This document shows positions 1-64,000 of a stretch of 64,000 nt of DNA, piece after piece. Below the pieces are notes generated by a model. The model made no database searches. It was given only the letters and a program-made list of their open reading frames with translations, and was not told the origin of the DNA. The position numbers and the translations under genes are program-made. How positions within the stretch are numbered: the stretch's first letter is position 1; each line of letters starts with the position of its first letter. The DNA comes from Felis catus (taxonomy: Eukaryota): assembly GCF_018350175.1 (NCBI RefSeq), contig NC_058368.1, positions 16,370,001 to 16,434,000 of the forward strand. Reading direction: 5' to 3'.

Positions 1-289
1 AATGGAGAATTCTAACCTCAGATACATAATTATTCTTGACTTTTGTATGGACCACCTTCAAAACAATTTGAGCAGTTCAATGGCTTTATCAGCAGAGAAG
101 ATTGGATCCTCAGGGGTTACATCATTATTTAGCAAAAGTTTCTAAGGTAACAGGAGAGAGATTTTACTTTATTCAGTTTTTTTAATTGACATAATATAGC
201 ATTGACAAGTTTCTTTTTATGTATTTGTGTATCAACTTCCAACTTTTGAGAATCTTAAAAGATAATTATGTTTTCATTAACAATGTCAT

Positions 290-2245
290 CGAAAAAGAAT
301 AAAGCACTTGGGAATAAATTTAATAAATGAAGTGCAAAACGTATACTCTGGAAACTGTAAAACATTGTTGAAAGAAATTAAAGAAGATTTAAAAAAATGG
401 GAGGGGTGCCTGGGTGGCTCAGGACGTTAAGTGTCTGACTTCGGCTCAGGTCATGATCTCATAGCTCGTGGGTTGAATACCCACGTTGGGCTCAGAGCCT
501 GGAGCCTGCTTCAGATTCTGTGACTCCAGCTCTCTCTATACCCCTCCCCTGCTCACTCTCTGTCTCTGTCTCTCAAAAATAAAAAAAAAACATTAAACAA
601 ACAAATAAATAAGAAAGCATCCCATGTTCATAAATCAGAAGATATCACATTCTTAACATGACAATACTCTCTGAACTGACGTATAGATTCAATGAAATTG
701 CTATTAGAATCCTAGGTAATTCCTTTTTGAAATTGAAAAGTTGATTCTGAAATTCATATGCATTTGCAAAGGACTCAGAATATCCAAAACAATGTTGAAA
801 AAGAAGAATAAAGTAAGAAGAGTCATATTCTCTGATTCCAAAACTACTACAAAGCAATAATAATCAAGGCAGTGTGGTAATAGTAGAAAGAGAAATATAT
901 AACTCAATGAAAAGGAATTGAGAGTCAAGAAATAAGTCCACAAATATATCTTTGGTCAACTGACATTTGACAAGGGTGCCAAGACCTTCCAATGGGGAAA
1001 GAATTGTCTTTTCAATAAACCACGTAGAGGCAAGTGGATTGTCACTTGCAAAAGAATGAAGTTGAACCTTTACTTCATTGCATATTCAAAAACTAAATCA
1101 AAATGGAGTAAAGACCTAAATATGAAAGCTAGATTATAAAACTTTCACAAGAAAACATTTGGCTAAATATTCATGACATCGAAAAAGCATTCTTAGATAC
1201 GACAGTAAAAGCATAAGTAACAAAAGAGGAATAGATTAAATTAGACTTCATCAAAATTAAAAACTTGTGCTTCACAAAATACCATGAAGAATCCACAGAC
1301 AGGGAGACAAATTGCAACTGATATATATGATAAGGGATTTGCATCAATGATACATAAAGAACCCTTAAAATGTAATAATAAAACATAAATAACCCAATTA
1401 AGAATGGGCAAAGGATCCGAAGCGATATTTCTCCAAGGAAATTATACAAGTGGCCAATAAGCACATGAAAAGATTCTCAACACCATTAGTTATCAGGGAA
1501 GTGCAAATCAAAACTGCATGAGGTATCACTTCACACCTGCTAGGATGGCCAGAATAAAAAATTCAGAAAAAAAGTGTTAGGATATGGAGAGATTGGGATT
1601 CTCATATGCTGCTGGTGGGAATGTAAAATGGGGCAGTAGCTGTGGAAAACAGTCTGGCAGTTCTTCAAATGATTAAACACAGATTTACCATATGACCAGT
1701 AATTCCACTCCTAGGTATTTACTCAAGAGAAATGAAAATGTATGTCCACAGAAAACCTTGAATCTGAAAGTTTATGGCAGCATTATTCACAATAGCTGAA
1801 AGGTGGAAACAAACCAAATATCCACCAACAGACAAATGGATAAACAAAATATGGTGTTTACATACCGTGGGTTTTTACTTGGTCATACAAAGAAATGAAG
1901 TGCTGATACGTGTTACAACATGGATGAACCTCGAAAATATGCCAACTGAAAGAAGTCACAAAATATCACATATATGATCCAATTCATATGAAAATCCAGA
2001 CTAGGAAATCGATAGTAATAGAAAGGATATTAGTAGTTTCATGGGACTGGAGGGGGGTGAGGTGAGAGGATCGAATGGTGATGGCTAAAGGTTACAGGGC
2101 TTCTTTTTTAAGAGGATGAAAACATTCTAAAATTGACTGTGGTGATGTTTGCACATATCTGTGAATGTACTAAAAACCATTGGATTTTACACGTCAAATG
2201 AGTGAATTGTATGATGGAGTATATTTCAATGAACTATTAGAAAAT
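290..2245 (+). mobile_element. Old degraded L1 (L1MB-like), ORF2 3' end plus 3' UTR
   Basis: Broken ORF2 C-terminal peptides (e.g. 1774-1977 AALFTIAERWKQ..) and typical L1M 3' UTR end (gactgtggtgatg..cacatatctgtgaat..aaaaaccattg). Confidence 0.85.
403..612 (+). mobile_element. CAN-SINE (tRNA-derived) inserted in the old L1
   Basis: ggggtgcctgggtggctcag head, (CT)-rich linker, A-rich tail. Confidence 0.92.
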
Positions 2246-4209
2246 ATAATTACTTTTCAGATGACTAAGAATGGCTAGAAGATTCATTATGATTGAATAT
2301 AAAATATATTCAGATTTTTAAAAGCAAATATAAAACCAATTATAATTATATTGACTTGTTTGCTTTAGAAAGATTTATTACTCATTTATTATCTGAAGAT
2401 TGAAGGTTAGGCTATTTAAAACCATTGAGCAAAATCCTAAAAAGCTTCATTTTCAAAATTGAAAGGATTCACTTTTCTTTAATTTTGTAGTACAAATGTG
2501 ATGATTTCCACATCTGTTCCCATCTACACTTGAAGAGAACTTGGTTATGACAAACTCCTACATGAAATTCTGTAATGATTCTTAGTTGTGCCCAGGATAA
2601 AGACCAACTTCTGAACAGTTGCTCATCTAGGAATTGACATAGATATCTCTTGTTCTCTGTACACAAACTGGGTTTAAGTGCCCCTCCTAGATGCTGCCAC
2701 AGGGACATCACACTTACCACACTGAATTATTATTTTCATAAAATTTACCTTTTTTACATTTGGTGATTTTTTGTTTTATTATTTTATTCTCAGCATGTAT
2801 CACGCCTATCACAAAATATGTGCTTCATCAATGCTTGTGAATGAAGGAATAATTGTTGCAAAAGGCAACTTATCAGGTGGCTGGATAAAAATATGAAGAT
2901 GCTAATTGATCAATGCATCACCAATTAAATTTATTTTGGGCATGACATTAAAAACTGTGTCTTCTCTGCATTTCTTTTACTACATTTCTACCTCGAAGAA
3001 AAATAAAATACATGCCTCATTCAACAAAATAGCCTTTTTTCAATGGTTTGATGGATGATGAAGAAAAAGAAATCCAGTCTACAAACCCTGACTGCCAACC
3101 ATCAACTGTATGGAGAACAATACTATTTCTAATCTCTCACAATGCAAAACATAAGTGAAGTTTTCCAGTTTTGACTTTGTGAACTCCTCTAAAAAGTATA
3201 CTTCATCTTTTTATCCCGGTGTTTACTCTAGGGCCTGGTCTCTAATGGGGCTTGGTTGGTGGTGGGAGGGAATGAATGATAGAAAGTGAAAGTAAAATGA
3301 AAAATCTAGATTGTCTTATGAATTCAGTTACAATTTCCAATTTGGTGCTTTGTAAAATGGTGACTCTGAATTTTATTGGGGAAGAATTCTGATTGTATTG
3401 ATTAAGCAATTCAGTTGACTGCTGTATTTGCATCAGAGAATCAAAATATTGTGATATCATGATAACTTGGCTAAAATCTTAGTCCCTAGTTTTTGTAGGT
3501 ATTAGTGATAATTTATCTTTCTAATGCAAAGCTCAGAAATGATTTTAATTTACATGGGAATTTTATGCAACTCTCTTTATCATTCGGTCCTCTTTTTCTG
3601 TGCACCAAATTACTTTATGGTTCATATATATTCTTGTATAGTTCATTTCATTATTCTAGCTTTATTGTTTACATCAATGACTTACATTACTTTGATACCC
3701 AAATTATATTATTATTATTTTTTTTTGCTATTTTGCACCATTAAAGCCAAAAGGGAGCATTTAAACAAATGGTCATTTTAATGATACCTACATACTAGCT
3801 TCAAATGTAGTGATTACTCTTCAGAAAATGGAAGACGAGATCATATTTCAGCAATCTCAGGCTTTTTAAAATAGGAATTGGATTTCATGAAGAAGGGTGC
3901 ATTTGACATTTTTTTTTCTATTTCTGGGTTTTAGCCTCCTCATAGCAGTTTTTATTCTTTATTGCTTCTCCATCTGACTCAGGAAGTTAGGAGAAATGTA
4001 TGGAATTTAAATATTATTTGAGTTTTTTTTCCCGAAGCTTCAGAAGATCCTTGCTATAGTTTCTGGGTGACGAAGTCCGTGTTATCTCCTAAAAAAGATT
4101 TATCTTCCTTGTCACCCAGTTTCACTACTACCTGTATGTTTCCTTGTCAACAGTCCTCCTCCTCATCTCTCTCAAGATGACTTTTCCATTGTAGATCTGT
4201 ATATACGCT

Positions 4210-5800
4210 AAAGGACTTGGAAGAAAAGATTGGAAAAAAATAATACAGTTAAATATAAAACATAATATAAAATATTATTGCACAAAGCTTTTAGAAGAAA
4301 AAAAAAGAGAAAATCTTTATGATCTATGCCTAGATAAATAATTCTTAGAATTACCATAAAACATAAAGTTGAAAAGTTGGACTTAATCAATTATTTAAAA
4401 ATTTTGCTCTGCAGAAAGCCCAAAGGATTAAGAGGATGAAAAGATGAGAGAGATTATTTGCAAAACACGTATCTGGCAAAAGACTAGTGTCTAGGTAATA
4501 ATAATTTTAAAAAAAACCTCTCAAACTCAACAAATACACATATAAATAGTCTAAATAGAAAATGTACAAAAGACGAACAGAAATTTCATCAAGATATCAT
4601 ACAGATGGCAAATAAGCACAAGAAAAGGTGTTCAATAGCACTGGCCATCAAGGAAATGCAAATTAAAACCACAGTGAGATATCATTACACAGTGGATCAA
4701 ATAAAAATTGGTGACAACACCAAATGCTAGCAAAAATACAGAGGAATTGACTCACTCGTACATTGTTGGTGAGTACGTAAAGCGGTACACCCACACTGGG
4801 ACACAGGTTGGCTGTCATTTTTTTTTTTTTTTTTTTTAACGTTTATTTATTTTTGAGACAGAGAGAGACAGAGCATGAACGGGGGAGGGGCAGAGAGAGA
4901 GGGAGACACAGAACCGGAAGCAGGCTCCAGGCTCTGAGCCATCAGTCCAGAGCCTGACACGGGGCTCGAACTCACGGACCGCGAGATCGTGACCTGGCTG
5001 AAGTCGGAAGCTTAACCGACTGCACCACCCAGGCGCCCGGGCTGTCATTTTTATAAAATACGGCATGCAACTACCATACTGCCCAACTCTTACAGTCCTG
5101 GTCACAGAAAAACCTGTATAGGAACGTTTATCGCAGCGTAATTTGCAATGACCAAAGATGGGAAACAATAAAAAAAAATCCTTCAATGGGTCTAATGTTA
5201 ACTTACGCTACATTTATATCATGACATAGGACTCTGCAATATATAATGTATAATATAATATATATATATAATATATATATATAATATATAACAGTTATTA
5301 TATATAATAACTGTTGATAGATGTAACAACTTGGATGAATCTTCAGAGTCATAGTGAGTGAAAAACACTAATCCCCAATGTTACATACTGTATGATTCTA
5401 CTTATATAGCAACCTTAAAATGACACAATTATAAAAATATAGGACAAACTAGTGGTTTTTCAGGAATTTGCGACTGGGGAGTATTAAGAGATGCATGTGG
5501 GTTAAAGGGAGGGCAGTATCAGGGATACTTGTGGCAATAGAAATGTTCTGTATCTTGACTATTGTATAGAACTCAGTACACACACAAGCCCACCCACACA
5601 AGTATAAGGAAAACTGCAGAAATCTGAATAAGATAGGTGGATTCTATGTCAATACTCTGCAATGTTGTACTCTGGTTTTGGAAGATGTTTCCATTGGGGG
5701 AAAGATGGGTAAATGGTACGTGAGATGCCCCTGTATTATTTCTTCCACTGCATATGAATTTATAATGAGGTAAAAAATTAAAAAAAAACTTAATTAAAAA
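4210..5800 (+). mobile_element. Old L1 (L1MC/L1MD-like) 3' fragment
   Basis: ORF2-end remnants (gatggcaaataagcac..aggaaatgcaaattaaaaccacagtgagatatca) and 3' UTR motif aaaactgcagaaatctgaataagataggtgg. Confidence 0.8.
4818..5039 (-). mobile_element. Young felid SINE (SINEC_Fc-like)
   Basis: CpG-rich body, pure poly(T) on +, TSD ggctgtcattttt at 4810-4822 and 5040-5052. Confidence 0.95.
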
Positions 5801-7131
5801 ACAGAAGAAATAACCATTCACTTAACATTTTATAATGCCTTTATTTTTCCTACATTTCTACTTTCCTGCTTGTTTGGTACTTCTAACTTTAGAAAGGTGA
5901 TATAACATAGTCCAATATTTTAGAGATAGATAGGACATTTCCATCGAGAAGTCTCAAATATCAGCAGATGAGGTCTAAACAAGTGAAATGCCCAATTTGC
6001 AGTCACTCAATAGCAGCAGTGAAAAGATATCAGTTTCCTGCCTTCCCTCAGACCACCAGGGCATTTTACATTCTGAATGCTGAAGCAACATGTTGTTATT
6101 TCATGGGAATAAATTAAATCTCTAAGTATATTGATGCCCTGAAAGGAAGTCAATGCAGATAACCTCTTATTCCCAGAGTGGGAAACACTGGCTTGTTATC
6201 TGCAGGCTCAGGAAAAGAAAATCTTTATGAAAAAAGGTATTAGGTAAAAGAATTAGACCTAAGGGGAACCACAAAAAAACAGATCAATTAGAATTAGTTA
6301 AAAGTCTGGATTAAAGAAAATTCTTTAAAGTAATAAAATTTTGGTCCAATTATGATCCAAGCCTAGAGGAATTTGCTAACGTTGGGAAAGAGAAATATTA
6401 AGTGTTAAATAGCTAAAGAAATCCAGATTGGCTGAGGTCTAGTGTGTATGAGAAAATGATGCTGGTCCCATAAAGTGGGGCCACTTTATGAAGGTCATAC
6501 TATGGAAACTTTACTTAATCACAAGAAAAATAGCTCTGCAAGATAGTGAACAGAGGAGAGAAATGAGCATATTTGCCTTTCAGAAACACCTTGTTGTCTC
6601 TCCACACAACCTCATGTTTGATTCAATGAGTAGCTCTTCTACAGCTGTCTTAACAATACTGTATAAATATATTTCAATAGGTAAAAACAATGAATGAAGA
6701 AAATTTTTTGAATGGGTTCAAATAGCTCTGCTATTTTAAATAGCTCTAGAAAAAGTCTTCCATGATGCTCTGGTAGTTAAAAAACAAGCAAGTCATTAAA
6801 TTATAGGTATAGTATAAATTCCATTTTTGATAAAAACAATAAAAAACCATAACCTATACATATATTTACATATTTATTTATATTATAAATTTATATTAAT
6901 ATTATATGTATATATTTTAATATATATTAATATATTTGCAAAGGCAAGAAAAAACATGTAAAACAACAAATTAATAGCAGTGATTCCATTAGAAGATTAG
7001 GAATCAAGGAGAGACAGCAAATTTTAGGTGAACGAAAGCAATATTTTTTGAGTGGTTGAATACGTTTTACCTGTGAAATTCAAATGGTGGATATACATGA
7101 ACTGAGTGAAACCAGTAGAGATGCTTCAGAG

Positions 7132-7435
7132 CATCACTGTCCAATAGAAATGTACTGCAAATTACAAATGTGAGTCACATATGTATTTTTAATACTTTCT
7201 AGTAGCTACATTAAAAAGTAAAAAGAAGCATGAAACTATTTTAGATCATATATTTTATCCCAATGCATCCAAAATACTATCATTTCAACACGTAACCAAT
7301 GTAAATATTAATGAGATATTTTACATTGTTCCCATATTAAGTCTTTGAAATCCAGTGTGTATTTTATACTCATAGACCCATTTCAGGTGCTTAGTCGCCT
7401 TACATCAATAGTAGCTACCATATTGGACAGTGCAG
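7132..7435 (+). mobile_element. MER33-like hAT-Charlie non-autonomous DNA transposon
   Basis: Terminal inverted repeats cactgtccaata / tattggacagtg; degenerate 8-bp TSD cttcagag / ctctagag; internal sequence resembles MER33. Confidence 0.85.
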
Positions 7436-10269
7436 CTCTAGAGGACACTGATGGTTTTGCTCCTGGTAAATTTCACTGGCAGAGACAACGTCACTCTTTG
7501 TCAACTCACTGGGAGCATGACCATATTTGGCCCTGGTCTCATGATCTCAATCTTGGGTCACCTTCATATTTTCCAGCTCTATCATTTTTCAGTTGGGAAG
7601 GTTTAATTTTATTTTATACATTTTTATTGTTGCTAATGTATATATAGCATTATCACAAAATCTACAGTAGAAGTGAAAATGACAAAGTGTATTTTTTAGA
7701 AAATGGTAAGAAACCAGTATTTTTTTTTTTAACCCGTAAACACAATTTTGTTGGGAGAAAAGAGTAACATATTCCAAATTTTGGCTGTGGAAAGTTTGAA
7801 CAACTACAAAAATTTTCTACTGAAGGAGAGGGCAAAGAAGAAAAAATTCCACAAAAATAAAAATTCATTACCCAAAACATTTAGAACCTGATATCTCATC
7901 TGAATATCTACATGAAGAGTTTTTCTTTAAGCTCCAACTCGACCACTTAATAGCAGGGTGAATCTAACTGCCATAAACCCTTAAGTGCCCTTAACCTTTG
8001 TTTTTCCGGTGACTTATGGAGAACTTATTTAATAATGTTCCATTTTTTAAGAAGTCATGCGATAACACTATATAAACAAAGTTCACTGTAATTTATTGTG
8101 AAGTAATTAAGGTAATATATTTGAAGTTGAATTTAAAGAGACTTCCAGAGATTAACTTTTAAATGTAAATTACTGGGAGGTCTGAACTTTGGAAAATATA
8201 AGGCAAGGAAAAAAATGTAATAAGTTAAACAGAAGAAATAATTTTCAAAATGGTGAAATATATTCATAAATTTGGCTTTTTAAAAATTTGAGTCATTGTA
8301 AACCTATTGACAGAGACACACGGATGGTTTTTGCTCAGTTGATTTTTAGGGATACAGTCTGAACTGTATAAATTGTTTCTGCAAACACATGTACAAAAAC
8401 TAAGAATGGGCAAAAGTCATGGAACTGGACAATCATTCGCTCAACTAAATCCCAGAATTAGTAAGGATTATTGAATATTAGAAGAGTGCATCTTTATATC
8501 ACTGGTTACCCATATTCCTTCTACACTGGCTGAAAAATTGACTGCTTCTTGGAGAATAATATGGCAAGTTTCTTTCTTTATACCCTATTTGTTACCCAAG
8601 GTATTTGTTAGGATTTGTGTGTTCGATTACTAAGGTATGTCCGTATCACTAAAGTTGCTATCTAGGTCAAGGCAAGAAAGTGGGTATGCTTTTGCAGTAG
8701 TTTAATTGCCAGCCAATAAATAAAATATCTAATTTAAGAAAATTTGATATACAAATATCCAACTTATGAAACAGTTACATTTTAGAGCATGATTATCACT
8801 TTGAAAAATAATTCATCATTTTACAAAATATTTCACTGCCATGTTTTCTTTTTTTACGTAACCAGTTCCCTACTGCAGTTAATACAGAATTATTAACACA
8901 GATATTTTCAGGAAAACATCTATCACAAATAAAGAGGTCCATCTTCATAGCATTTTTTTCTTGGAAATGGGTTTTCCAAAATACATGATAAGTGAAGTGC
9001 TGTGAGTATAACCTAGTTCTATTAGAGTTAACTGAATTTTCTAGACACTCTTCCACTTAACCCTGGCTATGAATAAATAAGTGAAGGTAAGCAACTAATA
9101 GCAAGGTCAACAGGACACAAAACATAAGAAACATTATTTATACAAGGTATGATATGAAACCTCTCTTTTGTGTTTAGGAGTTTATGTTCATAGAAATATG
9201 AATGGAAATGAAAAGAAAACCCCAAATTACTCATTTAGAGACTTCAAAAAATATCCTTCTATTTGAAATCCTGCTGTTTTATGTTTTCTCATTCTTTCCC
9301 TACTGTTCATCTTCATGAATGCTACCTAACATCACTGCATATTCAGAATAATGCTCACTTCTAGGACATATTGTACTAACAGTATTCAATATTTTGTTTA
9401 AACTCATAGATGCATCATCTGTCAGTGACATCTGACAGAGGGTTGTTAAAAACCATCATTTTTGGAACACTGCAAAGTGTGGTGTTACTGGCTCCAAGTA
9501 AGTCCCTCTGTTGTCACCATGTTTACCTTTAAAACATCAGCACCCTAACCCTTGATATAAATAAACTCCTGGGAAAATTTTGCTTCGTTTTGTTTTTATT
9601 GTTGTTGGTGTCATTTGAAGAAACAGAGGACATTTGAAATTAAATTCTGGTAAAGTATGTATAATGGTGATGTATACGATTTTTACTTTGGAAGAAACAA
9701 CATTAACAACAGAAGCAGAACAGAATCATTGGAACACACTCCAAATACTGAGAACAGGTCTATGTTTCTCTACAGAATATATGTCTGTCTGACTTAGAAC
9801 AGTTTGGGTGTTTCACTATCCCCAGGGCTTATTGTGAGTTCTAACACACTCATTCTAACATAAATGAATGTGCTTGAGGCAATGAGAACATTCATTAGCC
9901 TTTTTGTGCTTCTCCAAACCTACCAGGCCCATTCCTATATCTCTCGGACAAAACCAGATTCGGGAAAGAGCAGTAAACTCAGTGCCTCCGGGTTGTGGCT
10001 TATTTGGAAACTAAAATCTAATATTCCAGGTTGAATTCTGATGTCCCATACCTAATATGTTTTTTTAAACTTACTAACTTCTATAATATAATTGAGTCTA
10101 ATGAATCCAATATATCTTTAATTATATGCATTCCTCTTACTTTACGAGAGGAGCACATTTATGGAGTAAACTCCACACTCATTCTCTCTCAAAATGCACC
10201 ATTTCAGAAGCAGCAATCAATAGTAAACCCGATAGGTGCACATTTTTTGCTTGGTCTGTTTATGTTCGG

Positions 10270-10468
10270 AGAGGCAGTACATGTAGTGGTTAAAGGCTTG
10301 GCCCTGAAGGACCCGTCATAGCTCCATCACTAACTATGAACCTTCGTTAGTGCTTGTCTCAGTTTCTTCAAATATAAAGTGGGCTAAGAACAGTAGCTAC
10401 TTCACACCATTGTTGTAAGTAGTACATATGTGTAAATACACGTGTTGCATATAGAACGGTGGCTGGCA
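10270..10468 (+). mobile_element. MIR remnant
   Basis: ggcagtacatgtagtggttaaag head and tctcagtttcttcaaatataaagtggg core. Confidence 0.6.
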
Positions 10469-10520
10469 TTGTTATTGCTGTTATTCCTTATTTTTGATGT
10501 ATGGTAATCAGAAACTGGGG

Positions 10521-10746
10521 TGTTTTTTCAAAATTTTTTTCATGTTTATTTATTACTGAGAAACAGAGAGACAGAGCATGAACAGAGGGGAGGGGCAGAG
10601 AGAGGAGGAGACACAGAATCTGAAACAGGTGCCAGGCTCCGAGCTGTCAGCACAGAGCCTGACACGGGGCTGGAACTCACAAACTGCGAGATTATGACCT
10701 GAGCCGAAGTCGGACGCTTAACCGACTTAGCCACCCAGCCGCCCCC
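10521..10746 (-). mobile_element. CAN-SINE
   Basis: Reverse-complement SINE body; TSD-like agaaactggg / agacactggg. Confidence 0.93.
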
Positions 10747-11914
10747 AGACACTGGGTTTTGTAATAGTATGCAGTTTTGGGTCAATGTTAAATTATGTAC
10801 CATTTGTCTAGTCTGTGGAGGTAATTTCTGAAATAAAATGAACTCATCGTTTTTCTATTGATTTGAAATAAATGCTTACTGCATGTGGTGAAGGAACTTC
10901 TATTCCTATGGTGGCTTATATAGTCACAAGTTACATAATTTAAACTTTATGAAGTTGCCAGTGCCTTTTCATATCAGGTGAAAACATTTTCTTTTTAGTG
11001 GTTCAGTGAATGAATATAAGATAAATTACTTTGAAAACAACAGAAGAAACAAGTAATTAAGAATGTTGTTCCTATGGGGAAAACTTAATATCTATATCTA
11101 CTGCTAAAATTAATAATGATTTTTGGAAATCTTAATTTTAAAGAAATATGTACCAGTTACTGGAGGAAAGAAGAGGAAACCATTAGGTTTCGTATTTTTC
11201 TTGAATTGGCAATAATATTGCACTGATTGAAATAGAATTTAACTTTGCTTAGAGTTTAGAATGAATTTATGGATCCTATGAGAATGTAACATCTTGCTTT
11301 GTTTAAGGAGCATTACCTACTCTAATTTATTGTTATTCTTTTCTAGTACTGAGAACTTTTGCCACATTTTGAAATTCTATTATTCATAAAGCCTCATATT
11401 TATACTGACTAGCAACTGAACCTGAAAAAGGTCATTTAAAAAAACCTGAAATAAAACTTTCTTCATGACAAAGTCTCATTAAAAATCATCAATCACCAAT
11501 ATTTATTAAGACAAACATTTATTTTACTTACTGAAATGAAAAAGTGGGCATCCTAGAAGTCCAAAGTACACCTGCTTTTCATTTTAGGAGGGGGTTTGAT
11601 CACGACTCCATGAAAAGAAGGCTTGCTTGCTTTAATCTGTGCTGTATTTACATGTTCAGAAATAATTTGGTAATATTTGTGTTTTAAAGCCAAATTGTAG
11701 GGCTGCCCAAAAAGTCCTTGATGTGTAACCATCTCTAGAGATCCCCCCAAATTATGAAAAGCTCTAATATTTCAGCTGCATTGTTTTTCTGCGTATAAAA
11801 ATACCTACTATAGGAGTCAACTACCACATGAAATAAGTTGCATTTGTTTTAGTTGAAAAAGAGAGCTAAAAATTTCCTGTGGATTATTGCAATAGTACAA
11901 GAATACAAGGTGCG

Positions 11915-11924
11915 TTTATTTATT
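11915..11924 (-). terminator. Candidate proximal TRPC4 polyadenylation signal (overlapping AATAAATAAA)
   Basis: About 245 nt after the stop codon, preceded by a U-rich (TTTG)n tract and followed by U-rich sequence on the transcript strand. Confidence 0.6.
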
Positions 11925-12166
11925 AACCAAAAAACAAACAAACAAACAAAAAAGGTAAAACAAATTGTGAAAGCAAAAGCTGGCTATGAAACCAGGGTTT
12001 TTGATAGCCTTTGCCTTATTTAAACAGGTTACACGTTAATATGCGACAGTTGATAAATGCTATGAGGTGGAAGTTAGCATTTGCTAATTTACTTTAAACA
12101 TCTCCCCCTACCCAGGGCACTATGGAAAATATGTATATGTATGATCAACGCTCCCTCCTTCAAGTA

Positions 12167-12889
12167 TCACAATCTTGTGGTCACATAATCTTCGTGGGTG
12201 GCTGTGTCCGTGAGGTTTCCATCATAGTCTATACTGGAGTCCTCTTCCTTTGCGTGCTTCTCCTTTGGTATTATTGGAACAGTGTCCTCCACCACCACCT
12301 TCTCCGACTTGAAGGAACACACTCTCTTGCCCACCTGTAAACCCAGGGTGTCCGTGTTCCTTTCTCGATGGTCTACTAAGATACACTGTTCACTGAGACC
12401 AGGGATGTTCAAGTCACCCCGCGAAGCTAACCCTCGGGATTCCAGTTGAATATTCCTCTCCAGTGGTCTTTCGGCCTGCTGACGAGCAACTTCTTCTGAA
12501 ACAGAGAAGATTTGGTTTGCATTTTGCTCAGCAGCGTTTTGTTTTGACCGTCTGTGAAATAACCCGAAGTTTTTGATGTCGGTCACAAAGTTCACTTTTC
12601 TCTGCTTCTCTCTTGGGGGCTCTTGCACCACTAGGGCGGAGCCATTGCTGATGTTGTGTCTTTCGGAGGCAATCGCTGCCGATCGCGGGTGAATCAGGGT
12701 GGTTAAATCGAAAAGGCTGAAGTTCTTTTTCTTGTCTTTGCTACTGCCTTCGTTGTCACTCTTTTCATCCGAGTCGGCAGAGTTGGAGGACTCCTTTGTG
12801 GCCTGAGCCGACTGGACGGTAGAGAGCTTGCTTCCTCTTAGTAACCCCAGGACTTCAAAGCGGAAACTAGAAATGTCTTGCTTTAGTTC
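12167..12889 (-). CDS. TRPC4: TRPC4 terminal coding exon (exon 11), 723 bp including TGA; coiled coil, alpha-specific 84-aa segment, PDZ-binding VTTRL
   Basis: Acceptor TTTCACTTAG| then [57 protein letters not shown]...EDYVTTRL*; the TTRL end distinguishes TRPC4/5, and the internal sequence is TRPC4. Confidence 0.98.
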
Positions 12890-12991
12890 CTAAGTGAAAT
12901 GTGAAATGAAGAAATTTAGTTTGTGACTTAAACAAACATGAGGGCTCATGGTGAGCACATTTCATATATAGCTCTGATGTGTTTTCACTCA

Positions 12992-13208
12992 TTTTTTTTT
13001 AAAGTTTACCTATTTATTTTTGAGAGAGAGAGAGAAAGAATGAGCAGGGAAGGGACAGAGAGAGAGAGGGAGAGTGCCAATCCCAAGCAAGCTCCGTGGT
13101 GTCAGAGCAGAGCCCAGCAAGGGGCTCAATTCCATGAACCCTGTGAGATCACCACCTGAGCTGAAATCAAGAGTCCAAGGCCTAACCAACTGAGCTATCC
13201 AGGCACTC
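12992..13208 (-). mobile_element. Older CAN-SINE in the last TRPC4 intron
   Basis: gagctgaaatcaagagtc..taaccaactgagctatccaggcac, (GA)n, T-rich tail. Confidence 0.88.
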
Positions 13209-13463
13209 CTACTCGTTTTTAAGAGCCAGGATTCCATTTTTGCTGTGGTTCTGTTGAGAACTGCCTGTTCTGTCCCTGGCACTGGAGTCATTTTGATGCC
13301 TGCTAATTTCCCTGTTGGCAGTTATGTAGTAACAAGGAGACCTCCTGGGGTTGATGCAAAAGGAAACAAGAGTATATCGGATTTGTGGGACTATAGTTTC
13401 AAATGCTTCCTTTCTAAAATATTCACCTGCTTTCAGGTCACCTCTCATTCTCTCAGAGATGCA

Positions 13464-13695
13464 TTTTTTTTTTAATTTTTTTTTTCAACTTTTTTTTTTA
13501 ATTTATTTTTGGGATAGAGAGAGACAGAGCATGAACGGGCGAGGGGCAGAGAGAGAGGGAGACACAGAATCGGAAACAGGCTCCAGGCTCCGAGCCATCA
13601 GCCCAGAGCCTGACGCGGGGCTCGAACTCACGGACCGCGAGATTGTGACCTGGCTGAAGTCGGACGCTTAACCGACTGCGCCACCCAGGCGCCCC
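13464..13695 (-). mobile_element. Young felid SINE (SINEC_Fc-like)
   Basis: Near-intact CpG-rich body; TSD cag(a/g)gatgcattttt at 13454-13468 and 13696-13710. Confidence 0.95.
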
Positions 13696-14644
13696 CAGGG
13701 ATGCATTTTTAAAAGGGTTCTCATGTTAGCATATCTTTCTATCCAAAGGGATATCTAAAACAAAATAATTAAAGTGGTTTCTACTGTTCCAAGAGTTGGC
13801 AGTTACCTTCAATTGTTTACTACCTTGGGGTTGCATTTACCTCAACACCTGGGACAGCTACTAAATCTTGAGAATTGCTTCAGATCAGACAGCATTTCTC
13901 AGATGTATCCTCTACTCTTATCTTTTTGGACACTGAATTCTCAGTCCTACTCTTTTTGGATAACTGAGTTCTCAGTCCTAACCTGATGGTGGCCTTCCTG
14001 GTGGCTTCGTGCCTCCAACCTATCTCCTAAAGCACCAGGAATCATTTAACTACAAAGTGTGGATGTTGTGACTGTGAAGAACATTTGGGATCCTTTCAAT
14101 CTGTGCTTTGCGTTTTACAATTCATCTGTCTTCTTACCTAGCCCGCTGTTCATCTTTATTCTCTTGTCAAACCTGCCATTCTCGGTTAAAGGATCTTCTT
14201 CAGGGTTTTTTTATTTGTTTTTGCCTATAAGACCCTATTGACTTCACTCATTCTTTCAAAACCTCTAAGAACTCAGGCAGAATAACAAAAACATTTTATA
14301 CCTGTGACTTGAGCATATATATTTCATGTATTCCACCTATCTCCTCTGATGGAATAAAAAACACAAAAAAACCTCAGGGAGAAAGACTAAGTTTGTAAGT
14401 TACAATTAAGCACAAACCTTCAATTTCCTGCTACCAAAGCTGTGCATAGGACAGAGAAGGTTTTTGTTGTTGTTTTTAACATGTTGGTTACCACATGTTT
14501 CAGGCTTAGAAATCAGACTGGAATTTCAAAAACTAAAGCTCACTCATTCGAATGTTGCTAGGATCAGCAAGTTAAAATGCCACAAGGCACTAGGATTTTC
14601 TCTGTCTCCAAGTCCCCTCCACATTTCAGATTTAATGTGCTTTA

Positions 14645-14858
14645 AATTTTTTTTAATGCTTATTTAGTTTTGAGAGAGGGAGACACATAGTGCGAGCAGG
14701 GGAGGGGCAGAGAGCGAGGGAGACACAGAATCTGAAGCAGGCTCCAGGCTCCGAGCTGTCAGCACAGAGCCCAAAGGCAGGGCTCGAACCTATAGACCGC
14801 AAGATCATGACCTGAGCTGAAGTCAGCTGCTTAACCAACTGAGCCATCTAGGTGCCCC
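14645..14858 (-). mobile_element. CAN-SINE
   Basis: Perfect TSD agatttaatgtgcttta at 14628-14644 and 14859-14875. Confidence 0.95.
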
Positions 14859-15059
14859 AGATTTAATGTGCTTTAGAATAATGTATTTTGAAAGGAGATT
14901 TCACTGCTTAAAAAAAAAGAAGCTTGAATTTAAGAGTAAGAAGGCACACAGGCTTGCTGAAACTCTTGGCCAAGTTGCCAGTTCTGATTATAAATGTGCT
15001 GCATCTGGTTCCCTGCTCTGCAGAACCTGCCCCCTGGTGATGAGGATACAAACGGTTAC

Positions 15060-15149
15060 CTTAAAGTTCTCTTCAGTCAGACCTTCTTCAGTTTTGGCAT
15101 CTCTGATCATTGCGGCCACATACCTCTTCACCAGGTTCCGCATAACCTC
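15060..15149 (-). CDS. TRPC4: TRPC4 coding exon (exon 10), 90 bp
   Basis: [30 protein letters not shown]; acceptor CCTCAG|, donor AAG|GTAACC; preceded by a 127-bp intron. Confidence 0.97.
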
Positions 15150-15276
15150 CTGAGGCATGTCGAAACAACAGAACTGACATTCAGTGCATAAATAGGAATT
15201 CTCTCTTGAGTCCATTCTAAAGATGGGACTGTACTTCATTTTAATGCAAATTTCAAGATAGAATAGAATAACTTAC

Positions 15277-15318
15277 TTGATACTGGTGATGTCTTCTCAA
15301 ATTATCAGCAGCTCGCCT
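15277..15318 (-). CDS. TRPC4: TRPC4 micro-exon (exon 9), 42 bp, start of CIRB region
   Basis: Not in the ORF track; read by hand as AGG CGA GCT GCT GAT AAT TTG AGA AGA CAT CAC CAG TAT CAA = RRAADNLRRHHQYQ; acceptor TTTCCTTTTCAG|, donor CAA|GTAAGT. Confidence 0.96.
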
Positions 15319-15391
15319 CTGAAAAGGAAAAAGGCCTTTACTTTTCAGTTAGTGTGATATATTACCATTTTGGAAAATAATTGATTGTTCC

Positions 15392-15590
15392 TTTTTAAAA
15401 AAATTAATTTATTTGTTTTGAGAGAAAGAGAGAGAGCAGGGGAGGGGCAGAGAGTGAGGAAGAGAGAATCCCAAGCCCCGCACTGTCAGCGCAAAGTCTG
15501 ACACGGGGCTCGATCTCATGAACCATGAGATCGTGACCTGAGCCAAGATGAAGAGTCGGTCGCTTAACCGACTGAGCCACCCAGGCACCC
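15392..15590 (-). mobile_element. CAN-SINE about 70 bp upstream of exon 9
   Basis: SINE body; degenerate TSD aatt(g/c)attgttc..ttttaa. Confidence 0.92.
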
Positions 15591-15789
15591 AATTCATTGT
15601 TCTTTTAATCGAGAATATATTTTTCCTCACTTCTCCAGAATGAACATTTTACTAGACAATGAACAATAGCTAGAGAGTGCTTCACATGAATCAAAAAGAA
15701 TGAATGACACAAAACAACAAAGTGCAAGGTTATAATCCCTATGTCAGTTAACATATAGACCAAGTCAACAATGATGGGAAGGTTGTTCT

Positions 15790-15987
15790 TTTAAATATTT
15801 TAAATGTTTACTTATTTATTTTTGAGGGGGTGGGGAGGCAGAGAGAGCTGGAGACACAGAATCTAAAGCAGGATCCAGGCTCTGAACTGTCAGCACAGAG
15901 CCCAACATGGGCTGGAACCCATGAACCGTGAGATCATGACCTGAGCCGAAGTCAGATGCTTAACCAACTGAGCCACCCAGGCACCCC
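15790..15987 (-). mobile_element. CAN-SINE
   Basis: SINE body; flanks ggaaggttgttctttta / ggaatgttctttta. Confidence 0.92.
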
Positions 15988-17689
15988 GGGAATGTTCTTT
16001 TAACAGAAGGTGATAGAAAATTAGATAATCATAGCTGATACTACCCCAGATCACTTGCAATAATTCCAAGAGATACAGATGAGACATATCAAATACAAAA
16101 TAAATATCAAATAAAAATAAAAATTCAATAGAATAAAAAGCTTACATTATAATAATATATGGAGGTCTTCATAAATATCAACATAGCAAGTCTGAGAATT
16201 TAGCCATTACATGCAACATGTAATCAGAAACAATGTCAGACCACTACACCCCCAACACTAATTTCAATCAAATGTACATTAAGAAGGGACTGCTGCTTTA
16301 ATTAGATAGTTAGATTTAAGAAAAAGTGGAAGATTCTGTTCAAACATAGGGTTCATAAATTCATCATTTTAAAAAGTAAATATGAGTCCCGGCTATCATT
16401 ATAACAATATCAGAATGGTTTGGGGATGCAACTGGGTTTAGCACAGAGCAGTGGTGCTGGAGTGCAGAATGGAGAGAGATGATGCCCAATGACTAAAAAA
16501 AAAAAAAGTCCATTATAAATTGAATAAAATAATAAATGACACTAATTGCATATTTGCAGATTTCACAAATATTTTAAAGATACCAGAAAAAAGCTATCAA
16601 AATTGTATTTTATGCATGTTGAATAATCAACATTTATTATTAAGGAAACCGAACAAACTTATCTAAAATAAAAATATTCGTGTAATAAAGGAATGAATTT
16701 GGTAGATTGTAAGAAAGCAAAGACATAACATATCTAGGGTTTAAACAAATCTTTTTATCTTGTTCCTTACTAAATACTTAATCATAGGCTGATAAAATAG
16801 AATTTTATAAAGAGTTAGGAATACATCACTGTGAAACGATATTAGGAAAAAAATCAAACAATGCAAAAGAAACTTTTTTTTCTCTTTAGGGGAATAGGAG
16901 GAAATGGCATTTTCCCTGGCCAGGAGAATAGATTTGTTTTTCATGATTATTAGTGACTTTTAGGAGCAGTTGAGACAATGTTTAACTTCTTAAAAGCCAC
17001 TAATTTATTTAAATACCATTCATTTTCAAATGAATCTTAAACAAGTTTTCAATATGATTATGGTATTCCTTAAAGACTGGGAAGTTTGAAATTCACTACA
17101 AAATTAGGATATCTTGGAAAAAAAACAGCATGAGAAGGAATTTTATGACAGGGCCACAAGATGGAGGTATATGACTACCATTGAGACATAGTTTAGCTGA
17201 CATCCAAGACAAAAAGGACTTCTATAAGGAAAGGAGCCATCCAGATCTCCTTAAGCTTACCTCAAGTGGACACAAATACTAAAGCAAGATATACGCCAAG
17301 TTCTTTAACACTCTCACTATAGATATTGTACAGGAGATCTGCATTCCATGATTTTAGTAGATAGAAACTCTGAATTTAGTATAGAATTTAGTCAACTCAG
17401 TTTTGATTATTTTGAGTTTCTATTGTATTTTGCTATTCTGTTTTGGTCAAAAAAGTCAATAAAAAGTAGGCAGCAGATGGCAATCTGAAGTCATGATTTA
17501 ACTTTACATTTCCTTAATGAAAAATTAAAGAGTGACAGAATCAGAAAATTATGAGTAATAAGAGAAAATGATCACAATGCATCGTAGTATTCAAAAGAGT
17601 ACAAACTGTCTTTCCTTCAACAGAACCTAATTCATAAACAGATCTCAAAATTTTAATACAAATATAAGAAGATCAAATATTACACTTCA

Positions 17690-17826
17690 TTTATTTATTT
17701 ACTTATTTATTTTTTGTGAGAGATCGAGCTCACCGCACATGTGGGGAAGAGAGGCAGACAGAAGGAGAGAATCTTAAGCTCAGTGCAGAGCCTAATGCAA
17801 GACTCGATTCCATGACCCTGGGATCA
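17690..17826 (-). mobile_element. Truncated, diverged CAN-SINE
   Basis: (TTTA)n tail, partial body; flanked by gatcaaatattacactt / gatcaaagattacactt. Confidence 0.7.
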
Positions 17827-18175
17827 AAGATTACACTTTAAAAACTAATTCCAGGTTTATTTATTTATTTTTTTAGGGAAAAGGTTTTTAAAAAGCAAAA
17901 TAGTCTCGCAGAAAGAGAGTACATAGAAAAAGTTTTCTATGATGAATTTTAGGAACTATTCAATATCCATAGCCCATATCTGTATAAGTTAAAACAGTTA
18001 ATTGTTTCTGCTCCACTTTTCTTCAACACCTACGTTGTAATACAAGTCAGTTGAACTTCAGTATCCTAGGAAAATAAGAATGGATGAAGCTAAACATCTT
18101 CTGAATATCGAAACAAATGAATGCAATACATTCGCCAATGATGACCACTACATAATGCAGCTCAGATCTCTCTCA

Positions 18176-18208
<33 letters not shown>

Positions 18209-18425
18209 TTCTATTTATTTATTTACTTTAAAATGTTTATTTAATTATTTTTGAGAGAGAGAGCACGAGTAGGGAGGGGCAGAGAGAGAAGAGACAGAGA
18301 ATCCCAAGCAGGCTCTGTCCTGGTAGCACAGAGTCGGATGCAGAGCTGGAACTCACGAACCATGAGGTTGTGACCTGAGCTGAAATCAAGAGTTGGATTA
18401 ACTGACTGAGCCACACAGGCACCCC
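18176..18425 (-). mobile_element. CAN-SINE with (TCTG)n microsatellite in tail
   Basis: SINE body; TSD ctctcatgtct on both sides. Confidence 0.9.
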
Positions 18426-19059
18426 TCTCATGTCTATTTAATCTCTCCTTTTCTGGCTAGCACCACAGACATTGTAGACTATCACTATTATGCCTCCCTG
18501 TTTCTACTTTCTTACTTTCTGGCAGCTGGTGGAGTATCACTTTAAGAACATGTACTCAGGGATCACACTGGGTTTAAAGGTGACTGAACCTAAATAAGGA
18601 ACTTATCTCTGAGGTCCTCTCCCATCCCCATATTTTTATTCTCTAAGGTAAAGATAAACTCACTGGATGGTTTTGAAGATTAAATTAGATAAGAGATTTA
18701 AGACATCTATCACTGACTAATGTTAAATAGTTCCCATCCTTTTTCCATTTTTTCCCCTTTCAAATTAATAACATGATTTAACACAGTTTTTAAAAAATAT
18801 TCTTGATTCACAAAACTTGTGGATAATTTGACACATATCAGGATTACCCCAGAGGAAGTAAAAGAGGATGTAATTGTTTCTTTTTGTGTGATTTGCATGA
18901 CATTTCATGCTTGAGGAGCATTTTATTTAGGTAAAGAGTTGAATGCTTTTAACCTAGGCAATAGAGGTTTGAAAGTAAGAAATTTGCATTTAAGTAATAG
19001 GGTGAGGAGATAGTTTTAGTAAATATGGATAGATGTGACACAAGTTCTGTATGCAGTAA

Positions 19060-20150
19060 TTTTTGTTTTATTAAGACTCTTTTTTTAAGAGCAATTTAAG
19101 CTTCACAGAAAAATTGGCACGTTATAATTGATTAATCTACACTGATACATTATAATCAGCTAAAGTCTGTGGTTTGCATTACTGTTTACTCTTGGTGTTG
19201 TAAATTTTACAGGTTTGGACAAATGTATAATGACATATATCTATCATTATAATTTCATACAGAGTATTTTAACTATCCTAAAAATCTTCTATTCTTTGAC
19301 TGTTTATCCCTCCCTCCCCTGATCCCACCACTTCAGCTTTGTAACCATGAATCTTTTTACTATCTCCATAATTTTGCTTCTTCCAGAATATAATATAGTT
19401 AGAATCATACTGTATATAGCTTCTTCAGGTTGGCTGTTTCATTTGGTAATACTTAAGGTTTCTCTAAGTCCTTGCATGCCTTGATAGGTCATTTCTTTTA
19501 TTACTGAATAAATAATATTCAAGTGTCTGGATATACCATAGCTTCTTTATCCATTCATCTACTGAGGGAAATCTTGGCTGCTTCCAAGTTTGGGCAATTA
19601 TGAATAAAGTTGCTATAAACATTCTTGTGCAAATTTGGTGTGAACATACCAAATTTTCTTTTTTTTTTTTTTAAATAAAAAAAATTAATGTTTGATTTTG
19701 GTAGGCAGAGAGAGAGAGCTAGAGAGAGAGAGAGAGAGAGATGGAGAATGAGTGGCGGAGGGGTAGAGAGAGAGGGAGACACAGAACCTGAAGCAGGCTC
19801 CAGGCTCTGAGCTGTCAGCACAGAGCCAGATGAGGGGCTTGAACCACGAACATGGGATCATGACCTGAGCTGAAGTGGGTGCTTAATTGACTGAGCCACC
19901 CAGGTGCCCCTGGAAATAAGTTTTCACTTATTTCACTCATTTCACTCCTTTGTCAAGGAGTGAGACTGCTGGATTGTATGGTAAGAATATGTTTAGTTTT
20001 GTAAGAAACCATCAAACTATCTTCCAAAGTAACCTACCCTTTTGCATTCCCACCAGCAATGAATGAGAGTTCCTGTTGCTTCGCATCCTTACTAGCATTT
20101 GCTGTTGTTGGTGGTCTAGTTTTTAGGCAATCCAATAGGTGTGGAGCAGT
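19060..20150 (-). mobile_element. Old L1 (L1MC-like) 3' fragment, sense to TRPC4, interrupted by a SINE
   Basis: Minus ORF 19464-19652 ([28 protein letters not shown]) is an L1 ORF2 C-terminus; L1MC-type 3' UTR. Confidence 0.82.
19637..19910 (-). mobile_element. CAN-SINE nested in L1
   Basis: SINE body, (GA)n and poly(T) on +. Confidence 0.92.
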
Positions 20151-20855
20151 GGTCATTCATCTTTTTTGATGTTCTGAAAATTTTATGAACATCTCTGCAT
20201 AATATTGGATTTTTGCTGTGACTTCCATGAATTTTCCTTTGTGGGTTTCTATTTCATGAATCTTAGCTTCTAGGGCCAATTTAAGATCTATTTATTAAGT
20301 GGTTGCAGGTACGTGGAAGAGGCTGCAGAAACCAGAGATAAATAAAACACACCTTTTGCCCTTAAACGGCTTGTTGTCTACTAGGTGGATGCCAGATTCT
20401 CTAGAGATGAAGGTAGAATACAAGCAACAACATGGGGGTGGGGGTGGCGTCTTAATGTTATTTGAGTACAGGGAAGGAACAAGTAATATTGGGCAAAGCG
20501 GCCTTCAAACAGGGAAGGGGATTTCAGACTGGATGAGAAAGAATCATGGAACTTTAACAGTCAGATGCACAGACATTCAGGTGTGCAGAAAACTGGAATA
20601 CAGTGAGCAAATATGCTAGTGCTGGTGCTGGTGGGTGAGAGACACGGGAAGGCAACTTCCACCAGGACAGCAGCAGTGTGCTCTGATAATAGGAATATAT
20701 GGATTAGATCATGTTGGAGAGTTAGCAAGGGTTTTTTATGCAGCATCTTAGAAGGCACGGTGAATTCAGTGGTTGGTAGGCACCTGGCTTTTTGACTACT
20801 TGAGTGACATGTGAAGACAGTTGAACTTCTATGATAATTACCTGGCAACAGTATG

Positions 20856-21070
20856 TTTTTCTACATTTTTTTTTTTGATATTTAATTACTTTTGAGAGAG
20901 ATAGTGTGAGCAGGCAAAGGGAAGAGAGAGGGAGACACAGAATCGGAAGCAGACTCCAGGCTCTGAGCTGTCAGCATGGAGCCCCACTCGGGGCTTGAGC
21001 CCACGAATTGTGAGATCATGACCTGAGCCACAGTTGGATGCCTAACCGACTGAGCCACTCAGGCACCCCC
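20856..21070 (-). mobile_element. CAN-SINE
   Basis: SINE body; degenerate TSD tggcaacagtatg / tggcagcaatatg. Confidence 0.92.
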
Positions 21071-21340
21071 TTGGCAGCAATATGAAGTAGGAAAGATGAG
21101 TAGGAGAGAATCAGTAGATATTAGTGGGGATGCTATTACCAGAATGTAACTGAAGAGTAACTGGGTGTGAGCTAAAATGGTTCGCAGTGTGAATGGGAAG
21201 GAGGGGGCAGCAAGAATCACAAGGAGATAGAGAATGTTGAAAGGGAACAGAAGCCAGGGGGTTGGCAGCTGGGGTGGGAGCATGATGACAAAGATTTTTA
21301 GCCTAGTTGCTGAGATGTTGGTGCTATTAAAAAATGCCAG

Positions 21341-21570
21341 TGGGGTCTCCTGGGTGGCTCAGTCGGTTAAGCATCAGACTTTTGGTTTCGGCTTAGGTCC
21401 TGATCTCATGATCTCATGGTTTGTGAGTTTGAGCCCTGCATTGGACTTCATGCTGACATTGTAGAGCCTGCTTGGGATTCTCTCTCCCTCTCTCCCTCTC
21501 TCCCTTTCTCTCTTCCCTCCCCCTGCTTATGCGCTCTCATTCTCTTAAAATAAACTTGAAAAAATAAATT
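21341..21570 (+). mobile_element. CAN-SINE (antisense to TRPC4)
   Basis: ggggtctcctgggtggctcagtcggttaag head, CT-rich linker, A tail. Confidence 0.9.
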
Positions 21571-21937
21571 TCAATACCTGACAATTAACACATAGGATTA
21601 AGAACAGACGTATTATTTCTTAGAACCAAAGAGCTTGTCTAGTCTCATGGCCTCATTTATAAGTAAGGAGACCAAGGCCCACAGAGTCGAGAGAGTGACT
21701 AAATACCACGGTGTTCTTCTGGCGGTGCTGGCTCTAGAATCCCCAGCTAGAACTCATTCTCTACACTCTGCTCTCCATCAACTAGACACTAAGAGACATT
21801 TGAACACATCTGCTATGTATTCTATAGTTTTGCCTTCCTCTCCCAATACATCTTAACTTGAGGGTCAGCACCATTAACACACTGGATCCATATTTACTCG
21901 AACGAAAATCAGTAACCACAGAATGCATGGTATATGT

Positions 21938-22386
21938 TGTATTAGTTTCTTAGGGCTGCCATACAAAGTGTCACAATCTGTGTGGCTTAAGCCAACAGAA
22001 ATTGATGATCTCACCATTCTGGAGGCAAGAAGTCACAAGTCAAGAGGGAAATGTTCCCTCTGAGGCAGGGTAGAAGAAAGGAAGTATCTTCTTCCCAGCT
22101 TTTCATGGTGACTATCAATCCTTGATGCTCGTTTGTTTGCAGCTGGATAATCCCAATCTCTGCCTCTGTCTTCACAAGGTGTTTTCTGCCTGTGTCTCTG
22201 TGTCTTCACATGGTCATGTTCTTATAAGGACTCTACTGCAATATGACCTCATCTTAACCTGACTAATTACATCAGCAATGACACTATTTCCAAATAAAGT
22301 CGCATTCTGAGGAAGTGGAGTTTAGGACTTCAACGTATCTGTTTTCGCAGGGGGGGGTGGGTGGGTACACAATTCAACCCATAATA
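21938..22386 (-). mobile_element. MaLR solo LTR (MLT1B/C-like)
   Basis: tgtattagtttcttagggctgcc...cacaattcaacccataata ends; 5-bp TSD tatgt at 21933-21937 and 22387-22391. Confidence 0.85.
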
Positions 22387-24109
22387 TATGTACTCTTTGC
22401 AATAACCATAATGATAATTTGGGCAATTAGTGGTATTATTAAATACTATACAGTAGAATTATCATCAGTAATAACTAGCACGTTTGCTAGGTTTTTGTTG
22501 GGTAAAGATCAGCTGAGTTTCAAAGGAATTTACTCTCACAGGAGAAGGTACCACATCTTATAATGATCACTGGAGATGACGGAGAACAGAACTGACCAAT
22601 CTGTGTTCATAAAAACAATGCAGTATGTTGGAGAAAGATGTGCATTTTAAGTTAGCGGTTTTCTCTGCAAATTATGTCAGGAATCTAGCGCCACTTACAG
22701 AATGTACCTTGGCAGGGTGGCTTTCCACGCGGGTGCCCAAGGCACACCTGTGCGCCACATCAGCATAACTCACGGTTTGCAGGTTCCTCTTGATTTGTTA
22801 GGACAAGATAAAGGCAGGATGTGGATCACAGAACTAATGATAAAGGAAAAGACCAAAGAAACCGCTGCTGCTGTGAGGGCACCCCTCATGTCCATAGACG
22901 TGTCAGGTCAGGTTGCCTTAGAGCAGGAAGGGTTTTGCAGTCGTGAAAGAAAGGGCTCTGGGGAATCAACTGTGACATTTTCTCGCTCTTTATCTCTAGT
23001 TCTCTCCACATCCATGTGGAGTGTCAGGCTCATTTCGTGTAGCTGGTTCCCTGCAGTCAATTGTCAGTGCTGCTCTCTCTCATTTCCACCCTGGTTTTGG
23101 TCTATCACTGATTTCAAGCCCATGAATTATGCCTTTTATTCTTTGCTCTGCTTGGTGAATCCCTTAGGGGATGCAGCATGCTGTGCTCTTTTCCTTTTAA
23201 AAATGAGTAAAAAGACAAGGGGCCATTCTAAGATGTGATCCCTTTTTAAAAATTACATTTTGGCTCACTTACAGAGGGAGCTACATATTATTCTCTATAA
23301 GCACACTTTCTATGCATATGAAAATAAACATTATAACATGCTTGAATGTCACCTTGTGAAACCAAATATTCAGAGTTTTACTCTTGAAGTACCAAGAATA
23401 TCAAGCAATTCATTCCTCTACATCCCGACCTGGGAAAGAAAACTTAATTAACGGGCCCCACCAGCAGATTTTACAGCAGTAAATTAGGGGTTGAGAGAGA
23501 CTCATGGATGAATGCTATCTGATCTGTAAGATTTGTAGTTAGGACTACTAAAAGTCATGAAGAATAAGGGACAATACCTTCTGATAAAAATACAGTCTGA
23601 AAAGCATGTACTATTAGCATTTGTCCTCCAGTGATGTAGCTGCTGCTAATCCAGTCACTGTTTCTAATTCTTTGGCAGCGACATAACTGAGTGTATTTCT
23701 GTGGCAACTGGTCAAGCATGAGTATTCCGTCTGTGGTCCTAGAGCTGAGTGATGCTAAATGACCCTAACAGACATGGTGTTTCATGTTTTCCTCACTATG
23801 TTGTGCTCAAGAGAAAACCAGAAAGTGGAAAACATAAATCCAAGCAAGTTAAAATCACTCTTTATAATTCTGTCAAAAGGCTTCACATGTCTTAGTCTGG
23901 CATCTTGACCTATTAACGTAAGCATTCCATTTTAGAAACCTGGTCTATGGCATTGAAATGTTTCATATTAATTAAACACTTTGGCAGTGACATCTTTTTA
24001 CTTTAATTAAATGATCTGGACCCCTTCAGCAATGAGGACAAAAGTTGCTTTTGTTTTTGTTTAAAAAGCTATGCTAGATACCAATGCTTTCCCTAACAGG
24101 AGTTTCTCG

Positions 24110-24302
24110 TTCTCCTCCTCCCCCTCCTCCTCCTCCTCCTCCTCCCCCTCCTCCTCCTCCCCCTCCTCCTCCCCCTCCTCCTCCTCCTCCTCCTCCTCCT
24201 CCTCCCCCTCCTCCTCCTCCTCCTCCTCCCCCTCCTCCTCCCCCTCCTCCTCCCCCTCCTCCTCCTCCTCCTCCCCCTCCTCCTCCTCCCTCTTCTTCTT
24301 TT
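24110..24302. repeat. (TCC)n/(GGA)n polypyrimidine tract, 193 nt
   Basis: Only C and T on + between 24110 and 24302; TCC units with recurring CCC interruptions. Confidence 0.98.
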
Positions 24303-24525
24303 AATCTGTTTTAATGTTTATTTATTCTCTAGAGAGAGAGAGAGAGAGAGAGACAGAGCACTAGTGGGGGAAGGGCAGAGAGAGAGGAAGATACAGAATC
24401 CAAAGCAGGTTCCAGGCTCTGAGGTGTTAGCACAGAGCCCGATGCGGGGCTTGAACTCACGAACTGTGACATCATGGCCTGAGCTGAAGTCAGTAGTTTA
24501 ACTGACTGAGCCACCCAGGCACCCC
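24301..24525 (-). mobile_element. CAN-SINE whose tail continues into the (GGA)n tract
   Basis: TSD taacaggagtttct at 24094-24107 and 24530-24543 encloses both SINE and repeat. Confidence 0.93.
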
Positions 24526-26706
24526 TCTTTAACAGGAGTTTCTAATTAAAGTTACAAGGAAATGCTTATTCAAATAGAGATTCCTGATGATTTTAGCACT
24601 CACAAAAGTCTAAGAACTGGTGTTTTAATATGGAGAAGGGTATTTGCTGATAAAATGGGGTTAAGCTAAAAATTAGGTAAGTAGTAATACGAAAAACCAA
24701 AAGCTACAGCATGTTTCACATTTTATTGACCCCTCAATAGGCTGCCCCCTTTGGTAGGATTTCATAATTTCCCAGAGACAAGCCATTTTTCAATAATGGG
24801 TTTTCTTCCTCCAATAAAGGTTTTGCTCAATAAAGTTATTTCTGCTTCATTTATGTTTCCTGCAAAGAGCATTCCAAATGAAAGGTTAATTTATTTGGAA
24901 CTCCCAATCACCCATAAGAGGAAGTCCAAAGTTAAAAAAAAGAAGTTAATGAGTTTTCAGCACTAGTTCTGTCATTATTACCTGGACACCATAACTACTA
25001 GATAAGATCACCGCTGATGGGCTCCTGGAGAGTGGCCAGTGCAGCTATGCTGAAGAGTGCTCGCTTTCAGGCTCTGCCTGGGCATGTGAAGGGAATGAGC
25101 ACCAGTGTGACATTCAGGCAGCTGCTGGGTGACAAGAGTAGGTAAGTGAATCACAAGTTGGGAAGGTTAGAGAAAATGCCTCAAAGAATGTATAAGCTCT
25201 ACCACCAGGTGAGCTTCAGATTTCTGTCTCAACAATGTGGCCTAAATATAAGCAAGTTGAGATGCAAACAGAAGGTGAGCCAGGCTAGGAAACAAGGACT
25301 TTGAGATACAGGAATCTTAGAAGCCGAAAACAGTGACAGCATTCAAAAGCTGTTGAGAAAAATGAAAATGGAAAGATGAATACGCAACATAGAAGGTATC
25401 ATTGTATTATCATTACAGTTTTCAGGGAAGCAAGAGAGTGACTGAAAGCACACTGGTTTGGGAAACAAAAGATCCAGGTTTCCCCCCAGCTGTTACCAAG
25501 GGACCCTAAAACACCTGGCAAGGTAAATAAGTTCTCTCTGAAAGGAAATGGTTGAGCTAAATGATTTCTAAGGTCCTTTTGAAGTGTAATTGATATTGAT
25601 ATTCTAACCCATGCCTTGGTTATACAGAGTGACTGTCATCGATACGTCAATGTCACCTTTTAATTAATGGAAATGTGTATATCTTCTTGTCCTTATTTGT
25701 CTGTACTAATGAACTGTCAGGGGTATTAACCAAATTGAAATGAATTCACAACAAAATCAATTACTTTTTGACACTATTTTCTCATTTAACTCTTCTATTA
25801 ATGTTGCCCAACCTTCTTAATTTACTTTTCCTTTTTCTTATATTTTTCTTCATAAGTGATACATATTATTTATTTCCATCTAAAATCTAAATGTATAAAA
25901 CTGAACTATAAGTATGCAGACCAAAATATTATGTCCTTCCTGTTCTGGAAATGCAGTCTAGATAAAGAATACATTTATAGCATTGAGTTTGATTAGGCTA
26001 GTGCTTGCCCAAAGCCTTAGCTTGGTGAAGAAGAGGCAGGATTGAGAGTGGGATGATGGTGGGAAAGAGAGACATGACTCACAATATTTATTTAGTTTGT
26101 CATAAATTCCCAAAGCATAAAAATATCCCATTACCAAAGGTTTGTAAGATCTACATGGCTAAGGAAAAAAGGAATGTCTTGGGGTCATGCCATTAATTGT
26201 GAATTCTCTTTCTGTGCATCAACTTGGATCAAAATAGTCAAATTTAGAGATAGAGACATAAAAAGAAATTTGTGTTTTTTTGAGACCAGTAATGTATAGA
26301 AAGGAACGTATTTTAACTTACACCGTTTACCCTCTCCTTCTGAAAGGTGTGAATCGCGGCTTTAATAGGAAATCCCAAATGAATGTTAAGCTCCTCTTTG
26401 TATCTAAGAAATGATGGTAACATATTCCTAACAATGCGTCAACCAACAGTGGGAGGATTCTAAGGGGTGTGGGGGGGGACTTGGAAGTCAAGTTCTTAGA
26501 GTGGTTTTCTATTATTTTGGTGGCAGCACAGATGGATCTCTTAAAATATTAGAGCAGGGCCCCATATCTTGTTACAAGTTTTGTGGCATCTTAAAACCCA
26601 TGATTCTTTCTGCAATTGCCTAAAATTAAACTATTAAAAACAAATTTCTTTTGTGTGTGAACTTTATCTTGGGGCCCAGAAACTCTTTTTAAATCTAAAT
26701 ACTCCT

Positions 26707-26924
26707 GGGGTGCCTGGGTGGCTCAGTCGGTTGGACATTCGACCCGGCTCAGGTCATGATCTCGTGGTTGACAAGTTCAAGCCACGCATCAGGCTCTGTG
26801 CTGTCAGCTCGGAGCCCGGAGCCTGCTTCGGATTCTGCGTCCCCCTCTCTCTCTGCTCCTCCCCTGACCCTGCTCTGTCTCTCACTGTCTCAAAAATAAA
26901 ATGAACATTAAAAAAAATTTTTAA
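26707..26924 (+). mobile_element. CAN-SINE (antisense to TRPC4)
   Basis: Perfect 16-bp TSD aaatctaaatactcct at 26691-26706 and 26925-26940. Confidence 0.95.
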
Positions 26925-27678
26925 AAATCTAAATACTCCTATGACAGACAGCATAAGACTATATTAATCATTCGTATATTTCTAGGGATTGATTAAATAA
27001 ATTTCTGAAGAATTTAAGAATAAGATGTGAAAAAGGACAAGTACATTTTGATGTGGAAGAGAATAAGCCAGAGTTTGGCTTCCCTGAAACCCTTTTCTGT
27101 TTATCTCAAGGAAAACATTATGTCTTACAATGTTGTCATAGCATTTTGCAGGTAACATATTGTAATGTTAAATATATAACACGTACTATAGTAATATGTT
27201 CTTATATTTGTATGTCCCATGTTAGAAATGATGAGCTCGAGGATGGAAACCATGCCTTTATACCTACTCCTACCCCCAATCCCTAGCTCAGTTACTGGCT
27301 GGCACATAGAATGTGTGCAATAATTGCTTATTAAATCTCAGGCATTATGTTTATTTTACACCCTTTGTTAAATAATTTAAACCTATTTTATAGCAGAAAC
27401 ATCTGTTAAAATTTTTTACTCAAACATCTGGAGTAAAATAATTTCACTCTTTCTAAGGTCAGTGTTAAAATCTATCAGTATGAGTATTGCAGCCTAAGTC
27501 TTCATCATAATTTGACTTTGGTTTCTAAGATCAGATATATGCACAAACTTTAGTCCTCCAAGTTTCTGGCGTAGGAATTTATAAAAAAGAATGTAACTAC
27601 TTCCAAAAACCACCTCTCTGCTATATGCTGTATATGTTCTTGCCAGTCAATTTCATCCTTAGAATTAGAAATGTGACT

Positions 27679-27883
27679 GGGGAGCCTGGGTGGCTCAGTG
27701 TGTTGAGCATCTGACTTTGGCTTGAGTCATGATCTGATGGTTTGTGGGTTCAAGCCCCGCGTTGGGCTCTGTGATAACAGCTCAGATCCTGGAGGCTGCT
27801 TTGGATCCTGTGCCTCCCTCTCTCTGCCCCTCCACCACTCACGCTCTCTCAAAAATGAATAAATGTTAAAAAAAAAATTTAAA
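27679..27883 (+). mobile_element. CAN-SINE (antisense to TRPC4)
   Basis: TSD aaatgtgact at 27669-27678 and 27884-27893. Confidence 0.93.
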
Positions 27884-28025
27884 AAATGTGACTAACATGA
27901 CAGCAAAATCAAGGCCACGATCAGTGGAGAAAGCCCCATTTGATACTGAGAGAAATGCTTACTGGGCAATGAAGTTAATGAGTGGGAAGGATCACTTAGG
28001 GCATAAGTAACAGAAACCTTTTTAA

Positions 28026-28248
28026 CTTTTTTTTTTTTTAATGTTTATTTACTTTTGAGACAGAGAGAGACAGAGCATGAACGGGGGAGGGTCAGAGAGA
28101 GAGAGAGAGGGAGACACAGAATCTGAAACAGGCTCCAGGCTCTGAGCAGTCAGCACAGAGCCCGACACGGGGCTCGAACTCACGAGCCGTGAGATCATGA
28201 CCTGAGCCGAAGTCGGACGCTTAACCGACTGAGCCACCCAGGCACCCC
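28026..28248 (-). mobile_element. Relatively young CAN-SINE
   Basis: Perfect 15-bp TSD cagaaacctttttaa at 28011-28025 and 28249-28263. Confidence 0.95.
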
Positions 28249-29230
28249 CAGAAACCTTTTTAAATAAAATTCAAAACAAATTTAAAAATGTTAGTAACTA
28301 GTATTACTTGGTGATTCTAATGTAAAGGCATATTAAAATACTTCCAAAGCAATTTCTCTGAGCAAGTCAAAACAACTAATGAACGTTAGAGTATGGATTC
28401 TCAAAATGTCACTATGAGAACTTTGAAAACTAAGTGTGAAAGAAATGAGGAATAACTTGTCCCATGTCAGTGGTTTTGCCGGAACAAAGTCCTTAGTCCC
28501 CATCTCTTCTGATGGAATCAGTTGAACTCTTGCTTTCTAGTATGAAAGGAACTTCCAAAGGAAGTTTAATCTGATACTGTTAACAGGAGCATGGCTCCGA
28601 ATAGTCCTAACATTTTTAAAAAACACAACTTCTTGGTATTTAAAATGATTAGGTGTAGAAGCAAAATGTTGAGCAACTCAACATATTCTGAAGTCCCTGT
28701 GCTGGAACATGGCGCAGCATTTTTAAGTTTATAATCCCCGTTTAATCATTTAGTCGAGATGTTTTTGTCAAGCATCATATGCTGTGCGTCAGAGCCTATG
28801 TTCGGCACTAAGAATATGAGAGACTGAAACAGCCCCCTTCCCTTATAATCCAGAGAGAGTAGACAAGAGCAAGTAAGGCCACAAACAACCAGCGATTGCA
28901 ATTGTGAAAAGAGCAGAAATTAGGGTACCAAGAGACAATGTGTTAGCTCCCCAAGCCTCGGCCGCTGGGTCCAGGAGAGGCCTGTGTCAGGTGGGGCTCC
29001 TACTAAAGTAACAGTGACTGCCCTCACTGGAGGAAATGGGTTTGGAGGAAAAACTCTTAGTTACTCAGACAGTGTCTTAGATGTGGTAGCTGTGCAAACA
29101 AAAGGACACCAAACACAACCAGGAAAAACAAAAGGCTAAAAATGCAAAACTATCCAACAAGAAATACAAATACATTTAAATACACAATTTAAAAAAAAAA
29201 AAGACTAATACTAACATGCTGTGTTCTTAC

Positions 29231-29425
29231 CCCTATTGTTCCAAAACTTTCAGGCTTTCTTCTCATCTTTTTCTTGCACAGGTGGGTCCATATCCATTTG
29301 ATCAGGTACCAGAGAGACTTGGGGCTCGGGATGACATTGAAGGGAGTGGGCAGAGTACCTCCTTCTTCGAAATAACTCATCCAAAGCTTTGTTCGAGCAA
29401 ACTTCCATTCTATATCTGCATGGTC
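29231..29425 (-). CDS. TRPC4: TRPC4 coding exon (exon 8), 195 bp, TRP box EWKFAR
   Basis: [65 protein letters not shown]; acceptor ATTCAG|, donor GGG|GTAAGA. Confidence 0.98.
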
Positions 29426-30796
29426 CTGAATGGGAGAATATGACAACTGCTGACAGGTTTCTTAATTACTAAGGTGAGATAAACCTCACAGGGAGCCTGT
29501 AACCTGACTTGGAGCAGCTCTTGTAATATTAATTAAATTGCTTATAGAAACAAGACTGACTCCTCGAGGTAGGCATCTAAACATTTCAGATGATGGTTTA
29601 CCCTGGTAAAGAGTCACAGCAGTCTTGTCAGTTTTTATCCTTCCTTCTTCCATGAAACAGACGTCTAAAAGAATTCCATGTTAAAGAGCCTGCAGTGATC
29701 AGTTACGACTTGAAGACGAATTTTCATTTCCTGCACTGCAGGCTTACATTAGCCCAAGTGCACTAGATTCTGACCACAAATAGACCTTCATATCTTCCCC
29801 GAGGCCTTGAATCCCGGTCTAGGTCAGTGTCACCTTCATGGATGCTCATGGCTTAGCCTTCTGGTGTTTCCAGGAAAAGTCTTAGTTGGTGTGTTTCTAT
29901 GTGAATTATTCTTGTCCGCCTTTAGGCAACAGGCACAAATTCGGAGAGAAGCTCCTCTAACAAATGTAGAATGGGGCCTCTGACATGGCACCAAACCCTG
30001 ACATAGCCTTGTCCAAATGGCACCAGACAGGACTGTGGTTAGTGGCTGTTTGCAACCCTTCATAATTTATTAATCATTCCACTTTATTAACCTCCTAGAA
30101 AAAATCAGAACATTTGTGGCAATTAGAGATAGGGCAGCCAGTCCCCTCTTAAATTAGCCACAAATCTGATTGAAGCAGAAAATCTGGGAAGTAGGAGGTG
30201 GTAGAAACTAGGCATATCAAAATAGTTCATTTTAACCCATTGATATTGTAAGGAAGAACTCAGATTTTAGAGTGGGAGAATCACATTAGACCATGCTTCA
30301 TTCTAATATTCTTAAATGGTTGTGTGCTAATGAATGCATGTGTTGCATATACATTTCTACCCTGAGCAATAGAGATTTTCATCTAGACACTGGACAGATT
30401 GTGCTTTCAACAGGAATCAGCATATCCAGAAACTGTGTGGCATTCACTGTGTGCTTTGCAAATGTTTGACTGGAGGGACTGATCAATAGACAGAAGCACA
30501 GAAGCTCTGGTTTCACCCCCCCTATCCTCTCCTCTTCCTCTCCTCTAGTTCTCTTTCTGTTTCTTTCTAAACAAGCTTATAGATCCTGCATTAATGAAGA
30601 AAAGTATATATTGTTTGCTGTAGTCATGGAGGATGGGAGTCAAGAGAATTAGCTTAAGCTAATAAAAAGATAGTCACTTTGATAAAGAGTTGGCCTGTGA
30701 GTAGATTCTGCTCCTTCTGATTCTTAAGGAGTCACAAATTAAGGATTATGCTAACCTCATTATGTTCTCTTATTGCTACCACAAAGCAGACTTCCT

Positions 30797-30924
30797 GGAG
30801 TGCCTATGTGGCTCAGTTGGTTAAGCGTGCAATTCTTGGTTTTGGCTCAGGTCATGATCTCATGTTTCTTGAGTTCAGGCCCTGAATCTGGCTCTGTGCT
30901 GACAGTGCGGAGCCTGCTTGGGAT

Positions 30925-31015
<91 letters not shown>

Positions 31016-31071
31016 CTCCCCTGCTGGCTCTCTATCTCACAAAAATAAATAAATAAACTTAAAAAAAAAAA
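30797..31071 (+). mobile_element. CAN-SINE with expanded (CT)n of about 80 bp (antisense to TRPC4)
   Basis: SINE head, long (CT)n at about 30929-31011, AATAAA-rich A tail. Confidence 0.92.
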
Positions 31072-32711
31072 GGTAAACTCTTTCTTTGTTCTTGGTTTGG
31101 GATTCTGAGAGGGTCTACAACAAATTCTATGGTAGAAAAACTAGAAGTGAAATGTTATATGTTGGTGATGACCAAAACCACCTCTGTTATCCAAGTGAAA
31201 ATCAAATAGTTGGCATGTTCTTGCTCCAAGGAGGCATTATGCACAGGATTATGGGAGCTACACCTGTCTCAGGTTATCAATGCCTGCTCTCTTCTTAAGT
31301 AGTTTTAGAGTTTAAGCTAAACAAAAACAGAACTTCGAAGATCATTCTCACCTTTTTAAAAATCATCTAGAAAGATAAACCCTAAAAGCAGTAAAAACAA
31401 AAAAAGTCATACTATCCTTAAGTAATATTCTCTTCTTGATGAAATCAATCCGTTTGATATTTTATAGGATATAAATTGTATATACAGCTTCTCTGTATAT
31501 AGCTTGATAATTAGAGTCTTTCTAATTTTTTTTAGAAGGGTGGTCTGAAAAATAGAATCTACGTTTTGCAAATACACTGACCAGAATAATACAGAACTTC
31601 TAAGGAAATACATAGGGACTATCTTAAAAAATCCTCACTTGCAAGATGCTTAAGTGAAGCCCCATAATTTGGATATTCACCTGCAAATCCTAGGACCTAG
31701 GTATACCCAGCACTAATACTTTGTTTATGAATCAGAAAATAAAAATCATCTATTTTTATGTTTTATGTAGTTTTTCATCTGTGACAGGTATCTTGCCCCA
31801 CAGAGACAGTTTCAGTAAAATTCAGAATGCTGTTTCTCAAAGTAACAATAATAACACTCTGGCAGTTTAGAAATAGATTCAAAGATGCAATATAATGGTA
31901 GTTATTTAAGGAGAAAATTATGGTTATAAATTATTCTTATAAAATGCTATTTGATTCAGGTATAAATATGAAAGACTTAAGTGTATTTCATTCCAATATG
32001 GGTTTGTTTAGTTGCTATTGCTAATGGCCACCGGCATGTATGTAAGTTCAAGAGGATAAAGAACTTTGTCTTTCTCATTCATTGTTGTATTTCTAGTTCC
32101 TAGAATAGTACTTGGTAATAGAATAAGTTCTCAATAAGAATTTGCTGAATGAATGAATGAGAAAGTAAACTAAATTGTTTAGATTCTAGAGTTTCAAATA
32201 AACATATATGGTATTGTGTGCTCTGCTGTAGAATTCAGGGTTACCCATACCTGCTTTTTCTGGATTTAAGAAACCAAAAATACTGTAGATTTTCCCCTCA
32301 GACTCTCCTCTAGGCTAGCTTTTGTATCTTGCCAGGCTGGCATAAGTTTGTTTATACCAAGATTGTAGGTTAAATGGACAGAGACGATGCAAAGTCCAAA
32401 GGCCGCTACACAGAGATGAGCCACTTGTACGTAATTCATACTTCCCTTGTGCTTTCGTAGCCAATGACTGCCTAGCAAGACAGATTTACTTTATTTTATA
32501 ATCATCCATAATACGACAAAACTAGATTAGTTTGTAGCTAAATATGGTATAATACTGTTTAGAAACTTCCAATTAACCATTTATATTATAATTCTGTTCT
32601 GTCCCATCAATAGCCAATTACAGGCTGTATTCCTTATGATAAATAAAGTAGAGTGTGGCTAGGAACAACACATTCTAGGGGGGGAATATTGAATTAAAAT
32701 AAAGTTATTCA

Positions 32712-32942
<231 letters not shown>

Positions 32943-33175
32943 CTATATTAATAGAACAATTATACAATAAGGTATAACAATAGAACTTGATTCCTATTAT
33001 GTATATTTGCTTAATTAAAGAATAAACTTAATAAAAAGTATTGAACAATTACTAAATTAAATTTAATAAAAATTAAAGAAAGTTGTTTCCATCATATAGT
33101 ACAAGTAGTATACTTAATTTTCCTAGTTTTACCTAATTTTCCCAAGAGCTTTGAAAGCTGTTTAGTTTCCTAGAG

Positions 33176-33490
33176 CAGGGACAACAAATCTGACCCTCAG
33201 ACTGTTTCTGTATGGCTCCTGAGTTAAGAATGGCTTTTGCTTTTCAAATGGCTGGGAAAAAGAAATTCAGAAGAGCTACTTTGTGTCATGTGAAAATTTT
33301 ATAAATTCACATTTCAATGTCCAAGGATCAATAAAGTTTTATTGATGCACAGCCATGCTCATTTATTGATGGATTGTCAATGTTTGTTTTTTGTGTTGAA
33401 ATGGCACAGGTGAGTAGTTGCAATAGAGAACATATGGCCCACATAGTTAAAATATTTGCTATCTTTTTCATAGAAAGCTTGCTAACCGTG
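33176..33490 (+). mobile_element. MER58B-like hAT-Charlie MITE
   Basis: caggg..caaa start, gagttaagaatgg, aataaagttttattg..cacagccatgctcatt, tatggcccac..aaaatatttgctatc. Confidence 0.8.
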
Positions 33491-35458
33491 TCTGAGGGCA
33501 TTAAGTGATGCCAATAAATGATCAATAAATGATATATCCTCAAGCTGAGTCTTTGAAAAATATCAATTCTGATTTTGCTTTTCAGTTGTAGAAGGATTGA
33601 AAATAATGTTATCACTGGATTTCCACAATTATAATTAAAATTGGGTATAGTGAATCCTGTAAGATGTCAAGTGTCAGCATGCTCAGATAATAAAATGTGC
33701 TATTTTTTTTCTATTTCAGGGAACATTTAATTCATCCCTGTCAATGAATGAACTCTAAGTAAGGTTTCCTTAACTTAGTCCAAGAAGCAGGATAAAATGA
33801 AAAGTGTCTGAACCTAAATGAGGGAGTGTTGGTTTCAGTAGGATGGTTGTAACATCTTAATATAATGTAATAAAAGATAATGGAACTTTTAAACTCTTTG
33901 ACAAATGGCTAAAGTAAGACCCTAGTCATATTATGTTGTAAAAATGAAAGCAAAAACTAGTCTCATATCTGGCCTGGTGACTAAGAAGATAGGATGTCAG
34001 GGGTCAAGTGACCCAAGGAAAGCCAATTCATATGAGGCCAGGGGTTAACGGCCTGGATTGACATGAAAAAGGTAACCCTACACTATCAGATTTCCTCTCT
34101 ATGAAAATTTATCTTAGCAATATTAACAGAATGAGGTAGTTGCCAAAGGGGGATGAAATGACAGAAGTTATGATGGAGACTCAGGGCCATTGGAATTATG
34201 CAAAGCCAAAGGTTTGAGACAGCGCAAACTAAGGGACAAAGAACTGAAGATAAATAAATAAGCCATGTAATAATTAAACACTGAAGAAAATATGCACAGA
34301 GTAGGTGACTCATGTTAGCACCAGTTTTCGCAGTCAGTGATCTTGTGGTCCAGTTCTTTGTCATCTCCTGCCCTTCCTGAAGCCTTGTGTTCTGCCCTTG
34401 CTAAGATCAACCCTTGTTCTGAGGATCAAAGGGCTATAACTCTGTACATGGCTCTTGGACCAAATCCCTGCACTTGCAACCATCCATGAGTTTCTGGTCT
34501 GTGTAACTAGGAGAATCTAAGGATATCCTAATTGACATTCAGGGTTTCTTTTCTCAAATTTATTTGCTTTTTTTTTTCTTAAAAGTAAATGATTTCACTT
34601 TTTTAATTTATATAATTAAGTTTTACTTATAGGATATGAAATGTAATTATGTATTGATTTATTTTGCTATAGCTATTCACCAATGGAGCAAATTATCATA
34701 AAATGATAAGGAGACTGATCTGATCCATCTCAGTCAGACTTTGTCTTGCCAGCAGGGATGTGCATGTGAGGAGGTGGCTATGTATTCTTCAAGGGCAACC
34801 TACATGTCAGGTGCTAACACTATCAGGGCAAGTTTAATCTAATTCATTGGCCCTAGGCAAAAGCTACTCTTAAGTTATTCTTTGAAAACTTCCTCAGGAA
34901 GTACGTAAATTTGACCCAAGGCCATAAGTTCCTTATTTTTAGTAACTTTAAGGACAGTTTCTAAAATTAATTACTGTGTCATTTGGGTTCAGTGTGAAAT
35001 AACTTTGTCCTTTCTTTCTAAATGGTGTATATTCTCACTGTGAATATACAAATGTAATTCAGATGGTTTTCCCCTGACATCAGTAGCAGTTCAGAGACAG
35101 AACTAGAAATTACATAATGTAAGTGCTATAATAAATTATATAAAATGCCACATAAATCCCATATCAGTTGCTTTTTTAAATGTTCAGATAGAAACAGTGA
35201 TGTAGAATAAATGGATGGTTATGGTTGAATAATACTGATTTGCTTCTGTCTAAATAAGAAATACTAATAGAGAATATTAGCAAACCCTTTGGCAAAACAT
35301 TTATTTAGATTTTTAATTAGACTTTGAAAAGAAGAAGATTAAAAATAAGACATTTTGTGATTAATTCTGGATTTAGTCCCTGTTTTTCTTTTCTTCAGTG
35401 AAATGAATCAGAAGTGAGATTTGCAGAATAGTTCCACTTATCCAAAATATATACACTT

Positions 35459-36541
35459 GACCTCAGTTGTAGCAATTTCTTACTTGACACATCCCCAAAG
35501 GCAAGGGAATTAAAAGCAAAAATGAACTACTGGGACCTTATGAAGGTAAAAGCTTCTGCACAGCAAAGGAAACAACCAACAAAACTAAAAGGCAATCAAT
35601 GGAATGGGAAAAGATATTTGCAAATGACATATCAGACAAAGGGCTAGTATCCAAAATCTATAGAGTTCACCAAACTCCACACCTGAAAAACAAATAACCC
35701 AGTGAAGAAATGGGCAGAAAACATGAATAGACACTTTCTAAAGAAGACATCTGGATGGCCAACAAGCACATGAAAAGATGCTCAACGTTGCTCCTCATCA
35801 GGGAAATACAAATCAAAACCACACTCAGATATCACCTCACACCAGTCAGAGTGGCCAAAATGAACAAATCAGGAGACTGTAGATGCTGGAGAGGATGTGG
35901 AGAAATGGGAACCCTCTTGCACTGTTGGTGGGAGTGCAAACTGGTACAGCCACTCTGGAAAACAGTGTGGAGGTTCCTCAAAAAATTAAAAATAGACCTA
36001 CCCTATGACCCAGAAATAGCACTGCTAGGAATTTACCCAAGGGATACAGGAGTACTGATGCATAGGGGCACTTGTACCCCAATGTTTATAGCAGCACTCT
36101 CAACAATAGCCAAATTATGGAAAGAGCCTAAATGTCCATCAACTGATGAATGGATAAAGAAATTGTGGTTTCTATACACAGTGAAGTACTACGTGGCAAT
36201 GAGAAAGAATGAGATATGGCCCTTTGTAGCAATGTGGATGGAAGTGGAGAGTGTGATGCTAAGTGAAATAAGCCATACAGAGAAAGATACTGTATGTTTT
36301 CACCCTTATGTGGATCCTGAGAAACTTAACAGAAACCCATGGGGGAGGGGAAGGAAAAAAAAGAGGTTAGAGTGGGAGAGAGCCAAAGCATAAGAGACTC
36401 TTAAAAACTGAGAACAAACTGAGGGTTGATGGGGGGTGAGAGGGAGGGGAGGGTGGGTGATGGGTATTGAGGAGGGCACCTTTTGGGATGAGCACTGGGT
36501 GTTGTATGGAAACCAACTTGACAATAAATTTCATATATTGG
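35459..36541 (+). mobile_element. 5'-truncated felid L1 (L1_Fc-like), about 1.1 kb, with frameshifts
   Basis: ORF2 C-terminus with CCHC motif ([18 protein letters not shown]); TSD aaaatatatacactt at 35444-35458 and aaaatatatatacactt at 36542-36558. Confidence 0.95.
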
Positions 36542-37653
36542 AAAATATATATACACTTATAGATTAATTAAGCCATAGTATCAAGACCTTGGTGTTTCTT
36601 ATTTATATTTTTGTGTAATTATTCTTTTATTATATGGATTAAAAAAAAGAATCTAAGTTAACATTTTAAAGCCACTGCTTTTAGAAATGTTCCCACAATT
36701 AGTGATTCCCAAGACTATTGATGGCAAGATTACCCACTGATTGAAAAGTCATTAGCTGCATTACCTCTCAGACTTCCTTTATATAACAACTATTTTACTA
36801 ATTCTTTGGTGAGATAAGAACAGAAAGGTTTGGAATGTAATGCCACACTTAATAAAATAATACTTAGCATAATATCCTAGTTGACTAAAGCCTGGCAATT
36901 TCTATGGTTGATGCTATAACACTGCTTTCCTAAAGATAACATTTTTGCCTCTTGCTCTTTAAAGGTATTTCTCAATTGCTACTTTAAAAAATTAGCTCGT
37001 TCTCCAGTTAGATACTTACAACTAGAGAGAAAGAACAAGTAAAAAGGTAATGTACTCCACAGTTGAGGTTTCCCTCTATCCTTTGAAATAAAAACAATGA
37101 GGAAACATAAATTAATATAAGACACATCTGAATATTTTAGTCTTCATTTATAAGGAATAATGTAATATTAAAACAAATAATGCATGGGCTCAGTTGCCCA
37201 GTTCCAATTTTGAGGAATATATATGAAAGGAGTTTTTTTTAATGAGACAATATCTGTCCCAAACCCATTCCTCTCTCCTCATAGGAGAGTCCCTTAACAG
37301 GAGACTATTAATTTCAAATTGTATGTAGAATAATTTCAGTGACTAAATAATTTGGTTTTCTTTAGTATCATATAGTTCTTCCCATGTTAAAGAGAAAACA
37401 GCCAGGAAGCTTGAAAAGGGCAGAAAAAAGTGTCCATTTGCTGGTGGGGAAATGAACAGAGAGACATAGAAGACCCAGACTAGTCTGTCCAGAGGGCAGC
37501 TGAACTTATAGATCTTGGGAAGAGAGATCTGTGCTGGTGATAGGAACATAGGAGTCCTCATCCCTCAGACATATAGGGCTACATCCATAAGCACAGATGA
37601 GTTTTCACAAAGGTTCTGTAATATGGTCTGAGGATGGTCACTAAGGAAAGATC

Positions 37654-37880
37654 TTTATTTATTTATTTATTATTTAAATTTCTTTTTAATGTTTATTCAT
37701 TTTTGAGAGACAGAGCACGAGCAGGGAAGGGGCATAGACAGAAAGGGAGATGCAGAATCCGAAGCAGGCTCCAGCCTCTGAGCGGTCAGCACAGAGCCCG
37801 ACACGGGGCTCAAACTCACAGACCACGAGATCATGACCTGAGCCAAAGTCAGATGCTTAACTGAGCCACCCAAGTGCCCC
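37654..37880 (-). mobile_element. CAN-SINE within probable L2 remnant
   Basis: SINE body and (TTTA)n tail. Confidence 0.92.
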
Positions 37881-40798
37881 AGCAAGATGACTATTTAAAA
37901 GCAGTGACTGCGATATAATTTTCAGAGAACAGTGAAAAAATTAGAGGAGTAAGAGATGAAGTGTAAAGACATATTGGTGTTGAAATTAAAGAGGGCAAGA
38001 TTTCAAAAGCAAAAGTGTTAACAGGGTCACACGATGCAGAAACATTAAATAAACTTTAAAGAGACAAGTGTTCCTTGACCGTGGGGATATGGAGGCTCTA
38101 GGCGTTTTCTAGAGTAGTGTTAGTGGACTGATGGAAGCAGCAGCCAAATTGCAGTTGGATGAAGAACAAATAAGAAGAAAACAAGGTGTCTTGTTCAGGC
38201 TTCCTTGAAGGGTTATTTGGCTAAAGGGAAGGAGAGAGACAGGAGTGGAAACTAATGGGAAACACAGGGCTCAGAGTCTCAGCATACATTTGCACCCTGA
38301 ATGGAAGGAGTAATAGAGAGGAACCGTGTGAGATACAGGCAGGGGATCTCCTGATAATGATAAACAGATGTAACATAGCTAGCATTTTTTAAAATCTGAT
38401 TCTATGGCAGGCACTGTATTAGGTACTCTACATGAAGTATTAAGTTTCTTCATCCTCAAATGGAATAAGATCTCTGAAATAGTGGATAGTAAAAAAAAAC
38501 ACGTTGAAATTTATGGAGTATTATAAATTATAAAAAGAAGTGTATAGAAAGAAGTTATAAAAAGAAAATTGAAGACCAACCAAAGAAAAGAAATAAGATA
38601 TAGAACAGGAACCCCGAGGGTATTGCTAGACATCCTCTCACAATGACTGACACCAGTTATGTTGAAATAGAGTCATCAGAGACAGGTCCCTTATACCTGC
38701 CTAGGATATTCTCTACATTCTAGTGCATTCTAATACTAAGAGTTATTGCTGTAATTTTTAGTTGTTGAATAATCTGTTGCTTGTAGGTTTACATTCTACT
38801 ATCTGGAGAAAAAAATTCAGGTGGAATACCTGATTTACTTGGGCTGGATGATTAGGACCTATAATATTTGAGATATGCAATTATCTGTTGCTTTTCGTGA
38901 TAATAAAGGACACCATTTACACTAAAATAATACACAATCCAAGCAGTTCAATACCTTTGCTTCAAGAATACTAGACATTTTGCCTCAGACTTCCATAGCA
39001 ATGGAAGTTCTTGGACAGATCTTAAAATTAGTTCATAATATGTAAAATCATTTACCATGAAAGCGCTAATAGGTCGGTGTGATTCTTGGGAACTTAGGGA
39101 TCATAAATCAGATGTCTGAGAAGGGGCTGGATCATGGAACAAAAGCTGTTCCCTGAATTAAACACAACCTGGGAGGTCAGTCAGTTCTAGGTGCTGTGTG
39201 GAAGTTCCTTCTGGAAGACAAAGCTTGGAATCAGAAGGTTATGGCAACCTAGGGAGATGGGGCGGTCTTGGCAAGCAGTTTGCATTGGGGCACGTGGTAC
39301 GAAGTAACAAGGGAGTTGTGAAAGCCATGGTGAGCAGAAGGGCTCTCCAGCAGAAATCCAGAGACAGACAGCAGACAGCATCCAAGACGTTTGTTAGAGG
39401 CTGAATTTTGGTCCTTGAAGGGGGTTGGTGGGATCTGATTGTTGTAACTCCCTACTCTCAGTTGCCAGGAGCAAATTACCAAGTCAAGGGGCACAACAGA
39501 GTGAGGAAAGATCTCAGATGTAAAAATTGAGACACAATTCAGGGCCATGCTAGTCACAAGGACACTGCTACAAGGGGTTTCACTGAATCCCTCGCCTCCA
39601 GGGTCAGAAAAAGGCATGAGGAAGATGAAAAGGCTGAATAAACTGGTCAGCCTGGGCAGCTGCTGTCAAAGAGCAGAAGAATCAAGGCTGGGAGCAAGGG
39701 AAGCTGGGATGACCTTTTGTTTTCTCTGTGACTCATGGTTTGTATCAAATCTATTTCAGAAAGGATCTGAGGAAGTTAAGGCTGAGATTAAACTTTTATG
39801 TGCAAAGAAGCAGATGTTGGTTAATTAAAATGGAGTTTTAATATTGGGATCAAAGACAAAACAGATACAGAATTGAATCAACAAGAATATTTTAGCCATC
39901 AGGGACTTAGTTTATATGAAGTTGTTGAGTTCTTTTCCTACTTGAGAAATGACTACTCTCTTATTTTACATAAAATTCTATAATGGTCTGTGAATAGGGT
40001 CTGATCTATAGTCCCGTATGAAGTAACCATGTATGCGCTGGCAGTTCCTGTGTAGAGGGAAAGGACCTAGGTGTCTTCATTCCCCTGCTAATGAACTCTT
40101 TGGCACAGTTGTGTGGTGGTCATAGTGGGAAGGAAATGGGCACAGGCATGGAGAGGTGTATTCTGTAAGGACTGTGTGAGCATCAGACATGGGGGCATGG
40201 GTCTGTGCTATCAGCAAACCTGCCTGAGATCAGCAAGAGGTTGACACTGAATGAGGCCTGTGGCTCATCAGGCGTCAAGGCACAGAGAGTTCTGTGTGCA
40301 TAAGGATGGCAGCCCAGGTTAGCCTGGGGTTCCTATTTTGGATCGTTTCTACATGCTCACATTTTTTATGTAGGGAATTAGAGAATGAAAGAACAAGCAA
40401 AGGGACTTTCATATCTGGAAAACACAGAGGAAAGCTCGAAAAGTACTTGGATTTTCTCACAAGATTGGTTTTACTTACATTCTGTCTTTTAATGTGCTTG
40501 TAAGATGCCACTAGGGCAGAGGTTTCCTCTTATTACACATTTTAAAACCAAATATACAGCTTTCCTTTATATGAGGTCACTTAAAAGGCCATTTTACTAA
40601 GACTTAAATGTAATGGAGATATATATATATATATATATTTAATGCCACAGGGATCCATTTGTATTCAAAACCATGTTAATTCTGTTTTCTGTATTAAGCA
40701 CAATTTCCTTTGCAACCACTTGTCGTGGTTCAAATTCATAATGTAATACACTCTACATTCCGCACAGCGTTACCAATAAAAGTGTCTGTTCGACTTAC

Positions 40799-41112
40799 GT
40801 TGAAAATGCATTGTTCTGCTTTTCACATCGTATGCCTTTACAGCTTAACCCTTTTGTTTCTTCATAATAGAAATACAATTGATTTAGGCCATTTGCAAAT
40901 GCTAGCAACACAAGGCAGTATATGAATAGGAACTTCAAAATGTCCAGGAGCATTCTTCCCAGAGATATTTGCAGAGGCCCCAGGTGAGAATTTGCAGTAA
41001 ACAGGGAGATCAGGCGCAGGGAACTGAAGATGTTTGCGATGGCAAATAAAGCTTCAGCCACTAGAGTGGGATGCCACATGTCCCAAGATTCTCGTGGATT
41101 CAGAGCACTGTA
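40799..41112 (-). CDS. TRPC4: TRPC4 coding exon (exon 6), 314 bp, S4-S5 and extracellular CKGIRC loop
   Basis: [61 protein letters not shown]...[15 protein letters not shown](T); acceptor TTTCTCTCCAG|, donor AC|GTAAGT. Confidence 0.98.
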
Positions 41113-43139
41113 CTGGAGAGAAAAGAAAAAGTAAAACAAACTCATATGTATATGACTATGTCAAGTTCAGGCCAGAATGCTTTTTCAGGTAGATCCAGCA
41201 TCGTGGCCTATTGCCCTTCACAGCGGCTGATATCCTCCACGATGGTGGCAGCAATATTCATCTACACAAAAATAAGAGTTTATTAAAGCAATTTATAATT
41301 TATAAGCTTTAATCAAAGTGACCTTCCTGGTCTGTCCTTGTCATTTGTGTGTTTGTTTATAAGTGAATTGCATCTGGCCTCGACCTTTCCGATGGAACTT
41401 TAAAAAAAGAAAAGGAACATGTTACATAGAAAAAAAAATCTGATTTTATATGAGGAAGAGCAGCAGCACGATGACAAAGAAAGATACATTATAAAGGAAA
41501 ACTACAAATTTTGAACAAAATTATCAAGGGCTTTACTTTCTGTGTTTACACACTTGCATAGTCTAGATGCATGCATGCAGGATACAAATTCCATATAAGT
41601 GAGTGCAAGTACTGGTCCATTGCCCTGGAAATAGGAATGACCACTCTGGGTATAAATGTTGGTGCTTTGTATCTGTTGTATCCTAAAGCAGATAAAACCC
41701 AACTTGGAAGCCATCCTGGAAGTCAATGAATTGTTAATTTTGTTATATTTAATATGTAGGACATGTGATTTTTTTTGAAGGTTCCTTAATTAGATAAAAT
41801 ATGTGATCTAAGAAAGAATATTTGCTACATTAAACTTTGACCAGCAATTATTTAAAAGGTAAGACTTAGTCAGTTGACATGTCAGCTTTAAATTATCTTG
41901 ACATTGAGCTGCATGAAAAGCAAGATGAGTTTTATCCCTTGTATTATTGAGGTAAATTTATATCCTTAAAAAAAAAAGGCCAAATATTCTCTTTGAAATA
42001 CTGTGTTACAAAAATCTATAATTAAACTTGTGTAGGAATCAAACAATAAATTGAGTCATCTTCTTCATACACATCCCTAAAAAATATGTCCAAACAACAT
42101 GATCTTTTTCCTAATAATCATGTTAGCAAAAACAGTTCTACTCCTGTATGAGTCCCATTGGAATATCAGAATATTTCTATTCTTTTTATATTGCATTTTA
42201 TACCAAAGACCTTTACAAATGTTAATTAATTCTCTTGAAACCAATAGATAGTATTCTTTTAATCTCCCCGGGGACAAAATACATCACAAGCTCCTGATTT
42301 TGTTCAACACTCAGACTCTTGCTTGAATGACAATTTAAAACAATCCAATTTGAGCTAAAGGGAAATTATTTTCTATTTTTAAATGCTGATAACTGTTCTT
42401 GAACATTCTCAACTTCAGCATAAAATAGCTAATCATTGAAGACACATGAAGAATTAAAAACTTAATATTTTTTATTCATTATCACAAGTATCAGAGTGAG
42501 GGTTTATGGTATCAGCCACTACCTAATTCTCTTCTCTTGGTTGTCCCATATATGATGCCACCTCTGCCTTCAAAGACTAAAACCACCTTCACCTTCTTTG
42601 TCTTGCTTCTCCCGAAAGACACATGTTTAAATAGAGAACATCCCCCAGCCCCCCATTGATAGCTAATTCTATATTTCTCTTTCTCTTTAAGCTAATATGG
42701 CTTAGGACTATATCTCAAAATGTACAAAATGTGACATAGTAAGCATTCTTAAGGATGTGATCTTCTTACTTGGAATTCCTCATAACGTTTAACACAATAT
42801 CCTGTACGGCTCAAACATTTTCTCCCAACGAGTACTTACTGTCCCGTGAGGATGGGAGGGACACCTGATAATAAAAATGCTCTAAGAGATTAACACAAAG
42901 TGCTGTGGGAATATAGAGAAAGTGATAAATTCTGTCTGGGGCTGATGGGGCCAGCAATGAATAGAGACTATATGTTGTTCAAGCTTTAAGGGTCCTTTGA
43001 TGTTATGGCATCTACTGGAGATGCTGTTCCTCGTTCTAGATTTCACAGGCAGTTGGAGGCAGTTGGATATAGAATCCATCATCACATGGTGATATGGTAC
43101 TTTAGATCCCTTCTTAGCAAATTGTCTCAGCTGGGACTT

Positions 43140-43740
43140 GCAAAATCATGCGAAAGGTTTTCCATTTTACAAATCATGAGATGCTAGATTCTACCCCAGT
43201 ATAATTACCCAAGTCTGCTTCAAAGTCTAGCACTTCTGGTAATTGTTGGGAAACAATGCTATGTGAATCTGTTCACATTTATGCATGGTCAGGGCTTCCT
43301 GAGCAAAACATTGCATGGCTGTTAAAAGATGTCTGAATGGCAAATAAGCCTTGGAAGTTAAATATAGAGACTTTCTGAGAGATTTGGAAACATCTCCCCT
43401 GGAGCCATCTGCTTAGATTCTAAGGATAATAAAACTAGGGACCTTTGCCTCCCCTGAGAGAATTTGTTTACTTTAGAAAGTTAAGGTCTTTCTCTTTCTG
43501 GGGGGGGGGGGGGCGGTGGGGGAAGATGGGCAGCTGGCACAGCTGCACTCTATAAGCTCCGAGATTCATAATTTCCCAGTTCCCCTCCTGTGGTACAAAC
43601 TACTGCATGTGAAGGGTGCATCTGGCTCTCATCTGTCGCCCTGTGGGGAATTGGAGCATGGGGGACCAATGTTAAGATTGTTATGTAAGTAAACAATTTG
43701 TCTGTTCTCTGATCCAGAAAACTTGCTTCCTGTCAGGATT
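43140..43740 (+). mobile_element. Possible old ERVL-type solo LTR containing a G-run
   Basis: LTR-like composition with TATA-like ctctataagc at about 43548 and tgtcgccctgtggggaattgg; family not securely recognised. Confidence 0.35.
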
Positions 43741-44079
43741 AAATAGAGATATAAACATTTAGTAATTAGCTCTTGATTTCATTCTTTTAAGTTCTGCTTT
43801 TTAATTTCTCTCCTGTCATTCACGCATACATTTAGCTCTGGTTTCTACATATAGGCATTGTTTTACAAGGAGATTTTTAAAATTCTTTCAAACCATGGCG
43901 TCCTTTGAACTTGTAGAGAAAAATTAGGATTCTTCAATGTTAAATGTATTTTTCCACACCCTATGATTAGGAATTAAAAGCTTAACTTGAATTTAAAATT
44001 TCTCTTTGGCTCTGTTTTCTAAAACGTAGTCACAAAATCTATATTCACGTTTTTAGCCCTCCATGTTTGCCTCTGGCCA

Positions 44080-44800
44080 TTTGTGAGGCCTCTTCCCAGT
44101 GTCCCTAGCAGATCCTTCTTTCTCACTTGCTCCTTAAATAACTGAGTTTGCTTTGCAAGCCTCTTCTCTTCTCATTCTATCTACTCTCCCTGGATGTTTT
44201 CAGTGATCTCAACTGTCCGTTATGTGCTGATGACTCCCAGTCCTACATCTCCGCCTGGATGTCTCCCCTTACAGTCATATTTTATACTCTACCGCCTCGT
44301 TGACTTTTCCACACGGTTATCTCACAGGCATCTCAAGCACACAGGTCAGAATTGGAATTCGTGCTCTGTTGCTCCTCAAGCTCTCTCTCCATTTACGTTC
44401 TCCGATCTTAATGAGGGGTGGCAAATCTCCCAAAGCAGAATTTGAGGTTGGGCCTAGATTCTTCCTCTCCCAACTCACAGGCTCTAAATTAAAATCTCAT
44501 AGATACCGCTCACTCCTCTTCACTGGTACCCTCACTGTCTTAAAGAAGTTCCTCTGTTTCTCACAGAAATTATTATAATAGCCTCCTAACTGCTCTCCCT
44601 GCCTTGTATCTTATTTCTGCTTTGGCCCATTTCCTCCAGAATTGTGTTTTAAAAGGGCCAGTCAGACCACCTCATATCTTGCTTAATATTCTTTCTTCAA
44701 CGATTCTGCAATGTCCTTGAGATGAAATTCCAGTTTTTCAACATGTCATATGAAGCCTCTGGAATCTGGGTCCTGACTGTCTTTTGAGATTGATCTGCCA
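44080..44800 (+). mobile_element. L2 remnant
   Basis: tatgtgctgatgactccca..ctacatctcc..caggcatctcaa..atagcctcctaactgctctccctgcc motifs typical of L2 3' region. Confidence 0.65.
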
Positions 44801-46943
44801 TTTGTTCTCAGTTTGGTACTTAATGCTCTGGCTCAAACCTTTGGTACTGGTCACTCCCCAGATTTCCCTCACATTCTCACCAAAATTCCTTTCTATGAAC
44901 ATCAGGCCCTATGTCCAGAGCGGATTTAAATTCCAATTATTATGATTCTTCATCTGCTATTTATTCATTAAATATATGCTGAGTGCCTACGCTGTGCCAG
45001 ACACCATCAAATAAAAAGCAATTTATGGTGAGCAAATAAAATGCAGTTTATGTCACATGAGCTTACAATATAGTGAAGAAAGCAGACATTAAATAAGAAA
45101 AGCTAATCCTTCCCTTGACAGGTACTCTTTGACGGGGATAAATGGACGCTAGGATCCTGCTGACCAGAGCTGGTGGTTCCATGTGATAGAATAATCCTTG
45201 AAAGAGAAAGATCAAGTCTGTTAATTATACTTGAATTTAAAAAAATAATTAAAAAAAGGAAAGAGAAAAATCAAGAGCTACTCTACACATTGAAGTCCTT
45301 CTAGGACCATCAATTCCTGGTTTCCTTTTTCTCTCAAGTACTTGCTTTTTAGTATAAATGTACCGTAGTGTTGTTTTGTTTGAAACCTTCATTTTTACTC
45401 AGATTTTTTTAAGAGACTAGCTCCTTTGCAGACCTATATAACAGAATATTCAACCTTGGATTACTGTCAGTTTTCCATGTAGGGAGCTTTGTCTAATGCA
45501 TTTTCAGAACCAAACATCTAATAGAGTGCTTTATATGTGACAGGAGGTCAAAAAGCATTCTAGGGTAAAGAATCATAGACACATTCACACATTCATGGTT
45601 GTTAGAAAAGATGAATCATTGGTAGAAATGTGAGTATCTTAATATATCTGGAATATGGAGAATTTGGGTATAGTGATGAATCTAAGAGGAAGTTGGAGCC
45701 AGGTCGTGAACACCTTAGCGGAATGTTTAGAGGAAGATGAACTGAATCATAATACTGGGTTCTTTATATATATATGTAGTCTTTGATGCATACTTATAAA
45801 ACTCAAGTAATCTATAAAAAGTGAATAAAAAATTAAATTGATACAAAATGAAAATATTTGTCATATGAGAGTAAACAAAATGTATATACTGGTTTTAATT
45901 TCGATTTATAAGGAGAAAACCTTTCCTTGGTTTAGATAATGAAGTTGGTTAGATAATGAAGTAATGAAAGACAATAAGAAGGCATATGATTTTCTTCTGT
46001 AACAGATAATACTAGATTAAACAATTAGGATTTAAATCTCTACAGAGCTCTGTGCCATAAAACTAAAGAATATTTAGAAAATTCCATAATTTGGACAGTA
46101 TACTGTAGTTACAGCATTTGTGAAATAAAAACAATATTTGCCTCTTTTCTAGCTCATAAGAATAGATCAATGAGATACATACTTAGAACTATTTAGAAGA
46201 ATAGTACTATGAAAAATTCCATCATGACTATTAAAATAAATGCTCTTATCTATAATAAATTTAATTTTTGAAAATATTACTTCTATTACACAGTGGAATA
46301 GGCATAGGAATTTAGTCATTTCTGCCAAATGACTGAAGATAAATATGAGACAAGTTGTTCATAGAAAAAAGGACTGGGAAATATTTAGGACAAAACCAGT
46401 TCTAATGAAGATAAAGTAATATTTTTTTAAGAGTGCCCAGGCATCAACAAGCTCTGGATTAACTAGTATTTCATACAGAGTGAGAAGCGGAAGTGGTTGA
46501 CAAACCTTCTCCTTCAAGAATTAAGAGCAAATAAAAAATAAATAAATAAAAGCTTACAATCAATCCATGAGCCATGAAATGTTCAAGAATCAAGGTATTT
46601 AAGGAAGCACCACACAGCCTTGCATGTAAGGAGGAGAATACTGAAGTCACATACTTTTCTACTGTCTATGTCTCTACGATGCAATGCTGTTGCATTGTAC
46701 ATAAAAGTTAAAACAACTACTGAGTGCTTATATTAAGCTCTGTTCCATGACATTAAACGTGTTTATTAATGTAATCCTCACATTCTATAGGATTTGATTA
46801 TTAGTGTCATTTTATACATAAGAAAATTGAGGTATAGATTAAGTAACTTGCTCCAAATCACACAGGTAGGAAGTGGTATCAGTGATACTCAGATCAAGTA
46901 TGGATCAGAACTCAAATCATGGCCTTAGTTAGCAGGACCCTTT

Positions 46944-46944
<1 letters not shown>

Positions 46945-46986
<42 letters not shown>
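46945..46986. repeat. (GT)21 microsatellite
   Basis: Perfect 42-bp GT repeat. Confidence 0.98.
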
Positions 46987-46988
<2 letters not shown>

Positions 46989-49900
46989 AAATTCCCTCTA
47001 GATGAATGAATCACAAAATGATAAGCCAATTAAGCAAGTGTGGCCCTTCTGCCAGACCTATTCTAAAAGTTTCTCCTCCTCGATAGACCAGTTACAGAAA
47101 GGTTTCCCTTTTTGTGGACTGATAGTTTTTTTGGTCTGGATCCATAGCTTGCACAAAAAGACCTAGGGTTGGATTTTTGCTCCCATTTATGCACCTTCAG
47201 ACTAGAGGTAGAACCTCTACAATATTACAGATAACCTTGTTATAACTCCTTGGTAATCTTGCCTGCATCATAATAGGCAAACTATTCACTAGGAAGCAGC
47301 ATCAGGTGATTCCATCTACCTCATATTTCATAATTAATAAATCATCTATTTTATGGCTCTTATCTCCTAATTTTTTTTGAATACCAGCTCTCTATCAGCT
47401 TCCCCTATGTTCATTTCTCTACTTCAGGCATCCATTATCATTTGACTCATTCTCTGCTTAAATCTCATTCATGGCTCCTCTTTATTTAACAGAGCACAGC
47501 CCAAATTCTATAGCAGGATGTGAAAAGTCCTTCTTATCCTAGCCTTGCTCCCATTTATTGGATCATTTCTCTTAGATACTGATCTCCTTTATACACTCAG
47601 ACTTTTTTGCACATTGTATTTTTTCTCTCTGGAATGCTAATGCACTTTCATGAACCCAATGGATACCTTCTGGCTCTGTCTTCCAGGACACTTCCAGTAG
47701 AGTTGAGTTCCTTCCTCGATGCTACCATAGCCCCTGCTATAGACCTTATCAAATGGGAAATTCTTATTTACATGCATTTCTCTTTCCACAACCTGACTGT
47801 GGACTGCTTAAAGGCAGGAGGTGTACCCCAGGTATCTTTGCATTCTCAGCAAACAGATGAAGACCGGGTCTCTTAGTATGCTCCCAGAAATTCTTATTGA
47901 TTAATTCACATAATAGCTGTTTGCCTTATATATAGCACAGTCTATTTTTGTGCACAAATATAGCACCTTTTCCTAAAATAGTAACTTATAAATTATTTAA
48001 AATTAGCATGAAAATTGAATGATAAAAGAAAGGAAAGGTAAGTCAACAAGTGAGCATTACAGACTCCCAAAGTAAGTGCTCTTTTGATTATTATCATCAT
48101 TTAACAGGTGGTCACATTGAGACCTTCATTTAGTAATTTGCCCCAAATCACACAGGTTTCATGTGGTAAAGGCGAGTGTGAATCCAGAGCTCAATCTTTT
48201 TTTCAACTAACATAAAGGAAGGGACATAATAAAGACATTTAAAAAGGTAAGTCTAATGGACTTATAGTATATGAAGAAGAGGGAGGATACTGGAGTAAAA
48301 GAGAAGAAAAATTAATAATGCAGGCTTATTCTATAACAGGCAGTTAAATTATATCAACTCATTTACTTCTCATACCAACAGCACAAAGTAGAAATTGTTA
48401 GTCTCCTTATTTTATAGATGAGGCAAGGGAGGTGAAGAAATAGGTCCAAGTTCATATAACTAGTAAGTGTTGGAGGAAGGAAGTGAGCCCAGAAAATACT
48501 ACCCATCAAACTCTATCCATGCAACTCAAGTTTTAGTTACACAAACTAATCATTCAGAAAGAACATTTTGTACTTTACACATACAATCACAGCTGGACTC
48601 CTATGACCGCAATGCATAAACAAATTATATTTCTGGAAGATTCCATGTTATTTACATCATTGTCAGCTGAGGTAATTTCTGTGCACTTTTCCATCTCCTT
48701 TTCTCCTTCATCACATGAGGTGAGTGATGCTTGAATTTTAAGCATAAGTTTTTCCTTGGTGTAGTATTAGGAACAATGTTTATATTTTAATATTAAAATA
48801 GATGTTGCACATGAAGAATTTACAACTTTTTAAGAAAATTCAAATCCCATATCTAAAACTGAGACAAAAAAATCCACAAGTACCCATTAATTTATGTAGT
48901 TGTACCTACTATATACCAGAGTTCTTATATATGAAAATGTATATGTACCATATATAAACACCATCAAATGTAACATGTAAAAGTATTCCGTATCTTAGTA
49001 CAAATATTGCATATAAGAAATACATGAAAGAAGTTCCATTTGGGATCAATCTCATACTTGTCTTAGCTGTTGAATAGAATTATACAGTCCAGTGTCATTC
49101 CAATCATCTTCCTTAGACCAGTTACATCAGCATCATCTGATGAGTTTGCTACAAATGCAAATTTAGGACCCTCTCTAATACTCTTAAATTTAGAATCTCT
49201 GGGGATGGAGAAAAGGAATCTGGGTTTTAGAAAGCTTTCCAGGTGATGTTTTTGCACTGGAAAGTTTTAGAAGAAATGCTATAGTTCTATACCAGAGTTT
49301 TATATCCGTATTGGGCCACAAAAAAACAGATATATTATTTTTTAGTTGAGAGATGGCCAAAACAACTTTATAGACATACTTAAGGATCATTACAAAGAAA
49401 ATAGAAATTGGACAGATATTCACTGAACAACAGACTGCCCATCTCATACATAGATGCACAACCTCCTTGGTTAAGACAGTACCTTCTGCTCTCTTAAGGT
49501 CTTCAAGGGCATTAACCTAAAGTAGATAGGAAAAATTACCAAGTTATGATTCTATTATTAAAATATAGCTTGATTTCCATGAAATTGGTAGGCATGAAAT
49601 TTGGTGAGTGGCAACATTTTAATTGAACAAATTCTGGAAACTAAGGCCTTTCCAACTATGGGCATTTTTGACCCTGACAGAGCTGAACACTATACAAGGG
49701 AGACTCAGGCCACTATTTTAGGAACTAGACTAAATGAATGAGTTCACCTACATGTTAGGATTTCTAGGTCAGATCACTAAATTGCATGAATTATTCATGT
49801 AAAGCCCAATTAGACACTCTTTATTTTTTGCTAGTACACTAATCATTTTGAAACAAATTTTTAAAAAATGAGAGACAAAGAAAGAGGGAAAAAGAAAGGC

Positions 49901-50539
49901 AAGAAGGAGATAATACTTTGATTTGAAAAATATCCCCCAAAGTACAAAATAATCCCAGTTGTCATTGCAGAACAAAATGTTTTACAGAAATTATGTGGTT
50001 TGGAAAAGATTGATATTGCACAGAATCTGGGGGAGTGATGGGTGTATGAGACTTCAGGCGCTGTCATGTTGAATGGGATGAGGAAAAGGAAATTATATTC
50101 TGTTCTAATTATATCAAACTATATTAGTTTGAACTGAAATAATAATTTCAGTGCTTTGAATGAGTAATATTTTGATTGGTCTAGGTAATGTTATCGGTTA
50201 GTTATAACTGATAAAAATAGATTCTGGTTGCCAAAATTTAAACAGTGTTTGAGGTAGACTGTTATGAGAAATGGAAAGGATTCAAAACCAGAGCAACTAT
50301 TGTGAGTAATTTTGAGACATCATTCAAATAAGATGCAACAAAATTGGGTGACAACTTCAAATTGTTTGTGAAATTTATTTCGAAACTATAATTGGGTATT
50401 AATAATGTATTTTATACCTATCTATCATCACAGAAAGATAACGCTCTAGGTAACATTATTAGTAAAATTAATAGCAGTCAAAGGTAGGGAAGTATTTATC
50501 AGAACTTTATGCTTTACCAAAAATATAAATGATAGTTAC

Positions 50540-50679
50540 CTTTACAAATGCAACGATTTTCAAAGAGATTGTTGCCAAATATAAGGAATTCATCACAAAA
50601 TCCATTAGATTCCACCAATCATGGATGTAATCTTGAAGTCCACCATCCCACATTTGTTTAATTTCTCCCCATATAAAAC
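50540..50679 (-). CDS. TRPC4: TRPC4 coding exon (equivalent to human exon 5), 140 bp, S2-S3 region
   Basis: Translates (G)[46 protein letters not shown]; acceptor TTGCAG| and donor AAG|GTAACT; phase joins next exon. Confidence 0.97.
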
Positions 50680-52269
50680 CTGCAATTACAGAGAGATTCA
50701 TTGTAAGTGTGATTTTCAATCAGCTTACTAACAACAGAGGCAACTTAAAAATTATAGAATATTGGAGCGGCAAGCGACTTTAATGTTCACTACATGAAGC
50801 ATTTATTTTTAAAGACAGTAATATTCAGTCTCAGCCAGACTGTAAAATTTTGAGGACACTGAGCTAATTAATTGGAGAGAATTCTTTTAGGGTAGGTTCA
50901 CTTTCTTTTATTCATCTGATATACTTGTAAGAATGTCCAATTTTTGAATCAACTGCAATTTCTCTGTAACTATCCATTTTTCTCATGGAAAATATCATAG
51001 CATTTACTTGTAAACAAATACTAAAAGCAATGTTTCCTTTGAAGTTGAGATCACTCAGAGTCATGAAAAAGTGTCGCTGGTGAACATAACTGTCTTAATT
51101 CCATTAAGCAGGATATTTTGTTTTGCCTTTGTAAGCAATCGGTACCTTTGGAGATCTGATTTCGGTTCTGGACAAAAGATGGTTATAACATGCATGATAC
51201 TTCATTATAAAACCTTACATCTAGCAATAGCTTTGAGACTGCCTCCATAGAAAGTAAAAATCCCTTTCCTTTATAATGGTCATATTTTTAATAAGAAATG
51301 TTTTATTTTCAAATTCTAGGAAGTACACATAAAATATCACTATGTATCATTCTATTTCCATAATCTTGTTAAAACTTTATAAATCTAGTTTGGGGCCCAA
51401 TGATGAAAGAGAGAGATATCAAAGGGAGTAGAATCAGGAAATATTAAAAGGATAAATATTATTTCATAACTACATTAATGCAAGCAAACAATACGACTCT
51501 ATTAAGATAATGAGTCTGGAATGTCACATGTGTAGCACAATGTCTCACATCTGTCTTGCACAAAAAGCCAGAAAAAGTCAGATTAACTATAAAATCATAA
51601 CTTTTCATGAACCTATCAGAGAGACGAGAAACCAGAGAGAGTCCCGATGTGAACATTAGTTCACCCATGGCAGAGTGCAGGGGTAAGAGACAAAGTCACC
51701 ATATCCCAGAGTAAGAAGATTTCAGAAAAACTTTTAAACGAACTTCTGAAGGTTGAGTGTGAGCTTGCACAGAGGACAGAACCCCTGGGACTCAGATACA
51801 AGGGGAGTCTCCCTACTTGCATGTTTTTTTTTGTTTGTTTGTTTGTTTTTGTTTTTTTTTTTTTTTTTTTGCATAGAGCAGGCTCCTCTCCCCTAAGAAC
51901 AAAACACATAAGCCCCATGGGAGAAGCAGGAAACAGGATTTCCTAGGGTTTGCACCAGTATCATTAGAGGTTTCCTACCACAGGGCAAAGGTCAGGAAAG
52001 TCTGCACATGACCTGCAAAGTGTCACTGCCATAGGTAGTAAGGTATGGATCACTGAGAACCTGCATTGCCAATGCCCAGGCATAGTCCTACCTAACTCTG
52101 CCCTAGACCAGGACAACAGAGAATCTGCCTGTTTCACATCACCAGGTAACAATCACAAGCTAATAACTACTGGAGGAGTGGTGAGAGCATGAATAGAGTA
52201 CCCCTCAGAGGCATAGGTGCACAGGGGAGGCCAAAAGATGTGGGTGAAGCAGGAATTCTGAGAATAGTC

Positions 52270-52855
52270 CTCCTAAGTCAGTCAAAGCCACTATAACAAA
52301 GTATCACAGACTGGATGTTTTATAACAAAAAATTATTTCTCATAGTTCTGGAGGCTGCAAGTTTATCAACAAAATGTTGATATGGTATCAGCATGGTCAA
52401 GCTTTGGTGAGAACCCTCTTCCATGTTGTAGGTGCACACATCTCTCTCTATCCTTACATGGCAGCAAGAGAGCAAGCTAGCTCTCTGGCCTCTTTTTTCT
52501 CTTTAAAGTTTTTATTTATTTATTTTGAGAGGAGGGAGGGGCAGAGAGATGAGGAGGAGGAGGAGGAGAGAGAGAATCCCAAGCAGTCTCCATGCTTGTC
52601 AGCACCGACCTGATCAGGGCTCCAACTCATAAACCTGTGAGATCATGACCTGAGCTGAAACCAAGAGTAGGACGCTTAACCTACTGAGCCACCCAGGCTC
52701 CCTTTTGGCCTCTTTTTATAAGCACATTTATCTCCTTCATGAGGACCCTCATGACCTAATTGCATTCCAAAGGCCCCACCTCCAAATGCAATCACATGGG
52801 GGTTAGGTTTTCAATATATGAATTTGGAGGGGACACAGACATGTAGTCCATAATA
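52270..52855 (-). mobile_element. MaLR solo LTR (MLT1A-like) with nested SINE
   Basis: ataacaaagtatcacagactgg..atttctcatagttctggaggctg ... ggggttaggttttcaatatatgaatttggagggggacacagac. Confidence 0.82.
52495..52702 (-). mobile_element. CAN-SINE nested in MLT1
   Basis: TSD tggcctcttttt at 52486-52497 and 52706-52717. Confidence 0.9.
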
Positions 52856-53506
52856 CGACCCAAAGCAGAGTGAATGGTGCTCTGAAACTGATTGTGGCAA
52901 CAAAACCCAAACCTGCCTCAGCTCCTGACTATAATGCCTCAAATTCCTGCCTTATGTTCCAGCAGAATAAAATGGCATGTGCATTTTCAGGCATCAGTGC
53001 TATGTACCTTTGTCTAGCCTCTACACAGGCAGAATAAATCCCCTCCCCAGATACACACATGCACACCTTATGCATCGTATTCAAACTGTTTTAAAAAAGA
53101 TAAAGAAAAAATATTGAAGGCATCAGGAGTGGGTGTGTGGTAGAAATAAAAGACTCATTGCATTCAAAGGAAGAAATAGAAAACTGACATCAAACTTGTT
53201 GTCTGACACCATGTAAGACAGAGTAACATTATTATAGTGCTGAAAGAATAAAAATTAAAAGTGTACCCAGAACGTTCCACATGGCACAAATAGTTCTAAT
53301 AAATGAAGGCAATTGAAAGACCTTTTTTCAGACAACCAAAAACTCAGACACATTATTGCCATGAGACCTATGCTATAAGAAATGCTGAAGGGATATATTT
53401 TAGGCAGAAGGTTTATGATACTGACCAAAAATTAAGTTTATAAAAAGAAATGAAAACATATATCCAGGAATGGTTAAAAAAATAAATATAAAAGATATTT
53501 TTTTCT

Positions 53507-53614
53507 GGGGCACCTGGGTGGCTCAGTTGGTTGAGCTTCTGACTCTTGGTTTCGGCTCAGGTCATAATCTCATGGTTTGTGAGTTTGAGCCTTGTGTCAG
53601 AGCCTGTTTGGGAT

Positions 53615-53657
<43 letters not shown>

Positions 53658-53700
53658 TTTTCTGCCCCCCTCCCCAATAAATAAATAAAGTTAAAAAAAT
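53507..53700 (+). mobile_element. CAN-SINE with internal deletion (antisense to TRPC4)
   Basis: ggggcacctgggtggctcagttggttgag head, (CT)n, AATAAA tail. Confidence 0.9.
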
Positions 53701-53949
53701 ATTTTTTCTTTTTGAATTGCTCTAACATATCATTGATGGCCTAAAGCAAAAACACTAGCAATGTTTTGTGGTTTATAACATATGTAAAAGTAAAATGTAT
53801 GATGACATTAGCACAGAGGATGAGAGAGAGGAATTAGAAATATACTATCATAAGGTTCTTACACTACATGTAAAACTAATATTATTTGAATATGATAAAT
53901 TAAAATTTTACATTGTAAATCCTAGGGCATTCTCTCAAAATATTTTTAC

Positions 53950-54074
53950 TTATTTATTAGAAAAAATTTTTAAAGATTTTTTTAAAGCAATCTTTACACC
54001 CAATGTGGGGCTCGAACTCAAAATCTTGAGATCAAGAGTCTCATGCTCCATTAACTGAGCCATCTAGGTACCCC
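53950..54074 (-). mobile_element. Short old tRNA-derived carnivore SINE lacking the CT linker
   Basis: gtggggctcgaactca..tgagatcaagagtc..actgagccatctaggtacccc. Confidence 0.75.
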
Positions 54075-56600
54075 AAAATATCTTTAAAGGTACAAATGAA
54101 AAGCCAGAAAGATAAATAAGCATAAAATTATTAAAAACACTCAATTTGACAACAGGCGAAAAAAAAAAATAGAGCCAATAAGAAAAAGTGGGGTAGATTT
54201 CAAATCCATCAATATTAATAATTACATTGAATAAAGCATATGGTCTAAACACACCAATGAGAAGACAGAGATTGTCATATATAAAAATGTGAAACACAGC
54301 TGTATTAAATTTATCAACAAGTTAAAAGCAAGAGAATAGTAAAGACACTATGAAATACTAATAAAAAGAAAACTAAGAAAAAGAAGCTCAGTTGGCTATA
54401 TTACTATGACTAAATATATTTCAGAAGAAAAAATGTTACCAGGTACTGAGAGGGCTATAACTAACATAAGGATGAAAAAGTCAACTCACTGAGAAGACAC
54501 AACGATACTAAATATGAATGCAGCTAATAGAATAACCTTATAATGCAAGATGCCATAATCAAAGTTGAAACAAAAAGGAGAGAAAGGTACAAATATAGTT
54601 AGATAGAGACCTTAGTATTCCCCTCTGTAGAACCAGTAGGCAGAAGTTTGGTAGGAATTCAGAAATTCTGAACAACACTGTCAACAACCTGACAGCAGCA
54701 ATACATGCTTTTTTCAAATGCATGTGTAGTGTTTACCAAGAGATACTATACCATGGACTATATTAACATATAGAAAAATATTTATACAAGTTAAAATCAT
54801 ACAAAAGGTGTTCTATGACAATATAATAGACAACAAATCAGTAATGAAATGTATTTGGAAAATCTCCAAATATTTTGCAATTGAACGACATACTTCTAAT
54901 AACCCTTGGTCACAAAGGAATTTGCAGAATAATTAGAAAACATTTTGAAATGATTGAAAATAAAAATACATCCAAAAAGGTCTGTGATGCAGCTTATAAA
55001 GCATATAGAGTGGAATTTATAGGTTTAAAGCTTTAAACCTATAAAGAATAAAGGTCTCAGTGATTTCGGCTTTCATTATGACACTATGAAAAGAAAAGCA
55101 AATTAAGCCCAAAAGAAGCAGAAGAAAATAAACAAGATAAGAGCAGAAGTCAAATTTTAAAACATAAAACTTGAGAAAAATCCATGAAGATGGAAGATAG
55201 TTCTCTGAAATGGTCAGCACAATTGATAAAACTCTAGCCAAAATGGTCAAGAAAAAAAAATGGAGAAGATATAAATGATCAATGTCAGAAATAGAAAAAG
55301 TGGCATCACTACAGATCTTATGACATTGTAAGGATAACAAGTGAATAAAAGGAACAACTTGATGCCCATAAATGTCACAAAATAAAATTAATTGAATATT
55401 TTTCCTGAAAGACACAAACTTCTAGTCACACTCAAGAGCACAGAGAGTAAAACAAAAACAAAAACAAAAACAAAAAATTAGTACACAGAGTAACCTGAAT
55501 TGTCCTATTCCTATTAAAGTATCATGAATTCATAGTTAAAAACCTTCCAACAAAGAAAAATTCAGGTCCAGTTTCTTTATGGTGAATTCTACCATACTTA
55601 AGGAAGAAATAATAAGAATGCTAAAAACACAGGTAACAAACACTTAAAATAGAAAAGGAAGAAACCTTTAAGAGATTAGTATTACTCTGATAAAAAAAAG
55701 TCTGGCAAAAAGAACAACTACACACTAATAACCTTTATGAATATGCACAAATATCCTCAACAAATATTAGTAAATTAAATGGAGTAATATATGCAATTGA
55801 TAATAAATCATGCTGTTTTTCCAAGAATGCAAGACTGTTTCAACATCTAAGGACCAATCAGTGTTATTTATGCCGTCAACAGATTATTGGGGAAAAAAGA
55901 TCTCATTAGATGCAGTAAATGCATTTGACAAAATTCAACATCCATTCAGGATAAAAGCTTTCAGCAAAGTATGAATAGAAGGGTAATTTCTTGATTTGAT
56001 AAAGGACATCTACAGAAGTATACAACTACAGTCATGATTATGTGTAGAGGGCCAGAGAATAAATAAGTTAGACTTTGCAGTAAATGAGTGGGTGTGTGTG
56101 ACTGTGTAGTGTCAAAGGGTCATATTTATCCTGCTGGGCCATAGTTTGCCCACCCTTATCCAGTATCTTGACTGTGGTGGTCTTATGTGATTGTGTGCTT
56201 TATATCTCTGTGCCCTGAAAAACAACAACAACAACAAAATACACTACAACTAAAAAGCAACAAAAATGATGAGAGATTGATGTTGACAATTGGAAATAGG
56301 GATAGATTAAAATTAAATAAATATAATAAATACATACTATATAGTACATAGTGATTATAAATAAACATAATAAAATAACTTTGATATATTGCTGATAGGT
56401 ATGTTTGCAAAGTCTTATAATAAAACTGTGGAAGAAATAAAAGTGAATTAGACATAATGGTCTATCATCACTTAGTGAAAACTAGCAATGGCTATTTAAC
56501 ATTATTTTTAAAATTTTATTTAAAATTTTAAGGCACATTTAAATTAATAACCCAAGAAAGGACTAATTTCAGTCAAATTGATTATAGTGTGCATTTTAAA

Positions 56601-56802
56601 AGGTTTTACTAAAATTCAGCTAGTTAACATACAGCATAATATTAGTTTCAGGTGTACAATATAGTGATTCAACACTTACATACATCACCTGGTGCTCATC
56701 ATAACAAGTGCACTCCTTAGTTCCCATCACCCATTTCACCCATCCTCCTACCCACCTCCCCTCTGATAACCATCAGTTTGTTCCCTGTGGTTAAGAGTCT
56801 GT
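56601..56802 (-). mobile_element. Short carnivore L1 3' UTR fragment
   Basis: attagtttcaggtgtacaatatagtgattcaacactt..cccacctcccctctgataaccatcagtttgttc. Confidence 0.8.
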
Positions 56803-56833
56803 TCTAACTATAGACCCTTAACTGTAATGTGCA

Positions 56834-57049
56834 TTTTGTTTATTTGTTTATTTATTTATTTAAGAGAGGGTGCAAGTGAGCAAGGGGCAGAGAAAGAGAG
56901 AGAGAGAGAAAGAGAGAATGAATCCCAGGAGGAGCAGAGAGATTGGGAGAGAGAAGTGGGGCTCACCAGATGCTGGGCTCATGAGCTCACCCTACGCTCA
57001 TGACCTGAGCTGAAGTCAGATGCTTAAAGACCGAGCCACCCAGGCGCCC
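56834..57049 (-). mobile_element. CAN-SINE
   Basis: tgacctgagctgaagtcagatgctt..gagccacccaggcgccc, (GA)n, T-rich tail. Confidence 0.88.
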
Positions 57050-57221
57050 TATAGTGTGCATTTTAAAGCCCTCTGTAGACCACTGCTTTATTCTAGATTT
57101 TACATCCTATATTACTCTTTGAGGTCTCTTTCAGATAAAATCTCTCTTGAGAGTTCAGATAAGATTGGGGCATAACTGCAGAGATGGTAATGTTCGCTGC
57201 CTCCACATTGAAGAAAGAAAC

Positions 57222-58546
57222 ATGCAGAAGGTTGAAACTAGACCACTTTCTCACACCATTCACAAAAATAAACTCCAAATGGATAAAGGACCTAAATGTG
57301 AGACAGGAAACCATCAAAACCTTAGAGGAGAAAGCAGGAAAAGACCTCTCTGACCTCAGCCATAGCAATCTCTTACTCGACACATCCCCAAAGGCAAGGG
57401 AATTAAAAGCAAAAGTGAATTACTGGGACCTTATGAAGATAAAAAGCTTCTGCACAGCAAAGGAAACAACCAACAAAACTAAAAGGCAACCAACGGAATG
57501 GGAAAAGATATTCGCAAAGGACATATCGGACAAAGGGCTAGTATCCAAAATCTATAAAGAGCTCACCAAACTCCACACCCGAAAAACAAATAACCCAGTG
57601 AAGAAATGGGCAGAAAACATGAATAGACACTTCTCTAAAGAAGACATCCGGATGGCCAACAGGCACATGAAAAGATGTTCAGCGTCGCTCCTTATCAGGG
57701 AAATACAAATCAAAACCACACTCAGGTATCACCTCACGCCAGTCAGAGTGGCCAAAATGAACAAATCAGGAGACTCTAGATGCTGGAGAGGATGTGGAGA
57801 AACGGGAACCCTCTTGCACTGTTGGTGGGAATGCAAATTGGTGCAGCCGCTCTGGAAAGCAGTGTGGAGGTTCCTCAGAAAATTAAAAATAGACCTACCC
57901 TATGACCCAGCAATAGCACTGCTAGGAATTTATCCAAGGGATACAGGAGTACTGATGCATAGGGGCACTTGTACCCCAATGTTCATAGCAGCACTCTCAA
58001 CAATAGCCAAATTATGGAAAGAGCCGAAATGTCCATCAACTGATGAATGGATAAAGAAATTGTGGTTTATATACACAATGGAATATTACGTGGCAATGAG
58101 AAAAAATGAAATATGGCCTTTTGTAGCAACGTGGATGGAACTGGAGAGTGTGATGCTAAGTGAAATAAGCCATACAGAGAAAGACAGATACCATATGGTT
58201 TCACTCTTATGTGAACCCTGAGAAATTAACAGGAACCCATGGGGGAGGGGAAGGAAAAAAAAAACAGGTTAGAGTGGGAGAGAGCCAAAGCATAAGAGAC
58301 TCTTAAAAACTGAGAACAAACTGAGGGTTGATGAGGGGTGGGAGGGAGGAGAGGGTGGGTGATGGGTATTGAGGAGGGCACCTTTTGGGATGAGCACTGG
58401 ATGTTGTATGGAAACTAATTTGTCAATAAATTTCATAAAAAAAAAAAGACATACTTCTTACAGCATAAATCCCCTAAAAAAAAAAAAAAAAAGACATACT
58501 TCTTACAGCATAAATCCCGTAAAAAAAAAAAAAAAAAAAAAAAAAA
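57222..58546 (+). mobile_element. Young 5'-truncated felid L1 (L1_Fc-like) with uninterrupted ORF2 C-terminal frame and compound tail
   Basis: ORF 57184-58221 open for 345 codons including [18 protein letters not shown]; short TSD aaagaaac at 57214-57221 and 58544-58551. Confidence 0.96.
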
Positions 58547-61500
58547 GAAACGCATCAGACCTGAGTAAGATACGATGCACGCTCTGATGTTTGTAGCGAA
58601 CTTACAATTTATATCATCCAAGGAGGAAAAATGCTAGGTACACTGGAAACAACCCTCCTCCCCCGCAACCTCCCCAGTCCACATCTATGATGCTTTCTCC
58701 TACTGAGCCTGGGGACAGTCTCAGAATCAATCACAACTTACATAAGAAAGGTAAGACCAAAACAAGCGACCTAACTAGTGCTTCACTACCAGTTAATAAA
58801 GAAAACAGAACTCAATCTCCTTAGTACTCTTAGACGTTTTCTTATTTTTGAAAGTTCAAAATGTGGTTGTTATGTTTTATTTGCAACTCTACCAATATCC
58901 AGAGATGAGAATATGTGTGCACTGCAGTTATTAATTGAACAAATGCATTTCAAGTTAACTTTAATCAGAAGGCACAGAGATAACACTTCGACTCTACCAG
59001 GTGAGTGAAGTGCCAAGCTCAGTCCAACTGGTAATCAGCTTTGTAATCTGAGATAACAGTCTCATCTCTCTAGATGGTTGTCACCTCATTTCAAAAAAAG
59101 AGAGGTTTGGATTATACGCAATCATACGAGAAGTATAATTCTACTTCTGTGGTATAAATAGCCAGACATTACTTTTTCCTGTCTGGATCATTAAATTTTA
59201 CTAAAATCAGTCATCACAATAGCTGCCATGAAGATTAAAAACTGTCTTGTACCAGAGGACACAGACTTGCTTTGGTCTTCCCCGAAATGCACAAACTAAA
59301 TCTTTGATATGAAAATTATAGAAACTTTCTTGCCCAATGTAAGGGAGAATTCTCCAGAAATCAGAGTTGCTCCAAAACTGGAATGGATTACCCTGTGCAT
59401 TGAAGATTCCAATCCAGGGCCTGGAATGTCTTCCATCACTCAGGCTCCAGAGAAATTCTAGAAGTAACTACAAACCTGTTCTATCTGATCTCTAAAGGGC
59501 ATTCCAATTCTATGAGTTCGTGAAATCTGTTGTTTTCAAATTTGTATATATTATAAAATCAAATTATTTTTCAAGTTTGTACCTATTATAAAATGAAATG
59601 TATTTTAAATACCTGCTAGCCATCCAGTGTGTTTATATCTTATTTCCCTTTATTGATAAATTGATAGCTCTCTTCTTGCTTCTACCAAACTGAAAAGCCA
59701 AATATGATTATTAACAGCCACCGAAACAGCTAACTGCAAGTATTTTGTGGGTAATTATGTAGGGGAATAAAAACACTAGGGTTAATGGCTTCAGAGGAAA
59801 ATGGGGAAGTAGTTATAAAGAATTAGTTATGAGCTCAGTACAAAGCAACATTTTAACTTAGAGCTTCTTAGTACCTCAGCAGACTCTGTCACATTAGATG
59901 GGTTCAAGGAGATGGCACTTTCATTGGAAGCTTGGACTAGGTGACCTCTAAGGGTTTTTAAGAAGGGTGACAGCAAACACAATTTGGAGATATTATAGTT
60001 CCTTTGGAGTTCAAAGAGTATACATTTAATCTGACTTTTTGGATCACACACACAAAAAAATTCTATCACTTTTAGCCTTTGCAAATCACAGCTGTGTGGA
60101 GAAAGCAGAGATCCTGATGAAATTGAGGGCTCACACCATCATTTTTTAACCTGAGCTGTGAATACAACTGTCAGTCAGTGCTTGTTGGCTAATGGATTTT
60201 GGGAGCTTGTGTTTTTAGAGCACCAGAATGGAGTATCACTTCATATAGCTCTAGTCACCACATACCTGTTTGATAACTATATGTTTCTATTTCTTATGAG
60301 CACCATGGTGAAAATACAAGTTTCCTCTGTTCTGGCAATGGTTCACTGAAATTTTTGAAGAAAGCAGCCTTTAGAGAAGCTAGAGGGTGCTATTAACTGG
60401 CTGATATATGCATCCAGACAAACTATTCGTGGTAACTAGTCCGAAGAGAACAAAGCTTCAGGAAGCTTCCATCACAAAATGTTTGTCCTGTTCCCACAAT
60501 GGGAACATTTCAAAATTTCTCTCTGCTGTTTATAAACAGATGACGTGATTTCTCAGAGTCACGGTGGAGGTCTAATTACAAGCATGTATGTCAAGACTGT
60601 GGGGACCAGTAGAGGAAAGATCATAGTGCAAATGAGTCAGAGAACTTCCTTTGAAAGATATTTATGGATGCCTGGAAGTTTTTCCTATTTTTTTTCTACC
60701 TTTCCCATAACAGTTTTCATCAGGGGCTACTCGAGTGTTCAATTATATCTTATCGTGTGAAGCCAGCTGTGGGGATGAGATGAGGTCGGGAGACCTCAGA
60801 CGCCACATTTAATGGCCCTGATTTCAGGTGAGAAATATGTAATTCTGTGAACAGACCTCTCGTCTCACCTTCTCTTGCTGTCAGTATTTACACAAAGATT
60901 AAATAACCTCAAACAAAGAGCGGGTCGCCTTTTCACCTATGGCCACCTCAAAGGGCTTGTTATGGAAACCCAGGAGCTAGTTGAGGGATCTGACCTTGCA
61001 AGTCTCTTAATAGAACACTGCGTTCTACACTGTGGCACCAAATCAATGTAGATAAAAAGAACAAAAAGAATTCCTCCCTGCTGTATTTTCCCCCAAATCA
61101 GGGAGCAAAAAAGTAGTCTCCAGTCAAAATTTTGCTTTTGCTTGGAGAAATCTAAATGTAGTTATTTTGCTCCATAGAGGATCACGTTATGCTGGACCCA
61201 AAAAAGGCACTCAGTTAGGAGGCAGCTTCTATTGTCTCAGTGTTACACTTAAAACCCAAACAAAGATAAAGACAAGAGTCCCAACGATTCACTTTCTGAA
61301 GAGAGTTTACAGAAAATTGTAGCCACCCCCGCCCTTCTAGGGCTTACTAAGAGGTAGAAGGACCATATCTGTTACCAACCACTTGGGCCTCTACCCCCAT
61401 GGTCTATACAGAGGGAACATTAGGAACAGGTGGTGAGAAAGCCATGAAGTCAGGGTAATAGAGTTTTTGTGCTAATTAGGAATACCAGAGAGAGAGATGA

Positions 61501-62498
61501 AGGTGATTGCTTACCAGCAGTACCACCTCCCTAAGTCAAGTGAGGGAGATACTGAGGAAATCCCTCGTAAATATGGGGGATTTCTACAACAAGGAAAAAC
61601 TGGCATCTCAATCTCTCCTGGAGTGTCTACTCAGGCAATGGACTTGCTCATCTCTCCCTGGGTCTGGATCACCAGGGGAAATAAGAAACCAGTGTGTTTT
61701 GGCAGTCCGCAACTGGCCGCAGCCTGACCTCCTGTCATTAGCTGTGGCAACGTTTTGGGATGCCCTTGGGGATTGAGTGCTTACCACAGGAAGAAGCTGG
61801 GCTTTAGCAATCTTGCCCTCCTGTCCTTGCCAGGGTCCTAGGACCCCAGAAGGAGTCAACTACAGGTTACAAGGAGTTGAGGGACTGGAAGATATCAGGC
61901 AGAGTTGAATTGGGGATCCAGAGGACGATGCAGCGTGGAGGCACCCAAGGCCTTCTATGGAACACACATGCACACATCAGGAGAGCCATCGGTCAAGGAC
62001 TGTCATATAGGCTACACAGTATTAGCCAGCGATGCATAAAACCAATAGGAAAGAACTGTGACGAGGGGCCCAGTGAGGTAATGAAGACTTGTAACTTTTC
62101 CTGTCATCCCGCTTCCCTACAGCCACCAAGGAGGAGAACATAAACAGTTTATGCCCTTCTTTCCATTGCAGTGCTGGGGTTGAAGGATGAGCAAAAGATG
62201 GACAATTCCAGGTCCTCTGAGCGCTGGGTAAGGCCTTTGTCAGGAAGAGGAAAGCTTAAAATAACTCAAGGTTTCAGGAACTTGATATCTACTAGACATA
62301 TCATTAAGGTACAGGAAAAGATATTTGGTATAGGGCAGTTGGGCAGAGTGATCAGAAAAAGTAAAAAACATTTCATGTTTAGATTCTAGGGAGTTGAGAC
62401 TCCTTAATTAAGCTTTTACATGAATACAGAATTTGTATGAAATTGTGCTTCCAGAATTGTTTCTCAATCTTTAATGTTTAAAGACCTCTGGAATTTCT

Positions 62499-62731
62499 CT
62501 TTTTTTAATTTTTGAAAATTTTTAATGTTTATTATTTATTTTTGAGGGAGAGAGGGAGACAGAGTGTGACCAGGGAGGGGCAGAAAGAGAGGGAGACACA
62601 GAATCTGAAGCAGGCTCCAGGCTCTGAGTTATCAGCACAGAGTCTGATCCTGGGGCTCAAACTCATGAACCGTGAGATAATGACCTAAGCCAAAGTTGGA
62701 CGCTTAACCAGCAGAGCTACCCAGGCACCCC
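62499..62731 (-). mobile_element. CAN-SINE
   Basis: Perfect 18-bp TSD aagacctctggaatttct at 62481-62498 and 62732-62749. Confidence 0.95.
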
Positions 62732-62865
62732 AAGACCTCTGGAATTTCTGAATTAATGAACAAAGGGGAGAATTAAAAATGTAAGTTTTTTGTAGAAATT
62801 CACAATTGTTATGACTTTAGTCAGTTGGCCATGCTTCAAGAAACACTGACTTAAAGGGGCAGTAA

Positions 62866-63893
62866 AACATGCAAAAGAATGAACCTGGACTACTTTCTTT
62901 CACCATACATAAAAATGAACTCAAAATGGATTAAGGACCTAAATGTGAGACCTAAAACCATAAAAATCCTAGAAAAGAGCACACGTAGTAATTTATCTGA
63001 CATTGGCCATAACATTTTCCTAGAGATGTCTCCTGAGGCAAGGGAAACAAAAGCAAAAATAAACTATTGAGACTACATCCAAATAAAAAGCTTCTGCACA
63101 GCAGAGGAAACAACAAAACTAAAAACAAACTACTGAATGAGAGAAGATATTTTCAAGTGACATATCTGATAAAGGGTTAGCATCAAAAATAAAGAATTTA
63201 TATAGTCCAACACCCCAAAAAACAAATAATCCAGTTAAAAAATGGGCAGAAGACATGAACAGATGTTTCTCCAAAGAAAACATCCAGATGGCCAACAGAC
63301 ATGAGATGTTCAACATCACTCATCATCAGGGAAATTCAAATTGAAACCACAATGAGATTATCACCTCACACCAGTCAGAATGGCTAAAATAAAAAACAAA
63401 CAAACAAAAGCAAAACAAAGATAAGAAATAATAGGCGTTGGCAAAAACGTGGAGAGAAGGAACCCTTGTGCACTCTTGGTGGGAATGCAAACTGGTGCAG
63501 CCACTGTGGAAAATAGTATGGAGGTTCCTTAAAAAATTAAACATAGAATTACCATATGATCTAGTAATTCCCTTACTGGGTACCCAAAGCGTATGAAAAC
63601 ACTAATTTGAAAGGATATATGCATCTCCTATGTTTATTGAAGCACTATTTACAGTAGCCAAGTTATGGAAGCAGCCCATGTCCATTGATAGATGAATGGA
63701 TAAAGAAGATGTGGGGTGTGTGTGTGTGTGTGCTGTAATATTACCCATAAAAAAGAATGAAATCTTGACATTTACACAACATGGATGGATTTAGGGGGTA
63801 TAATACTAAGTGAAAAATTCAGTCAGAGAAAGACAAATACCTTCGGGTCTCACTCATATGTGGAATTTAAGAAACAAAACAAATGAGCAAAGG
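62866..63893 (+). mobile_element. Older carnivore L1 ORF2 3' fragment lacking most of 3' UTR and poly(A)
   Basis: [31 protein letters not shown].. with multiple frameshifts. Confidence 0.88.
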
Positions 63894-64000
63894 AGTCCTG
63901 AATTCTTGGGCTGCTTTTGCCTCCTTGAATTCTATTCCTCACATTTTGAGGGCAGTATTCACGGTGGATAAAAGTTGTAGTTCTGGAATTACACCAACTG

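Follow-up and report, generated by a model that had tools for sequence, protein, structure and literature searches.

Introduction

TRPC4-alpha and TRPC4-beta channels differ in autoinhibition and in PIP2 sensitivity (Schaefer 2002 and Otsuguro 2008, as cited in PMC12248226), and the beta form of human and mouse arises by removal of an intron (residues 785-868) that the alpha form retains as coding sequence. According to the portions of PMC12248226 (Cornman 2025, PeerJ) used here, the beta isoform dates from early eutherians, and many lineages later lost its canonical splice signals. Such loss is described there as 'relatively common' among eutherians; Fig. S4 illustrates it for Chiroptera, Carnivora (panel B) and Artiodactyla, and the caveat is added that loss of the canonical signals leaves non-canonical splicing possible.

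Introns with GC donors provide the second described system that is relevant to this locus. About 1% of human introns have a functional GC donor (PMC3167603), and GC donors are reported to be enriched in alternatively spliced genes (PMC2490688), statements taken, like those that follow, from excerpts of these papers. Active GC donors reportedly show a close resemblance to [C/A]AGgcaagt, and only about 15-18% of +2T>C changes still yield normal transcript (PMC12805630). Even so, a weak GC donor can be used in >90% of transcripts when it is backed by exonic enhancers with dense GAA/CAA (PMC3167603).

The present analysis concerns the beta-specific internal intron (exitron) of TRPC4 in Felis catus, within a 64,000-nt stretch of genomic DNA (the window), and compares its splice sites with those of other mammals. 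Splice junctions are marked below with a slash.

The TRPC4 locus

The C-terminal coding exons of TRPC4 lie on the minus strand of the window, with the following features:

12167..12889, minus strand: TRPC4 exon 11, the last coding exon, stop codon included; 240 codons, ELKQD...VTTRL
12890..15059, minus strand: intron 10, with GT at 15059-15058 and AG at 12891-12890; contains probable tRNA-derived SINE copies
about 15060..15149, minus strand: TRPC4 exon 10; 30 codons, EVMRN...EENFK; main donor AAG/GTAACC
15077..15085, minus strand: internal GT donor in exon 10, AAG/GTCTGA, +1 at 15082; of the type needed by 836-aa (gamma-type) models

In the minus-strand reading of 12100..13300, exon 11 starts at 12889 with GAA CTA AAG, directly after ...cacttag, and continues as an open frame of 240 codons to a stop codon ending at 12167, giving the C-terminus VTTRL. 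Across its full 240 aa the translation matches the TRPC4 models of Lynx rufus, Puma concolor, Lynx pardinus and Prionailurus at 100% identity, and the database record of Felis catus isoform X1 is the identical 977-aa protein. A tblastn search of the window with the Lynx rufus alpha protein (P0003) located the exons for residues 410-977, with residues 738-977 falling on exon 11 at 100% identity. The orthologue identity across exon 11 and the VTTRL tail identify these as the C-terminal exons of TRPC4.

The internal GT donor of exon 10 would serve the gamma form, judging from the junction of a protein (P0126) in which ...DAKT is followed by EEVARQQ. The heptamer GAAGAAG (minus strand) occurs both just 5' of this donor (15077-15085) and just 3' of the internal acceptor in exon 11 (12483-12495), so the 836-aa junction ...DAKT/EEVARQQ can be explained by more than one donor-acceptor pair and the protein alone does not tell which AG is used.

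Within intron 10, ARAGORN reported two tRNA-like elements on the minus strand (13606-13690 and 14769-14852), and a third tRNA-like head is visible in the minus-strand reading at about 13090-13230. These elements, which are flanked by a (GA)n run (13022-13074) and a T-rich run (13463-13510), look like copies of tRNA-derived carnivore SINEs.

The beta exitron and its splice sites

The exitron and its two splice sites lie entirely within exon 11:

12496..12747, minus strand: beta-specific internal intron (exitron); 252 nt = 84 codons, kept in TRPC4-alpha and removed in TRPC4-beta
12742..12750, minus strand: beta donor, AAG/GCAGTA, a GC donor with +1 G at 12747 and +2 C at 12746
12496..12518, minus strand: beta acceptor, AAACCAAATCTTCTCTGTTTCAG/ with pyrimidine tract and AG, then AAGAAG

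The interval from 12747 to 12496 is in frame, has codon phase 1 and is orthologous to residues 785-868. Joining 12748 to 12495 yields ...SDNE/EEVARQQ, the same junction as that of the 893-aa TRPC4 models in protein databases. On these sequence features the interval is the felid orthologue of the TRPC4-beta exitron.

The donor stands in the context GAC AAC GAA G/GC AGT AGC, in which the final exon base G is 12748 and codon 48 of exon 11 is GGC; the bases that follow GAAG, at 12747-12746, are thus GC and not the canonical GT. At the other end, the AG occupies 12497-12496 in the local text ...atcttctctgtttcag/AAGAAG, preceded by a pyrimidine tract. With GC at +1/+2 and an AG acceptor, the interval has the first property expected of a functional GC-AG intron. 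A previous inspection of the same DNA without database searches (the sequence-only reading) had placed a 252-nt beta interval at these positions and had described its donor as GC and its acceptor (CAG/AAG) as intact; all three observations hold, and the 893-aa models lack exactly the 84 residues in question.

The donor dinucleotide across mammals

The comparison is based on named mRNA alignments in File S1 of PMC12248226, of which parts 33 and 100-102 were used together with one wide-context search; the statements below on individual records apply to that material. The carnivore alignment (carnivore.trpc4.fas) comprises 16 records, one per genus, with the canids represented by a single record. 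The donor is GC in 15 of these 16 genera (Odobenus, Zalophus, Phoca, Leptonychotes, Mirounga, Enhydra, Meles, Mustela, Neovison, Ailuropoda, Ursus, Panthera, Leopardus, Suricata and Hyaena); the sole exception, Canis lupus dingo, has GT. The acceptor pyrimidine tract and CAG/AAGA are kept in all 16 records. The Leopardus geoffroyi record has a 3-nt gap within the exitron, between AGACAC and ATCAGC, and thus one Asn codon fewer than the window and Panthera.

Outside carnivores, File S1 gives the human donor as GAAG/GTAATA and the mouse donor as GAAG/GTAATG, in agreement with the AAG/GTAAT(A/G) that the sequence-only reading had cited. Cow and the bat Rousettus have GAAG/GTAGCA and the dingo GAAG/GTAGTA. 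The G at +4, which had been counted as a second difference of the felid site, is therefore also found in the GT-bearing donors of dog, cow and Rousettus, which makes it an old feature and no sign of felid decay.

Other lineages have donors that are neither GT nor GC. Two species of Manis (pangolins) have GG, and in Manis pentadactyla the acceptor AG is gone as well; this species, on its sequence, would be a clear case of complete loss, compared with which the GC donor of carnivores is a milder state. Both pangolin records are strongly GC-enriched over the C-terminal region. Equus przewalskii has GA, the record that precedes it in File S1 reads GG, and GG is also found in the two marsupial records covered in full, Gracilinanus and Antechinus.

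By clade, the third base of the Gly codon is C in Feliformia, T in Canidae, C in Arctoidea, T in cow and bat, and G or A in pangolin and horse. All four states are thus found within Laurasiatheria, which is the pattern expected of a weakly constrained site. As far as the aligned records indicate, the GC state is old and common to feliform and arctoid carnivores, and not a property of cats alone, so the attribution of the change to a felid lineage was too narrow. With the taxa compared, a change on the carnivore stem followed by reversal in canids and two parallel changes would each require two changes.

An error of assembly at 12746, which the sequence-only reading had named as a finding that would overturn it, or a variant private to the animal sequenced has next to no chance of being the explanation. 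Both are excluded for practical purposes, since Panthera tigris, Leopardus geoffroyi and 13 further carnivore genera have the same GC in independent records.

Strength of the GC donor

Donors were scored by the number of matches to the 9-position donor consensus and by the ViennaRNA duplex energy with the 5' end of U1 snRNA, both of which are crude scores. Among donors other than GT, GC alone is used by the major spliceosome with appreciable frequency. The scores were as follows:

felid GC donor: 4/9 consensus; U1 duplex -4.3 kcal/mol
human and mouse GT donors: 6/9 consensus; U1 duplex -6.6 kcal/mol
dog GT donor: 5/9 consensus; U1 duplex -7.0 kcal/mol
cow and Rousettus GT donors: 5/9 consensus; U1 duplex -6.2 kcal/mol
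mustelid GC donors: 3/9 consensus; U1 duplex -4.0 kcal/mol
horse GA donor: 4/9 consensus; U1 duplex -4.6 kcal/mol
pangolin GG donor: 3/9 consensus; U1 duplex -3.5 kcal/mol

In predicted U1 pairing the felid GC donor does not surpass the horse GA site. The felid donor departs from the consensus at +4, +5 and +6 and is not a close match to [C/A]AG/gcaagt, the resemblance described for active GC donors in the excerpts of PMC12805630 used here. The earlier judgement that the remainder of the site is far from the consensus usual for active GC donors was thus borne out.

Compensation by exonic enhancers was considered as a means of using such a weak donor and was dropped. GAA/CAA triplets, a crude proxy for enhancers that follows PMC3167603, are not enriched in the last 50 exon nucleotides before the donor, where there are 4, a count reached by 1839 of 5000 shuffles.

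Alternative in-frame GT donors

A different route to a beta-like product would be the use of another donor in exon 11. The nearest candidate is the weak in-frame GT to which the sequence-only reading had drawn attention, and which is indeed present:

12739..12747, minus strand: weak in-frame GT three bases downstream of the donor, GCA/GTAGCA, +1 at 12744; 249-nt excision; 3/9 consensus; U1 duplex -1.9 kcal/mol

Beta-like splicing could have moved to this site, or to the in-frame GTs at 12759 or 12867, since these dinucleotides do lie upstream of an intact acceptor. Each of the three matches the consensus at only 3/9 positions and pairs with U1 more weakly (-0.2 to -2.8 kcal/mol) than the GC site itself, and no protein with such a junction was present among the database sequences aligned (the 893-aa and other models and 11 short fragments). 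A shift of this kind is accordingly very improbable, and the suggestion of a beta form displaced to 12744 found nothing in its favour; poor consensus match and poor U1 pairing led to its rejection.

Database isoform models and short proteins

Beta-type proteins of 893 aa are recorded in databases for ten carnivore taxa with GC donors: Puma, Lynx rufus, Panthera, Neovison, Suricata, Odobenus, Crocuta, Hyaena, Mustela nigripes and Ursus maritimus. Six 893-aa models were aligned (Lynx rufus, Puma, Panthera, Suricata, Canis and Ursus), and each lacks exactly columns 785-868 (84 aa) and has the junction ...SDNE/EEVARQQ; four of the six are from taxa with GC donors.

TRPC4 isoform lengths of 982, 977, 893, 836, 828 and 804 recur across many mammals, including a 2013-era walrus annotation, and are the same as those of the human TRPC4 isoform set. 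This recurrence, together with the identity to the human set, is what would be expected if the models were projected from human proteins, and it makes them no proof of RNA. None of the 16 database rows of 893 aa gives Logan assemblies as its source. The pattern suggests that the 893-aa models are projections from human proteins rather than RNA-backed sequences.

Short proteins across the beta junction gave 33 database matches, of which 11 were aligned. One of the 11, P0171, is of the beta type; its cluster mates are rat and gerbil, and its text fits a mouse record. Four others (P0169, P0173, P0174 and P0177) retain the exitron with both flanks, and the remaining six begin within it. The fragment with retained exitron that is carnivore-like (P0169, mustelid-like) may come from DNA. 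This Logan-derived fragment also runs past the VTTRL stop (...TRLW...), as if the gene caller had read TGA as Trp, a database artefact.

Splicing of the exitron in felids and other carnivores

The donor sequence, the spread of the GC state across taxa and the weak consensus match lead us to infer that TRPC4-beta is probably much reduced or lost in felids, although a weak GC-AG intron may still splice. In the mechanism proposed, an old synonymous change in the Gly codon, from GGT to GGC, would have turned the donor from GT to GC at a site where the remainder of the donor was already poor in Laurasiatheria, with G at +4 and with +5 and +6 off consensus. Given this poor starting point, the GC version pairs with U1, by prediction, no better than the dead GA site of the horse. 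The exitron would then almost always be retained, and most or all of the channel would be of the alpha form, which is autoinhibited and PIP2-sensitive, with beta scarce or absent. In favour of this are the donor AAG/GCAGTA itself, with GC in 15 of 16 carnivore genera, 4/9 consensus matches and a weak U1 duplex, and the rodent affinity of the sole beta-type short fragment (one of 11 aligned, of 33 matches). The four states of the third codon base in Laurasiatheria, the reported traits of active GC donors, the lack of GAA/CAA enrichment and the published losses of beta signals in eutherians point the same way. Against a loss of beta stand the C that is unchanged in all 15 GC genera and the acceptor that is kept in 16 of 16 records, both of which would also be compatible with continued use, and the exact 893-aa beta models recorded for ten carnivores with GC donors, Lynx rufus, Puma concolor and Panthera among them.

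These same observations bear on the possibility that felids and other carnivores continue to splice out the GC-AG exitron, at a reduced level or under tighter regulation, with GC acting as a dimmer and the beta form persisting. That GC donors function in human introns and are efficient with enhancers (PMC3167603, in part), and that some normal splicing survives a proportion of +2T>C changes (PMC12805630, in part), gives this possibility a mechanistic basis. Retention of C in 15 of 15 GC-bearing genera while related orders show G or A, retention of the acceptor throughout the carnivore records, and the models with the exact junction in ten taxa all agree with it. The donor, with 4/9 matches, all of +4 to +6 off consensus and U1 pairing like that of the horse GA site, argues against it, as does the GAA/CAA count given above. 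One invariant synonymous site in 15 genera is weak evidence of selection, and the isoform sets, which repeat across species like the human set and list Logan assemblies in 0 of 16 rows of 893 aa, look projected. Because the acceptor is embedded in conserved coding sequence (IFSVSEE) and may be shared with gamma-type splicing, its conservation can be explained without a beta form and decides neither for reduction nor for persistence. On balance, persistence of beta through a dimmed exitron is possible, though doubtful.

A more specific form of persistence is also conceivable, in which a weak but conserved GC-AG exitron lets most carnivores make beta in deliberately small, regulated amounts. The C at +2 and the acceptor would then be under selection, while pangolins and horses would have drifted to dead GG and GA; canids would have kept or regained a stronger GT, and the ratio of alpha to beta would differ between dog and cat. 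Taken as a whole, this proposal appears unlikely.

If the reduction or loss of beta is real, such that beta is scarce or absent in cats, ferrets, bears and seals but made in dogs, rodents and humans, TRPC4 physiology and drug responses would not be simply transferable between carnivore models or from these to humans, and the beta form would be dispensable in a large mammalian clade. This would be of interest chiefly to specialists in TRP channels and in comparative splicing.

Comparison with known systems

The phenomenon is already known in general form from PMC12248226, and the finding at the felid locus is known in kind. The site and the kind of observation are the same, and File S1 of that study includes Panthera and Leopardus sequences with GC; its text contains 0 occurrences of felid or Felidae and does not set GC donors apart from dead GG or GA. 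Among the literature matches listed for feline TRPC4, no title concerned TRPC4 isoforms in cats, and a search linking TRPC4 with the term exitron found no paper.

Like natural GC-AG introns and +2T>C variants, the felid exitron has GC ahead of an ordinary AG, and it is likewise alternative. Those GC donors that work are either near the consensus (PMC12805630) or accompanied by dense GAA/CAA enhancers (PMC3167603), as far as the excerpts used describe them, and the felid site has neither property.

The closest system is the human and mouse TRPC4-beta intron. The beta junction is documented in RNA for rodents (Logan fragment P0171), and the felid exitron is known from genomic sequence. The felid interval agrees with the human and mouse intron (residues 785-868) in position, in its length of 252 nt or 84 codons and in phase, and shares with it the acceptor text TCTGTTTCAG/AAGAAG as well as GAAG/ on the exon side of the donor. 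The difference lies on the intron side of the donor, where human and mouse have GT, A at +4 and a 6/9 consensus match, and the felid site has GC, G at +4 and a 4/9 match.
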